From NCBI GenBank assembly GCA_963796275.1, contig CAWCKY010000002.1:32001-96000 (forward strand): 64,000 bases of DNA, in the 5' to 3' direction. This document shows positions 1 through 64,000 of the stretch, in pieces. The notes beneath the pieces are model-generated. The model was not told the origin of the DNA, searched no databases, and saw nothing but the letters and a program-made list of their open reading frames with translations. Origin of the DNA: an uncultured Acidobacteriota bacterium (GTDB taxonomy: Bacteria > Acidobacteriota > Blastocatellia > RBC074). A program made the translations under genes and the position numbers. Numbering within the stretch: position 1 is the first letter of the stretch; the number at the start of each line of letters is the position of its first letter.

Positions 1-122
1 GAATGCCGTCGGTCTTCGATCGCCGTGGCAGTCAGTCCGGTGAAGACCGAGTACAGTCACTGAATCTCCTGATCGGCGTTGCCATTCTTCTGAAGAATGC
101 GTCAAGACTGAAAGCGCAATTC

Positions 123-3100
123 CTATTCGTGAACAAAGAAAGGGACTTTTCCTTGAACCATCGCTCCGCGCATATTGAGCATCAATTGATTCGCCCAATT
201 CTTTGCGCCCGCCTGCGCCGTTCGTGGAACGAATTTTCCGTCTTTCCAGACCTTTCCAACCAAGTCCCCGCGTTCGGGACGGATCATTGCGACGTGCCCG
301 ATCCCGCCTGGATTTTTCAACACTGCAACCGCCGGCAAGCCGAAGTTGGCAAACTGTTGGGCGACGTAACTCGGTTGCAAGAGCAACGGGGGAGAGGAAT
401 GTACGCTTCCGGCGATTCGCTCAGCAGCCTGGCGTAAATTGGCGGTGATTGCTGGGGCGTTAAGCTGCTGTCCGCCGCCCGCTTGGGATCGGGCGTGGAT
501 CCAATTGCAGAGAGCATTATCGATCGGAATCCATCCTCGGATACGACCGTTACTGCGCAGCCAGTCCACTGTTGCGTTAGCATTTAGCTCAGTCCACTGT
601 TTAGAATCGCGCTGATCGCAGTTGGGAAACCGTGATCGGCAAACCCAGTGAGGAATGCTTGCCCACATCGCACGCGTGACATCGTGAACATAGATGTTGC
701 AATAAGTAGGGCCTTTGGGAACGCGTCGGTAGCGAGCATTTTCGGGAACAGACCTATCGCTCTCGCCGACGTTGAAGTAATCGAGAACAGCTTCGTAATT
801 CGCCTTGCCACGATTCGATGGATTGTTCCACGGCGCGTCCTTGTCAATGATGTCACGACTCTTTCCTCGCTCAGGCCAGCATCTACCAGTGCCGGATGAG
901 CAGATGGTTCCTGTGATCCCTTTCAGCGGGCCTTCTACAGGCGGAACAGTAGCCGACGATTGAGCAGGTTTTGTGGTGGGGGTTGAGGGCGATCCCCAGC
1001 GCCCGAACCTGTCTGTGATCCCTCCCCATTCCAATTCCTGACTTGGCTGTGCGGGAGCCGCCGGCAACCGCGTTTGCAAGGTCGTTCCCAACCGTTCCTG
1101 CCAGTGATGAATCGGGACCCAATTGTGCCCCTTCGCTGCGGAACGCGAGACGAAGATGTTGGGAACCTTTTTCTGTTTGAGCTTCTCGGACCGCACGCGC
1201 GTGCTGCTTTGATAATGAATGAAGAGCCGCGCGTCGGGGCGCGACTTGGCCCATTGCGCCCAGAGGTTTTCGTCGCCGGTGAAGTAGAGGCAATCGAAAC
1301 CCCAACACTCTTTGATGTGACTGGCGTAGCGGCTCTTGCCCATCGCCAATTGACGCATTGGCAGCCCGCCGCCTGAATGGCAGGCGAGGATGAGGTTGCC
1401 GAGTTGCGGACGCTGACCCTGATACGGACCGTGCGTCGCCAGCGCGGCCAGCGCCTGGTCAACGTATTTGTCTAGCCCGCCCGGTTGCGCCAGCCATCCG
1501 GTCTGCGTTTGCGAGCGCGGGCCGAGCGTCGGCGCGACGAGAAGGAAATTCTTCCCGCTTCGATTCAGTCCCTCGCGCAGAGGCCAGGTTGGGAAGTGGC
1601 TCCGGTTCCAGTAGCTGTTGACTGTCAGGTCGGCTTTAGGCTTAACGCCATGCAGGTAGATGATCAAGTCCACTTTCGGCTCCGGTCGGAAGTTCTGCGG
1701 GATGAAGATGCCCGTCATGGGCTTAGCGGGCCGTTCGGCGCCGAGGGGAATGCTGACGTAGAGCGTCTGGCCCGGCGGCGTCTGCTCCTGACCGATCAGG
1801 CTTGGTGCGGCAGCTGGCGCCGTGAATTCGTCGTGGATCGGACCGATCCCTTCATCCTCGAATTCCTCTTCAAACTCCTGGAATTCTTGGAAGATTTCAG
1901 ACTGTGGCGAAGCTTGAGGGTTGTATTCCCAATGCCACGGCTCACGTTCGTAGGGGTAGAAGCCGAAGCGGCGCGCATTCGCAACCAACCAGCGGTAGGC
2001 AGGCAAAGTCCGCAAATTGGCGACGTCGCCGCTGGAATTTTTTCCGCCCAGATAGATGTCAATGGCGCGGCCGCTCTGATGTGCACTCCCGCCGGGCGGC
2101 GCCACCCATTTGCGCGCCTCTTCCGGAGAGCCGTATTTTTGGAGGGCAGTTGCCCAGAGCCGAGCCTGGTGGGCTGGATCGCGGAAGCCGCTGGTCAGTT
2201 GCAGCAAGGGCGCTTTGATCCCGTCCGCCCTAGCCGCGCATTGCATCGCGTCGAGCGCCTTTGCCGTCAGCCTATGCAGTGGAACAGTGCCGCCGAAGGC
2301 GCGTTTGACGAGAACTATATTGCTAGCATGCGGAGCGGTCTTATTCTTCACGCGACCGCCGCCCGGATTTTCTAGCACCACCGGCGTGAATGATGCACAG
2401 ACACCGGCTGATTCAAACTCCACGGTAGGGTCTGCTGCCTCAAATTCGAACTCCGTCAGACCGGGAAAGAGCGAAGACAGCCACGGAATCTCCTTATCGG
2501 CATCGCCATCCTTCGCTGCATCGGCAGAGCTGTTACTTGTCGCCGCATCATTCGACGCTGCGCCTGGGGGACCGTTACTCGTGGCGGCATCACCGGGAGC
2601 GCCATCAGGCGGAGCGCCGGCCGCGGCGCCGTTTGTCTTTGCACTGGCGCCGCCGCGCGTCGCGGCCACGAGCGCCTGTTCGGTATCGGGGCCGACTATG
2701 CCCGTCACCGGGAGATTTTCCCGGCCTTGAAAGCTGCGAACGGCTGCGCGCGTGGGCGCACCCATTACGCCGTCGATGGGTAGGTTTAATTTAAGAAGAT
2801 TATTCAATGAGACTTGTACCCATCGGACGCGCTCGTTGCCTCTGCGTGCCTGATCGTCGCCTACTCTTTCTGGCCTCTCCGGAGGCGGCTGCGGACCGCC
2901 CGAAGGCGCGGAATCCTGCCGAGGCTCCTGAGGAGTGGGTTCAAGCCGAATGCCCGGCCACGCCGGAAAAGGAATAAGGCCAGCCGGGCGTTTGATCCGG
3001 CGTCGAGGCCGTTTGCCCGCCTGCTGTTTGCGTCCGCCGGCGAATTTGCGCTCGGTAATGGATTTGCGCCTGGCAATGGATTTGCGCGCGGCAATAGATT

Positions 3101-3263
3101 TTTGCCTGGCAGTGGGCTTGCGCGCGGAAGAAGCTGTGCGCCTCGATCTTCTGAGCTCGTCCTCATCTTCTTGTTCGTAATTGGAGTGCTGCGAGCCGAA
3201 TTCCTCTTCTTCGTAATTAAAGGGCTGCGAGCCGAAAGCTTTAAGTTCAAATCTGTTGTTCAT
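123..3263 (-). CDS. Multidomain cell-wall hydrolase-like protein (PG-binding + M15B D,D-carboxypeptidase + alpha/beta hydrolase + Cys-His amidase-like domain)
   Basis: 1046-aa ORF. PG_binding_1 pattern (VRWVQVSLN..IDGVMGAPTRAAVRSFQ..LPVTGIVGPDT); VanY-type motifs SGFR, SAHQSGRAID, EPWHWEY; nucleophile elbow ACHSGGG; C-terminal TYCNIYVHD..GHVAMIRP. No signal peptide. Confidence 0.85.
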   Translation of the reverse strand: MNNRFELKAFGSQPFNYEEEEFGSQHSNYEQEDEDELRRSRRTASSARKPTARQKSIAARKSIARRKSITERKFAGGRKQQAGKRPRRRIKRPAGLIPFPAWPGIRLEPTPQEPRQDSAPSGGPQPPPERPERVGDDQARRGNERVRWVQVSLNNLLKLNLPIDGVMGAPTRAAVRSFQGRENLPVTGIVGPDTEQALVAATRGGASAKTNGAAAGAPPDGAPGDAATSNGPPGAASNDAATSNSSADAAKDGDADKEIPWLSSLFPGLTEFEFEAADPTVEFESAGVCASFTPVVLENPGGGRVKNKTAPHASNIVLVKRAFGGTVPLHRLTAKALDAMQCAARADGIKAPLLQLTSGFRDPAHQARLWATALQKYGSPEEARKWVAPPGGSAHQSGRAIDIYLGGKNSSGDVANLRTLPAYRWLVANARRFGFYPYEREPWHWEYNPQASPQSEIFQEFQEFEEEFEDEGIGPIHDEFTAPAAAPSLIGQEQTPPGQTLYVSIPLGAERPAKPMTGIFIPQNFRPEPKVDLIIYLHGVKPKADLTVNSYWNRSHFPTWPLREGLNRSGKNFLLVAPTLGPRSQTQTGWLAQPGGLDKYVDQALAALATHGPYQGQRPQLGNLILACHSGGGLPMRQLAMGKSRYASHIKECWGFDCLYFTGDENLWAQWAKSRPDARLFIHYQSSTRVRSEKLKQKKVPNIFVSRSAAKGHNWVPIHHWQERLGTTLQTRLPAAPAQPSQELEWGGITDRFGRWGSPSTPTTKPAQSSATVPPVEGPLKGITGTICSSGTGRCWPERGKSRDIIDKDAPWNNPSNRGKANYEAVLDYFNVGESDRSVPENARYRRVPKGPTYCNIYVHDVTRAMWASIPHWVCRSRFPNCDQRDSKQWTELNANATVDWLRSNGRIRGWIPIDNALCNWIHARSQAGGGQQLNAPAITANLRQAAERIAGSVHSSPPLLLQPSYVAQQFANFGLPAVAVLKNPGGIGHVAMIRPERGDLVGKVWKDGKFVPRTAQAGAKNWANQLMLNMRGAMVQGKVPFFVHE

Positions 3264-3443
3264 CTTTGCCTCTCATTCCTCGCCTTCGCCGCTCCGTGGG
3301 AGCAGGAGGCGCCGATCTATGTGGGTATACCTGTGAGTGCGACCACAGGAACCGTGGCGCACATGCACCGGGAGCCGCGAAGAGGCGATACAGAACTCGG
3401 TTTGTCGCCCCTTCGGGGCCGGGGATTTGGTGATCAATCGTCG

Positions 3444-5147
3444 TCACTTTTTCCCGGACGACTTGGCCGGGATGAGCGCCCGGCGGCGCGACGCGGGCAG
3501 CGCGGAGGAACCGGCCTCTCCGGCTGGCAGCGCTTCGCGCACCGGAGCTGGAAGGCTGCCGCGTGTGCTTTGCCTGGCCAGCCGCTCGCGCAACAGCGTC
3601 GACGGTTGAACGTAACGAGTCGCGGCCCCTCTGGTATCCACAATGTCTTCCGACAGGTCGACGCCGGTGGCCGTTTGGTAGGCGTGGATGTAGTTCTGGA
3701 TTTCGGGCCTCCAGTAGCGCGCCCAGTTCTTGGCGGCCTCCTGGTCGTTGATGACGCTCCAGTCGCCGTAGCGGACCGACAGGATGACCTGCTCGCCGTA
3801 AACCGACAGATTGCGGAAGTGTGTGATCGTAGTGTCGGTCCAGCCCTGCAGCTTCTTCATCGAATCGACCTGCCCCATCCAGCGTTCGTGGTATGGGACC
3901 ATCGCGCGGCCACGCAGGAATTCGCGCATCTCGGGCCTGGCCAGCATCCACTGCATTGTCAGCATCTCGGCGCGTGCCGTCCACGGCAGGTCGCCGAACT
4001 GGTTGTGCGCGCCTTCAGCCAGCAGCAGGTGAACTTCGCGCAGCGAGTTGAGCAGCGGGAAGCCGTCCGCGATGACCGTCGTGTGGGAGTCTTCGTGGTA
4101 GAACCACGACGCGCGGTGAAGCAGGCCATGAAAGGCCTCGATGAATTTCGAACGGCTGTCGGCGGAGCGCAGTTCTGGCACGGCCTTTCCCTCAAGCCGT
4201 AGCCCGTAAAGGTGGTCATACTCGTAGGCGCGACGCGGTACAGTCAGGCGGTTGTACTCGTCCTGGATAAACCCCCAGAGCAGGTTGTTGAGTGGCCGCA
4301 GCGCGTCCAGCTCAAGGTTGGCCAGAGGGTCGTTCTCCACCGGGCCGCGCTTATTCTGGAAGCGTAGGCAGATGGCGTTCATTGTTTGGACCAGCATGCC
4401 CTCTTCATTCCAGTACGACCAGATCAATTCGAGCAGGCTTGGGCTACTGAACCGGTTGAGCAGCAGTTGCTCGCAGTAGTGTAGCTGCTGCGCGTTCGTG
4501 CTGACTAGCGCGTCGACGATGCGCCGGAGGTAGGGCAGGCGCGCGCCGCCCGGCAAGGTCGAGCCGAGGTAGTCGTTGAGCCGGCAGCGGATCTCGTTGA
4601 AATTGACATTTTCGCCGAGTCTCCCCTCTTCGCCTGGAACGGTGCCGTTCGGGTCAATGTCGGGTTCGCCGGTCGATGGATTTCTGGGGGGTTTGACGGC
4701 GACGCCCGCCTCGCAGAGCAGGAAGGCCTGCGTCGCCGCCTTGAGCATATTGTAGGCGTCTACCCCGTAGACGCTCGGGGCGGCCAGCAGATCACCCTTT
4801 CGATCATAAATCGAGGGGGCGCTGATCTCGCCCAGTGAAGGACCATCCACGCTGGGAGCTGTGTCAGCCGCTTCTGCCGGTTCAAGCGAGCCTCCCGGGG
4901 TATCCTCGACGCCCAGGACGCGGTCGATGAAGAACCGGTAATTGTCGAAGCCGATGGCCTCGGTGCGATTGCGGATCGCGGCCCAGAGCACCTGGTCGGG
5001 CGTCTGTGCGACATCGGGCCGCGTGAGGCTGACCCGGAGCGGTGGCCGTGGCGGTCCACCCCTGACGACGATGCAGTCTGCTAGTTGATTTTTCTGGGTA
5101 TCGATCGGGAGATCGCCCCCGGTTTGAATATCGATGTTGTTTGCCAT
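3444..5147 (-). CDS. Hypothetical protein, 567 aa, function unknown
   Basis: Long ORF with GGAGG RBS overlapping the upstream stop; W/Y-rich globular C-terminal 350 aa; no catalytic motif recognised. Confidence 0.8.
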   Translation of the reverse strand: MANNIDIQTGGDLPIDTQKNQLADCIVVRGGPPRPPLRVSLTRPDVAQTPDQVLWAAIRNRTEAIGFDNYRFFIDRVLGVEDTPGGSLEPAEAADTAPSVDGPSLGEISAPSIYDRKGDLLAAPSVYGVDAYNMLKAATQAFLLCEAGVAVKPPRNPSTGEPDIDPNGTVPGEEGRLGENVNFNEIRCRLNDYLGSTLPGGARLPYLRRIVDALVSTNAQQLHYCEQLLLNRFSSPSLLELIWSYWNEEGMLVQTMNAICLRFQNKRGPVENDPLANLELDALRPLNNLLWGFIQDEYNRLTVPRRAYEYDHLYGLRLEGKAVPELRSADSRSKFIEAFHGLLHRASWFYHEDSHTTVIADGFPLLNSLREVHLLLAEGAHNQFGDLPWTARAEMLTMQWMLARPEMREFLRGRAMVPYHERWMGQVDSMKKLQGWTDTTITHFRNLSVYGEQVILSVRYGDWSVINDQEAAKNWARYWRPEIQNYIHAYQTATGVDLSEDIVDTRGAATRYVQPSTLLRERLARQSTRGSLPAPVREALPAGEAGSSALPASRRRALIPAKSSGKK

Positions 5148-5156
5148 ATTGCCTCC

Positions 5157-6509
5157 TTAAATTTTGGCGAATGAAAATGATGGCGCGGCCAGCCGGCTCC
5201 GCGATGGTTTAGCGCAATTGATTTTGTGATTGAGCGAGTCGCGCAAAGCCCAGTAAGTGAGCATCTTTGACAAGACCCGGCTCACTTCTTCCGGGCCGAT
5301 CAGGCCTTCGAAGAGGGCCTGACCGATCACCGCGAACACCATTGCCGGCGAGGCCCGGTACATCTGAGCAGGCTGTGCCCGCCAGGATTGAAAATGTTCC
5401 CCTAAACGCGTGGGCTGTCGCTCGTCCGTTTGCAGGACTTCTTCGAGCGAAGCGCCGCGAAGAGCCTTTGGCCGGTGGTGGGCGAAGATCGTCGCCAGAG
5501 CCGGCATAGTCTTTTCGAGCAGCGCGAGAGTGCGGCGCTTCTCGCGATCTCGATCGTCCGGCGGGTAATAAGCGAGCCAGGTCTGTTCCAGCCTGTCCCA
5601 TTGCGGGTGCGGGAAGAGCGCCCGCCCGATGGCGATGCTCAAACGCACCCGGATCCAGGGAACCGGGTGCGGGTCGTCCAGATTCAGCCGGAAGACGAAG
5701 TACCGCGGCAGAGTCACGACTCCCATCAGCCCCAGCGTCGAGGTGATCCCAACTCTGGCAACCGACCAGAAATCGGCGAGGATCTCCGAGATGCAACGAT
5801 CCCAATATGCCCAAGCCTCGCTCTCCTCGCCGCCGTTGCGCTGCAACCCGCGCAGCACTTGCCTGATCGAATCGATCAGGCCGAGCAGCGCCGCGGCCTG
5901 ATGTCCGACTTCATGGATCAGCGACGACGCGATTCCGCTCCCCACCATTCGCTCACGCGGCACCCGGATGATGGCTACGGGGTTTTCGCCCCCGCCCGGC
6001 AGCCGCGTCCTTGCCCTACGGATCGCCGCGCCGTGCCCGCGATCCAGGTAACAGACCAAGCCGGGCGCCCGGTAGTAATCGCCCGACACCGAAAGGGCGT
6101 CCGCCGCGACGGCGTCCAGTCCCGACAGCCAAACCCCGGTTTCGTGCTCGCTGCGCTGCGTCAGCGCGTCAGCGAAGATGTCGAATTGGGACAACGTGAC
6201 GTTGAACTGAAGTCGCAGCATTCTGAAACGCTGGTGCGCCACTTCGATCGAAGCCGATTGCCCTGCTGGACCGCGCAGCCAGTCGAGGTAGCGGAGCACC
6301 AGCCGGTGGAGTTTGCCCCGGCCATCGATCAGGTAACGGTCGATGGCGCTCAGCAAACCCGGGGACAGTGCCGCCGCCGGGACCATCGTTTCGTGTAGGG
6401 CGAACGGCTTGACCTGACCCAGTCGTGACAGTAAGGCCTGTGCCTCCTGATCGAGCAGACCGAGGGCTGGTGAACGGGCCAGGAATGATTTGGCGAGTGT
6501 GGCGGTCAT
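5157..6509 (-). CDS. Putative zinc metallopeptidase (HEXXH)
   Basis: LIHEVGH, downstream EILAD (third ligand) and DPHP..WIR (M48-like HP..R); starts 3 nt after the upstream stop. Confidence 0.75.
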   Translation of the reverse strand: MTATLAKSFLARSPALGLLDQEAQALLSRLGQVKPFALHETMVPAAALSPGLLSAIDRYLIDGRGKLHRLVLRYLDWLRGPAGQSASIEVAHQRFRMLRLQFNVTLSQFDIFADALTQRSEHETGVWLSGLDAVAADALSVSGDYYRAPGLVCYLDRGHGAAIRRARTRLPGGGENPVAIIRVPRERMVGSGIASSLIHEVGHQAAALLGLIDSIRQVLRGLQRNGGEESEAWAYWDRCISEILADFWSVARVGITSTLGLMGVVTLPRYFVFRLNLDDPHPVPWIRVRLSIAIGRALFPHPQWDRLEQTWLAYYPPDDRDREKRRTLALLEKTMPALATIFAHHRPKALRGASLEEVLQTDERQPTRLGEHFQSWRAQPAQMYRASPAMVFAVIGQALFEGLIGPEEVSRVLSKMLTYWALRDSLNHKINCAKPSRSRLAAPSFSFAKI

Positions 6510-6512
6510 GGC

Positions 6513-7283
6513 TCAGGCCCCCATAATGACAATGGATTTACCGCGACGGATCCAACGCCCGGTGGCTTTATGCGAACACCTCTTGCCGTTGGTGTGACCT
6601 TCGGGCCTGCCGGCGGTTTGGCTCGCGGCTGGGCGGAGCAATCCGGGGGCGTGCTCTTGGGCGGCGGACGTCAGCGCGGCTTGCGCGGCCTGCAGCGGCG
6701 GCATCGATCCAGGGGCCTGAGCGGCGTTCTGTGCGGCGGCGCCTGACAGGCGAACCACCTGCTTGGCGACCTCGAACTCCTGGTCTTCGTAGCTCAACCC
6801 TTCAAGCTCCAGCCCTAACATTTGGCCCCCGGCCGAGGCTAACTGGCCCCCAATGGCGCCCCCGACGCCCGGCAAAAGGAAGTTGCCTGCGGCGCTGCCC
6901 AGCATCGGCATAGCCGTCTTGGCGACGCCCTTTAACGCCCCACCTAAAGCGCGACCGACCGGCGACTCGATAGCTTTACCAAACTTGCGGCCGATCTTTT
7001 TGAAGAGTTTACCGATGAACTGATCCAGCTCGGCCTCGTTCGAGATGGTCAGCAACTCAGCCGCCAGCTCCATCTCTTCTGCCTCGCTGAACGGGCTTTC
7101 CATCGCGTATTCGCCCATGTACTCGCCATCGGTTTCAGACTCCTCGTACTCCTCGCCTATGTATTCGCCGTCGGTTTCAGACTCGTGGTCGCCTTCAAGC
7201 TCGTATCCGAATTCGTCGGTCTCAAATTCACCGTCATACTCGCCGTAGTTCGACTCCAGGTTTGTGCGGTCAATGTTGTGCAT
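6513..7283 (-). CDS. Hypothetical protein with acidic N-terminus, cationic amphipathic helix and glycine zipper
   Basis: AAGGAG RBS; D/E-rich first 88 aa; FIGKLFKKIGRKFGKAI; GxxxG repeats; basic C-terminus GRWIRRGKSIVIMGA. Confidence 0.85.
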   Translation of the reverse strand: MHNIDRTNLESNYGEYDGEFETDEFGYELEGDHESETDGEYIGEEYEESETDGEYMGEYAMESPFSEAEEMELAAELLTISNEAELDQFIGKLFKKIGRKFGKAIESPVGRALGGALKGVAKTAMPMLGSAAGNFLLPGVGGAIGGQLASAGGQMLGLELEGLSYEDQEFEVAKQVVRLSGAAAQNAAQAPGSMPPLQAAQAALTSAAQEHAPGLLRPAASQTAGRPEGHTNGKRCSHKATGRWIRRGKSIVIMGA

Positions 7284-7369
7284 AAATTTCTCCTTGTTGA
7301 CTTCGTTGACTTCATAGACTTCGGTTTATGGTGCGGGCTGCCCGGATACCGAGCGGCGATCGTTGCTTC

Positions 7370-7385
7370 TGCATCGGGCGTGCCA
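7370..7385 (-). promoter_or_regulatory. sigma54 -24/-12 promoter
   Basis: Minus strand TGGCACGCCCGATGCA versus consensus TGGCACGNNNNTTGCW (one mismatch), about 90 bp upstream of the 7283 start. Confidence 0.8.
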
Positions 7386-7389
7386 GTGG

Positions 7390-7402
7390 TAAGTTATTGA
7401 TT
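7390..7402 (-). promoter_or_regulatory. IHF binding site
   Basis: Minus strand AATCAATAACTTA matches WATCAANNNNTTR exactly and lies between the sigma54 box and the repeat array. Confidence 0.7.
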
Positions 7403-7418
7403 TTTCGTGCGGTGAGGA

Positions 7419-7554
7419 CGAAAAGTGCCTCGATGAGGCGAAAAGTGCTTCGGTGAGGCGAGAAAAGTGCTTCGGTGAGACGAAAAGTGCTTTGGTGCAA
7501 CGTATGGTGCTTCGGTGAAGATGGAACTCGAGGAATCTGGCGAAGTTATCTTCG
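7419..7554. repeat. Phased ~20-bp tandem repeats (CGAA-N6-TTCG), candidate enhancer (UAS) array
   Basis: Copies at 7419, 7439, 7461, 7481, 7501 and 7541; core cgaaaagtgcttcg. Confidence 0.75.
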
Positions 7555-7649
7555 GAAGACCCTAACCCCCTGTTGCAGACCGTTCCATAAAATATGGTCG
7601 AATATGACTCATACTTTACGCCGGCGCTTTTGTTTATTTGCCGCCGGCA

Positions 7650-8046
7650 GTTTCGCTCTCTGATTGACGCGCGATTTGATCTCAGGCGCTCCGGCGCGTT
7701 CTAGAGTCGGCCCCGGAACGGTCACCGTCCTGATCTTCCCATCCTGAGATGAGGCATTCCGGTGTTCCAAGCGGGACTAGTACCTTTCGACAAGAATCAT
7801 CCTGACGGTCTCTTTAGGCGTATAAAGAGTGATCCTCGGATCATTGACTCTTGCCTTCTGGTTGATTGCCGCGATCACATCCGCATGGCCCGCGTGCCAG
7901 CATTTGACGCACTGAAACCTATCTCCCTTGCGATTCGCCTTACTCAAATAACCGCAAGCGGGACAGGTTTGCGAGCTGTATGCCGGATTGACCTGCTCTC
8001 GACGGCATCCTGCCGCCGACGCCTTGAAGCCGATCCTTTCCCTCAA
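7650..8046 (-). mobile_element. tnpB: tnpB 3' remnant with probable omegaRNA tail (lineage A)
   Basis: VNPAYSSQTCPACG..NRKGDRFQCVKCWH..HADVIAAIN (RuvC/zinc finger); downstream tail ends gtcaatcagagagcgaaac. Confidence 0.75.
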
Positions 8047-8194
8047 CGCGTGTCGATGCCAATAACTCTCATCGTCGGCGCCGTGATAACCTATATCAGA
8101 GATATGATCCTTAATGATCGTCCGAGTAAATCGTGAGTAACGTGAAACCGGGCCAGTGGTTTCGGGTAAGGAGAGAGTAATGCGCCTGCCGGCG

Positions 8195-8527
8195 TCAGAG
8201 CGGAAGTCGAGTTATTTGGCCAACCAGACTCTCCAGGTCGGTAGGCCACAGCGCGGCGAATGCGGCGGCATAATCCCGCCCACGTTGTTGTGGGATCGCC
8301 AAAAGAAGGATTCCGAATTGGGGCGTCACGTAACGGCCAAGCTACGCCGCGTCGAAGTCTTTGTCGCGTGTGATGAAAAGATCGAAGTCCGTGCGCGCTC
8401 GCGTCAAGAGGTCGCCGTTTTTAATGCCTTTCCAACCGATGAAGTTTACGGATTCGGCCGTGTGCCCGGCTGAGCGCAAGAACGGCTACACATCAACAGG
8501 GACGTTTTCGTCAAGCAGGATTCTCAT
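8195..8527 (-). pseudogene. DUF5615-like PIN toxin, inactivated
   Basis: MRILLDENVPVDV*PFLRSAGH..FITRDKDF with two in-frame TAG codons; start overlaps the antitoxin stop. Confidence 0.75.
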
Positions 8528-8760
8528 CGCACTACCGCAAGCGCGCAATGCGCGGCGAGTCGCTCAACTGCGGAGACGGCATTCAACGTGACCGACGGAA
8601 ATGACTGAACGATCTCCTCGGGTGTGACTCCCGTCTCGAGCAGTTCGAGGATCTGCTCAATTGAAACCCGCGTGCCGCGCAGACGGAGTTTGCCGCTGAG
8701 CACATAGGGAGTCTGCTCGAAGTAATCACGCAACGAAGCTGGAATATCGATCAAGTTCAT
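8524..8760 (-). CDS. DUF433 family antitoxin
   Basis: P.VLSGK..LRGTRVSIEQILELLETGVTPEEIVQSFPSVT. Confidence 0.85.
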   Translation of the reverse strand: MNLIDIPASLRDYFEQTPYVLSGKLRLRGTRVSIEQILELLETGVTPEEIVQSFPSVTLNAVSAVERLAAHCALAVVR

Positions 8761-8802
8761 ACCAACATTTTATCGCAGCCTCGGTTGAGCCGCCAGTAGG
8801 CA

Positions 8803-9330
8803 TAATAGTGGGGGCTTGCGATTCGACTCTTAGAGTCGTCCGCGATTGGCTGATTGACAGCAGCCCTGCTCCGAATGTTGAGAGCAGCGTTGATGTCGGC
8901 GTTACGGCAGTGACCGCATTGCCGACATTTGAAAACATTTTGAGATTGCCGGTTAACTTCGGCAGCGATCCGGGCAATCCCGAGATCAATACCGAGATAG
9001 TCATCCGGGTTACACGGCGACTCTTCGACTACGTTGACCGTCGCAAACAAGTACCATCGGCCTTTACGGTAGACCAGATCAGATTCACCCTGGCGGGATG
9101 CGAGCAGAATCTTTTCTCGCTCTCCACCAACAAACGGAATCTTCTGTCTGCCTGTGACAGTCCAGATAGAAACGTAGTTTTCGCCGTAACGAAGAATTCG
9201 ATCATCGAAAGCAATCGAACCGTGCTGGTGGAAGGTTCGTTGACGTTCGTGGTCGAGCTTATACGTATCAGCCACTTTAGCGATTACGCGAACGGCAACC
9301 TGAGCGGAAATATCGAATTGTTCACGCAGA
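8803..9330 (-). mobile_element. tnpB: tnpB remnant with in-frame internal deletion (lineage B)
   Basis: YLGIDLG (RuvC-I) joined directly to NRQSQNVFKCRQCGH.NADINAALNI; right-end sequence caagcccccactat is truncated. Confidence 0.85.
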
Positions 9331-9640
9331 GCTCGCCCGCAGGTAATCGAGCAGCGCCTCCCGCACCGACGGGTCGCCGACTTCCCTCCCCTAATTATCT
9401 CCACCCTTGACCCCGCCACCAATGATCATCGTCTCGCCCTCGATCTCGACGTCGCGTCCCCGCATCGAGATCACCTCGCTGCGTCGCATCCCGGTTGTGA
9501 GGTAGAAAAGCAGCAGCGCGTAGTCGCGTTTGCCGGTCAGGCCGCCGTTTTCGGCCTTCGCCTTGACTACCCCGAGCAACGCCCGCAGCTCGTCGTCGGT
9601 GCGCGATTTGACGCTGCGTGTTTGGTAGGTGACGGGGCCT
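9331..9640 (-). pseudogene. Tyrosine recombinase internal fragment
   Basis: RDYALLLFYLTTGMRRSEV box I, followed by an in-frame stop; fused to the tnpB remnant. Confidence 0.8.
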
Positions 9641-9643
9641 TGG

Positions 9644-10060
9644 TCAAGATTCTTGTTTCCCAACGTGCGCCTTTGTAGATGCCAATCCTGCCGACTCCGC
9701 CGGTGGTAGTATCGCCTGTTGGTGGAGAGGAGTGCGAAGTGATACCTTCATCCGCCACCGAGGCGAAAGCGCTCCATAAGCCGCAGTCAGCATTCCGGCT
9801 AGTAATAACAGAACGCCGACCGCGCCAATCCAGCCACTCTGTTTATCTGCGACCAGCAAGGTCAGACCGATGATGCAGTAGACAATCCCCAAGAACATCA
9901 GGTTAGTCGTTCGGTGCGGCTTACTGGCGTCGCTCTCCGCCTGCAGCAGTGCGGGATCAGTCGAGGAGAGATGCATCGAAATGACCCATAACTCCGTGCC
10001 ACAGGATCGGCAGAATTTTTGATCCGTTGAAACTTTTGTTCCACAAGTAGGGCATTGCAT
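9644..10060 (-). CDS. Zinc-ribbon membrane protein, probably 3'-truncated
   Basis: MQCPTCG..FCRSCG followed by two hydrophobic helices. Confidence 0.65.
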   Translation of the reverse strand: MQCPTCGTKVSTDQKFCRSCGTELWVISMHLSSTDPALLQAESDASKPHRTTNLMFLGIVYCIIGLTLLVADKQSGWIGAVGVLLLLAGMLTAAYGALSPRWRMKVSLRTPLHQQAILPPAESAGLASTKAHVGKQES

Positions 10061-10104
10061 GATGATCTCCCAAACCCATGACCTTTTCGAAATGGTGCTG
10101 GCGC

Positions 10105-10242
10105 TCAGAGTTTTTCGGCAGCCTGTTTCGGCGCATCGTAAAAATACGACGGCTTGTTCGGCCACATCATAAGGAGCGCGAAAAGCATGATGAGGCCCGT
10201 AAAGATCAGGCTGAGCTGAAAAGTTCCGATGCGTGTTTTCAT
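10105..10242 (-). CDS. Possible small membrane protein (45 aa)
   Basis: MKTRIGTFQLSLIFTGLIMLFALLMMWPNKP..; directly follows the upstream stop. Confidence 0.35.
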   Translation of the reverse strand: MKTRIGTFQLSLIFTGLIMLFALLMMWPNKPSYFYDAPKQAAEKL

Positions 10243-10243
10243 A

Positions 10244-10654
10244 TTAGTAACTATCGTCCCCAATTCCCTGGATATCGGAAAGAGCGGGCTCTTTTTGAAT
10301 ATGCCCTATGTGAGCGGAAACGCTCACATAGGGCAAGCCCATGGATCGTTTCGCGGCCAAATTCGTAATTTCCAGGCAATTAAAGTTCTTCGATTTCAGG
10401 TTCGCGATGACCTGCTTGATCGCCTTACGTGTGGTCTTCTTCTCATCAGAACCGAAGACGTTAGCTTCAATCACACCGGCGATGTATAAAAAGTTCCATC
10501 CTGCATTGCTGACGATTTGATCCAAGCCTTTACTATCGAGGTTTCTGACCAGTCTCCATCCATAAACATAAGGCTCGCTTTCGAACAGTAAGGACTTCAA
10601 TAAAAGGGCCCCTTCCGCGATTAGAATGGTCCCCGTTTTGATTGTGTTTGCCAA
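10244..10654 (-). CDS. Hypothetical protein
   Basis: TTG start behind a GAGGAGG RBS within the 195-aa ORF; globular composition. Confidence 0.6.
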   Translation of the reverse strand: MANTIKTGTILIAEGALLLKSLLFESEPYVYGWRLVRNLDSKGLDQIVSNAGWNFLYIAGVIEANVFGSDEKKTTRKAIKQVIANLKSKNFNCLEITNLAAKRSMGLPYVSVSAHIGHIQKEPALSDIQGIGDDSY

Positions 10655-10697
10655 TAATTCCTCCTCGCTAAGGATCGGCCAGCCTGGGATATATTGC

Positions 10698-10713
10698 TGT
10701 CCAGTATTGGACA
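10698..10713. promoter_or_regulatory. Palindromic operator, copy 1
   Basis: TGTCCAGTATTGGACA; recurs at 13470 and 14747. Confidence 0.6.
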
Positions 10714-11097
10714 ATTTTCGGAAAGAAAAGTGGCGGAGTGGTGCCGGCTGTTTTTTACGCCCGCTCCAACAGTTGCACAGGGCACCGGCGAGATGCCGTA
10801 ACCAAGGCGAGATGGCTTTCATCTCATTCAAGAACTCTGTGCGCGCGGACGATAAATCTTTCGCTGCTCCTCCCTTCTTACTTCTATCTCTTCTGGATAT
10901 CAGCTTGGGGATGTTTGAGGAGTCCGCTCAAACAGCAGTCCCAGGCTGTGAAACAGCGATATATACCTATATTCAGGATCGTTGGCAGGATGTTATCCCG
11001 CTGAAGAATTACCGTAGGAAAGAAATATGCAAGCATCTACGGGCTGAATTTCATGGCTGATCTGATGGATGGCAAAAGATGTGTATATACTAGCGTC

Positions 11098-11280
11098 ATG
11101 GAAATCGAGTATGAATTTGCTTGTCCAGGTTGCTGGCAACCAATCACGATGCTATTGGATTTGAGTGTATCGCGGCAACAATACATTGAAGACTGCGAAA
11201 TATGCTGTCGCCCAATTCTCATTTCATATGAGTCAAATGGAGAAGATATTCTCTCATTTGAAGCTCAGCTAAACATCTGA
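11098..11280 (+). CDS. CPXCG-motif cysteine-rich protein
   Basis: CPGCW..LDLS..QQYIEDCEICCRPI. Confidence 0.85.
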   Translation: MEIEYEFACPGCWQPITMLLDLSVSRQQYIEDCEICCRPILISYESNGEDILSFEAQLNI

Positions 11281-11370
11281 AGCCTTTTTCGGATTGTCCG
11301 GCGCGAACGCCCTTCTCATAGCCGTAGTTCACAGCTTGCCAGAACATATCCACACCATTGCGGCAGGCCA

Positions 11371-12501
11371 TCACATTTTCAGCTCGGCGCGTGTGAGCAG
11401 GTAACGCAGAATCTGATCGCGTGAAATCATTCCTTCCAGCCGTCCATTTGCTAATGCCGGCAACTGGTTGACGTTATCGCGTCCGATGATCTCCAACGCT
11501 TCGCTGACAGGTGTTTCCGGCGTCACGGTCTTCAGCCGTTCAAGAGGGCGCATCACATCATAGACAGTGGTGTAAGGCCAGCGCTCCTTTGCGATGCCTT
11601 TGACCTCATTCGGAGTAACCAGCCCAGTCACCTCACCCTGCTCGGCGACCAGGAAACAGCTCCGTCCTGTGGGAAGCAAGTAGTCGTGAACGAACGTATG
11701 CAGATTGGAATTGCCGTCCACCACGGTGCAGTCACGCGTCATCAAATCGCCGACGCGCACGCCGCGCAGGCGCTCGGTCAGTTCCTGCTGCGCATAGGCG
11801 GCCTTCGCCGCACCGAGCAGAAACCAGCCAATGAAGGCCATCCACAATCCGCTGAAGCCTGCGCCCCCGATGAAGCGGATCATACCGAAGATGATGAACG
11901 CAAAGGCGACAATCTGCCCGGTCAGTGAAGCGGCGCGCGTTGCCCGCTGCACGCTGCCGGTATGCCACCAGACGATGGCGCGGAGTACACGTCCGCCATC
12001 CATCGGAAAGCCGGGCAGCAGATTGAAAACCGCCAGCCCGATGTTGATGTATCCCAGCCACACCAACATCGCCATCAGGGGCGTGATCGGCTCTGCCGTT
12101 ATCGTCCAGCCGAGCAGCCCCGCCAACATCAGGCACACGAAACCAATTGCTGCGCTGGCGATGGGGCCGACGACGCTAACCAGGAACTCGGTCTTGGCAT
12201 CCTCAGGATCTTTTTCGAGTTGCGCCACGCCGCCGAGCGCAAACAGCGTGATCGAACGGACAGGCAGTCCACGCCATCTGGCAACCATCGCATGCGACAG
12301 TTCGTGCGCGACGATGGCAGCAAAAAAGAGTATGGCTGTAATAATCGCCATGCCCCAGATCACGCCCCGGACCCAGTCCGGATGCGCCGCCCCGAAATGC
12401 CCCGCGAGCGAGAACGCAATCAGCAGAGCGATGATCAGCCAACTGTAGTGCAATCCGATTTCGATGCCGAAGATTCGGCCCAGTTTAATTTGTGCTTCCA
12501 T
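11371..12501 (-). CDS. Site-2 protease (M50) with CBS domains
   Basis: [19 protein letters not shown], several TM helices, C-terminal CBS pair. Confidence 0.92.
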
Positions 12502-12593
12502 ATTTTCTTCCTTCAGCTTGTTCGAACCCCAAGGCTCGAAAGCGTGCCGCCGTCACGCTTTGTTTTAATCCTCTGCGTGTACTATGAAGAGGA

Positions 12594-13339
12594 TTAGCAA
12601 TCCCTACCTTCTTCGTCATCACAGTTTGACCTCTCAGCCATACGCGAAGAGTATTGTCCGAGTGCAATCGGGAACGCGCGCACCGCGACAGGCGCAGTGA
12701 CTTTGTTCTCCTTCAAAACTTCCTTGGCAGTTATGCCTTCGCCGTACACATCGCGCATATCATCCTTATCCGGCTTGATGACCACGCCTTTGAGTTCGAG
12801 TCCGGCAAACAGACCCTTGCTGCGTGAGTAGGAGAGAATCTGCGCATTGAGCTTCAGATCGGTCGAAGCCCCCGCCTGCCTACCGACCGGCCCGGCGGCA
12901 ACCGAAGCATCGCCGCTCAGCATGAACTCGTCTGACAGCAGACTGTTCAGCCCATCCTTATTCATGAACAGCATCACGAAGTCTGTAGATTGCGCGCCGA
13001 TCTGCAAGCCGAAGCTCTCGCCTCCCAAATTGAAGAAGGCCGGAGCGCTCCAACCCTTTGCCGTGCGGCAACTGGCCACGCCGCGCCCGCCACGTCCACC
13101 AAAAATGAACCCAGCTTTGATTACTGACGGGAATACCACGACACATTCGGCGTTCTCCAGCAATTCCTGGGGAACCCCCTTGTCTGGCGTACTCATAATC
13201 TCGCGAAAAACGCGCGCCGCCTTTCTGATTGTTGAACCTCATCCTGGAGGTCCTTCTTAGCTTGCGCTTGCGCTACCGTGCCGACCGCCAGTGCCAGGCA
13301 GAAAGCTGCTACTATCCTGGTCAATGATCTACTTTTCAT
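12594..13339 (-). pseudogene. SYLF/Ysc84 lipid-binding protein, frameshifted
   Basis: Signal peptide MKSRSL..AQA, then KAGFIFGG..FGLQIGAQSTD..YSRSKGLFAG; one A missing from an A-run near 13222. Confidence 0.8.
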
Positions 13340-13469
13340 ATTTTCCTTTCTAAAAACTCGTCTCCCAGCTAGCTCGCTTTCGATGCGTGGCGACACATCG
13401 CCACATCGGTGTAATTCTTGCCGCAGCGAAGGGAATGTCATTATCTTCGGTTAAGTTGGAAGACATTGC

Positions 13470-13485
13470 CGTCCAGTATTGGACA
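13470..13485. promoter_or_regulatory. Palindromic operator, copy 2
   Basis: CGTCCAGTATTGGACA with flanks shared with copy 1. Confidence 0.6.
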
Positions 13486-13581
13486 ATTTAGGAAAGAAAG
13501 GTGACGGGTAAGTTGCGACTGCCAGGATTCTTGAGGTAGGCAAAGCTTGGAATGATCGCGCCAAACGTACACGATCGCATC

Positions 13582-13940
13582 TTAAACTCCCGCACCACCT
13601 GCATCGGCATATTCTTTCAGGCCTCGATGTCTGATCACCCCGATGGCATCCCGAATTTTGCTCACTTCATCGAGCGAGCCGTGAGCGATGAGGATGAACC
13701 TACCGGCTTTGATCTGCGTCTCATATTCGATGATGCTGTCTTTTGGAATTCCTAGGATGTACAGGCCCACACCCAGCGTGCCCCCCCAACCACTACTGTG
13801 CCTTCCAACCCACGCCATTTCGATGAATGAGAAAGAGATTTTCCAACTACTTGAGCCACTATTGCACCTTCCAGCGCACTAACAATCGGTCCTGCGGCTA
13901 ATAACGGCCCGATACCGGGAATCAGGAAAAACGATGACAT
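13582..13940 (-). pseudogene. General-stress/DUF1269-like membrane protein remnant
   Basis: IPGIGPLLAAGPI..LEGA and LGIPKDSIIEYETQIKAGRFILIAHG lie in different frames. Confidence 0.6.
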
Positions 13941-13949
13941 GACCAGTGA

Positions 13950-14348
13950 TCAAAACATGAGTTTTCGGAGAATCTCATCATTACTGCGTTTTCCCTCGTC
14001 ACTGCGTTTTCCCTCGTCTGTTGCCCGAAGCTGTTCCCGGTACAGCTGATTAGTTGTGACCGCCTCTCGCTTGAGGTCTTCCAAATGACCTTGGAGCTGG
14101 TCGTCTAGAGGGCAGATGATTTGAATATGGCTATCTTTCACAATTGGCAATTGTAATGAGTGAGTCTGCTCGCCGTGTTTTTTCCACACCCAATTGAAGG
14201 TCTCGATCCAGAGTCTGCTAGGACTGCTTGAGAGACTAAACGTAATAATGAATTGGTCTTTACCTTCTTTGTTTTTACCTTCTCTGCGCGGTAATCTAGA
14301 AATGCTATTGCCAACGATGGTGATGTCAGTGAAATGGGTTTTGGCCAT
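13950..14348 (-). CDS. Hypothetical protein
   Basis: 132-aa ORF with an 18-bp duplication (DEGKRS x2) near its end. Confidence 0.55.
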   Translation of the reverse strand: MAKTHFTDITIVGNSISRLPRREGKNKEGKDQFIITFSLSSSPSRLWIETFNWVWKKHGEQTHSLQLPIVKDSHIQIICPLDDQLQGHLEDLKREAVTTNQLYREQLRATDEGKRSDEGKRSNDEILRKLMF

Positions 14349-14385
14349 TTTTTTGTCTTTCAAGAGATTGCGGGTGGTGCTGTAT

Positions 14386-14682
14386 TTAAGATGGGAGCTC
14401 AGGGACTGTATCACAGTGCTCAGATGCTACTTTCAGCATCTCAGGCTGAGCCTCGAAGCAACCCAATTTTTCTCGCTTGAAATTGAGATTGAATCGAGCC
14501 CACTCTAGCTTCCCAGCAGCTCCAAAACCGAAGAACTCACCTAGCTTCCGAATAATATCGGAAGAACGGAGATTCCTTTGCTCTAACTCGGCAAGTTGAG
14601 TTTCTAGAACTGCACTCCCTTTTCGTTCTTCGCCCATGCGGTGGAACCAGAGAGGGTCTTGCTCAAACTTTATACCAGGCAC
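14386..14682 (-). CDS. Hypothetical protein
   Basis: GTG start with AAGGAG RBS. Confidence 0.45.
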   Translation of the reverse strand: MPGIKFEQDPLWFHRMGEERKGSAVLETQLAELEQRNLRSSDIIRKLGEFFGFGAAGKLEWARFNLNFKREKLGCFEAQPEMLKVASEHCDTVPELPS

Positions 14683-14746
14683 CTATCACGCTCCTTTTAA
14701 ATTCTTGAATTCCACACTGATGATCGGTTAGCTCGGTATAAATTGC

Positions 14747-14762
14747 TGTCCAATATTGGACG
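14747..14762. promoter_or_regulatory. Palindromic operator, copy 3
   Basis: TGTCCAATATTGGACG. Confidence 0.55.
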
Positions 14763-14829
14763 ATCTTGGAGCGAGGGTCGTGCTCGCAGGTTTGCCAGAA
14801 GCGAATAACACATTTGTTATTTGAACTGA

Positions 14830-15324
14830 TCAGCTTGAGGAGTTGGATGATTCATGATCGTGCGACTTATTCACCTCGGCCGAATAAAGTGAGAGTCTAC
14901 CTAGTGAGAATCCGTCCACAGCTTCTAATCGCCCGCGCCACAAAACGCCTTTTTCGGAAAGCAGAGGGGGACCGCCGGCGTGATGCATTTGCACATTTCT
15001 AAGATGAACGAGGTGAGGTTTTGTGATGTAAGCATTTCCTCGCGATTCTTTCTGAGTCGGATCATACACATCACCCAGTCTCTTGAAAGCCTCTTCGATC
15101 GTTGCGGCTGTTTTACTACTGATATCCCCGAAACCATCTTTGAATTGGCGAGCGAATTCATTGAAATAGGCTTTCCCGCCGATCATTTCGCCGGAAATGA
15201 GAAGGCCGCCGACGCTCAGAGTAATCGGAATGCCAGCAGATTCGTCGTTTACGATCGAGACCAGAGCCTGAAGAAACCAATCCACAGTTCTTGATTTTGT
15301 ATTTTGCGATTGAGCATCATCCAT
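14830..15324 (-). CDS. GvpU-like protein
   Basis: DWFLQALV..ITLSVGGLLISGEMI..YF..HLRNV..WRGRLEAVDGFSLG. Confidence 0.7.
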   Translation of the reverse strand: MDDAQSQNTKSRTVDWFLQALVSIVNDESAGIPITLSVGGLLISGEMIGGKAYFNEFARQFKDGFGDISSKTAATIEEAFKRLGDVYDPTQKESRGNAYITKPHLVHLRNVQMHHAGGPPLLSEKGVLWRGRLEAVDGFSLGRLSLYSAEVNKSHDHESSNSSS

Positions 15325-15429
15325 TTCATACCCTCAGTTCAGACGGTTGCCAGTGGCAACGAGATGAGCATGGCCGTTTTTCGCTCTTCGAGAGCCTGAT
15401 CAACCTGTACCTCCGCCGCGCTCTTTGTT

Positions 15430-15706
15430 CTTTGAAACTCAAATTTGGCGGTTACGGCAGGAAGTCTGCCGTGTAAAAGTTTGAACGCCGAAGAAATGAG
15501 TTGCAGTCAGTAACGCGTGAACCAAGCAAGCTGACAATTGCAACCATATGTAACAGCGACGGCGCTGTGAAAAAACTGAGATTCGCTTGAATCTCCTACC
15601 TTGGGACACAGGGGAAGTTACGCTTTTGGAGATATGCATCGGACACCGGTGCAGCCTAAGAATCCCCCACTATAACGCGTCAGCGTTTAGTGGCGGGAGT
15701 TGTCAA
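15430..15706 (+). mobile_element. Non-autonomous IS200/IS605 element (lineage C): degenerate tnpB tail and right end
   Basis: TLGHRGSYAFG tail; right-end hairpin gaatcccccactataac..tagtggcgggag ending in TGTCAA; near-identical copy at 25079-25330. Confidence 0.75.
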
Positions 15707-16510
15707 CAATAAGACAAGGGCTTTGACACCTATAAACAACTTTATTCCCGATGCTAAATACCACTCGAATCTACTTCTCCGGCCAGATACCATAGTCATC
15801 CAATCTAACCCGGACTGCTAACTGCACCTTGCCGATTATGGGTGAATTCGCGATCGTAATGGCGCGCGAATTGAGGGTCTCGTTCACCAACGAATCGTGC
15901 AATCGTTGTTTGAACCGGTCAGCTTGAGGGGTCTCTTGAATCATGATCTTGTCTCTTTTCGATGTCCACAGTAATGATGGCGTCGGCCTAATATCTAGGA
16001 GAGGAAGTTTCATCGATTCTCCTTGGCCGATGCCACACGAATGCTCGCGCAAGCGGTTCATCCAAACCTCAAAAGGATACTCCATCCATAGCGAGCATCT
16101 TGGCGAGCTTGGATGGAGTATTCTTTCGCGGATTTTGATAAATACCAATCACTTTTCAACTTCGAGCCCGGCGAGAATTTAAACTTGAGAATGACTAAGC
16201 GTTGGTTGGAGGCACAAGGCAACATAACAATCTCACGGGGTATTTGTCGAAATAAACTTCATCGTAGATATCCTGCTTCTTTCGTATGAGTCTGCGGCAG
16301 CACAGACGGCGCAGACCAAGTACAAGTTGTCTGTTCAGGAAGGAGCGTTCCGCGCCGCTCGGAAACCATAGACAGATTGAATTCCTCACGCTAATCTGCC
16401 CTTGTGCTGATGCACGACCAAATCGGGAGTGGAGATAGCTGAGGAACAGCCTCAGGCCGGTCGACGGAAGTCAACCCAATACGATTAACGAGGTCAGGAG
16501 ATTCTATCGG

Positions 16511-16645
16511 CTGACGCCCGATCTGCGCAGCAACGACTACGATGGCTTCCTGGTCAGGCTCGATCACAAGTTCACTAACAACAACAATCTTTTCGCCCGC
16601 TACAACCTTCTGGATTCGACCACGAGAGGGTTTCTGGGCGGGGGG
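16511..16645 (+). pseudogene. TonB-dependent (Oar-like) receptor fragment
   Basis: NDYDGFLVRLDHKFTNNNNLFARYN. Confidence 0.5.
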
Positions 16646-16750
16646 TGCTTCGCCAGCTTCTACGATGGCGAGAAATAGCTTCGCCGCCTAGGCGACCTTA
16701 GTGTCCGAAGAGGCCTAGTCGGATTTGATGCGTCGCTATAGCCGCCGGCT

Positions 16751-16866
16751 ATGCGCAATTACTTGACCGACCTTATTGGCAGCCTCGGCCACTGGGGTTA
16801 TCTCATTTTATCTTTCTCGGCTCGACCCTTGGAGCGGCGGCTTTTCCGCGCATGGTCGCGCCGGGC
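16751..16866 (+). pseudogene. DedA-family N-terminal fragment
   Basis: MRNYLTDLIGSLGHWGYLIL, then frameshifted LGAAAF..VAPG. Confidence 0.4.
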
Positions 16867-16905
16867 CGCTGGCCCCCGTGCTCAACTTAAGGAGAAGAAA
16901 CGACT

Positions 16906-18495
16906 ATGAAAATCCTGCTCTACAACCCTGATAATGGCGTCACCCGAAACTTTATGCCGCACCTCTGGATGTTCCTGCTCCAGTCCCTGACCCCGCCCGG
17001 CCATGAGGTGTTGCTGATCGACGGCAATGCGCAGCCGATGGATGAAGCCGGCATCGCGCGCTTCGTGCGCGAACAGAACATCGGACTCGTCGGCATCGGC
17101 GCCATGACCCGGATGGTCGCCAAGGCATACCGGATGGCTGATGCGATTCGCGCCGCCGGAGTGCCGGTCGTCATGGGCGGACCTCACGTGACAGAAGTAC
17201 CCGACGAGGCGCTCGGTCGGGACGGCGGACCGCGCCACGCCGATGCGGTGGCCCTCGGTGAAGCCGACGAGACCTGGCCGAAGATCGTCGAGGACGCCGC
17301 GCGCGGCGAACTCAAGGAGGTCTATGCTCCCGTCGATGAAACCGGCAAGGAGCGCAAGCCCACTCTCCAGCCGTATCCGGCGATCCCATGGGAATCGATC
17401 GACCTCAACCAGTTCAATCTGGTTCCAAAGGCCATCGCCCCTCTGCTCAGGCGCGTCGGGGGAGGATGGGGGACGTTTCGCTTGATCCCGGTTGAGTCAG
17501 GACGCGGGTGTCCTTACGGGTGCGAGTTCTGCTCGGTGACCGGCTTCTTCGGCGATGTGATCCGGTTTCGCACCAACGAGAGCGTCGTCGATGAATTGCT
17601 GCGACTGAAAGCGCGTGCCCGGAGCGATGGCGGCCAGATCGCCGTCTTCTTCATCGACGATAACTTCGCCATTAACCTCAAACGAACGAAATCACTACTG
17701 CGCGCGATCATCGCTGCCGAGGCGCAGGTGCACTGGGTGGCGCAGATCAGCGCCAACCTGTTGCGCGATGAGGAATTCGTAGACCTCATCGCGGCCTCAG
17801 GAGGCAAGTGGATATTCATCGGTATGGAGTCGGTCGATCCGGCGAACCTCGCCAGCGTCAATAAGGGGTTCAACAAGCCGGAGGAGTACGCCGCCGTGCT
17901 CGAGAGGCTCGCTCAGCGCAATGTCTACGCGATCACCTCCTTCATCTTCGGCATGGACAACGACACGCCGGGGGTGGCGGAGCGAACCCTCCAGCAGATT
18001 CGGAGCTGGCCCCCGGGGCTGCCGATCTTCGGCCTGCTCACCCCGCTGCCTGCGACTCCGCTTTACAAAAGGCTCGAGGCGGCGGGGCGGCTGACGCGAC
18101 CGAAGCACTGGGAAGAGTTCATCCCGTTCGCGATGGCTCATACCCCACTGAAGATGACCATCCCGGAGGCTCATGCCGAGGTCGATTACGGGTGGGCTGG
18201 TTCCTACAACCCGGAGGCAATCGCCGGGGCTGTCGACGCACTCGACGACAAGCCACTGGGTTATCGCATCGGGATACTCATCGCGCGTCTGTGCTTTCGC
18301 GGGATATACTTCCCACAGATGGGCCGGTTGGCCTGGGTGAAAGTGATCGCGAACAACCGGCGGACAATCTTCAAGCTGGTAGCGGAAGGGTTCGGCGCGT
18401 GGCGCAGGGCGCGGAAGGAGAGGTCGAGCATTGAAGATCGCCCCGCGTACCGCGATCAAGAGAGAGAGAAGCCGATCGATCTGGCGGGCGACTAA
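16906..18495 (+). CDS. B12-binding-domain radical SAM protein
   Basis: VVMGGPH..GEA B12 domain; RGCPYGCEFC; FFIDDNF; IGMES; AAGGAG RBS. Confidence 0.92.
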   Translation: MKILLYNPDNGVTRNFMPHLWMFLLQSLTPPGHEVLLIDGNAQPMDEAGIARFVREQNIGLVGIGAMTRMVAKAYRMADAIRAAGVPVVMGGPHVTEVPDEALGRDGGPRHADAVALGEADETWPKIVEDAARGELKEVYAPVDETGKERKPTLQPYPAIPWESIDLNQFNLVPKAIAPLLRRVGGGWGTFRLIPVESGRGCPYGCEFCSVTGFFGDVIRFRTNESVVDELLRLKARARSDGGQIAVFFIDDNFAINLKRTKSLLRAIIAAEAQVHWVAQISANLLRDEEFVDLIAASGGKWIFIGMESVDPANLASVNKGFNKPEEYAAVLERLAQRNVYAITSFIFGMDNDTPGVAERTLQQIRSWPPGLPIFGLLTPLPATPLYKRLEAAGRLTRPKHWEEFIPFAMAHTPLKMTIPEAHAEVDYGWAGSYNPEAIAGAVDALDDKPLGYRIGILIARLCFRGIYFPQMGRLAWVKVIANNRRTIFKLVAEGFGAWRRARKERSSIEDRPAYRDQEREKPIDLAGD

Positions 18496-18505
18496 CCAAA
18501 ACGGG

Positions 18506-18718
18506 GTCAATACCCTCCACTAAGCTCGAAGTCTCACTATAGTGGGGGCTTGCGATTCGACTCTTAGAGTCGTCCGCGATTAGCTGATTGACAGCAGCCC
18601 TGCTCCGAATGTTGAGAGCAGCGTTGGTGTCACGGCAGTGACCGCATTGCCGACATTTGAAAACTTTTTGAGTTTGCCGGTTAACTTTAGAGATATGGCC
18701 ACAACTGGAACATTGCCT
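18506..18718 (-). mobile_element. tnpB zinc-finger tail with complete right end (lineage B)
   Basis: RQCSSCGHISKVNRQTQKVFKCRQCGH..NAALNI; end caagcccccactat..agtggagggtattgac. Confidence 0.8.
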
Positions 18719-18721
18719 CCA

Positions 18722-21700
18722 TTATCGACCTAGCTTGTGTAACCATTCTGGGAGACGCCACCACCACAACGAACTACGACGCATGTAAAGTCGCACGGAG
18801 TGATCATGTTCGCCGGAAAGAATCTGTTTGCCGTCGGGTGAGAAATCGACTGAAAGTACAGGCGATGTGTGAGTGCCGATGCTTGTAATCAGTTTGCGAC
18901 TGCCCGCGTCCCACAAACGTATGGTCTTGTCGTCGCTCGCCGAAACCACCTCGCGACCATCGGGCGAGAAGGCAACCGATTTGATACGCGCCGTGTGACG
19001 ACCCAATTCCGCCACCTCGTGCAACGGCCTGGTTGCCCACAAGCGCACGATCCCCTGGTCTTCGCCGGTCGCAAGCCATTGGCCGTCGGGTGAGAAATCA
19101 ACGCTGATCAGTTGCACAGGAGCAATGTCGGCTTGATCTGCAACTTGCCATGTCGCGGTATCCCATAAGACCAAACGACCGTGTGCTTCAGCCAAGGCCA
19201 ACCATCGCCCATCAACTGAAAAAGTGAGATCGTATATGTAGTTTGCGGCGATCTGCCAACCTCGGGCATCGTAGCGATGGAACCCGACTACCTGACGGCC
19301 CGTGGCGCTTTCATAAACGCCATGCGAAACCGCCACCCAACGCCCGTCCGGCGAGACATCCAGGCAATGAGCTTCCGCCCCTTCCCGCGGGATGTTGAAC
19401 TTCAACCGCGGCTTGCGTTCCGCCAAATCCCAGATGATTATTTCTCCATCTCGATCAACGGTTGCAATCCAATTTCCGCTGGGCGCGAAGGCCAGCCCCG
19501 TCACGCGGCTGTGATGGCCGAACAGCGTAGTCTCTTTGCGCCCGGTCGCGGCGTCCCAGATGATCACCGACCTATCTTCGCCCGCCGAAGCGATGCGCTT
19601 GCCTTCGACAGCGAAGGTCACGGCACGCACTGCACCGCTGTGCTCGTTGAAGCCGACTGCTCGCCGGCGCTCAAGTAGATCCCAGACCAACACCGCCCCG
19701 TCTCCATGGGTCGAGACGAGCCACTGACCGTCGGGTGAAAAAGCCAGTCCCCAGACTACCGATGGATATTCCAGCGGCGCGATCTTCCGCATCGTCTCGG
19801 CATCCCACAAGATCGCGTTCTCCGCTCCTGTCGCAACCAATCGCCCGTCCGGAGACCAGGCGGCGGCTCGCGCGTTGTCTTGATGAGCGGGGTAACGGTT
19901 GAGAATCGAGCGGCGTCCCCGATCCACGAAGATGACGGCACCCGCAGAGTTCACACTGACCAGACGTTTGCCGTCGGGAGAGAAGACGACGTTAACTCTT
20001 TCCCAGATGGGATCGAACTCATCGGCTGTCGGTTGCCCGGTCGTCAAATCCCAGGAGTTGGGGCGCCGGTCGTGATGAAAGATCAATCGCCGTCCGTCAG
20101 GAGAAAAGATCAGGTTAGCCGTATCATTGGCACTCCAGGGTATTCCGCCGACCTTCTCCCAACTTCCCACCCGCCACAGAGCCGTATCGTCTCCCGGCGG
20201 TTCGCTTCGGTAGCTGGAAGATACCAGCAATCGCCCATCAGGCGAGAACGCGACGGCGCAGGCCTTCTCGCGATGCCCGCGCAGCACCGCGGCTTTCTCC
20301 AATCGCAAGGCATCCCAGACGATCACCGTCCGGTCGAAGCTCGCGGTCGCAAACCATTTCCCATCGGGCGAAAACGCGACTGCCGCGATCCAGTCCGTGT
20401 GGTCGTTGAGTTTCTTCAACCATACGCGTCTTTCGAAATCCCAGACGATCACCTGTTTGTCTTCGCCGACCGTGACCAGCAACTTGCCGTCCGGCGAGAA
20501 GGCCACGCGCCGCACTGCTGCCGTGTGCCCGTCGCGCAAGATTCGCTCGTCCCACGTCTTGGTTACCGAGATCCACGCCGCAACGAACATCGTGAGCATC
20601 GCAATTGCCAACACCTTCCATCCGGCGCTCGCCAGCCTGCCGACCAGACTCTTCTTGATCAACTCCCGCTCCAGTTTCCCGCGCTTTAGCTCAGCGAAGC
20701 GCCGGATTGTCCACAATACACCAAGCGGAATGCGCGTCTTCCGATCAGCGTCGTGAAAGACCACAAATTGGGTCAGCAATTGATCGGCGTTCTGCGCGCG
20801 GAGCAGCCGCTCCTCTTTCTCTTCGCTTCTGACTTCGATCAACGATTTCAGTCGCTCCAGATCGGCCTGCATCTCGCCACCCGACGAATACCGCTCCTCG
20901 CGTTTCTTCCTGAGCGCCCTGGTCACGATGCGATCCAGCGCGGCCGGAATATCGGCATTCACCTCAGCGACCGGTGGGATTTCCGCTTCACTCTTCAGAA
21001 ACTCAATGATCTCTTCGTCGCTCAGGCCGCCATACGGATGCCGCCCGGCGATCATTTCATGGAGAACCAAGCCGAGCGAGAAAACGTCGGTCCGCACATC
21101 GAGCGGCGGTTCGCCACGTGCCTGCTCGGGCGACATATATTTCAATGTTCCTGGCGTGGCACCCAACCTGGTCAGAAGTTCGGCGGCGGGCCGAGCTCCG
21201 GCGCCGGCGGTCGCCGGAACGCCGGCCGACTTGGCGATGCCGAAATCCAGCACCTTCACTTGGCCGTTCTTCAACACCATGATGTTTTCGGGCTTGATGT
21301 CACGGTGAATAATTTTCACGGAGTGCGTGACGTTGAGTGCGCCGGTTATTTGGGCGGCGATGAGCACCGAGTCGCGCCACCCGGGACGCGATCGGTTGAG
21401 CAACGCGCGCAGCGTTTCCCCCTCGATCAATTCAGTGACGATGAAGTGCAGGTCGCCAAGTTCGCTCTCGACGCATCCGATATCGTGAATGGTAACGATG
21501 TTGGAATGGACGAGCCGTGAAACGGTGTGGGCTTCCTGCTTGAAGCGGCTTACGCGCTCAGGATCTGCGGCGAATTCCGCCGGCAGAATCTTGATCGCCA
21601 CTTCGCGGTCAAGCTTTTCATCCCTGGCCCGCCACACTTCACCCATCCCACCTGCGCCGATTCGCTCCTTGATCTGATAATCGCTGATCTGCCGGTCCTG

Positions 21701-21928
21701 CACCGACACATACGACTCTTCGGCTATCTGCCCGGCTAGCTCGACGATGGCCGAAGAATCCAGAAACTTTTCAACTTGCGCTTCCCGACTGAGTAACTCC
21801 TCCACGCTTCGCCGTAGATCGTCATCTCCCGCACACATTCGCGCGAGAGCGGCTGCGCGACTGCTCGGCTGGGTTTCGAGCATCTGCTCAAACACAACAT
21901 CAATCTCTTTCCATCGCTGCTGATCCAT
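18722..21928 (-). CDS. Ser/Thr protein kinase with TM helix and WD40 repeats
   Basis: GAGGMG, VAIK, HRDIKPEN, DFG, YMSPEQ; many GH..V.FSPDG..WD repeats. Confidence 0.95.
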   Translation of the reverse strand: MDQQRWKEIDVVFEQMLETQPSSRAAALARMCAGDDDLRRSVEELLSREAQVEKFLDSSAIVELAGQIAEESYVSVQDRQISDYQIKERIGAGGMGEVWRARDEKLDREVAIKILPAEFAADPERVSRFKQEAHTVSRLVHSNIVTIHDIGCVESELGDLHFIVTELIEGETLRALLNRSRPGWRDSVLIAAQITGALNVTHSVKIIHRDIKPENIMVLKNGQVKVLDFGIAKSAGVPATAGAGARPAAELLTRLGATPGTLKYMSPEQARGEPPLDVRTDVFSLGLVLHEMIAGRHPYGGLSDEEIIEFLKSEAEIPPVAEVNADIPAALDRIVTRALRKKREERYSSGGEMQADLERLKSLIEVRSEEKEERLLRAQNADQLLTQFVVFHDADRKTRIPLGVLWTIRRFAELKRGKLERELIKKSLVGRLASAGWKVLAIAMLTMFVAAWISVTKTWDERILRDGHTAAVRRVAFSPDGKLLVTVGEDKQVIVWDFERRVWLKKLNDHTDWIAAVAFSPDGKWFATASFDRTVIVWDALRLEKAAVLRGHREKACAVAFSPDGRLLVSSSYRSEPPGDDTALWRVGSWEKVGGIPWSANDTANLIFSPDGRRLIFHHDRRPNSWDLTTGQPTADEFDPIWERVNVVFSPDGKRLVSVNSAGAVIFVDRGRRSILNRYPAHQDNARAAAWSPDGRLVATGAENAILWDAETMRKIAPLEYPSVVWGLAFSPDGQWLVSTHGDGAVLVWDLLERRRAVGFNEHSGAVRAVTFAVEGKRIASAGEDRSVIIWDAATGRKETTLFGHHSRVTGLAFAPSGNWIATVDRDGEIIIWDLAERKPRLKFNIPREGAEAHCLDVSPDGRWVAVSHGVYESATGRQVVGFHRYDARGWQIAANYIYDLTFSVDGRWLALAEAHGRLVLWDTATWQVADQADIAPVQLISVDFSPDGQWLATGEDQGIVRLWATRPLHEVAELGRHTARIKSVAFSPDGREVVSASDDKTIRLWDAGSRKLITSIGTHTSPVLSVDFSPDGKQILSGEHDHSVRLYMRRSSLWWWRLPEWLHKLGR

Positions 21929-22547
21929 TGCTCGCTCCTTCCGCCTCAGTCAATGCTTTGTACAAATAGATTCTGGCTCTCTTCCATCGTTGCTTCACTG
22001 TATCTAGCGATACGTCCAGGATTTCCGCCGTCTCCTTGATGGTGTAACCGCCGAAGAAGCGCAGCTCGACCACCAGGCTCAATGTCTCGTCATGCTGTGC
22101 CAGGGCGTCGAGCGACTCGTCGAGATTGACTAAATCCGCCGTGCGCGCAGGGATGGCTGTCGCCTCGTTTCCAAATGTGACCTGAATTCGATTTTCGCCG
22201 TGTTTCTTGGCGCGGCGGTTGCGGGCGACATCCACCAATATCTGCCGCATCAACCGCGCGGCGATGCCGAAGAACTCTCTATTATCACGGCAGGGCAGGC
22301 CGTTGGAATTAAACAACTTCAGATAGACTTCGTGCACAAGTGTTCCCGTCTGCATCGTATGCCCGAGGCGTTCGTGCTGTAGACGTTGATGAGCCATCTG
22401 CTGCAATCGATCGTAGACCAGCGCCCAGAACCGATCCCGTGCCGCCTCATCGCCGTTTTTCAGCCCTTCAAGCAATTGCGTCACATCATCTGGCTGCTGC
22501 GGTTTCTCTGCATCGTTGAGGGTATCTTTGTGGATATTTTCAGACAC
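21900..22547 (-). CDS. ECF sigma factor, kinase-associated (TIGR02999-like)
   Basis: HTMQTGTLVHEVYLKL, MRQILVD.AR, VVELRFFGG; overlaps the kinase start. Confidence 0.9.
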   Translation of the reverse strand: MSENIHKDTLNDAEKPQQPDDVTQLLEGLKNGDEAARDRFWALVYDRLQQMAHQRLQHERLGHTMQTGTLVHEVYLKLFNSNGLPCRDNREFFGIAARLMRQILVDVARNRRAKKHGENRIQVTFGNEATAIPARTADLVNLDESLDALAQHDETLSLVVELRFFGGYTIKETAEILDVSLDTVKQRWKRARIYLYKALTEAEGASNGSAAMERD

Positions 22548-22988
22548 ACTTTCACCATGCCTTTTTTAATACTCTCTGGAGAATATTGGTCTATCGGGGG
22601 AAGGCCCTCCCTTTTTTTAGCAAATGATTCATCGCGGCAAAAAAGGACTCTGCCGCCTGGCCAGGAGCTATAGGCGTAACCAAGGCTGGGAAAATATTTT
22701 TTTCGCGACCATCCATTTCCGCCTCAATTTCCGCATGTAGTCCATGAACGGAAAAGCCGGCGGCGGTGTGGTGAATTGTCGGCCCATATGGAACAGGGCC
22801 GTAATTTATCACTCGCCGCCGGTCACCGGCAATGAAATTTGAAATCTGAGTCGTCTCCTTAGCCCGCATTTCTCATTGGGGCATTAATGCTGCCGACGGC
22901 CAATGTCAACTGCAGATTTCGTCATATTCTACGGAGCCCGGCCAAAGAATTAATAAGTTGGCCATCACAAGAAAGAGGTATCCAGCCT

Positions 22989-23486
22989 ATGAAGCGGATT
23001 AATTCACGTGTCGTCGCAATGATAGCACTTGCCATCGTTCCGTCGGTTTACGCACAGGACCCAACCAATCCGGCGGCCGCAGTGTTGAAGGAGCACATCA
23101 TGGTCATGCCCTCCGAGGTCCAGTGGGCCGACTGTCCGCCGAACATTCCACCCGGTGCTCAGTGCGCAAGTATCGAGGGTGACCGAAGTGCCCCGAACGT
23201 TCTCTTCACCTATCGCCTGAAGATGCCGGACAACTATCGGATCGCACCCCACTTTCATCCAGCCGATGAGCATCTCACGGTCATCTCAGGCACGTTCAAG
23301 ATGGGCCTCGGTGAAAAGTTCGATGAGAAATCCATGAGTCCCATGGTCGCCGGAAGTTTCATGGTCATGCCTAAGGGTGCTCCGCACTATGCCATGACTC
23401 AGGGCGAGACAGTGCTCCAGGTACACGCAATTGGTCCTTGGGGCCTGACCTATGTCAACCCCGCAGATGACCCGAGAAAGAAGTGA
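22989..23486 (+). CDS. Exported cupin-domain protein
   Basis: Signal peptide; PHFHPADEHLTVISG..PH. Confidence 0.85.
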   Translation: MKRINSRVVAMIALAIVPSVYAQDPTNPAAAVLKEHIMVMPSEVQWADCPPNIPPGAQCASIEGDRSAPNVLFTYRLKMPDNYRIAPHFHPADEHLTVISGTFKMGLGEKFDEKSMSPMVAGSFMVMPKGAPHYAMTQGETVLQVHAIGPWGLTYVNPADDPRKK

Positions 23487-23599
23487 GTGTGATGCCCAAC
23501 ATCATAAGAATTTGTGTGGCGCGGAGCCACCACACCATTCTTTGTCGGTGCGACACAAAGTCGCGACTACGAATGTGATCCACGAACTTTGTGAGATCA

Positions 23600-24009
23600 C
23601 CTTGCGTCCTGCCACAAGTACCCTACCGAGACATGCGTCGCTTGTAAAGGCGGGGTATGAAGCTCTCGGAATAACGTAACTCCAGGAGGTAACGGCAGGT
23701 AAGTCGTGAGATGAGGCTGTGACCGCCAGCCGGAAGGCGGGGCTCTTCCGGCTGAAGTCGATCGCGAACCTGGCGCGTGATGGAGGTGAATGGGAACTGG
23801 CCGAATACACCGCAAAGCAGATGCTCTAACACGACTCTTAATACGACGCCACACATTACTGGCTGGCACTGGTAGCAGAGCATAAAGGAGACCTGGAGGC
23901 CGATCGCCCCGAATTCACCGCCGCCGAAAGGCCTTGGGAGAAAGCTGACCTGGATCTGGCCGAGTTAGTGAAGACGCGCCAGAAACTGGCTTCAATCAAC
24001 CAGAAATAG
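23600..24009 (+). pseudogene. TPR-protein C-terminal remnant
   Basis: YDATHYWLALVAEHKGD..WEKADLDLAEL with upstream in-frame stops. Confidence 0.4.
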
Positions 24010-24020
24010 AGGACCAGCAC

Positions 24021-24851
24021 GTGTCGGAAAACGCACCACAACCAGGATCGATCGACGAAAAGCAGCTTCAAGCACCTGCAGCGGCTAAACTATATAGAAA
24101 AGTAGCCGATTTTATCCGGATCACTTTCAGCGTCTTGATGGGTCCCCGGACTTTCTTTACGAAATACTTTCAGTCGATCAATCAATCGAGACAGCCCTCT
24201 CCAAATTCTCTTTCGACATTTAAATACCTGAGCCTAGCGATTGGTATCACCGCCGTAATTGCGCCCGTCCATCGCGCCCTACTCCGGGCCGGCGGCTTCC
24301 CCGAATTCTTCCTGGGTCTGGCTGAACGGGGCTCGAAAGGGCTCATGGAGAACTACGAAAGGGTGACCGGGCGGGATATGGTTCTCATCGACTTGACCCA
24401 GCTCACCGGTGTTTCATTGATCGACGAGCCGATCGAGGACGTAGCAAGGATGGTCATCTATGCTCTATTTGCGGGCCTCTTCTGGGGATTCAGCGGCGGA
24501 TTGCTGCCGTTAAAGCGCATGATGGGCTACTTCGCTTATTCGATCGGCGCATGCCTGGTCATTGAAACGGCATTTTTACTTATCGGTGATGTAATCTTCG
24601 CGCTTTTATCGCTCGGCGATTCTCAAACAAATTTGTTCACCATGAGCGCAATTCATGAGGTCGGGCAGATTCCACGTTTAATCTACCTTTTTATCATGCC
24701 GACGGTGATTTTTCCGGCAATCCTCGGGATCCGCTGGGGCACTGTGCTGGTGGCGACCCTGCTTTCTGTCATCACCTGGGGGCTGACCGGCTTGCTGATC
24801 GCTCAGATCATGATGGGTGCCGGTATAGTAATCATGGCTCCAGGTCTGTGA
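24021..24851 (+). CDS. Hypothetical multi-pass membrane protein
   Basis: 276 aa, five or six hydrophobic segments, GAGG RBS. Confidence 0.7.
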   Translation: MSENAPQPGSIDEKQLQAPAAAKLYRKVADFIRITFSVLMGPRTFFTKYFQSINQSRQPSPNSLSTFKYLSLAIGITAVIAPVHRALLRAGGFPEFFLGLAERGSKGLMENYERVTGRDMVLIDLTQLTGVSLIDEPIEDVARMVIYALFAGLFWGFSGGLLPLKRMMGYFAYSIGACLVIETAFLLIGDVIFALLSLGDSQTNLFTMSAIHEVGQIPRLIYLFIMPTVIFPAILGIRWGTVLVATLLSVITWGLTGLLIAQIMMGAGIVIMAPGL

Positions 24852-24877
24852 TAGATCAGCAAAGAGTCCAGGAGAAG

Positions 24878-25036
24878 ATCAATTACCCGCCACAGCTCGA
24901 ATTACTCTCTATAGTGGGGGCTTGCGATTCGACTCTTAGAGTCGTCCGCGATTGGCTGATTGACACCAGCCTAGCTCCGAATGTTGAGAGCAGCGTTGAT
25001 GGCGGCGTTACGGCAGTGACCGCATTGCCGACATTT
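24878..25036 (-). mobile_element. tnpB tail and right end (lineage B, third copy)
   Basis: Nearly identical to 8803-8930 and 18536-18660. Confidence 0.8.
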
Positions 25037-25078
25037 GCTGTGATCGCGATTTGGTTTTTTGCGAATGCCCCTTCTGTA
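25036..25078 (+). repeat. 43-bp copy of part of the gene at 63489-63932
   Basis: 41/43 identical to 63842-63884. Confidence 0.85.
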
Positions 25079-25330
25079 ACGGTAGGAAGTCTGCCGTGTA
25101 AAGTTTGAACGCCGAAGAAATGAGTTGCAGTCAGTAACGCGTGAACCAAGCAAGCTGACAATTGCAAACATATGTAACAGCGACGGCGCTGTGAAAAAAC
25201 TGAGATTCGCTTGAATCTCCTACCTTGGGACACAGGGGAAGTTACGCTTTTGGAGATATGCATCGGACACCGGTGCAGCCTAAGAATCCCCTTTTATAAC
25301 GCGTCAGCGTTTAGTGGCGGGAGTTGTCAA
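25079..25330 (+). mobile_element. IS200/IS605 mini-element (lineage C, second copy)
   Basis: Nearly identical to 15454-15706; ends GAGTTGTCAA. Confidence 0.8.
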
Positions 25331-26113
25331 TTCGACCAGACTAGCCACCACCTGGAGATAGGTTAGGAGTGATGCGTGAAGGGAGATTGGGGCGAACGAT
25401 CACAGATCATTCGAAGATAAATGCCGATCCTATATATCTGCCCTTTGGTGAGTTTAAAAATTCGACCACAAGACAGCGACTGCTAAGTAGAGCAGATCGT
25501 ATTCACATCAGCGGATCAATGTTCCGAGCTGAGATCGGCGTTAGAGGATTCTGGCAATGCTGGGGGCACGGGAGATTGCAAAAGTTTACTTATCTGGCTC
25601 TGGTTTCAGTATGCACAGAAGCTGCACGGGGTCGAACTCGACCAGACATGTTCTTGGACTGCCACCTCAGCGAGCTAAGGGTCAGGTGTTGCGCCGAAGA
25701 TAAGAAAGCCATATTCTATAATTTCAAGGGAGGAGGCATCGATCGCAAGCTGGTCTTGGTGAAAGGCGTGCTGCAAGCGCGTGGTAGCTATGGAGAATCC
25801 TTCTCTTTGTGCAGCGGGGGTGTGGCGTCGCGGGCATAAGATATAAACCCTCTATCCCGCCGACTTAGCTCGTGGGACGACTCTCATACCTGCCCCAGTC
25901 TGTTGCTTCCGCTTTTCCGATAACAGGCGTCCATACCAGGCGCACAGCACCAACGCCACCTTTCGTTCCAACTCACTCCGCCCGCCACGACCGGATGCAG
26001 GCGCGCGACTCCACACAAGCAGCCGTATCCGGCACTCCCAGTCCATATCACGGCACGCCCGGTGGCCGGTGCGTTCTCGTCGTCCCAATATGGCGAGCGA
26101 AAAGGGATGATCC

Positions 26114-28810
26114 ATGGTGGCTTCTACTGCACTCTGGTCTGTTGTTGATGTCGAATCCTTTATCAATGCGTATTACGTCGCTTGGTCAGGAACGGACGAG
26201 GATCGCATTATGTCTTACTACGCGGAAGATGTGACGCTTCATATTCCGGGCACGCTCATGGAGGGAAAGGAAGCCGTCCGCAATCAGTTCGTTAGGCCGT
26301 TTATCACTGCCTTTCCGGAAAACCACCACCGTGTCAAGAACATGCTTGTTGGACCAGGTGTAGTCACTGTTGAATGGAATTTTGAGGCCCTCCACAAGGG
26401 GCCATTCGCTGGTCATGCGGCGACCGGTGCTCGAGTTAAAGTGCCTGGTTGTGGGGTTTATGAGTACGATTCAGCAAAACGCCAGATCACTTCGGCTCGC
26501 ATTTACTTTGATGTGGGGACGCTACTGCAGACTATCACTGATTTGCCGGTGAGTGATCCCCAAAAGGCTGCAGAGGCTCTGCACTTGAACGAGCGCAATT
26601 TGAGCCTAATTATCAACACGATTCCTACGACGGCATGGACTACTCGCCCGGATGGCTACTGCGACTTCCTCAATCAGCGCTGGCTGGATTACGCGGGCAT
26701 GACCGCAGAACAGGCTGCGGGTTGGGGGTGGGCCGAGGCGATTCATCCGGACGACCGTAAGGGACTTGTCGAATATTGGCTATCGTGTCTGGCTTCTGGC
26801 GTGCCGGTTGAGACTGAAGCGCGTATTCGTCGTTTCGATAGTGTATATCGCTGGTTCCTCTTTCGTGCCAACCCAGTGCGAAACGAAACGGGGAAAATAG
26901 TCAAATGGTACGGAACCAATATAGATATCGATGATCGCAAGCATGGAGAGGAAGCCCTTCGTGCGAGCGAACTCTCCTGGCGCCAGATCGTTGATAGTAT
27001 TCCGGGGTTGGTGGCTACGATGAGCGCGACGGGCGAGGTGGAGTTTCTCAACCGCCAAACCCTGGAGTATTTCGGCAAAACAAGTGAGGAGTTGAGGAAC
27101 TGGTCCTTCATCGGCTCCGTCCACCCTGATGACCTTCCTCGCGTGATCGAGACACGCAAAAAGTCAATCGAAGACGGACAGATCTATGACATTGAGCACC
27201 GATGCCGTCGCGTTGATGGCGTTTACCGATGGTTCCAAGTTCGCGGCCTCCCAGTGCGTAAAGCGGAAGGTACGATAACCGCCTGGTATCTCCTACTCAC
27301 AGACATCGATGATCGCAAAAAGACGGAAGAGGCTCTGCGTTCGAATGAGCGCAATTTGAGCCTGATGATTAACGCCATCCCCACCATCATCCAGGTGTTG
27401 CGCACCGATGGATCAGTGCTTTATGTGAATCAAGCGCTGTTGGATTACCACGGGGTTACTTTGGAAGATGTTCGGAAAGAGGACTTTCACGCTCGTGTTT
27501 TCCATCCGGAGGATGTGGAAAGGCTGTGCGAGGAGCGCCAGGAGGCGCTCACACGCGCCATACCGTACGAAAATGAGCAACGTGTGCTAGGTAAGGATGG
27601 CAGATATCGCTGGTTCCTGATCCGCTACCAACCTCTGCTCGATGAGCAAGGAAGAATCGATCGATGGTATGTGGCCAGGTTCGACATCGAGGACCGAAAA
27701 CTTGCTGAGGAAGACTTGCGTCGCAGCGAGGCGTTCCTCGCTGAAACCCAACACCTCAGTTCAATCGGCAGCTTTTCCTGGCTTGTTCGAACAGATGAGA
27801 TTACCTGGTCGGATGAAACCTATCGCATTTTTGAGTTAGATCAGGGTATGCACGTGACACGTGAGCTGATCATGTCCCGAGTCCACCCTGACGACCTCCC
27901 GTTGTTGTTTGAGATGATCGAGCGGGCGCGGAACGAGACCAGTGACTTTGAAGCCGAATGCCGGTTGCTGCTGCCAGACCAATCGGTCAAGCACTTGCAC
28001 GTTGTTGCTAACGGTACCCGAGACCGGGATGGTCAACTTGAGTACATCGGCGCGGTTCAGGACGTCACCGAAAGCAAGATCGCCGAGGAGGCACTGACCA
28101 GGGCTCGCTCCGAGCTCGCCCATATGGCGCGTGTTACGACACTGAGTGCGTTGACCGCCTCGATCGCCCACGAGATCAACCAGCCCATCGCCGCCGCCAT
28201 CACCAGCGCCGGTGCCTGCTTGCGCTGGCTGAACCGCGATCAACCGGAGGTGCAGAGAGCGCGAGAGGCGGTCCTGCGAATCGAGGAGGATGGGAAGCGA
28301 GCCGCCGAGATCATCACTCACTTGAAGTCCTTCTACAAGAAAGACGTTTCGCCACAGCGAGAGTTGGTCTCGGTCAACGAAGTTGTTGGCGAGATGCTGG
28401 TGTTGCTGCGCAGCGAGGCCGACCTCCACTCGGTGGCCATGCGTACGGAGCTGGCGGCCGATCTTCCCTCGGTGAACGCCGACCGGGTGCAGTTGCAACA
28501 GGTGTTAATGAACCTTATGCTGAACGGGATGGAAGCGATGAGCAAGCAGGGAGGCGAGCTTAAGATAAGCACGCGATGCGAGGGCGGAGAGATGATGGTG
28601 TCGGTGAGTGACACAGGAGTGGGAATACCCGCTGACGAGATCGAAGAAATCTTTAATGCGTTCTTCACGAAAAAGGCCGGGGGGACGGGTATGGGGCTGG
28701 CGATCAGCCGCACGATTATCGAGTCGCACGGCGGCCGACTTTGGGCGACTATGAACCTGGGACGTGGCGCAACATTTCACTTCACTTTACCGACTGAACC
28801 TGAAGCATAA
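26114..28810 (+). CDS. Cytoplasmic sensor histidine kinase: SnoaL-like domain + 4 PAS + HisKA/HATPase
   Basis: N-terminal NTF2/ester-cyclase pattern; four HP(D/E)D PAS/PAC units; SIAHEINQP, NLMLNG, DTGVG, GMGL. Confidence 0.92.
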   Translation: MVASTALWSVVDVESFINAYYVAWSGTDEDRIMSYYAEDVTLHIPGTLMEGKEAVRNQFVRPFITAFPENHHRVKNMLVGPGVVTVEWNFEALHKGPFAGHAATGARVKVPGCGVYEYDSAKRQITSARIYFDVGTLLQTITDLPVSDPQKAAEALHLNERNLSLIINTIPTTAWTTRPDGYCDFLNQRWLDYAGMTAEQAAGWGWAEAIHPDDRKGLVEYWLSCLASGVPVETEARIRRFDSVYRWFLFRANPVRNETGKIVKWYGTNIDIDDRKHGEEALRASELSWRQIVDSIPGLVATMSATGEVEFLNRQTLEYFGKTSEELRNWSFIGSVHPDDLPRVIETRKKSIEDGQIYDIEHRCRRVDGVYRWFQVRGLPVRKAEGTITAWYLLLTDIDDRKKTEEALRSNERNLSLMINAIPTIIQVLRTDGSVLYVNQALLDYHGVTLEDVRKEDFHARVFHPEDVERLCEERQEALTRAIPYENEQRVLGKDGRYRWFLIRYQPLLDEQGRIDRWYVARFDIEDRKLAEEDLRRSEAFLAETQHLSSIGSFSWLVRTDEITWSDETYRIFELDQGMHVTRELIMSRVHPDDLPLLFEMIERARNETSDFEAECRLLLPDQSVKHLHVVANGTRDRDGQLEYIGAVQDVTESKIAEEALTRARSELAHMARVTTLSALTASIAHEINQPIAAAITSAGACLRWLNRDQPEVQRAREAVLRIEEDGKRAAEIITHLKSFYKKDVSPQRELVSVNEVVGEMLVLLRSEADLHSVAMRTELAADLPSVNADRVQLQQVLMNLMLNGMEAMSKQGGELKISTRCEGGEMMVSVSDTGVGIPADEIEEIFNAFFTKKAGGTGMGLAISRTIIESHGGRLWATMNLGRGATFHFTLPTEPEA

Positions 28811-29428
28811 GTGATCACTGAAGACTTACCAGTCGTGTTCATTGTCGACGACGACGCGAATGTTCGCCGATCGATCCAGGATCTTTTGTCGTCGGTGGCG
28901 TTGCGGTCTGAGGAGTTCGCGACGCCGCAGGAGTTTCTCGATAGCAAACACATAGACTGCCCGGGTTGCCTGGTTCTCGACGTCAGACTTCCGGGCATGA
29001 GCGGTTTAGATTGTCAACGTAGACTGACCGAAGCCGGAGTGACCATTCCAATCATCTTCATCACCGGACACGGTGATGTCCCAATGACAGTTCAGGCAAT
29101 GAAATCGGGCGCCGTTGAATTCCTGACGAAGCCTTTTAGGCCTCAGGAACTGCTCGACGCAGTTCAGCAGGCGCTCGAGCGGGACAGAAATTTGCGCGAA
29201 AAACGTCAGGAGACAGCGGAGGTGCGAACCCGCTACGAGACGCTGACCGCCCGCGAACGCGAGGTGATGGAACTGGTGGTTTCGGGCCTGCTCAATAAAC
29301 AGATAGCCGCGAAGCTCGGGACCGGCGAACATACAGTGAAAATTCATCGCGGCCACATGATGGAAAAAATGAAGGCCGACTCGCTCCCCACTCTAATCAG
29401 AATGGCGGACACGTTGAAATCTAGCTAG
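28811..29428 (+). CDS. FixJ/NodW-type response regulator
   Basis: VDDD, LDVRLPG, GHGDVPM, C-terminal LuxR HTH. Confidence 0.92.
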   Translation: MITEDLPVVFIVDDDANVRRSIQDLLSSVALRSEEFATPQEFLDSKHIDCPGCLVLDVRLPGMSGLDCQRRLTEAGVTIPIIFITGHGDVPMTVQAMKSGAVEFLTKPFRPQELLDAVQQALERDRNLREKRQETAEVRTRYETLTAREREVMELVVSGLLNKQIAAKLGTGEHTVKIHRGHMMEKMKADSLPTLIRMADTLKSS

Positions 29429-29612
29429 CAAACCCATCGCGTACCCGACAACCGAACCGGCTTTCGCGCAGCGATTTCCTCATTCAGACCAAGATACACT
29501 CCCAACGTTTCATTAACTACCCACCAGCGGTCGGATGCCATGTAACCAAAGTTCAATTCGGCGCAACCAACGTGTAATAGTTTCAGCTCGCCGCGCCAAG
29601 TAAACTCGTACC

Positions 29613-30014
29613 GTGATCAGCAAGAGTAGCTCGCAATTAGTTGCTATCGTCGATGATGATCGATCGGTCCAGCGTGCGCTAAAGGATCTGATGGAATCTG
29701 CCGGGCTTTCGGCGCGGTGCTTCGGATCAGCGGAAGAATTCCTTGAGTCGGACCAGCGGAACCCGACCGCCTGCCTAGTCGCGGACATTCGCATGCCGGG
29801 GATGTCAGGCCTCGAACTGCAAGCGCAGCTAAAGGCTGAGGGATATCACATTCCAATGATCTTCATCACGGCGCACGATGACCCAAAGACGAAGATGCAG
29901 GCGATGAAAGCAGGCGCGATAGAGTTCCTGTCCAAGCCCTTCGATGATGAAGATTTGCTTGAGAAGGTCCGCGCCTTCGCCTGTTGGGAAGTGGCTGAAT
30001 GCCCCGACCGATAA
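29613..30014 (+). CDS. Stand-alone receiver-domain protein
   Basis: IVDDD, ADIRMPG, FITAH, KPF; C-terminus runs into the ndh remnant. Confidence 0.85.
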   Translation: MISKSSSQLVAIVDDDRSVQRALKDLMESAGLSARCFGSAEEFLESDQRNPTACLVADIRMPGMSGLELQAQLKAEGYHIPMIFITAHDDPKTKMQAMKAGAIEFLSKPFDDEDLLEKVRAFACWEVAECPDR

Positions 30015-30495
30015 GGCCGGGCGCGTGCGCGTCGAACGGGATTGCAGCATCCCAGGCTATCCGGAGGTCTTCGTGATCGGGGACACAGCCTCGCTCGATC
30101 AGGACAGCAAGCCCTTGCCAGGCGTCGCGCAAGTGGCCATGCAGCAGGGGCGTTATGTCGGCCAAGTAATTGCCAATCGTGTAAGCAAGCTTCCTGGGCC
30201 GCCTCCATTTCGTTATTCCGACAAAGGCAACTTGGCAGTCATCGGTCGCGGCTTCGCCGTCCTGGACTCGGGATTCGTAAAAATGAGCGGGCATTTGGCG
30301 TGGCTGGCTTGGGCCTTCATTCATCTTCTATTTCTGCCTGCGGAAGGCAACCGAATGCGAGTATGGACACAATGGCTCTGGTCGTATTTAACCCATCAGC
30401 GCAGCTCTCAACTCATCGTCGAGCCGGCGGCCAGACAGGCGCCTGAGTTCGGCCTGGATCGGCCCGATATCACCGACTGGAAGTGGCCAGTTTAG
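29970..30495 (+). pseudogene. ndh: Type II NADH dehydrogenase C-terminal fragment
   Basis: VFVIGDTA..PGVAQVAMQQG..FRYSDKGNLAVIGR..AWLAWAFIH; no 5' half. Confidence 0.8.
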
Positions 30496-30547
30496 ATCTA
30501 TTCGCGTGATCAGGTCTTTAACATTTTTAGCAAGGGAGAACGCAAAA

Positions 30548-33073
30548 ATGACTAAAGTAATGAAAGCAGAGAGACAAAACAAGTCTGGTCCCGCCACCTC
30601 AAAGGAATACGACATGACGAAGCTCCTCGAGCAATACGGACGCGGGCCGATTCAATTTACCGGAGAGGAGGATTCGCTTTACAAACGGCACCTCGTTTTT
30701 GACAACGTTATGGAAATAACGACGATCGGCGCACGCGAGCGTTTTGAGGCCATTGCCCGCTCTGTGCGCGACGTTCTCTCTCAGAGATGGGTGGCCACCG
30801 AGAAGACTTACGAGCGCGAGAATACGAAGCGCGTTTATTATCTCTCGATGGAGTTTCTCATCGGCCGTTCGTTGGCGAACAACATAACCAACCTTCTGCT
30901 CGATCCGATCGTGAACGAGGTAGTCAGGCGGGACAATATCGATTGGTACGAACTGCTGGAGCAGGAACCCGATGCGGGCCTGGGCAACGGCGGGCTGGGG
31001 CGCCTGGCGGCCTGCTTCCTCGATTCAATGGCGACGATGCAAATACCGGCTATGGGGTATGGCCTACGCTACGAATACGGTATCTTCAAACAGGCCATCC
31101 AAGAAGGCTGGCAGCATGAACTTCCAGACAACTGGCTTCGTCGCCCGGACCCCTGGGAGGTGTGTCGCCCGTACGAGACGGTGGAGGTGACGCTCAACTG
31201 CTCGTTCGAGGTACGGGGTGGCACCTTGCGCGCCGTGGTCGGCTGGCCATCCGTTATGATCGGCGTCCCGTTCGATCGCCCCGTGGTAGGCTACGGCGGC
31301 AAGACCATCAATACACTTCGCCTCTGGGCTGCGGCGGCGCACGATTATTTCAACTTTCAAGAATTCAGCAGCGGCGATTTCGTCGGGGCGCTGGCGGAGA
31401 CGCTTGAGGCCGAGTCGCTGACTCGGGTTTTGTATCCCGACGACCACACAAGCATGGGGCAAGGATTGCGCTTTGTGCAGGAGTATTTTCTCGTCGCCTG
31501 CTCGCTCGCTGATCTCGTGCGGCGCTTCCGGGCGAACAATCGCGACTGGAGTGCGCTTCCTGAAAAAGTCGCCATCCAGCTCAATGATACACATCCGACG
31601 ATGGCGGTCCCCGAGTTGATGCGGATTCTGCTCGACGATGCGCATCTCGGTTGGGACGAGGCCTGGGACCTCACACAAAAGACTCTGGCGTACACCAATC
31701 ACACACTACTCCCCGAAGCTCTTGAGAAATGGCCGCTCGCATGGTTCGAGGTCATGCTGCCGCGCCACTTGGAGATCATCCTCGAGATCAATCGCCGTCT
31801 ACTCGATGAGGTTAGGAGCCGGTATCCGGGCGATGAGGGGCGCGTCCAGCGCGCGAGCCTCATTGAGGAAGGTCCAACCAAGCATGTCCGAATGGCAAAC
31901 CTGGCGATCGTTGGCTCGCACAGCACCAACGGCGTCGCTGCGATTCATTCCCATCTTCTCCGCACAGTAACGGTCAAGGACCTGGCCGAATTGTTTCCCA
32001 AACGTTTCAGCAATAAGACCAACGGCGTCACGCCGCGTCGCTGGCTGCTGATGTCGAATCCGGTGCTTTCGCATACCATCACCGACGCCATTGGCGACGG
32101 CTGGATGTCTGATCTCGGCCAGTTGAGAAAGCTCGAACCGTTGGCCGACGACCAGGCATTACGTTCCGATTTTCTAAGGGCTAAACGTGAGGCTAAGTTG
32201 CAATTTGCCGATTGGGTCAAGCGGACGACCGGCGAAACGATAGACGCCGACAGTATCTTCGATTGCCAGATCAAGCGTATACATGAATACAAGCGCCAGC
32301 TTCTGAATGCGCTCCGAATCGTGGTGCTTTACAACCGGCTGAGGGAGAACCCCAGTCTTGACATGCCCCCGCACACATTCTTTTTCTCCGGCAAGGCCGC
32401 GCCCGCCTATCGACTCGCCAAGGTCATCATCAAGTTCATCAACAATCTCGCCGTCACCATCGACGGCGATCCGTCGATGCGCGCCCGGCTCAAAGTACTG
32501 TTCCTGCCCGAGTACCGGGTTTCGCTCGCGGAGCGGCTCATCCCCGCAAGCGATGTCTCAAACCAGATTTCGACCGCCGGCTACGAAGCCAGCGGGACGA
32601 GCAACATGAAGTTCATGATGAACGGAGCGCTGACAATCGGCACGCGCGACGGTGCAACTATCGAGATGGCAGAAGAAGCGGGCGAAGAAAATTTCTTTCT
32701 CTTCGGCTTGACTGCGGAACAGGTGGCTGCCAGCCGCGGCTGGTACAGCCCGCAGTGGCACTACGACAATGAGCCGGAGACCCGCGCCGCATTGGACCTC
32801 ATCTTCTCGGACCACTTCAGCCGCAATGAACCGGGCGTCTTCGCTCCCTTGCGCGATACATTGCTGACGTATGGTGATCACTACATGCACCTGGCTGACC
32901 TCAAGTCATATCTCGAGGCGGACCAACGGCTAGTCGATTTGTACACCGACTCGGAGGGATGGGCGCGCAAGGCGGTCTTGAATGTAGCCGGCTCCGGGAA
33001 GTTCTCCAGTGATCGCACGATCGCCGAATATGCAGCAGATATCTGGGACTTGAAGCAGTGCCCGGTGGAGTGA
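30548..33073 (+). CDS. glgP: Glycogen/maltodextrin phosphorylase
   Basis: GLGNGGLGRL, QLNDTHP, KRIHEYKRQ, EASGTSNMK. Confidence 0.96.
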   Translation: MTKVMKAERQNKSGPATSKEYDMTKLLEQYGRGPIQFTGEEDSLYKRHLVFDNVMEITTIGARERFEAIARSVRDVLSQRWVATEKTYERENTKRVYYLSMEFLIGRSLANNITNLLLDPIVNEVVRRDNIDWYELLEQEPDAGLGNGGLGRLAACFLDSMATMQIPAMGYGLRYEYGIFKQAIQEGWQHELPDNWLRRPDPWEVCRPYETVEVTLNCSFEVRGGTLRAVVGWPSVMIGVPFDRPVVGYGGKTINTLRLWAAAAHDYFNFQEFSSGDFVGALAETLEAESLTRVLYPDDHTSMGQGLRFVQEYFLVACSLADLVRRFRANNRDWSALPEKVAIQLNDTHPTMAVPELMRILLDDAHLGWDEAWDLTQKTLAYTNHTLLPEALEKWPLAWFEVMLPRHLEIILEINRRLLDEVRSRYPGDEGRVQRASLIEEGPTKHVRMANLAIVGSHSTNGVAAIHSHLLRTVTVKDLAELFPKRFSNKTNGVTPRRWLLMSNPVLSHTITDAIGDGWMSDLGQLRKLEPLADDQALRSDFLRAKREAKLQFADWVKRTTGETIDADSIFDCQIKRIHEYKRQLLNALRIVVLYNRLRENPSLDMPPHTFFFSGKAAPAYRLAKVIIKFINNLAVTIDGDPSMRARLKVLFLPEYRVSLAERLIPASDVSNQISTAGYEASGTSNMKFMMNGALTIGTRDGATIEMAEEAGEENFFLFGLTAEQVAASRGWYSPQWHYDNEPETRAALDLIFSDHFSRNEPGVFAPLRDTLLTYGDHYMHLADLKSYLEADQRLVDLYTDSEGWARKAVLNVAGSGKFSSDRTIAEYAADIWDLKQCPVE

Positions 33074-33262
33074 AATCGCCGGTGAAATGGCGCTCGAATA
33101 TACGGTCAAATGAGAGTGAGGAGCGATTATCGAAAGGGAATATCTACAAGATATATGCGGAAAGTTTTATGGATCAAGGCCGATCCTGAGCGAAGCTCAA
33201 GAGATCGTGAACGATGCGCTAAAGTCCTCTGAGCCAATTCACCAGCAGAGCGAGGCGCGCAA

Positions 33263-33356
33263 ATGAGTAGTGGCATTCGACCGCATGTTTTGCTTCTATT
33301 TCCCCCGGATTATCGGGACTCGGGCTTGCTGCTGCATTTTACGTCGTTGCCCTCGA
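33263..33356 (+). pseudogene. malQ: 4-alpha-glucanotransferase N-terminal fragment
   Basis: RDSGLLLHFTSLPS matches the MalQ start motif. Confidence 0.65.
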
Positions 33357-33399
33357 CTGCAGCATACGGGCTGGAGAGCTTTAAGGAGGAATCATAAAG

Positions 33400-34005
33400 A
33401 TGGCGCATACGAACGATGAACTTCCCGTCATCTTCTTGGCTAGGCACGGGGAAACGGCCTGGAGCCTGACGGGCCAGCACACAGGACTTACCGATTTGCC
33501 TCTAACCGAGGCCGGCGAGCGCAACGCCCGATGGCTTCAAGAAAGGCTGAGCGGGCTGAAGTTCATAAATGTATTCACTAGTCCTTTGCAGCGCGCCAGG
33601 CGAACCTGTGAGCTTGCCGGCTTTGGATCTGTAGCTGAAATCGATCACGACCTCGTCGAATGGGACTACGGCAAATACGAAGGTCGACGTTCTGTCGATA
33701 TTCGTGCGGAACGCCCCGACTGGGAACTGTTCCGCGACGGCTCCCCGGGCGGCGAATCGCCGCAGCGAGTCGCCGCGCGCGCTGACCGCGTTGTGAACCG
33801 CCTGCGCAGGTTGCCAGGCAATGTTCTACTTTTTTCCAGCGGGCATTTCTTGCGAGTGCTGGCCGCGCGATGGATTGGGATCGAAATATTCGGCGCCAGG
33901 TCATTCATGTTGAGTACGGCGAGCCTGAGCGCGCTGGGGTATGAGAACAGTCTTCTGAATCCGGCAATCCGACTGTGGAACGAGACTCGACATTTGGTTA
34001 TTTAA
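33400..34005 (+). CDS. Histidine phosphatase family protein
   Basis: ARHGET, SPLQRA, EWDYG. Confidence 0.9.
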   Translation: MAHTNDELPVIFLARHGETAWSLTGQHTGLTDLPLTEAGERNARWLQERLSGLKFINVFTSPLQRARRTCELAGFGSVAEIDHDLVEWDYGKYEGRRSVDIRAERPDWELFRDGSPGGESPQRVAARADRVVNRLRRLPGNVLLFSSGHFLRVLAARWIGIEIFGARSFMLSTASLSALGYENSLLNPAIRLWNETRHLVI

Positions 34006-34056
34006 AAAGCGAAGGAAACTACCGGTAGCAATAGGCAATAAAGAAGGAGAGAGCAG

Positions 34057-35145
34057 ATGAAAGCGACACAACTACTTCATGACCTGGGCCAGAGTCTCTG
34101 GCTAGACAACATCACACGCGATCTTTTGGAGAGCGGTACGCTCAAAAAATATATCGCCGAGTTGTCGGTTACGGGGCTCACGTCGAATCCGACGATCTTC
34201 GACCATGCAATCAAAAACAGCACGACCTATGACGCGGCGATCAGAGAAAAGTTAGGTCAAGGCAAATCGGGCGATGAACTCTTCTTCGAGCTGGCGCTGG
34301 AGGACCTTACGCGAGCGGCGGACCTCTTTCGACCGATTTACGAAGGGTCAAATGGAGTTGACGGATGGGTGTCGTTGGAAGTGTCGCCACTTCTCGCGCA
34401 CGACACAGCCAGCACCATTGCCGCGGCGAAGGAACTGTTTGCGAGGGCGGGGCGCCCCAATCTGTTGATCAAGATTCCCGGAACGAAGGAAGGTCTTCCC
34501 GCGATCGAGGAATCGATCTTTTCCGGGATACCGGTCAATGTCACCCTCCTGTTCTCCCGCGAGCATTATCTGGCGGCGGCCGACGCATTTCTGCGAGGCA
34601 TCGAGCGTCGTATCGATGCCGGCCTCAACCCCGACGTTGACTCAGTAGCGTCGGTCTTCATCAGCCGATGGGACGCCGCTATTGCGAGCAAAACGCCTGA
34701 TGAGCTACACAACCAACTTGGCATCGCCATCGCGAAACGCACCTACAAAGCGGCGCGCACTCTGCTCAGTTCGCCGCGCTGGACACGCGTCTACAATCTC
34801 GGCGCTCGTCCGCAGCGCCTGTTGTGGGCGAGTACGGGAACCAAAGATCCCAAGGCTTCAGATATTCTCTATATTAAGAGCCTCGCCGCGCCTTTCACAG
34901 TGAACACTATGCCTGAAGGGACGTTGAAAGCCCTCGCGGCCCATACCGAATTGGGCGAGTTGCTACCGGTAGATGGCGGTGACTGTGAAAAGGTGTTAGC
35001 TGAGTTTGCCAGGGCAGGCATCGACGTCGACGCCCTGGCGGCGCAGCTTCAGGATGAAGGAGCCGAATCATTTATAGGGTCGTGGAATGATCTGATGGCG
35101 GTGATCTCGTCCAAGTGCAAAGCGCTGACAGCGGCAGTTAAATGA
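34057..35145 (+). CDS. tal: Transaldolase
   Basis: QSLWLDN, TSNPTIF, VSLEV, IKIPGT, NVTLLFS. Confidence 0.94.
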
Positions 35146-35180
35146 GGAGAGAGAGCACCTTGAGGCGAAGGGAGACGAGA

Positions 35181-35368
35181 ATGACAGCGACAATCAAGAA
35201 ACAATCGGCGGTCAATCGTTCGACCGATGGGGCGTGGAATTCGGCAAGGTGCTGGCTCAACACATTATCCCGGAACTCGAGAGCAAGACGGAGCCCGGGC
35301 TCGAACATGACAGTTCAACGAACAACTCGATCCGCCGCTACCGAAATATGAAGGAGGGAGCATTATGA
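35181..35368 (+). pseudogene. pgi: Glucose-6-phosphate isomerase collapsed to its termini
   Basis: RBS and ATG, then [17 protein letters not shown] (PGI C-terminal signature) in another frame. Confidence 0.75.
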
Positions 35369-36297
35369 AAACGATTGGCTATGACAAACCACTTTACATT
35401 CTGCCCTATGACCATCGAGGCTCATTCGAGACAAAGATGTTCGGGTGGCATGGTGATTTGACTGCCGCGCAAACGGCCGAAATCGCCGCCGCCAAGCGGG
35501 TGATCTACGACGGCTTCCAAGCCGCTGTAGCAGCCGGTGTACCAAAGGAGAAGGCAGCCATCCTGGTAGATGAGCAATTCGGCGCCGCAATCCTACGCGA
35601 TGCGGCGGCGTTGGGCTATACGATTGCATGCCCGGCCGAGAAGAGCGGGCAGGAGGAGTTCGACTTCGAGTACGGCGAGGACTTCGCCAAACATATCGAA
35701 GCTTTTCATCCGACATTCTGCAAGGTGCTGGTGCGTTACAACCCCGAGGGCAATCAGGCTCTGAATCAGCGTCAGTCGGCACGCCTGAAACGATTGTCCG
35801 ATTACCTGCACGGCAATGGGCAGAGCCGATTCATGTTCGAACTGCTGGTGCCGGCGGAGAAGTCGCAACTCGAACGTCTCAAAGGAGACAAGAAGACCTA
35901 CGACCTCGAGCTGCGCCCCGGGTTGATGGTGCAGACCATCTCGCAGCTTCAGGACGCGGGCGTCGAGCCGGATGTCTGGAAGATCGAAGGGCTCGACCGC
36001 CGCGAGGACTGCGAGCAGATCGTGGCCACTGCGCACCGCGGCGGCCGAGAAAAAGTCGGCTGCATCGTTCTGGGCCGCGGCGAGGACGTGAAGAAGGTGC
36101 GCGAATGGTTGACGATGGCAGCCGGAGTTCCGGGCTTCATCGGTTTCGCCGTTGGAAGGACGGATTTCTGGGGACCGCTCGTTGACTTCAGGGAGAAGAA
36201 GATCACCCGCGAAGCCGCTGTAGCCGAGATTGCCGGCCGCTACCGCGAGTTTGTGGATATTTTTGAGAACGCCCGCGCCAGGATCAGTGCGGCGTGA
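35365..36297 (+). CDS. DUF2090 aldolase-like protein
   Basis: [37 protein letters not shown]. Confidence 0.85.
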
Positions 36298-36434
36298 ACG
36301 GGAAATAAAATGGAGAACAAAATTGCGGCAGCATAGGTGTATGCACCGCCATGCAACGGTTGCGTAACGCGATTGATCGCGGCGCGCAGTAACCTAAGAA
36401 ATGAGCGACGATCTCTTTTCAAGGATGAGGGCTT

Positions 36435-37458
36435 ATGCAAATTGGAATGGTAGGTCTTGGCAGGATGGGCGCCAACATGGTGCGGCGCTTGATTCGGAAC
36501 GGCCACAATTGCGTGGTGTTCGATAGGTCGCCGGAGACAGTGAGCAATCTGGCCAAAGAGAAGGCGATTGGAGCCGCCTCCCTGGCGGACCTGGTAAAGA
36601 AGCTCGCGAAACCGCGGGCAGTCTGGCTGATGGTCCCCGCGGCAGTCGTGGACGAGACAATTACTGATCTTCTGCCCTCTGCTCGATGCGGGAGATATCA
36701 TCATAGACGGCGGAAACTCTTATTACGTCGACGACATTCGCCGCGCCAAGCAACTGGCGCCAAGACGCATCCACTATGTTGATGTTGGCACGAGCGGCGG
36801 CGTCTGGGGACTGGAGCGAGGCTACTGCATGATGATCGGCGGCGAGACGGACGTGGTTAAACACCTCGACCCAATCTTCGCGACGCTGGCGCCGGGCATA
36901 GGCGACATCCCGCATACGACGGGACGTGAGAAGCCTGAAGGGACTGCCGAACAAGGATACCTGCACTGCGGTCCAAACGGTGCCGGCCATTTCGTCAAGA
37001 TGGTCCACAACGGGATTGAGTACGGAATCATGGCAGCCTATGCCGAAGGGCTGGGCGTACTGAGGTCCGCTAATATCGGCAAGCGGAATCACGGAATCGA
37101 TGCCGAGACAGCGCCGCTGGGCGATCCCGAGCATTATCAGTACGACCTCGATCTCTCTGATATCGCAGAGGTGTGGCGGCGTGGCAGCGTGATTGCATCG
37201 TGGTTGCTGGATCTCACAGCGACGGCCCTGCACGATGATCCGACTCTCTCGCATTTCGCAGGCCGGGTGTCTGACTCGGGCGAGGGTCGCTGGACGATCA
37301 AGGCCGCAATTGATGAAGCAGTGCCGGTCCCGGTGCTTAGCTCAGCTCTGTTCGAGCGATTCGAGTCACAGGGCGAAGCGGGTTTTGTGGACAAACTCCT
37401 GTCCGCTATGCGGTATCAATTCGGCGGGCATCTAGAGAAAGCAGCGGAAAAATCATAG
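36435..37458 (+). pseudogene. gnd: 6-phosphogluconate dehydrogenase (decarboxylating), frameshifted
   Basis: GLGRMG; [13 protein letters not shown]; DSGEGRW; frameshift near 36678. Confidence 0.88.
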
Positions 37459-37474
37459 GCGGAAGGAGGAACTC

Positions 37475-38878
37475 ATGAGTAATTTAAACTCGGACGCGCT
37501 GGTATTCTTTGGCGCCACGGGCGATCTGGCTTACAAGAAGATATTCCCAGCGCTGCAGGGCATGGTGAAGCGTGGACACCTGAATGTGCCTGTCATCGGG
37601 GTGGCCAAATCCGGATGGAATCTGGAACAGATGCGGGCGCGGGCACATGACAGCATTGAGAAACATGGCGTGGTCGATCCGGCGGCCTTCGAAAAACTGT
37701 GCAGGTTGCTACGCTACGTTGATGGTGATTACCAGGAACGAGCGACGTTCGAAGCGCTTGCCCAAGAACTGAAGGGTGTCGAGCGGCCGGCTCATTATCT
37801 GGCCATTCCCCCCGTACTCTTCGAAGCGGTAGTGCAGCAGCTGGCAAACACGGGCTGCGCCAACGGGGCCCGCGTGATCATCGAAAAGCCTTTCGGACAT
37901 GATCTTGCCTCCGCACGTGAACTGAACCAGATACTCCTCAGCGTCTTTGACGAAGCAAATATATTTCGCATTGACCACTACCTCGGAAAGCGACCGGTGG
38001 ACAACCTGCTGGTCTTTCGCTTCGCGAACACGTTCGTTGAATCGTTCTGGAATCGCAACTATATCGAGAGCGTGCAGCTCACTATGGCGGAAGACTTCGG
38101 CGTCCAGAGCCGGGGAGCTTTCTACGACGGGACAGGCGCCATCCGCGACGTGATTCAAAATCATCTTTTTCAGGTCCTTTCGAATCTGGCGATGGAGCCG
38201 CCAGCCAGGCTCGATAGCGAATCTATACGCGATGAAAAGGTCAAAGTACTGAAGGCGATTCCGCCAATCGATGAGAAGCAACTGGTCCGCGGCCAGTTCT
38301 ATGGCTATCGCGACGAGAAGGGAGTAGCACAGAATTCGCTGGTGGAAACCTTTGCTGCATTGAAGCTGGAGATCAATTCCTGGCGCTGGAAAGGGGTTCC
38401 TTTCTACATCCGGGCGGGAAAATGTCTGCCTGTGACCTGCACCGAAATTGTGGGCCGGTTCCGCAAGCCTCCCTCACTGATCCCTGCCGAGGCTCTGAGG
38501 GAGGATCATCTGCGCCTCCGCCTCAACCCCGAGGTGATAATCGCTATGGGGATGATGGTCATGACTCCGGGAGAGGAGATGGCCGCGCAGCCGGTTGAAA
38601 TGCTGGCGTCCCATTCTCCGCACCCAGGTGATATGGATGCTTACGAACGGGTCTTGGGAGCCGCGATGGAAGGAGATGCGACGCTGTTCGCGCGGGAAGA
38701 CTACGTGGAAGAGGCATGGCGCATCGTTGATCCGATGCTGAAGAAGGTGACGCCAATCTACGGATACGAACCGAATACGTGGGGGCCGATTGAGGTTGAG
38801 CGAGTGACGCCGATGGGAGGCTGGAGCAATCCGACGAACGGTGAAGAGAGATTTACGAACACAGTGCAGGCAGCATGA
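37475..38878 (+). CDS. zwf: Glucose-6-phosphate dehydrogenase
   Basis: GATGDLA, EKPFG, RIDHYLGK, QNHL. Confidence 0.95.
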   Translation: MSNLNSDALVFFGATGDLAYKKIFPALQGMVKRGHLNVPVIGVAKSGWNLEQMRARAHDSIEKHGVVDPAAFEKLCRLLRYVDGDYQERATFEALAQELKGVERPAHYLAIPPVLFEAVVQQLANTGCANGARVIIEKPFGHDLASARELNQILLSVFDEANIFRIDHYLGKRPVDNLLVFRFANTFVESFWNRNYIESVQLTMAEDFGVQSRGAFYDGTGAIRDVIQNHLFQVLSNLAMEPPARLDSESIRDEKVKVLKAIPPIDEKQLVRGQFYGYRDEKGVAQNSLVETFAALKLEINSWRWKGVPFYIRAGKCLPVTCTEIVGRFRKPPSLIPAEALREDHLRLRLNPEVIIAMGMMVMTPGEEMAAQPVEMLASHSPHPGDMDAYERVLGAAMEGDATLFAREDYVEEAWRIVDPMLKKVTPIYGYEPNTWGPIEVERVTPMGGWSNPTNGEERFTNTVQAA

Positions 38879-38915
38879 GCCTTGATTGTATTAGTCAGGA
38901 ATTGGATAAGCTGTA

Positions 38916-39058
38916 ATGAATGTTGAAGTTATGCCGGTGCAGCCACGGTTGCCCGAGAGGCCGCCGCCGTTGTCTCTGGAGGCCATAACGGCATCGCCGC
39001 ACGCGGTGCCTTCGTTATGGCAGTGAGCGGCGGCCGCACGTCGTGGCTAATGCTTCGC
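38916..39058 (+). pseudogene. pgl: 6-phosphogluconolactonase N-terminal fragment
   Basis: ARGAFVMAVSGGRT. Confidence 0.65.
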
Positions 39059-39060
39059 AA

Positions 39061-39447
39061 CACAAGCAGGACACTGCAGAAGCTCACGGTGAGCCACTCG
39101 GTGACGAAGAGGTCCGGCTCACGAAACGGAGCTACGGATGGCCTGAGGATGACAAATTTTTTGTTCCGGATGGGGTGTATGACCACTTCTCTGCCCGCAT
39201 TGGTGCTCGCGGCGCGAAGTTACGGCAGGAATGGACGAAGTTGTTCGAAGCATATCGAGCCAATTATCCAGAGCTCGCAAACGAAATCGAGCTCATGCAA
39301 CGGAGAGAACTTCCCACCGGGTGGGACCATGATCTCCCTGTTTTTCCGCCCGATGGCAAGGGAATTGCCGGACGGGACGCTTCAGGGAAAGTGTTGAACT
39401 TACTCGCACAAAATATCCCATGGTTCCTAGGTGGCTCTGCTGACCTC
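39061..39447 (+). pseudogene. tkt: Transketolase internal fragment
   Basis: AHGEPLG..GRDASGK..GGSADL. Confidence 0.85.
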
Positions 39448-39661
39448 GGAGGTAAAATCCGACGTTACGCGCCGGTTGCTGTTTCAAGAAAAGCTCGTGA
39501 TCCGGATTCCAGCAGTCAGAGTCGGCTGACGTTGCGCACAACTTCTGGGTCAGGGTTTACTTCCCTGCCCTTTAATAATGGAGTATGCCTGGAGTAATGG
39601 TCAGATGGAGGGTCAGATCACCTACTTCAATTCCCGCCCGAACCTTTATTTGGCTTTGGCT

Positions 39662-39883
39662 CTATAATCGAGTTTCTTTTCTCTTCTTTCCGTACCACTG
39701 CTCGGCTATCCGGTCGGGCTCGATCATAACGCCATCCAGCTCCAATACCTTAGCGGTAATCGCGTATGTCACTTGCGGCGGAACCACCAGCTCATAGTGC
39801 CGTGATATCCAACCTTCTGATCTCAGCAGTCGCAGTAGTTCGGTCAGCGTCTTGGTGGAGATTGATCCCAGACATCGCTTCAA
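39662..39883 (-). pseudogene. HxlR-family regulator fragment
   Basis: ISTKTLTELLR.L..G.ISR..VPPQVTY. Confidence 0.6.
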
Positions 39884-40237
39884 CTCCCGAACCGCTTCGG
39901 TCCTTCCATTTGCAATCTATTCATGTGCAATCGATGCAGCAGAAGGAGGGTCCAAGGACTGGCTAGGATCGTCCGCAGTTTTTGTAACGGCTCGTGTTCG
40001 TTATCGCCGGTCGCTTAAGGCATGTCCCTGGGAATATTTCCTTCCTAAACTGTCATTTCTACTAATAGTCCTCAGCTGAGACCTCGATTAGCATGAACCA
40101 CTGTGGTGCAATTGTTTCTTTCAAGAACGAAGGATGAGATTACCGTGCTAAGTCGCGCGGTCTTAATATTCCTCTCCATCCAAGCTCGCCCAGATGCTCG
40201 CTATGGATGGAGTATCCTTTTGAGGTTTAGATGAATT

Positions 40238-40627
40238 ATGACAAAAATAAAACTAATGTTTGTTTTGCTATGTCTCATGACCAGCGCGGCGATGGCTCAG
40301 CAGCCCGAGATCACAACGCTCATGTCGAAAGAGCTGACGGACATTCCCGGCAAGGAAGTGGTAATGATCACAGTCGAGTATGCCCCGGGCGGGTCGGACC
40401 CTATCCACCGACACAATGCACATGCATTTGTTTATGTGCTGGAGGGCTCCGTTGTGATGGGGTTGAAGGGTGGAAAGCAAGTAACGCTGAAGCCAGGACA
40501 GACCTTTTACGAAGGCCCAGACGATGTTCATACCATTGGCCGGAACGCAAGCAGTACCGAGCCGGCAAAATTCCTGGTGTTCTTTGTCAAGGACAAGGGC
40601 GCTCCAATACTAACGCCAGCACAATGA
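40238..40627 (+). CDS. Exported cupin-2 protein
   Basis: Signal peptide; HRH..YVLEG..FYE..H. Confidence 0.88.
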   Translation: MTKIKLMFVLLCLMTSAAMAQQPEITTLMSKELTDIPGKEVVMITVEYAPGGSDPIHRHNAHAFVYVLEGSVVMGLKGGKQVTLKPGQTFYEGPDDVHTIGRNASSTEPAKFLVFFVKDKGAPILTPAQ

Positions 40628-40772
40628 CTGCCGGAATCTCTAAGATAGAAACCGGATGATAAGCGCAGTACGACTCAATTCCGAGTTCATCTCGGAGATT
40701 ACTCGTCGGGATTACGGGTGACGAACGAAAGGTCACATAAGGAGATTAATGATGAAGAACGAAAGGTCAACT

Positions 40773-41522
40773 ATGAAGATCGTGGTTATTGGCGGTAGTG
40801 GGCTCATCGGATCAAAGCTCGTAAAGAAGCTCGGTGAGTTTGGTTACCAGGCAGTGGCGGCGTCGCCCAATTCGGGCGTTAACACACTCACCGGCGAGGG
40901 ACTTGCGGAAGTCCTTGAGGGCGCCTCGGTGGTCGTTGATGTATCGAACTCTCCTTCGTGGGAGGACGCGGCCGTGATGACGTTCTTCGAGACATCAACC
41001 CGTAACCTCCTCGCCTATGAAGCGGCCGCAGGCGTGGGACATCACGTGGCGTTGTCAGTCGTAGGATCTGAGCGTCTGATCGAAAGCGGCTACTTCCGTG
41101 CAAAAATCGCTCAGGAGAATTTGATCAAGGAATCCTCAATCCCTTATTCAATTATCCGCGCCACGCAGTTCTTCGAATTCGTAAAGAGCATCGCCGATTT
41201 ATCCACCGACAACAACAAAGTGCGCCTGCCGCCTGCATTAATCCAGCCCATGGCGGCCGATGATGTCGCCAGTGCGGTAGGCCGGATCGCGATAGGCTCA
41301 CCAGTGAATGGCACCGTTGAAATAGGGGGGCCGGAAAAGTTTCGTCTCGATGAATTGATCCGAGGAAGCCTGGCTGCGCGCAAGGATCCGCGCGAGGTTG
41401 TCGCTGACCCGCAGGCGCGCTACTACGGCGCGGAGCTGAGCGAACGCACACTCGTTCCCGGCGATGATGCGCGACTCGGCGAGACGCATTTCAAAGACTG
41501 GCTCAGCCGCTCCACAAGTTAG
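40773..41522 (+). CDS. NmrA/atypical SDR NAD(P)-binding protein
   Basis: GGSGLIG, YFRAK, RATQFFEF. Confidence 0.9.
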   Translation: MKIVVIGGSGLIGSKLVKKLGEFGYQAVAASPNSGVNTLTGEGLAEVLEGASVVVDVSNSPSWEDAAVMTFFETSTRNLLAYEAAAGVGHHVALSVVGSERLIESGYFRAKIAQENLIKESSIPYSIIRATQFFEFVKSIADLSTDNNKVRLPPALIQPMAADDVASAVGRIAIGSPVNGTVEIGGPEKFRLDELIRGSLAARKDPREVVADPQARYYGAELSERTLVPGDDARLGETHFKDWLSRSTS

Positions 41523-41691
41523 ATCAGGGGTTATTGTCATTATTGATGCCTCAGAATTCATACCTAAGTGGGGAAGCGATCCCGTCACTTAGGCATCAAT
41601 AGTGGGACTGTGCCCATATGGTCGAAAGAAAGTGACGAGTTCCAAATGATCTACAAATAATCGTTATGCTTCGGTTGCTCCTGACATCTGT

Positions 41692-41779
41692 GCCGAACAA
41701 ACCGCTGCAGCCGACCCCCTCCAGCATACGCTCGTGCATCGCTCCCGCTTTCGGGCGCGGCTGAGCGGCAGCCTTAGGC
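41692..41779 (+). mobile_element. Solitary integron attC-like site
   Basis: R'' GCCGAAC; L'' gct[g]cagccg pairs with L' cggctgagc leaving an extrahelical G; R' CTTAGGC; 88 bp. Confidence 0.7.
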
Positions 41780-41864
41780 GCTCGCAGGTCAGATAACCCA
41801 CAATAAACCGGTAAATATATGATGAAGTTCAGTCACTGAAATCAAAAACCGACATGGAGAAAAT

Positions 41865-42098
41865 ATGACAACAAACGATGTTCGTTTTGGCACACACATC
41901 AAATGGTACTTTACGGCGCTCTTCAGGGCTCATATGCTTGATTACTCCAAAAATGCCCTCGACCTTTGGGATCTAGACAACGTAAAGGATAGCTTTGATG
42001 ATATCCGAAGTAGTATCAATAAAGACCAGAACGCGCCGGGTGTTATGCCGCCCTCGAGCCTCTGGGGACACATATGGGATAAAGGAACGATCAGATGA
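41865..42098 (+). CDS. Small hypothetical protein after attC, possibly truncated
   Basis: GGAG RBS; lower GC; F..HIK..F..HM..DLW..VK..MPP pattern. Confidence 0.5.
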   Translation: MTTNDVRFGTHIKWYFTALFRAHMLDYSKNALDLWDLDNVKDSFDDIRSSINKDQNAPGVMPPSSLWGHIWDKGTIR

Positions 42099-42904
42099 GC
42101 AATTCAATTAATAGCATGAAAGTAGTACAAGGAATGTCTCGGTGTCTCTGCCTGATAGTTTTGCTGTCGACCTGCGGCGCACTCTCCGCACAGAACGAAG
42201 ACCGTCGCATCCGGAATATTGTTCTCGTTCACGGGGCCTGGGCAGATGGTTCCGGCTGGAAGGGCGTTTACGACATTCTTGTCAAAGATGGCTACAACGT
42301 CAGCATCGTCCAGGAGCCGGAGACATCCTTTAAAGATGACGTGGCCGCGACGAAACGCATACTTGCTCAACAAGATGGACCATGCATTCTTGTCGCTCAT
42401 AGTTATGGAGGATCGGTAATCACTGAAGCCGGAACGGATCCGTCGGTTGCCGGTTTGGTATATGTCGCAGCTCACATGCCTGATGTTGGAGAAAATGAGG
42501 CTGACAACGGAAAACGCTTCCCAAGTGACATCAGCAAGTCTACCGCGATTAAGAAGACGGCTGACGATTTCACTTATCTAGACCCCGCGCAGTTTCATGA
42601 GTACTTCGCAGCCGACCTGTCTGCTGAACAGACTGCTTTCATGGCGCGATCGCAGGTACTCAATGCCGCTGACAATTTCAAAGGGGTCATTACGACGCCT
42701 GCGTGGAGAAGTAAACCGAGTTGGATGGTGGTACCCACAAAAGACAGAATAATCAACCCTGACCTCGAACGGTGGTATGCTACACGAGCTAACAGTCGCA
42801 AGGTTGAAGTACAAGGCGCCAGCCACTCGGTCTACATCTCCCGGCCGAAGGAGGTTGCAGCCGTGATCGAAGAAGCTGCTTCGCATGCCAGCCGATTGCG
42901 ATGA
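42095..42904 (+). CDS. Alpha/beta hydrolase
   Basis: VLVHGAW, AHSYGG, ASH. Confidence 0.9.
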   Translation: MSNSINSMKVVQGMSRCLCLIVLLSTCGALSAQNEDRRIRNIVLVHGAWADGSGWKGVYDILVKDGYNVSIVQEPETSFKDDVAATKRILAQQDGPCILVAHSYGGSVITEAGTDPSVAGLVYVAAHMPDVGENEADNGKRFPSDISKSTAIKKTADDFTYLDPAQFHEYFAADLSAEQTAFMARSQVLNAADNFKGVITTPAWRSKPSWMVVPTKDRIINPDLERWYATRANSRKVEVQGASHSVYISRPKEVAAVIEEAASHASRLR

Positions 42905-42994
42905 TTACAACTAGATCGTAGAGGGCAGGCACGATGAGTGAAGCGCTCGAAACCCGGACCGGCATCGCGATTCGCCAAATCAGGTGGATAGGTG

Positions 42995-43180
42995 GAAGAC
43001 TGCGTGAGGATCAGGGCGACTACATTTTCTGTAATCCGGACGGATCGCCGTTGAAGCCGGACACGGTCTCGGCCTCCGTGTCGCTTCTATTTCGCAATCT
43101 AAAATCGCCCGAGGGGCCAGCCTGCATACGCTCCGGGACACGCACGGGTCGCGCCTGCTTACTGCGGGCGTGCCGCTACT
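42995..43180 (+). pseudogene. Tyrosine integrase C-terminal fragment
   Basis: YIFCNPDGSPL..SLHTLR.THGS.LL.AG. Confidence 0.6.
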
Positions 43181-43923
43181 CTACGAGCGAACAGGAGACG
43201 ATACCAGCTCGATGAGGTCGAACGGATCAGGATTTACATTTTATTCTCTAAGAATCACCCCCATCATCCTTTCATCTTTGAAGCTATTTCTATTTTCAAT
43301 CTCTCCTCGACTGGCAATGACCACCAATGATTGATGCAAACAGCACCTGCGATGAAGCTCGAAATCCGGACTGACGGTGACGGAGCCGGAGATTTGGTGC
43401 CAGCAATTGGAATCAAAGAATTGACCGACTCATCGTATAACTTTCTTCGACTTTTTGCGGCTCTCAGCCTGCGCCATCGACGTTCCACAACGTCCGAAGG
43501 GGAGAACACAAATGGCAGGACTACCCGTACTCGGGGCTACGGGATTCGTCGGTGGAAGCGTCGTGCGTTTGACTCTGGACGAACCAAGAGTCTCTCGGAT
43601 AGTCCTTTGACTGCGACGAGTTCTGCCGTGTCTTTGAGCCGCCTCTACGCGCTCTGTTACTGAGTGATGGAAAGCGGCCTGCCATCGGGAATCAACCCTG
43701 AGCGCGAGCGAAGTGATAAAGAAGCGCGTCCGCAGGCTCGATGTAATTGATCATCGGGAGATAAGCTCCGTCCGCTTCGGCCGCGGCGTATACCTCCATA
43801 GCGACTGGGACTAATAGCCGCGGCCGAAGCCATCGGCGAATATATTGCCAAAGCCGCGCTTGCCAGCAGCCCCTCTTCCGGCCCCGGCTCAACTCTCGAA
43901 GTCAAAAGCTTGGCTCAGGGCCG

Positions 43924-44165
43924 ATGAATCCGGTTACAATGTATTTCTTGATTCAGAGCTATCTCGAAAGACTTCTCAGGGCGACAAAAGAAGTCGAGCG
44001 GGCAGATGGAACGAGGCAGAAAGAGTGCGTCTACACGCCACACTCTTTAATAGCGACGGGGACCAGGCGGCTCTTGGACGCCGGCGTGGACATTCGCAAA
44101 ATTCAAGAACTGCTCGGGCATAAGCACGTCACGACCACGCAGATTTATGACAAGCGCCGCGTACA
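43924..44165 (+). pseudogene. Tyrosine recombinase C-terminal fragment
   Basis: TPHSL..IQELLGHKHVTTTQIY. Confidence 0.8.
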
Positions 44166-44229
44166 ACGGCGGAGAACGCTTCGCAGGATAGCCGATTTAA
44201 GTGAATAGAAAACAGTTGAGGAGGAGAGG

Positions 44230-46041
44230 ATGGAAATTAGCTCCCGGCAGGACCTGGAGCGAGCGCTACAAGAATCGAGGGAGTCGGAGGCGCGGCTCCG
44301 AAAGATCGTCGACACGATTCCAACGCTGGCGTGGTGCAACTTGCCGGATGGTTCCAACGAGTTTGTTAATCAGCGATGGTGCGACTACACGGGTCTCTCT
44401 CCCGAAGAAGTACAACGGGTGGGCTGTAAAGTCGCAATTCATCCCGAAGACCTGCCGAAGTGGCTGGACGAGTGGCGAACGCTAGTAGCCTCTGGAGAAG
44501 GGGGCGAGATCGAAGCGCGCCTCCGCCGTCACGATGGAGCCTACCGCTGGTTCCTCATCCGAGTAGAACCCTTACAAGAAGAGTCCGGCGAGGTCGTCCG
44601 ATGGTATGGAACCAATACCGACATTGACGACCTGAAGCAGACGGAGGAGAAACTACGCGAAGACGAGCGCGAGGTTCGCCGGATTACGGATGCCATCGCA
44701 CAGACAATCGTGGTCCAGAATCCAAGCGGCGTGCCGATCTATGCCAATCAAGCGACTCTCGATTACACCGGGCTCACCATGGACGACGTCGTCTCTTCGG
44801 ACTTTCGTGCGCGAATCTTCCATCCGGAAGATCTCGAGCGGCTTCAAGCCGAGCGGGAAGCGGCGCTTTTACGCGGCCTCCCATTTGAAATAGAACAACG
44901 GACGCTGAGGAAGGATGGCCAGTATCGTTGGTTCCTCATCCAGTACAAGCCATTCCATGACGAACAGGGACGCCTTGTGCGTTGGTATGCGACCGGAACC
45001 GACATCGAGGATCGTAAACGAACCGAAGATAGGACGCGCAGTGAAAACGTTGCTCTGCGAGAAGAGGTTGAGCGCGCTTCTATGTTTGAGGAGATCATCG
45101 GTTCCTCTGATGCGTTGCAACAAGTTCTGGCGCAAGTCTCGAAAGTGGCCCCGACGGATACGACAGTATTGATCCTGGGTGAAACTGGAACCGGAAAGGA
45201 ACTGATTGCTCGCGCCATACACAAGCGATCTGCTCGCAGTTCCCGAGCTTTTATTCGCGTGAATTGCGCGGCAATTCCTCCATCGCTGATCGCCTCCGAG
45301 TTGTTCGGACACGAAAAAGGCGCTTTTACCGGGGCGGTACAACAGCGCATAGGACGTTTTGAGGCGGCTGACGGAGGAACGATATTCCTGGACGAGGTCG
45401 GCGATCTTCCGGCCGAAACTCAAATTGCACTTCTCCGAGTCCTCCAGGAGCGGGAAATTGAGCGCGTTGGGAGCATTAAGCCGATACCTACTGATGTCCG
45501 GGTACTGGCCGCGACCAACCGCGACTTAGATGACGCCGTTGCGGATGGCACATTTCGTAAGGACCTTTTCTATAGACTGAACATTTTTCCCATCCGGATT
45601 CCATCGCTTCGTGAACGAGCCGATGATATTCCCTTGCTGGTTGAGTACTTCATCGAGCGCTACGCGAAGAACGCCGGGAAAAAGATCAGAGGTATTAGCA
45701 AGCAGACACATGACCTGATTCAAAGCTACGAGTGGCCGGGCAACATTCGCGAGCTGCAGAATGTAGTCGAGCGAGCCGTTATTTTGTGTGATGGCGAAAC
45801 CTTCTGTGTGAACGAAACATGGCTCAAGCGGGGAAATCGGCAGCCTTTCGGGCCGACCGTTCTGCTCGCGACGACTCTGGAGGAGCGCGAGCGAGAAGCG
45901 ATTGAAACTGCATTGACAGAAGCCCGTGGCCGAGTGGGTGGGCCTAAAGGAGCGGCCGCAAAGCTTGGCATTCCACGCCAAACCCTCGAGTCAAAAATTA
46001 AGATGCTAGGGATTAACAAATTCCGTTTCAAAACACCGTAA
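44230..46041 (+). CDS. PAS-PAS sigma54-dependent activator (NtrC/FhlA family)
   Basis: [26 protein letters not shown], Fis-type HTH. Confidence 0.95.
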
Positions 46042-46158
46042 CAGTCAATGTCTTGCCGGAGCCTCACCTTCGTCGAGTTTTTTCAATTCTAGAGCGGGTT
46101 TGTCGAACATCGTAAATTGCTTCTGCCAAGAGGCCACGAATACCTGCGCCTGCGTGGT

Positions 46159-46270
46159 GCCGAAAATTCAGCTAAAGCTGAAAAGAATTTCGGCTAAAGC
46201 TGAAAAAATACTTGAGCAATTTGTCTAAGTGTAATGCATGCAAGAGTCCTGGTGTGGCCCTACCCTTGCA
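46159..46270 (+). promoter_or_regulatory. sigma54 promoter with upstream repeats
   Basis: TGGCCCTACCCTTGCA at 46255-46270; gctaaagctgaaaa repeated at 46171 and 46193. Confidence 0.6.
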
Positions 46271-46300
46271 AAAGGTATCCTGGGTTATCGGGGACGCAAA

Positions 46301-46567
46301 ATGACCTTCAAGATTGAAAAGGCTTACAGCGGACAAGTCACAACACTTCGGCTCATTGGGAGATTGAAGTCTGAGTGCCTTGGAGTATTGAAGGAACAAA
46401 TCGAGCACAGCGGTCCTCAAGTTGTATTAGACCTCGCGGAACTTGAACTCGTGGACGTAGAGGTGGTTCGTTTTCTTAACGCCTGCCAGAACGAGGGGGT
46501 GGGAATCGCGAATGGTTCTCCTTACATACGTGAATGGATGCTCCGTGAATGGGAGCCAGGAGCGTAA
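46301..46567 (+). CDS. STAS-like small protein
   Basis: LRLIGRL..VVLDLAELELVD..FL..YIREW. Confidence 0.75.
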   Translation: MTFKIEKAYSGQVTTLRLIGRLKSECLGVLKEQIEHSGPQVVLDLAELELVDVEVVRFLNACQNEGVGIANGSPYIREWMLREWEPGA

Positions 46568-46617
46568 ATATGCAATTGCCAACCCTGCCGGGTGTATGAC
46601 GAAGGAGGAAGGTACAA

Positions 46618-47019
46618 ATGAGTCAATCACAGACAGAGAAAAACAAGGCGCTCGTCCTTGAGGCGTTCGAGACGCTGTTCAATCAGCGGGACTACGAGGC
46701 GGCCGAGCGCTTTTGGTCGCCCAACTATATTCAGCACAGTGCACACATCGAGCCCGGTCGCGAGGGTCTCTTCGATCTCATTAAGAGTATTCCCGCAACA
46801 CTGAAGTATGAAGCGGGCGTGATTGTGGCCGAAGGGGATTTCGTAATCGTCCACGGCCGATTTTCCGGTTTCGGCCAGCCAGTTAACTGGATCGCCGCTG
46901 ACATCCTCCGCATCAAGGATGGTGTTCTCGTCGAGCACTGGGACGTAATTCAAGACGAGGCCTCCCGCGAACAATCTAAGAGCGGCCGGCCAATGTTCGG
47001 AGAGGGATTTCCGAAGTGA
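46618..47019 (+). CDS. SnoaL-like/NTF2 protein
   Basis: NKALV, YIQH, AEGDFV, VEHWDV. Confidence 0.9.
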   Translation: MSQSQTEKNKALVLEAFETLFNQRDYEAAERFWSPNYIQHSAHIEPGREGLFDLIKSIPATLKYEAGVIVAEGDFVIVHGRFSGFGQPVNWIAADILRIKDGVLVEHWDVIQDEASREQSKSGRPMFGEGFPK

Positions 47020-47040
47020 GCGCTAACGGGAGTAACAACT

Positions 47041-47769
47041 ATGGGCAAATTACAGGGGAAAGTAGCAGTCATCACCGGCGGCTCTACGGGGATAGGGTTG
47101 GCTACGGCAAAGCTCTTCGTCAGGGAGGGCGCCTATGTCTTCATCACGGGCCGTCGCCAGAAAGAACTCGATGAGGCCGTGAAGGCAATCGGCAGCAACA
47201 TTTCTGGCGTTCAGGGAGACGTTGCCAAACTGGCCGACCTTGATCGTCTCTACGAAACCGTCAAGGGAAAGGGGCGAATCGACATCGTTTTCGCCAACGC
47301 CGGCCTGGTTGAAATCGCTCCCTTGAAGGAAGTCACGGAAGAGAATTTCGACAAAATCTTCAACATCAATGTGAAGGGGACGCTCTTCACGGTGCAAAAG
47401 GCCCTACCGCTCTTGAACGACGGCGGATCCATTATTCTCATGGGCTCCGTCGCGAGCGCCAAAGGAACACCCGGGTGGTCGGTCTACGGCGCGAGCAAGG
47501 CCGCCATCCGGAACTTCGCGCGAGGCTGGACCGTGGAGCTGAAGGACCGCCGTATCCGCTCAAACGTCCTCAGCCCCGGTCCGATCGAAACACCACTTGC
47601 CGCGGCGCAGCCTCAAGACGTCATCGCGAGTATTGTGTCCACTATTCCGATGGGCCGCATGGGGGAGCCTGATGAAGTCGCCAAGGCGGCGCTGTTTCTG
47701 GCCTCGGATGACTCCAGTTTCGTCACGGGGATCGAACTATTTGTCGATGGCGGCAGAGCGCAGATCTGA
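47041..47769 (+). CDS. SDR oxidoreductase
   Basis: TGGSTGIG, ANAG, YGASK. Confidence 0.93.
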   Translation: MGKLQGKVAVITGGSTGIGLATAKLFVREGAYVFITGRRQKELDEAVKAIGSNISGVQGDVAKLADLDRLYETVKGKGRIDIVFANAGLVEIAPLKEVTEENFDKIFNINVKGTLFTVQKALPLLNDGGSIILMGSVASAKGTPGWSVYGASKAAIRNFARGWTVELKDRRIRSNVLSPGPIETPLAAAQPQDVIASIVSTIPMGRMGEPDEVAKAALFLASDDSSFVTGIELFVDGGRAQI

Positions 47770-47818
47770 TTAATTATTAGCGGCTAAACAACAACCGAAA
47801 ACAAAGGAAAGACAAAAC

Positions 47819-48574
47819 ATGGGCAACGGAAATGAAAAAGAACTGGCGGGCAAGGTCGCGCTCGTCACTGGCGGTTCGCGTGGCATTGGCGCAGCAATCG
47901 CGAAGCGTCTGGCCGCGGACGGAGCGAGCGTCGCTGTAACTTACTCCAAAGGCGCGGACGCCGCCTCGTCTGTCGTCAAAGCGATCGAACGCGCCGGCGG
48001 CAAGGCGGTCGCGATCCAGGCGGATGCCGCCGACGCCGATGCAGTCAGCAACGCCGTCGAAGGGACGGTCACGACATTTGGCCGGTTAGACGTGCTGGTG
48101 AACAACGCCGGCACGGTCATTCCGATGAAAGTCGAAGAGACGACGCTTGCCGACTTCGACCGCGTTTTTGCGGTCAACGTCCGCGGCGCCTTCGTCGCTA
48201 CTCAGGCAGCGCTCAAGCACATGAAGGCCGGCGGGCGAATAATCATGATTGGCTCGTGCGTCGGCGAGCGCGTGTTTATGCCCGGCATGGCGCCCTACTC
48301 GGCAACTAAGGGAGCCATCAAAATGTTTACGCAAGGGCTGGCGCGTGAGCTCGGAGCGCGCGGCATTACGGTCAATAATGTTCAGCCGGGGCCAATCGAC
48401 ACGGATATGAACCCCGCCTCAGGCGAGTGGGCCGCAGGCCAGAAGGCAGTCGTTCCGCTTGATCGGTATGGACACGCCGACGAGGTCGCAGCGCTGGTAG
48501 CGTTCGTCTCCGGTCCGGAGTCGTCATACGTCAACGGTGCGAGCCTGACAGTCGACGGCGGCACCAACGCCTGA
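47819..48574 (+). CDS. SDR oxidoreductase
   Basis: TGGSRGIG, NNAG, YSATK. Confidence 0.93.
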   Translation: MGNGNEKELAGKVALVTGGSRGIGAAIAKRLAADGASVAVTYSKGADAASSVVKAIERAGGKAVAIQADAADADAVSNAVEGTVTTFGRLDVLVNNAGTVIPMKVEETTLADFDRVFAVNVRGAFVATQAALKHMKAGGRIIMIGSCVGERVFMPGMAPYSATKGAIKMFTQGLARELGARGITVNNVQPGPIDTDMNPASGEWAAGQKAVVPLDRYGHADEVAALVAFVSGPESSYVNGASLTVDGGTNA

Positions 48575-48600
48575 CCGCAACGCAGATGGGAGGGATTCAC

Positions 48601-49536
48601 ATGGTCACTCGGACTGAAGACTATCATTCGGATCACGATGGGGGAACGTTTACTCCGATCGAAGCTACTACGGTAGCGACGTGGAAGGCGCGCACGTTTC
48701 TGGAGAACCTCACGGTCGACGCTGAGGGTGCAGTATTCGTCACCGTCTATTCGCACAATCGCATCGATCGCTACGATCCGGCGACAGGCGCGACGACCAC
48801 ATTCGCGGAGGTTCCGGCGCCGCCCATGGGGCTTGCGTTTGATGCCGGCGGCGTGCTTTGGATGACAGGCGGCACGCTGTATGAGGGGCCTGGGTTTATC
48901 TGGCGAGTCGAGCGGACCGGCGCCGTCCGGCAATGGTGTGAACTTCCGGACGCCACCTTCATAAACGGCTGCACGATGCATCCGAATGGGCGAACGCTTT
49001 TGGCCTGCGAGAGTTCCTCCGGCCATATCCTCGCGATCGATCTTGGCCAACCTGGCCGCTGGGACGTGTGGCTTCAGGGGGATCGACTCAAGCCGATCGT
49101 GCCCAAATATCCGGGGTCGAACGGGATCAAAATCCGCCAGGGCTGGGCGTGGATCAGCGTCTCAGGACGCAGATTATTGGTCCGCGCGCCCATCCAACCG
49201 GATGGCTCCGCCGGCGCTATCGAAATTGCGGCAGGGCGTCTCTGCACCGACGACTTCGCGTTTGGCATGTCCGGTTCGCTCTATATCACCACGCATCCCG
49301 AACACACGCTGGTTCGCCTCGACCCCTCAGGCGCTCGCACAACATTGGCAGGCCCCGAACAAGGTATGGTCGGGAGCACAGCCTGCGCCTTCGGAAGAGC
49401 GCCCGGCGACGAGAAGGCGCTCTATGTAACGACCGATGGCGGCTTTCTGATTCCCCATGAAAGTGGCGTCCAGGACGCCAAGCTCGTACGGATGGAAGTC
49501 GGCGAATCAGGCTGGCCTCTGCTGCAAGGAGTGTAA
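48601..49536 (+). CDS. SMP-30/gluconolactonase beta-propeller protein
   Basis: LENL, ING, SNG and DDFAF metal-ligand pattern. Confidence 0.8.
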   Translation: MVTRTEDYHSDHDGGTFTPIEATTVATWKARTFLENLTVDAEGAVFVTVYSHNRIDRYDPATGATTTFAEVPAPPMGLAFDAGGVLWMTGGTLYEGPGFIWRVERTGAVRQWCELPDATFINGCTMHPNGRTLLACESSSGHILAIDLGQPGRWDVWLQGDRLKPIVPKYPGSNGIKIRQGWAWISVSGRRLLVRAPIQPDGSAGAIEIAAGRLCTDDFAFGMSGSLYITTHPEHTLVRLDPSGARTTLAGPEQGMVGSTACAFGRAPGDEKALYVTTDGGFLIPHESGVQDAKLVRMEVGESGWPLLQGV

Positions 49537-49544
49537 CAGAAATA

Positions 49545-50480
49545 ATGATACGCATAGCCATCATAGACGATTATCAAAACGCGTCGCTGGAGATGGCCGA
49601 CTGGTCGCCGCTCGACGGGCGCGCCACGATCACCGTTTTCAATGACCATTTGTCCAATATCGACAAAGTTGTCGAGCGCCTCCTGCCATTCGACGTGGTC
49701 TGCATCATGCGCGAGCGCACACCGCTGCCACGGTCCGTCATCGGGCGCTTGCCGCGACTGAAGCTGATCGCATCGACCGGTCCCCGCAACGCGGCCATCG
49801 ATGTGGAGGCCGCGGCCGAACGAGGTATCGTGGTAGCGCATACGGGATACGATGCACGCTCCACCATCGAGATGACCTGGGCCTTGATCCTTGCGAGCGC
49901 GCGTCAGGTCGCATTGGAAAACGCGCATTTGCGCGCCGGCGGCTGGCAGCTCACGATGGGCGACAGTCTCCACGGTAAGACGCTCGGCGTTCTCGGCCTC
50001 GGCAACATTGGCTCGGAGGTTGCGCGAATCGGCCTCGCGTTCGGCATGGAAGTGATCGCCTGGAGCCAGAATCTCACGGCAGATAAGGCGCAAACATGCG
50101 GAGCGCGGCTGGTCTCCAAGGAGGAACTCTTCCGGAACGCTGACATCCTGACGATCCACCTCGTCCTGAGTCAAAGGACGAAGGGGGTGGTTGGAGCGGC
50201 CGAGTTGCAGGCAATGAAGCCATCGGCCAGACTCATCAATACCTCGCGTGGACCGATCGTTGACGAGCCGGCGCTCATCGAGGTTTTGCGTGAACGCCGT
50301 ATCGCTGGCGCGGCGCTCGACGTGTTCAACATCGAGCCCTTGCCGACGGATCACCCGTTCCGGTCGTTGGATAACGTCCTATCCACTCCGCATATCGGTT
50401 ACGTCGCCAGAGACCTCTACCGGATTTTCTTTGGTGATACGGTCAAGAATATCACGCGATGGTTGGCCCAACAGGCCTGA
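49545..50480 (+). CDS. D-2-hydroxyacid dehydrogenase
   Basis: GLGNIG, INTSRG, ALDVF, TPHIG. Confidence 0.93.
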   Translation: MIRIAIIDDYQNASLEMADWSPLDGRATITVFNDHLSNIDKVVERLLPFDVVCIMRERTPLPRSVIGRLPRLKLIASTGPRNAAIDVEAAAERGIVVAHTGYDARSTIEMTWALILASARQVALENAHLRAGGWQLTMGDSLHGKTLGVLGLGNIGSEVARIGLAFGMEVIAWSQNLTADKAQTCGARLVSKEELFRNADILTIHLVLSQRTKGVVGAAELQAMKPSARLINTSRGPIVDEPALIEVLRERRIAGAALDVFNIEPLPTDHPFRSLDNVLSTPHIGYVARDLYRIFFGDTVKNITRWLAQQA

Positions 50481-50656
50481 GCGATGCGAATCGGCAAACC
50501 GGAGGATGTCGCGGACGTAAGTCGCATTCCTGGCGTCAGACGGGGCGCGCTCGATCACGGGAGCGAGTATCCGTCAACGGTGGCTCGAAACTTTAAAACC
50601 CTGGCGTCTTGCCAGTGTCAGCAGCAACGGCCTGGATGAAAAAGGAGGAACGGCAA

Positions 50657-51670
50657 ATGGCAAAAATGAAAGTAGTGCAGGTACCGAAGCCGAGGGCGGA
50701 CTTCGAAGTCGTGGAACGTGAAATCCCGGAGCCCGGCTCTGGGCACGTGAGGATTCGCGTTCAAGCCTGTGGACTCTGCACAGCGATGTAATCACCAAGG
50801 AAGGCCTCTATCCCGGCATCTCGTATCCCCGCGTGCCCGGGCACGAGGTGGTGGGTGTAATCAACAAGGTCGGAGCCGGCGTGAAGGACTGGAATAAGGG
50901 CGAACGGGTCGGCGTGGGATGTGGGATGGCGGCCACGACGGCACTTGTCCCGCGTGCGGGAGAGGAGATTTCGTGAACTGCGCGAATGAGAAGGTTTGCG
51001 GAATTAGCTTCGACAGGGGCTATCAGGAATTCATGGTCGCGCCTGTCGAAGCGTTGGCCCGGATGCCCGAATCGCTCGATGCCGCCGAAGCCGCGCCGCT
51101 GATGTGCGCGGGAATTACCACATTCAATCCTCTCCGTCACAGCGGTGCGCTGCTGAGTGATCTTGTCGCCATCCAGGGGATTGGCGGGCTTGGCCACTTG
51201 GGAGTTCAGTTCGCAAAGAAATTCGGCTATCGAGTCGCGGCCATAAGCCGAGGGCTGGACAACGCCGCGCTCGCGAAAAAGCTGGGAGCGGATGTTTATA
51301 TCGATAGCGCCGCAACGGATGCCGCGGCCGAACTACAGAAACTCGGCGGTGCGCGCGCTATTCTTGCTACCTCGCCCGATGGGAAATCTATGTCGGCGCT
51401 GGTCGGCGGCCTGGGGGTGAACGGCACGCTCCTTGTTGTGGGAATCTCGATGGATCCCATTGAAGTGCCGCCCAATCATTTGATTATCGGCAAGAAGCGG
51501 ATCCAGGGCTGGCCGGGTGCATCTCAACCGACTCCGAGGACACGCTGCGCTTCGCGGAAATGACAGGCGTTCGCCCAATGATCGAAAAGTACCCGCTCGC
51601 GAAAGCCGCTCAAGGATACGCTCGGATGATGAGCGGGAAAGCAGAATTCCGCGTCGCTGGTTACATGTGA
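50657..51670 (+). pseudogene. Zinc alcohol dehydrogenase, frameshifted
   Basis: CG.CHSD, GHE, CAGIT, GIGGLG spread across several frames. Confidence 0.85.
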
Positions 51671-51769
51671 GGTCCAAGCACGCGCAACGAAGGTACGTGC
51701 CATGAGCGCCTAAGGGGGGAGAGGGGATCACACTGCACAGACCCGTCCCAGCGCAGTTTATCCGCTCCT

Positions 51770-51809
51770 TACCACGATCGTGGTATCCCCACATGCCACG
51801 ACAGTGGTA
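51770..51809. promoter_or_regulatory. Tandem palindromic operator
   Basis: Perfect TACCACGATCGTGGTA plus degenerate TGCCACGACAGTGGTA 24 bp later. Confidence 0.45.
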
Positions 51810-52027
51810 TGGAAAAAGCCCTTGATCTCGTGATGTTTTCTCGGTTCAAATGCCGGATGTTTGGTAAAGCAAAGCTGTCGAAAAGCCGGCACGCTGGCAT
51901 ATAGAAGGCGGCGCATCGTTTTGAAGCGATACCCGTAAAGCGACGATTGAAAGCTTCCGAGTCGCCGACGATTCGGGAACGACGAGGCCGCGGCTTCATG
52001 TTACTTGTGGGGTAATAGGTAACTTCA

Positions 52028-52137
52028 ATGACTGCCCCTAAGCCTATGAACATCTTGAGCGTTGAGGACCACCCGGTTTCATGAAGGACTGAGTATGATC
52101 ATTGGGTCGCAGTCAGATATGCTTCTAGTTGGGCAGA
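52028..52137 (+). pseudogene. NarL-type receiver N-terminal fragment
   Basis: ILSVEDHPVF.EGL..II.SQ.DM.LVG. Confidence 0.55.
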
Positions 52138-52160
52138 ACGGCTTTCCAGAGGTGTTCGAA

Positions 52161-55100
52161 ATGAAATACTCGGCAGACCAGCTTCGAGACTTCATCAACT
52201 CAAGCCCCATATTGGCATGGTCCTGTTCTTCAGACGGCTCCGCTGACTTCTTCAATCAGCGCTGGCTCGACTATACCGGACTCTCGGCCGAACAGGCGCG
52301 TGATTGGGGCTGGACGGCTGCCCTTCACTCGGACGATCTGAACGGACTTGTTGATTATTGGCGATCGTCTGGCTTCTGGCGAGCCAGGTGAGATTGAAGG
52401 ACGCCTACGCCGTTTCGACGGCGTGTATCGTTGGTTTCTTTTCCGTGCGATTCCGTCGTTCGACAACGATGGAAGGGCTGTCAAATGGTTCGGAACGGAC
52501 ACCGACATCGAAGACCGAAAGCGCGCGGAATGCCTGCTCGCCGGAGAGAATCTCGTTCTGGAAATGACTGCCAAGGGCAATTCGCTGGAAACCATTCTCG
52601 AAGCCCTATGCCGAGTTGTAGAACAGACCGCCAGTGGATGTTGCTGCAGCGTCCTTTTGTTCGATTCCAGTGGCTCGAAAATCCAGCAGGCAGTTGCGCC
52701 TAGTCTTCCATCCAGCTATAACGACCGGTTTCCAGGCATACCGGTGGATCGGGAGGGAGGACCCTGCACTGAGGCGGCGCGCCGCAAGACACAAGTGATC
52801 GTGTCGGACGTTGCTTCGGACACGCAATGGGACAAGTATGGATGGCGCACGGCCGCGTTGACGCACGGTCTAAAAAGCATGCTGGTCCACCACGATACTC
52901 GCCTCGAATGGCCTTGTATCTCGGGCGCCTTCGCGGTCTATTGGCGCGAGCCGCGCATCCCAACTGAGCAGGATGAGAAGATCATCGAGCAGATTACACA
53001 TCTCGCGGCGGTTGCGATTGAGCGCAAGCGCAACGAGGCGGCGCTCCAGCAAAGTGAGGAACGCTTTCGCCTGATCGTCGACAGCATTCCTGGGTTTGTG
53101 TGTACATTGAGTGCCGAGGGCGAGGTCGAACTTCTCAACCGCCAAGTCTTGGAATATTTCGGTAAGACGACTGAGGAATTGAAGAATTGGGCCACCAGCG
53201 ACGCTGTCCATCCGGATGACCTTCCTCGCGTGATCGACGCGTGGAGACGCTCGGTCGAAACCGGGCAGCCGTATGATCTTGAGCTCCGCCAGCGGCGTGC
53301 CGATGGCGTGTACCGCTGGTTCCAATCTCGCGCGCTCCCCACGCGAGACACGGAAGGTCGCATCACCGGCTGGTACATGCTGTTAACTGACATTGACGAC
53401 CGAAAGCGCGCTGAGGATGCCCTCCGGTCGAATGAGCAGAACCTCCGCCTGATCGTCGACAGCATTCCTGGGTTTGTGTCTACCGCGAATGCGGCAGGCG
53501 AGGTCGAACTTGTCAACCGCCAAGTCCTGGAATATTTCGGCAAGACGACTGAGGAAATGAAGAATTGGGCCACCAGCGACGCTGTCCATCCGGATGACCT
53601 TCCTCAAATGATCGACGCCTATAGGCGCGCGATCGAAACTGGGCAGCCGCTTGATGTTGAGAATCGTAGCCGTCGTGCCGATGGCGTGTACCACTGGTTT
53701 CAAATACGAGCTCGTCCGCAGCGTGACGCCGAAGGTCGCATTGTCCGTTGGTATAACCTGGCGACGGACATCGACGAGCGCAAGCGTGCTGAGGTGGCGC
53801 TACGAAGGCTTTCGACGAAATTGCCAAATCCGAAGCTGAACTTCGAACCATAATCGATGCAATACCTCAGCTCATCGTCGCTATCGGGGCCGACGGAAAA
53901 TTTCTAAACGCGAATCAAGCAGTCCTGGAGTACACCGGCCTGACGAAAGAAGAAGTAAGTTCCCAAAGCTTTGGCGACGTCTTTCATCCGGAGGATACCG
54001 AGAGATTGCGCGACGAACGCGAGGCGGCGATCTCGCGAGGGGTCCCATTCGAGTACGAACGACGAGTGCGCCACAGGGATGGTCAGTATCGTTGGTTCCT
54101 AATCCAATACAACCCGCTGCTGGACGAACACGGAAATGTCATCCGCTGGTATGCGACCGGTACCGACATCGACGATCGCAAACAGGCGGAGGAAAGAACG
54201 CGGCAAGAGAACGTCGCGTTGCGAGAGCAAATCGATCAGGCCTTCATGTTCGAAGAGATCGTGGGCTCCTCTCCCGCCTTGAAAACTGTCCTTTCCAGCA
54301 TCGTGAAAGTTGCTCCCACCGACTCTACTGTTCTGATTACGGGCGAAACAGGCACAGGGAAGGAACTAATTGCGCGCGCCATACAAAGGGTTCGCAGCGT
54401 GCCGGCCACGCCTTTTATTAGCGTGAATTGCGCCGCGATTCCTCCTTCGCTCATCGCCTCAGAATTGTTTGGCCACGAGAAGGGGGCATTTACCGGTGCC
54501 ATGCAGCGCCGTCAAGGCCGTTTTGAGTTGGCGGACTCTCGGCACAATTTTTCTCGATGAAATCGGCGAGCTTCCCGCGGAAACTCAGATTGCATTGCTT
54601 CGAGTGATCCAGGAGCGCCAGTTTGAACGAGTGGGAGGTAGCCACGTTATTCCCACTGATGTTCGAATAATCGCCGCCACCAACCGCGATCTGCCGGCAG
54701 CCATTGCTGCAGGAACATTTCGCGCCGACCTCTTCTACCGGCTGAATGTTTTCCCGATTGATGTGCCGCCTCTCCGGCAACGGAAAGAAGACATTCCGAT
54801 GCTGGTCGAGTACTTCGTGAAGCGCTATGCGGACAAAGCCCGGAAGCAAATCAGCAAGATCGACAAAAATACGCTCAGGCTATGTCAGTCCTATCGATTG
54901 GCCCGGCAATATTCGTGAGCTACAAAATATTATCGAGCGATCTGTAATCCTCTGCACCGGGGATACCTTTGTGGATCGATGAGGCCTGGCTTTCAAGTCA
55001 GAACGCACTTCGCTTGGAATCATCAGAGTCCTCTCAAACAGAACCTCCAGAACTATGAGAAGGAACTCATCGAAGCGGCTCTTGCGGAAAGCAACGGAAA

Positions 55101-55215
55101 AGTTGCTGGGCCAAGTGGCGCGGCTGCCAAACTCGGAATTCCGCGGTCGACGCTGGATTTGAAAATCAAACAACTCAACATTAAAGAAACACCATCCGGT
55201 AAGTACCCTCGTTAA
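52161..55215 (+). pseudogene. PAS-GAF-PAS-PAS-PAS sigma54 activator with multiple frameshifts
   Basis: Consecutive partial ORFs give [24 protein letters not shown] and HTH. Confidence 0.85.
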
Positions 55216-55859
55216 ACTCCCAGAATTCTGGCACTTCCTAAGATTCTGTCACTCCAATTTCTTTTTCAAGCTCCTGTTTTCAATGAGATTCCACTAGGTT
55301 ACTCATTTGCACCACACTGATCGGTACTTGGCTAATCGATCGTCTATTCGGATCGACGACCGCGGTGCGAGGATAGCTTCACGGTTTACGTCTTCAGGGC
55401 CGGATCGAAGCTGGCGCATCGCCGAGATGACGGAGACGCGGTTGAACACGAACGACTGGAGCCGAACCGTTCTGAATTGAAGGACGTGAGGGATAATAGA
55501 GCGCTAAAGGACAAGCGTTTTTTCGCCATTCGAAGCTGGCGGCGTGACGCCTGAGCAACATCGGCGGAGCACTCCCTATCCGCCTGTGAATGGATGGAAA
55601 GGCCGAAAAGGACAAAGACTGAAGAGGCTACTGCTACGAATCCGTCCAAGCGCAATCCAAGCCCTTGCAAAGGCGGCGAGGGCTGTTGCTCGACCCGCTG
55701 CGCGTTTCTGTTCTCCGACGCTCGGCGCATACATCAATCCGGACCCCAGTCATGGATCCTCGTTTCAGTAGGCTGGCACCAACTTCACTAGTCATGAGTC
55801 CGCGTTCCGAGACCGCAGGAATCGACATTCCACGAGGGATCCACAAATGGGACGCACAA

Positions 55860-56285
55860 ATGGAAAAACTGATCGCCGTGATCGGCGCAACCGGGCAGCA
55901 GGGCGGCGGAGTCGTGACATGCCCAAGAGCCGGCGGACAATTCAAGGTGCGCGCACTGACCCGCAATCCAGACAAGCATCGCGAACTCGCCGAGGAAGTC
56001 ATCGAAGCAGATTTGAACCGCCCCGAAACCCTCGCCGCTGCTTTCAAAGGGGCACATGGCGTATTTCTCGTCACCACTTCTTCGTTAGAAGGAACCGACG
56101 AGCGCAAGCAGGGAACCGCCGCGGTTAAGGCTGCCAGTGATGCCGGCGTCAAACACGTAGTCTGGTCCACGCTGCCTGACGTCGAAGCGATCAGCGGCAG
56201 CAAGTCCGACGTTCCCGCACTTTACGAACAAGGCCAAGGTCGATCCGATAGTCAAGGACGCGGGGTTTGCGAATCATACGTTGAA
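55860..56285 (+). pseudogene. NmrA-family N-terminal fragment
   Basis: GATGQQGG, VRALTRNP, GVKHVVWS; truncated. Confidence 0.75.
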
Positions 56286-56302
56286 CGATAGAGAGGATAC
56301 AA

Positions 56303-57346
56303 ATGAAAAAGACATATAAAGCAGTGGAAGTCTCCGAACCAGGCGTGCTTCGAGTAGTGGAACGCCCAAGTCTCGAGCCCGGAGCGGGTCAGGTCCGGAT
56401 TCGGGTGGAAGCATGCGGAATATGTCACACCGATGCGGCGACTGTGACGGGAATCTACCCGGTTCTGACACTGCCACGCGTTCCCGGATATAAGCCGTGG
56501 GTCGCATTGATGCCCTGGGCAGCGGAGTGTCCAGATGGAAAATCGGTCAACGTGTCGGGGTCGGCTTCTTCGGCGGCGAAGACGGTGTGTGCGAACCGTG
56601 CCGGCGCGGAGACATCGTAAATTGTCAGAACCCCGTGATACCTGGAGTAACAGTAGACGGAGGATATGCCGAAGTGATGATCGCGAATCGCGTGGCATTG
56701 CTTCCATTCCCGACGAACTCACCTCCGCGGATGCCGCGCCTCTTCTCTGCGCGGGGATCACGACCTACAACGCTCTTCGCAACGCCGGCTTGCGCGGCGG
56801 TAATCTGGTCGCCGTGCAGGGAATTGGGGCCTTGGGCATCTCGGTGTCCAGTTTGCCCGGCACATGGGATTCCGTACTGTCGCAATCGGACGCGGAGGCG
56901 AGAAGGAAAAGCTCGCAAAAGATTTGGGCGCGCACGTATACATCGATACTGCCGTTGAGGATGCCGCGGCCGCCTTGCAGCGCTTAGGCGGAGCCGAGCC
57001 GTTCTCGCAACAGCCCCAAGTGGTGACGCCATGGGGCCGCTGGTGTCCGGCCTCGGCAGCCCGCGGAAAGCTTATCGTCGTCGGTGTGCCGCGGAGCCGA
57101 TCCAATTGAGTGCGTTCCCGCTGGTTTTTGGCGGGCGCTCAATTTACGGCGCACTGGCCGGCACGGCGATCGAAACCGAGGACGCCCTTGCCTTCAGCGT
57201 TCTGGAGAACATCCGCCCGATGATCGAGACAGTTCCTCTCGAACGCGCGGCCGAGGGCTTACGCTCGCATGATGCAAGGCAAAGCACGGTTCCGCATGGT
57301 GCTAGTGACGAAGGACGGGGCTGCTCAAGGCGCACCGGTCAACTGA
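56303..57346 (+). pseudogene. Zinc alcohol dehydrogenase, frameshifted
   Basis: CGICHTD, CEPCRRG, CAGIT across several frames. Confidence 0.85.
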
Positions 57347-57393
57347 GGCAACTGGAAGCCGTGCTGCAAAGAATTCTTCCGAAGGAGATGAGT

Positions 57394-57606
57394 ATGTCAA
57401 CGAAAATAAAGAGAAACCGAAGTACAGAGTTCCAAGCAACCTCGACCCGGGCGGAGACGGAAGAGGATGCGGTAGGAAACTCGGCGCGTGACGAGGAAAT
57501 CAGACGTCGCGCGTACGAAATCTATCTCTAATGAGGCGAACAATCGGACAATGAAGTGGACGATCGGCTCCAAGCCGAACGTGAACTCGAACAAGGGGTG
57601 CTTTAG
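57394..57606 (+). pseudogene. DUF2934-like protein with internal stops
   Basis: IRRRAYEIYL**G..DDRLQAEREL. Confidence 0.65.
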
Positions 57607-57873
57607 CGAGCGCAGGCGGCCAGGAAGAAATCCGCGACATCCGTGGATAAAGGGGTAGTGTCACTATACTCTTAGCGTTACAAAAATGTCGGATAAGCGT
57701 CTTGGCTAAACAATCCTCAAATGCCGCTGCATTGCCCGGTTCCCAACCCGACAGGACCTTGCGTCTCGCATTGTGAACGATCTAGTAGATTTCACGAACG
57801 CCCAAGTATTCAATGTTTCGTTTGCCTGGCGTATTGTCTTCTCCAGATCGCAGTAATTGGAAAGGAGAACTTT

Positions 57874-58611
57874 ATGTCAGGAATCGAAGGCAAGGTCGTC
57901 GCAATCACAGGCGCAAGCAGCGGAATAGGCGAGGCGACTGCGCTCCTGCTCGCTGAGCGCGGTGCGAAGGTCGTACTTGGGGCGCGCGGATCGGATCGCC
58001 TTGAGGCTCTCGCTGACCGCATCGCGGCATCGGGCGGCGAGGCGGCCTACGCACGCACAGACGTCAAACGGCGCGAGGACTTATCCAACCTCGTCGGGTT
58101 GGCAATTGAGCGGTACGGCAAGCTCGACGTTCTCGTCAACAACGCCGGCGTTGCGCCAATTTCTCTTCTCGACGAGCTCCGTGTCGAGGATTGGGAGGAG
58201 ATGATCGACGTCAATCTCAAAGGTGTTCTGTATGGCATCGCCGCCGCCCTGCCGGTTTTCCGCAAGCAGGGTTTTGGACATTTCGTCAACGTCATTTCCA
58301 CAGCCGGAATTCAAATCATCACCGACCATGGCGGTCTATGCCGGCACGAAGAACGCCGTGCGCACCATCACCGAGGGTTTGCGCCAGGAAGCCGGCGATA
58401 AGCTGCGCGTGACAAGCATTTCGCCTGGATTCGTCAGCACGAACCTCGCGGATTCCATGACAAATCCGGAGGTCAAATCCAGATTATGGACCAGATGGAT
58501 AAGATGGCGATCCCGCCGGCGGCGATTGCCCGCGCCATCGCGTTCGCGATCGAGCAGCCGGCTGATGTTGATGTGAACGAGATAGTTATCCGTCCCACTG
58601 CGCAAGTCTAA
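57874..58611 (+). pseudogene. SDR oxidoreductase, frameshifted
   Basis: TGASSGIG, NNAG, YAGTK; two indels. Confidence 0.82.
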
Positions 58612-58769
58612 TCCGCCTCTCTGAAGCGGTGTGCGGAAGATCGGATTTTTATTAACGTCATCGGACCTTCAGTACTAATGCGAAGGGCGTCCTGTTCTCA
58701 ATTCAGCCGGCTTTGCCTCTGCTGCCGAGTGGCGAAACGATCGTCATCATTGGATCGACGGCTTCCAAA

Positions 58770-58876
58770 ATCCGCCGCCTGGACTGAGAATGTTGAACGT
58801 ACGCCCGACCTCTTGATGTCTTGAATCCAGCTTCGGACCATGCAGCGGACGGCAGCCTTCGCGCCGCCATAAAGAC
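58770..58876 (-). pseudogene. SDR internal fragment
   Basis: LYGGAKAAVR..RSW..NILSPG. Confidence 0.55.
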
Positions 58877-59881
58877 TCATTCCAGGCGGCGGCCTGACGC
58901 TTGATCCTGGCGCGTGGTTGACCGATCCATGCTCGCAAAGATGTTTCGGTATCGCTTGGGCGACATCCCCGTCGCTCGCTTGAATGCGTTGCTGAACGAG
59001 CTTTCCGTAGTGTAGCCCAGGGAAAGACCCAACTCTGTAACCGACATGGAGCCTTCACGCAGCCCCTGTTCTGCAAACTGCATTCGCAAGTTCAGTAGAT
59101 ACGTAAGTGGTGCGACACCGACGATGGACTTGAAGCGCAAAGCGAAGCTTGTTCGTGACATAGCAACTTCCTTTGCGAGTTCCCCCACCCGCCACGCCCG
59201 CTCTGGTTCCCGGTGTATGAGGCGCAGAGCAGGCGCAATACGCTCGTCGCTGAGGGCTCTGATCCATCCGGTTGTATCAGGTCCGGAGGCCTCAAGACAG
59301 GAGCGGATGATCTGAACACACAATAGCTGCGCAAGCTGTTTTGACGCCAACATAGCGCCTGGCCGATCAACGGCAACTTCTTTCACGAGCTGGTCAAGGA
59401 GCCAACGCATGGCCGATGCTTCGGACGAGCTGCTGCCAATGTGAAGCAAGGGTGGCAACACCTCCGTGAGCAGTCCGCCGCGCTCGGGATCCAAAGCGAT
59501 GTGTGCTCCCACGGCAAAGAAGTCATCGCCATCGCCGACCTTCGCTATCTTATCGGTCGTATCACCGAATATATTGAGGCCGTCGGTCTGGGGGGCGTTC
59601 AAGTCACCAGCGAGCACGAAAGCCCGTTCAGCCGGCAACACGAACACATCGCCTGTCTTGATGTGAAGAGAGTCAACCTCGTCTTTGACGGTGAGCCAGC
59701 AATTGCCCTTCACGACCGCGACAAATTTGATCTTGTTGGGAGGAGGGAATCGCAGCGCCCAAGAACCTCCAGCTACCAAGATGCCCGCTTCCACGCACCG
59801 GGCGCTCGTCAAAGTCAGAATGTCTGTGAGAGGATCCCCTTTCATTCCTGAATGGTGGCGCAGATATTCGGTATTTTGCAA
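58877..59881 (-). CDS. AraC-family regulator (cupin_6)
   Basis: MSRTSFALRFK, LGY..ESSFSNAFKR. Confidence 0.92.
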   Translation of the reverse strand: MQNTEYLRHHSGMKGDPLTDILTLTSARCVEAGILVAGGSWALRFPPPNKIKFVAVVKGNCWLTVKDEVDSLHIKTGDVFVLPAERAFVLAGDLNAPQTDGLNIFGDTTDKIAKVGDGDDFFAVGAHIALDPERGGLLTEVLPPLLHIGSSSSEASAMRWLLDQLVKEVAVDRPGAMLASKQLAQLLCVQIIRSCLEASGPDTTGWIRALSDERIAPALRLIHREPERAWRVGELAKEVAMSRTSFALRFKSIVGVAPLTYLLNLRMQFAEQGLREGSMSVTELGLSLGYTTESSFSNAFKRATGMSPKRYRNIFASMDRSTTRQDQASGRRLE

Positions 59882-60177
59882 TCCTTAATCATTCCGCTGC
59901 TCAAGTAAATATGTTCTGCCGCCAATCTATTTAAGGGCGCGCAGCAGCAGACATGAACGCCTGCCAGACATCACCTCGCGGACGATAGTTGAATCAAGCT
60001 TGTGAGTTGATGTAGCCAGGTCAAAACAGCCTCTCTAAAGCCCATGAATAAAGGCAACTCACAATCCATACAGAATTATTTGGCTTCAGAGTAAGCCATT
60101 TCGCAAATGTCAACGGAACCCTTGGCGTATGATTTTTCAAAGTCGCGTCCGGTCAGCGCCGAGCTTTCGCTAACCAC

Positions 60178-60218
60178 TTGACAACTACCTCGATGTCAAG
60201 TATCTTGATGTCGAGATA
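60178..60218 (+). promoter_or_regulatory. sigma70 promoter with overlapping candidate MarR operator
   Basis: TTGACA-17-TATCTT; imperfect palindrome TATCTTGATGTCGAGATA plus a related upstream copy. Confidence 0.65.
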
Positions 60219-60237
60219 GATTAGGAGCGTTCATAAA

Positions 60238-60939
60238 ATGGAATCATTGACTGGGGGAAGTGGCGTTCACGTTTTTCTGGTGCTGTGGAAGGCGGCAAGC
60301 GCGGTTCAGGCCTACGCCGAAAAGAGCATCTCGGAGTTGGAGATGTGCGGCAGCGACTTCGCCGTGCTCGAAGCCCTCCTTCACAAAGGGCCGCTTCCCG
60401 TTAACGAGATCGGAAAAAAAGTTCAGCTGACAAGCGGCTCGATCACGGTCGCTGTTGACCGCTTAGAGACGAAGGGGCTGGTGGAGCGGCGCGCGCACGG
60501 CGCCGACCGGCGGGCGAGGATAGTTCATTTGACGAAGGAAGGCAGGAAGCTGATCACACGCGCCTACGCCGATCACGCAGCCGACCTGGAACGCCTCGCG
60601 TCCGCCTCCCTGACCAGGGCGGAGCGCGAGACGCTCATCCGCCTGTTGAAGAAGATCGGCTATGCGGCGGCAGCTGCGTCAGAACAAAGTGAAGAGATAG
60701 TACGGCGTGAGTCGTTAATGTCGTTTATTGGGCGCGCTAAATCAGTGAAGAGAGGAGATGTTATGTCGATAGTGAGTGAAGTATTGAGAAATGAGGAGAC
60801 TCGCGCGGGCGGAAGTCGCACGGTCGCCGGAATTGTGAACAGCGTCGAGACTTTAGAAGGCGGGGGCTTTCTTGTCCGGCGTCCGTTCCCTAAAGCGTCG
60901 TTTCAGAGTTTGATTTGTTCCTGCTACTTGATGAGATAA
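60238..60939 (+). CDS. MarR regulator reading through into a pirin N-terminal remnant
   Basis: VDRLETKGLVER..DRR..LT; pirin-like EGGGFLVRRPFP begins at its own RBS/ATG at 60763. Confidence 0.8.
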   Translation: MESLTGGSGVHVFLVLWKAASAVQAYAEKSISELEMCGSDFAVLEALLHKGPLPVNEIGKKVQLTSGSITVAVDRLETKGLVERRAHGADRRARIVHLTKEGRKLITRAYADHAADLERLASASLTRAERETLIRLLKKIGYAAAAASEQSEEIVRRESLMSFIGRAKSVKRGDVMSIVSEVLRNEETRAGGSRTVAGIVNSVETLEGGGFLVRRPFPKASFQSLICSCYLMR

Positions 60940-61139
60940 GGACGATAGAACTTGCGCTTGGCGATGGCGGTTACAGAGTCATCGTAAGTGATAAAGGGTG
61001 GGAGATTGTTCGCACCGGCACATGAAGGATTGATGACATTTCGCCAAATGAGTGATTTCATGAAGTGGCAGTTGTGCAATGTGAATGTGCATTTTCGCTT
61101 TAACCATTTATCAGTGTACTTGGAGTTGGAGGTTTAAAA

Positions 61140-61586
61140 ATGAGTGAACAGCATACTACGTCAACCGAGGCCGCGAAAGCGGTCGTCCGCCGGAATACTG
61201 AAGAAGTGCAGAGCGGTGGGAATTTCGGCGTCTTCGAGGAACTCTTCGCTGACGACTTCGTCGACCATACCCCCCAGCCAAACACCACTCCTGATAAAGA
61301 TGGTGTCCGGCGCCTTTATAATACCCTTCGCGCCGCATTCCCCGATTTTCGTGCAGAAATCCATTGGCAGGCCGCCGACGGGGAACTCGTGACGACTTAC
61401 AAAACCTATCACGGAACTCACCAAGGAATATTCCTGGGTGTGACGCCGACCGGTCAAAGAATCCATTTTGAAACCATTGATGTCATGCGAGTGCACGATG
61501 GCAAGATCACCGAGCATTGGGGGGTCGCGAATCTTTTCTCCCTGATGCAGCAACTAGGCGCCTTGCCCACCGCGACACAAACGTAA
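61140..61586 (+). CDS. Ester cyclase (SnoaL-like)
   Basis: AFPD, GTHQG.FLG..PTG, KITEHW. Confidence 0.9.
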   Translation: MSEQHTTSTEAAKAVVRRNTEEVQSGGNFGVFEELFADDFVDHTPQPNTTPDKDGVRRLYNTLRAAFPDFRAEIHWQAADGELVTTYKTYHGTHQGIFLGVTPTGQRIHFETIDVMRVHDGKITEHWGVANLFSLMQQLGALPTATQT

Positions 61587-61697
61587 ATCGCTCACCGCAT
61601 ATCACGGACGAAGGGGCAACGATGCGACGGATAGGTTGTTTATCCGGACTAAGGGAAAGCTGGAGTAGTCATAGGGGAAACCGGATAGGAGGAATTT

Positions 61698-62255
61698 ATG
61701 CTGAGAATTGCCATCATCATCGGAAGCACGCGGCCCGGTCGCAAAGGCGAAACCGTGGCCAAATGGGTTTACGAAATCGCGCAAAAGCGTAGCGACGCCG
61801 AGTTTGAAGTTGTCGACATCAAAGACTACAACCTGCCACTCCTTGATGAGCCGATGTCGCCGACGTTGGGCCAGTACACCCACGAGCACACCAAGACATG
61901 GTCGGCGAAGATCGCGTCCTTCGACGCCTACGTCTTCGTGACGCCCGAATACAATCACGGGACATCGGGCGCGCTCAAAAATGCCATCGATTTCCTCTAC
62001 AACGAGTGGGTCAACAAGGCGGCTGGATTCGTTGGCTACGGCGGCGCATCAGGGACACGCGCGGTGGAGAATCTGCGATTGGTGATGGGGGAACTGCAGG
62101 TCGCCGATGTAAAAGCGCAGGTCGGTCTTTCCCTCTTCACCGATTTCGAGGACTTCAGCGTCTTCAAGCCGGATCCCCAGCGAGAGAAGTCGGTTGACGC
62201 AATGCTCGACCAGGTCATCGCCTGGGGCGGCGCGTTGAAAACGCTGCGGAAGTAA
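61698..62255 (+). CDS. NADPH-dependent FMN reductase
   Basis: GSTRPGR, TPEYNH, LKNAID. Confidence 0.93.
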   Translation: MLRIAIIIGSTRPGRKGETVAKWVYEIAQKRSDAEFEVVDIKDYNLPLLDEPMSPTLGQYTHEHTKTWSAKIASFDAYVFVTPEYNHGTSGALKNAIDFLYNEWVNKAAGFVGYGGASGTRAVENLRLVMGELQVADVKAQVGLSLFTDFEDFSVFKPDPQREKSVDAMLDQVIAWGGALKTLRK

Positions 62256-62580
62256 GCACGATCTGGATTCATGGTAGTTACGGACAAGGACGCGAACGAA
62301 TCGCGCGAGTTGTTGTCTTTTGATTCGCAAGGGTGTAAGCGACTGTGAAATCTACACCGCTTGCGAAGAGTCGTTTGGCCATCAGCTGTAACGCGCGATA
62401 CCGCGATTCATTGAGATTATCGATCATCTGTTGTGTCGTGAATCGCGAATCAGGGCGCGCAGCGGTCGGGGATCCGCCAAAGCCGTTGGGTTGCCTGACT
62501 CCAGACGTTGTCGGCGCGCATGCTGACATGCGCTACCGAGACGCTCGTATCTCCTGCCTAGCCCATCACAAATTTCGAGA

Positions 62581-62610
62581 TTGACTTAGCACGACCGGTC
62601 GTGCTATTTT
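62581..62610 (+). promoter_or_regulatory. Promoter with perfect 20-bp candidate TetR operator
   Basis: TTGACT..TATTTT enclosing TAGCACGACCGGTCGTGCTA (62587-62606); ATG follows after 6 nt, so probably leaderless. Confidence 0.75.
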
Positions 62611-62616
62611 CAAATT

Positions 62617-63246
62617 ATGAGAAAGGTAGCAGAGTCGACGCGTGAGCGAATCCTGCATCATGGACTCGTGCTAATGAGTCAATCGGGGTTGACGGGGGTC
62701 ACTCTCGGAGTGCTGGCGGATCAGGTCGGAATGTCGAAGAGCGGGCTGTTCGCACACTTCCGCTCTAAGGAAGATGTTCAAATCGAGTTGCTTCAACACA
62801 TGACGCAATTCGCCCAGGCCCATGTCGTCCAACCGGCCATGAGTGTTGATGAAGGGCTTCCCCGCTTAAATGCATTGGTGCATAACTGGTTTGGCTGGGC
62901 GCAAAGAGCAGGGCTTCCCGGAGGATGCCCTGTGGCTGCCGGACTGTTTGAGTTCGATGATGTGGAAGGCGCGGTCAGGGATCGGATTCTCGCCATGGAA
63001 AGTGAATGGCGCGACTTACTGAAGCAACTCATCCACCAAGCCGTCGATCAAGGGCATTTGCGTCAAGATCTCGATATCGATCAATTTATTTGGGAGCTTT
63101 GCGGGATATATTTGAGTCATCACGCAGCACATAGATTTCTTCGGGCGGCTGATGCCGACACTCGAGCTCAAACCGCGTTTCAAGCGCTTCTCGATCGTGC
63201 CCTGCCAAGACCTCGTAAGCGCAGAGTCGTCAAGCGTACAAAGTAA
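62617..63246 (+). CDS. TetR-family regulator
   Basis: GMSKSGLFAHFRSKE, GGCP. Confidence 0.92.
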   Translation: MRKVAESTRERILHHGLVLMSQSGLTGVTLGVLADQVGMSKSGLFAHFRSKEDVQIELLQHMTQFAQAHVVQPAMSVDEGLPRLNALVHNWFGWAQRAGLPGGCPVAAGLFEFDDVEGAVRDRILAMESEWRDLLKQLIHQAVDQGHLRQDLDIDQFIWELCGIYLSHHAAHRFLRAADADTRAQTAFQALLDRALPRPRKRRVVKRTK

Positions 63247-63488
63247 GACCGAATAGTCAAAGATAGACCAGTATGGCGTTCCGCGGGACGCGGCGTAGTA
63301 GTGTGCCTCGTTTGGATGACGCCAGAGACGATCATTTCCGATCAGGAGCTAAGAAGATAGGAGACGGTTAAGAATAAAAGGAGACCGGGCACTAACTGGT
63401 ACAAACTAGGGATGAGTGCAGGTTTTGCTGCGTTATTTGTAAGTGAAACATTGTGTCATCTCTATCATAAACGGAATGGACTTAAACC

Positions 63489-63932
63489 ATGGAACCTCAT
63501 TCAATCCCAGAATTTCATATTTTAGACGGCTTCGCTCCGATCGTCGTTGCGATTGTTTTCATTATCGGTTCATCTCTGATGAAAGAGCCGAACAGAAGGA
63601 ATTTCATGGCGATCATGATAGCTGGCGCTGGTGCCGCATATCTGAGTGGTGGTGGCCTCGGCAAATGGGAATTTGCTTTTACGGCAATTGTTACCTTTTG
63701 CGCTTACAAAGGTCTTCAATCCTATAGCTTTATCGGGCTCGGTTGGATATTCCATACCCTCTGGGATGTCATACACCACTTTTACGGCGCCCCAATCATT
63801 CCTTTCCTATCAACTTCCTCGGCTGGATGTGCAATCACTGATGCTGTGATCGCGGTTTGGTTTTTTGCCAATGCCCCTTCTGTATTCGACATTATTAAAG
63901 CTAGCCGTCAAAAAAGTCCGAACTTAGTGTGA
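63489..63932 (+). CDS. Membrane protein (DUF6010-like)
   Basis: AGAGAAYLSGG..GW..HT.WD..HH..CAITD. Confidence 0.7.
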   Translation: MEPHSIPEFHILDGFAPIVVAIVFIIGSSLMKEPNRRNFMAIMIAGAGAAYLSGGGLGKWEFAFTAIVTFCAYKGLQSYSFIGLGWIFHTLWDVIHHFYGAPIIPFLSTSSAGCAITDAVIAVWFFANAPSVFDIIKASRQKSPNLV

Positions 63933-64000
63933 CACTTTTTTCGACTGACACTATCTGCATTAAGGTACTCGCTGTTTATACCTCGATGGCGCTCCCAACA

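Follow-up and report, generated by a model that had tools for sequence, protein, structure and literature searches.

In the holin-endolysin cassettes of phages and tailocins, and in holin-dependent 'type 10' secretion, hydrolases devoid of a signal are accompanied by a small membrane-active protein, and a lesion of the membrane is needed. Colicin M and pesticin are wall-directed bacteriocins released by lysis that carry no signal peptide and have an unstructured N-terminal segment. Type VI secretion (T6SS) effectors that act on the wall or the membrane comprise the Tae, Tge and Tle families. In eukaryotic defensins and cathelicidins, an anionic pro-piece neutralises the cationic peptide until proteolysis takes place.

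The locus described here belongs to an uncultured soil bacterium of the Acidobacteriota and was found in a stretch of 64,000 nucleotides (the window). As a sequence-only reading of the window had claimed, four intact co-oriented genes, A to D, occupy the minus strand within positions 123-7283 (Table 1), the first three being tightly spaced, with gaps of 3 nt between A and B (6510-6512) and 9 nt between B and C (5148-5156), followed by 180 nt between C and D. That reading took the four genes as the unit. They are in fact the promoter-proximal half of an island of about 14 kb (C2:25023-39283, on a contig of the same genome) with further conserved genes. The reading had rightly suspected a continuation beyond the left edge of the window, where about 7 kb more of island genes lie. 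This part contains two further genes with acidic leaders, a decayed cargo gene, a cytoplasmic M20 dipeptidase (533 bits, above the NCBIfam cut-off of 441), an Amidohydro_2 enzyme and, in convergent orientation, a sigma-54 activator. Among its ORFs are one of 143 aa and a gene of 560 aa with an acidic leader and VanY, in whose N-terminal part 0 Pfam families were matched. The many broken neighbours mentioned in the same reading were not confirmed; what speaks for them is a few ORFs at 7777-9663, which by eye look like fragments of a TnpB-like transposase and an integrase. A second copy, with the order A-B-C-cargo-amidohydrolase, is present elsewhere in the genome.

Table 1. Coordinates of the genes and control elements of the island (window positions, except for the activator, which is placed on contig C2)
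Feature	Position	Strand or orientation	Description
Gene A	6513-7283	minus	ORF, 256 aa
Gene B	5157-6509	minus	ORF, 450 aa, HEVGH at residues 199-203
Gene C	3444-5147	minus	ORF, 567 aa
Gene D (cargo)	123-3263	minus	ORF, 1046 aa, PG_binding_1 and VanY/M15
C-D spacer	3264-3443	minus	180 nt
Candidate upstream activator sites	7410..7497	minus	20-nt unit repeated in tandem (4.2 copies), with a CGAAG..TTTCG palindrome in each copy
IHF-like element	7390..7402	minus	AATCAATAACTTA, regex match to the consensus WATCAANNNNTTR
-24/-12 element	7371..7385	minus	TGGCACgcccgATGC, 87 nt 5' of the A start codon
Sigma-54 activator	C2:25023-26405	convergent	Sigma54_activat (E 5.6e-57) and HTH_8

The island resembles a holin-endolysin cassette in that cytoplasmic hydrolases without signals adjoin a small, putatively membrane-active protein, and the PG-binding part of D matches endolysin-type families of PHROG. 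However, protein A contains no transmembrane helix (best 19-residue hydropathy 1.15) and matches no PHROG holin or lysis family, phage or tailocin context is lacking, and the island encodes several diverse hydrolases, an HEXXH protein, the 567-aa protein C, metabolic-type enzymes and a sigma-54 activator; a prophage lysis module was dropped as an explanation, as no phage genes are present in the conserved neighbourhood. Signal-less wall enzymes with an unstructured N-terminal segment are shared with colicin M and pesticin, and release by lysis of the producer is plausible. In contrast to those bacteriocins, the island lacks a lysis lipoprotein or immunity gene (by a crude heuristic, 0/90 ORFs of the cargo zone bear a signal), neither a receptor-binding domain nor a TonB box was recognised in it, and its core genes are unrelated. 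A classical colicin operon was discarded on the absence of an immunity or lysis lipoprotein gene. The amidases, CHAP, glucosaminidase, muramidase, M23 and phospholipase D enzymes, together with a Tae4-like lead in D, are reminiscent of T6SS effectors, as is the polymorphic and exchangeable content of the island, but immunity proteins are missing and T6SS structural genes are not among the recurrent neighbours. Finally, both A and the cargo have an acidic segment directly followed by a cationic one, and this order, next to a conserved putative protease, parallels the charge-masked pro-peptides, although the island is bacterial, cytoplasmic and multi-protein and cleavage is only proposed.

To compare the layout, tblastn was run on 80 related loci, which come from many phyla. 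The predicted fixity of the A-B-C trio held, A and B each being present in 71/72 of the loci that extend 3.5 kb or more upstream of C, and so did the expectation of variable, often acidic-leadered genes after the trio, which proved to be a changing set of cell-envelope hydrolases placed between C and the activator. In the common plan the sigma-54 promoter and activator sites precede one or two copies of A, then B and C; these are followed by a BioF-like PLP enzyme (in other lineages), hydrolases, sometimes an M20 enzyme, Amidohydro_2 and the convergent activator. Downstream sequence of 9 kb or more is available for 47 loci; of these, Amidohydro_2 is found in 39, PG-binding cargo in 33, the PLP enzyme in 30 and M20 in 11, and the activator follows in 45. 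Nitrosomonas loci of the compared set have the same layout. Relative to the Nitrosomonas version, the acidobacterial island described here has no PLP enzyme, has the M20 dipeptidase added and occurs twice in its genome, once without the sigma-54 promoter; the BioF-like enzyme cannot be essential, because it is missing from the entire genome.

B and C have more than 5000 relatives each, A has more than 2000, and none of these families carries a functional name. The island occurs patchily over hundreds of species: it was detected in 4/401 sampled genomes of the phylum (own genome counted), yet at least 556 matching stretches were found in a species collection. C is carried by only 4 large replicons of a plasmid collection. 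In three soil-metagenome runs relatives appear only as short low-depth contigs. Patchy spread combined with the identity of C across phyla (49-68%) is typical of transferred conflict modules. The recurrent neighbourhood families include no phage structural, T6SS or contractile-injection family, and T6SS or contractile-injection genes are absent from the 25 most frequent of the 111 Pfam families matched elsewhere in the window; a cargo island of such a system was dropped for want of structural genes. Searches of Pfam, NCBIfam, PADLOC, PHROG, PDB, BFVD and the literature matched no already characterised system, as anticipated from the sequence. No description of this gene set was found in the papers searched, and the passages retrieved from PMC7159879 have no bearing on it.

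Control by sigma-54, which had been proposed at the outset, is supported at the level of sequence by the conserved promoter, the adjacent activator and the presence of a gene of the rpoN family within the island in 4 loci (from gene maps, with one member checked by Pfam). The TGGCACgcccgATGC element has one mismatch with TGGCAC-N5-TTGC, and its YGGCAY...TGCA columns do not vary in 9 aligned loci. A -24/-12 score of at least 8/10 was obtained upstream of A in 34/55 loci versus 25/324 control upstream regions. The motif at up to 2 mismatches gave 60 matches against 63 expected and is by itself not above chance, so that its weight derives from conservation and not from single-site statistics. Upstream of the promoter, a block AATCAAnAACTTAC is almost invariant in the 9 loci, and IHF may bind the conserved element, which fits the IHF consensus WATCAANNNNTTR. 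The tandem palindromes (Tandem Repeats Finder: period 20, 4.2 copies, score 121) would be bound by the activator; at two positions of the alignment of 9 acidobacterial upstream regions, their CGAA...TTCG half-sites do not vary. In PADLOC the activator matches only generic AAA+ models, closest to RtcR/PspF-type stress regulators. No sigma-70-like site was found across 1-7800, the C-D spacer contains no GG-N10-GC element scoring above 6/10, and Rfam gave no RNA family match in 1-12000; D is probably transcribed by read-through from the A promoter. The paralogous copy in the genome counts against a sigma-54-switched model, as no -24/-12 element, palindrome or IHF-like box was found upstream of it.

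Protein A consists of 90 acidic N-terminal residues with Glu-aromatic motifs, a conserved helix (EMELAAELL..EAELDQF), a cationic stretch, a glycine-zipper segment and a C-terminal GRWIRRGKSIVI motif, and its charge profile is -4 to -10, followed by +2 to +5. The GRW motif is found in 55/72 A proteins, 3/85 cargo proteins and 0/946 others. In D, an acidic leader (residues 1-36) is followed by an Arg/Lys-rich segment (37-100), with a charge profile of -5 and then +7 to +8, and by PG_binding_1 (143-198, E 1.4e-14), VanY/M15 (329-449, E 1.7e-21) and two domains at about 500-760 and 820-1046. Among PDB sequences D retrieves D-Ala-D-Ala carboxypeptidases (best E 4.5e-8). Neither C-terminal domain gave a Pfam match, the CHAP-type domain read there from the sequence was not confirmed, and the only lead for the C-terminus is Tae4-like amidases, from a language model (score 0.92 at rank 26). 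The families recognized by Pfam in 85 cargo-position proteins are PG_binding_1 (42), OmpA (14), DUF2272 (6), Trypsin_2 (6), Amidase_2 (5), VanY (4), Glucosaminidase (3), CHAP (3), M23 (2), Rv2525c-like (2) and, the rarest, Muramidase, M74 and PLD (1 each).

The Glu-aromatic leaders said to be common to A and the cargo were recovered when motifs were counted in the first 45 residues: at least 4 are present in 41/72 A and 19/85 cargo proteins versus 1/258 controls. Charge masking, scored as a window of net charge -6 or below followed by a window of +7 or above, was found in 42/72 A proteins, 33/85 cargo proteins and 4/253 controls. The claim that A to D have no Sec or Tat signal also stands: a 19-residue Kyte-Doolittle window with a threshold of 1.6, a crude hydropathy test and not SignalP, gave best means of 1.15 (A), 1.55 (B), 1.08 (C) and 1.13 (D), and the proteins are read as free of such signals because no window reaches 1.6 and their N-termini are acidic or hydrophilic. 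Among the proteins of the operon, only the core of the M20 enzyme exceeds that value. In the cargo zone, signal-peptide-like N-termini occur in 0/90 ORFs versus 41/360 controls, by the crude heuristic, and TM-like segments in 2/90 versus 60/360. These cargo statistics come from a crude longest-ORF caller; 10/80 loci were excluded because they lacked a called C ORF, and a single family of ORFs regarded as antisense artefacts ('f6') was removed.

A fixed trio with variable cargo, leader-like N-termini common to A and to unrelated enzymes, a whole cargo zone without Sec-type signals and a repertoire like that of secretion-system effectors would all suit a dedicated non-lytic export or packaging route, new among secretion routes and close to what the sequence-only reading had inferred, in which B and C, perhaps with A as a membrane conduit, would recognise the acidic-aromatic leader and move or package the hydrolases out of the living cell. 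We consider it quite unlikely, as no ATPase, integral membrane protein or outer-membrane component is conserved in the island and B and C are predicted to be soluble helical proteins.

Proteins A, B and C matched no Pfam or NCBIfam model (Pfam even at E<=10). B, a putative zinc peptidase, carries an HEXXH motif whose H199, E200 and H203 are unchanged in 36/36 aligned homologues, and its N- and C-terminal domains are helical. E242 and D246 are likewise invariant, and either could be the third metal ligand. In the model of B (pLDDT 86.5, pTM 0.85) strands 150-156 and 178-184 precede the helix 192-208. C, all-alpha and strongly conserved (pLDDT 80, pTM 0.78), has 5086 homologues at E<=0.001 and 1066 clusters at 50% identity; among 120 listed homologues, none has a functional name or a Pfam domain, and ten long ones yielded one weak CarboxypepD_reg match and nothing else. 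One homologue of B bears the precomputed label PF28072.1. Both folds are predicted with confidence and appear to have no solved or viral relative: Foldseek found no fold match for B in the PDB (best E 0.045, TM <=0.17, all unrelated membrane proteins), and for C its best values were E 0.65 in the PDB (TM <=0.13) and E 0.14 in BFVD. The ESM Atlas returned no usable match for C, and sequence profiles of B and C found 0 matches among the PDB sequences. In PADLOC, 0 families were matched by B, C, D, the M20, Amidohydro_2 and PLP enzymes, and A had one marginal match (E 0.0096); the PHROGs search of the core proteins gave nothing usable. The complex prediction of B with residues 1-130 of A scored 0.00, which is no answer and speaks neither for nor against binding.

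The invariant polar residues of C (E240, E248, R262, N265, R305, R306 and E309) are many and enzyme-like. Together with the several conserved enzyme genes, they would fit a scheme in which the true product is A itself, acting as a toxin of the bacteriocin-like or modified-peptide kind. B, C, the PLP enzyme and the amidohydrolase would mature or modify it, and the wall hydrolases would help it to reach target membranes. A is often duplicated, and its MHDIDRT/MHNIDRT start and GRW end are kept across phyla, as expected of recognition sites for maturation enzymes; zero of its 2081 homologues at E<=1e-10 have a functional name. Nevertheless, with 200-340 residues in the family A is far larger than known modified-peptide precursors, exporter and immunity genes are absent, and the PLP enzyme is missing from this genome, which makes this scheme improbable.

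Fixed gene order, promoter conservation, polymorphic hydrolases, acidic-then-basic N-termini of A and cargo, and the almost complete absence of membrane helices and signal peptides characterize the island. Taking these into account, we tentatively propose, with a probability of roughly 0.4, that it encodes an inducible, protease-matured lysis or release weapon. In the model, the activator would sense a signal and the whole set would be synthesised in the cytoplasm, masked by charge and harmless. B would then remove the acidic pro-segments. Unmasked, the cationic glycine-zipper protein A would damage the inner membrane much as a holin does, although it has no classical transmembrane helix; its insertion into the membrane is an assumption, given that the top hydropathy window averages just 1.15. 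The polycationic peptidoglycan-binding hydrolases, once unmasked, would gain access to the wall, and the producer would lyse or leak, letting out a bacteriolytic cocktail also able to hit neighbours. C and the conserved small-molecule-type enzymes would be needed as well. In a plain lysis cassette one hydrolase is enough, and C, Amidohydro_2, M20 and the PLP enzyme would be superfluous; their strong conservation lies outside the lysis model and hints at other chemistry.

No immunity gene is visible in the island, which is unusual for a weapon. It would be expected of a self-directed, sigma-54-gated module for wall remodelling or suicide with no role as a weapon, acting in dormancy or cysts, in the release of DNA in biofilms or in abortive infection. 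Its hydrolases would attack only the wall of the producer, and the cytoplasmic M20 dipeptidase and the conserved Amidohydro_2 would process the freed wall peptides in a form of peptide salvage; the likeness of the activator to stress regulators would agree with it. Such a module is unlikely, though, since it leaves unexplained why hydrolase types are multiple and turn over rapidly, as well as the phospholipase D cargo and the decayed cargo gene, features typical of arms-race modules, and since a patchy, transfer-like distribution is unusual for a developmental programme. A further, rather doubtful reading is a new class of Sec-independent, sigma-54-gated protein-release weapon, in which a dedicated zincin, B, and C, an enzyme of new fold, would mature the charge-masked glycine-zipper proteins so that they form a membrane conduit. 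An exchangeable set of hydrolases of wall and membrane, tagged by their leaders, would pass through it against competitors, and the outer membrane of the producers would take the place of immunity proteins.

Strong conservation together with patchy spread indicates a strongly selected, transferable function, and because the gene set is fixed, carriers that can be cultured allow the question to be tested directly even if the mechanism is wrong. If wall-cutting enzymes are released without a known secretion system, the island would represent a new route by which bacteria of soil, wastewater and nitrifying communities antagonise others or undergo programmed death. In that case it would also offer a natural set of lysins able to cross the outer membrane, along with a clean sigma-54 switch.

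Genes A to D are separated by 3 nt (A-B), 9 nt (B-C) and 180 nt (C-D). Neither Pfam, even at E ≤ 10, nor NCBIfam gave any match for A, B or C; in D, Pfam places PG_binding_1 (E 1.4e-14) and VanY/M15 (E 1.7e-21) domains, and among solved structures D-Ala-D-Ala carboxypeptidases come closest (best E 4.5e-8). An HEVGH motif is present in B. The four N-termini are hydrophilic, and mean hydropathy per 19-residue window stays at or below 1.55 throughout A to D. About 90 acidic, aromatic-rich residues open protein A, with a net charge of −4 to −10 per 20 residues, and are followed by a cationic stretch and then by a glycine-zipper segment; in D, about 36 acidic residues precede a strongly basic stretch of some 60 (+7 to +8). 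The sequence-only reading of the genes was accurate, apart from two sub-claims. Its CHAP-type label for the C-terminus of D has no counterpart in Pfam, the only lead there being a language-model one to Tae4-like amidases (score 0.92, rank 26), and the middle domain of D carries no family assignment.

It had also been suspected that the unit continues past the left edge of the window. This is the case: in the host genome (9.46 Mb, 7 contigs), in which the window occupies C2:32001-96000, genes on the same strand follow directly downstream of D, up to a convergent sigma-54 enhancer-binding activator. Since these genes belong to the unit, the island extends over about C2:25023-39283. The 967-nt gap that separates the 560-aa cargo gene from M20 contains three out-of-frame pieces, which match residues ~520-712 of a cargo protein of 712 aa from a related locus, and also a short stretch matching the beginning of Amidohydro_2. 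The same genome carries a second copy of the island on contig C4, with identities to the first of 58% (A'), 72% (B'), 59% (C') and 77% (Amidohydro_2 paralogue), and a different cargo protein of 694 aa with two PG_binding_1 domains. No BioF-like PLP enzyme is encoded in the whole host genome.

Features of the island, its surroundings and its second copy (plain positions refer to the window; C2 and C4 are host contigs; L004, the island region on C2, and L005 are locus handles)
Feature	Position	Strand	Description
A	6513-7283	-	intact ORF, 256 aa
B	5157-6509	-	intact ORF, 450 aa
C	3444-5147	-	intact ORF, 567 aa
D	123-3263	-	intact ORF, 1046 aa
143-aa ORF	left of window, downstream of D	same as D	acidic N-terminus
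560-aa cargo gene	left of window	same as D	acidic-aromatic N-terminus, C-terminal VanY
Decayed cargo gene	C2:28705-29671 (L004:14705-15671)		gap between 560-aa gene and M20
M20 dipeptidase	left of window	same as D	NCBIfam PRK08201, 533 bits vs cut-off 441
Amidohydro_2 enzyme	left of window	same as D
Sigma-54 enhancer-binding activator	left of window	convergent	Sigma54_activat E 5.6e-57
RRXRR + HNH gene	C2:23370-24476 (L004:9370-10476)		368 aa; Pfam E 2.4e-67, 1.9e-13
Short ORFs	7777-9663		by eye, TnpB-type transposase pieces (zinc-finger motif CPxCG..C..CG) and integrase fragment
-24/-12 element TGGCACgcccgATGC	7371-7385		sigma-54 type, upstream of A, 87 nt before ATG
Palindrome repeat unit	7410-7497		4.2 copies, 20-nt period
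Second island copy	C4:990165-997036 (L005:6165-13036)		A'-B'-C'-cargo-Amidohydro_2

The gene for the RRXRR and HNH protein lies just past the activator, and ORFs resembling transposase and integrase fragments are found just beyond A, so that apparent mobile-element genes flank the island; the earlier remark that many neighbours are broken fits these pieces. The region 7300-64000 of the window also holds three more sigma-54 activators, several PAS-domain sensors, short-chain dehydrogenases, SnoaL-like proteins, a glycogen phosphorylase, G6PD, a transaldolase and a large WD40 protein. Of the 111 families matching in that region 25 were listed, and none of these belongs to a secretion system.

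Relatives of the core proteins are numerous. At E ≤ 0.001, 5086 of C and 5381 of B were obtained among 8000 candidates scored for each, and 2081 of A at E ≤ 1e-10. The 120 C relatives listed have no Pfam domain and no name beyond 'hypothetical protein', and 7 of the 120 A relatives listed bear the JGI label 'DUF697 family'. An exhaustive HMMER search groups C into 1066 clusters at 50% identity. In a one-genome-per-species collection at least 556 of 599 pattern-matched stretches encode a C relative; the best 80 of these loci, in which C is 49-68% identical to the query, belong by their record titles to Acidobacteria, Alpha-, Beta- and Gammaproteobacteria, Verrucomicrobia, Planctomycetes, Chloroflexi, Geobacter relatives, Haliangiales, Rhodothermales and others. 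Carriers of the island include culturable, non-pathogenic strains, for instance of Nitrosospira, Methylobacterium, Bradyrhizobium and Geotalea. Of 401 genomes sampled within the host phylum only 4 have C, the host itself counted, and it is absent from both of those sampled from the same family.

Gene presence was counted by tblastn, independently of ORF calling. A and B are each detected in 71 loci out of the 72 that extend 3.5 kb or more upstream of C. Of the 47 that reach 9 kb or more downstream, 45 have the activator, 39 Amidohydro_2, 33 PG-binding cargo, 30 a BioF-like PLP enzyme and 11 M20. A, B and the activator occur together in 43 of 45 loci informative on both sides, and the gene maps repeat one layout, in which A (often duplicated) and B precede C, followed by the PLP enzyme, cargo, in some cases M20, then Amidohydro_2 and the opposite-strand activator. 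The comparison shows a fixed, transferable island with a putative dedicated sigma-54 switch.

Residues H199, E200, H203, E242 and D246 of B are invariant in 36 sequences, and B is shown to be a conserved, putative zinc peptidase of the island. In its model (pLDDT 86.5, pTM 0.85) two strands precede the HEXXH helix, and there are helical domains of large size; the model of C is all-alpha (pLDDT 80.2, pTM 0.78). No significant fold match was obtained for either model in the PDB, nor for C in BFVD, and the sequence profiles of both gave no match among PDB sequences. C has many invariant polar residues, and both B and C look like enzymes. The N-terminus of many C relatives (P0139, P0142 and P0217 among them) is 100-250 residues longer, with a weak CarboxypepD_reg-like match (E 2.3e-4) in one, which suggests a family with optional extra N-terminal domains. 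The B relative P0279, 80% identical, has a precomputed Pfam label, PF28072.1, absent from the Pfam copy used, in which this protein has no match at E ≤ 10; hence a bare, very recent Pfam entry covering the B family may exist.

The cargo survey covered 85 ORFs, each 150 aa or longer, from the 70 loci in which a C ORF was called; they lie after C and before Amidohydro_2 or the activator. Domains found were PG_binding_1 (42), OmpA (14), DUF2272 (6), Trypsin_2 (6), Amidase_2 (5), VanY (4), Glucosaminidase (3), CHAP (3), M23 (2), Rv2525c-like (2) and single cases of Muramidase, M74 and phospholipase D. By a crude heuristic, a signal-peptide-like N-terminus occurs in none of 90 cargo-zone ORFs versus 41 of 360 flanking genes, and a TM-like segment in 2 versus 60. 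The island is thus shown to carry an exchangeable arsenal of predicted wall- and membrane-degrading enzymes devoid of recognizable export signals. An acidic window (charge ≤ −6) with a basic one (≥ +7) after it is present in 42/72 A proteins, 33/85 cargo proteins and 4/253 controls, and four or more Glu-aromatic motifs within residues 1-45 in 41/72, 19/85 and 1/258. The cargo counts are minimum values, since calling the longest ORF often extends N-termini falsely. The C-terminal motif GRWxRRGxxIVL of 55/72 A proteins lies near the N-terminus of 3/85 cargo proteins and is found in 0/946 other ORFs. A and cargo show a common N-terminal design, acidic and then cationic.

Matches to the -24/-12 motif in the window number 60 at ≤ 2 mismatches versus 63 expected, so the single element upstream of A is not above chance and its weight comes from conservation across loci. 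GG-N10-GC at 8/10 or better is found upstream of A in 34/55 related loci, as a rule 55-70 nt before the start codon, versus 25/324 control upstream regions. Invariant columns in nine aligned acidobacterial upstream regions form two CGAA..TTCG palindromes, a AATCAAnAACTTAC box, which fits the IHF consensus, and YGGCAY..TGCA. In four loci (L042, L049, L067 and L071), from Chloroflexia-type genomes and Palleronia, one gene family adjoins the activator inside the island; the L042 member, the sole one scanned against Pfam, is a sigma-54 (rpoN) gene. No sigma-70-like site was found in positions 1-7800, where 1.8 were expected. These observations lend good support to predicted control of the first locus by sigma-54. 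The region upstream of the C4 copy lacks the -24/-12 element, the palindromes and the IHF-like box. Read by eye, the neighbouring genes on that side encode a large protein of TPR/CHAT-like type and, divergently, an ECF-type sigma/anti-sigma pair; the regulation of this copy may therefore be wired differently.

A search of the main texts of openly accessible papers returned no published description of this gene set. The nearest functional analogues are holin-endolysin cassettes (type 10 secretion), lysis-released wall-targeting bacteriocins and T6SS wall effectors. The first are defined by a TM holin and phage genes, neither of which was found in the island; the second by an immunity gene and a lysis lipoprotein, none of which was found in it; and the third by injection-machine genes, none of which is among its recurrent neighbourhood families or the 25 families listed for the rest of the window. 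The island therefore fits none of them, differing from each in a defining feature.

We propose a masking model for the island, to which we give a probability of about 0.4. In the model, acidic segments would mask the cationic parts until they are cut off by B. Unmasked A would damage the inner membrane, allowing the polycationic, peptidoglycan-binding hydrolases to reach the wall, and lysis or leakage of the producer would free the cocktail, perhaps active on neighbours. Two observations count against a simple picture: no immunity gene is seen, and the model does not explain why C, Amidohydro_2, M20 and the PLP enzyme are conserved. They keep in contention a non-lytic export of the hydrolases, a role of A as a matured toxin, and a self-directed programme. 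Against the last of these, understood as pure self-remodelling, stand (i) the diversity of the cargo; (ii) the decayed cargo gene, and (iii) the patchy spread of the island, all of which favour a role in conflict instead.
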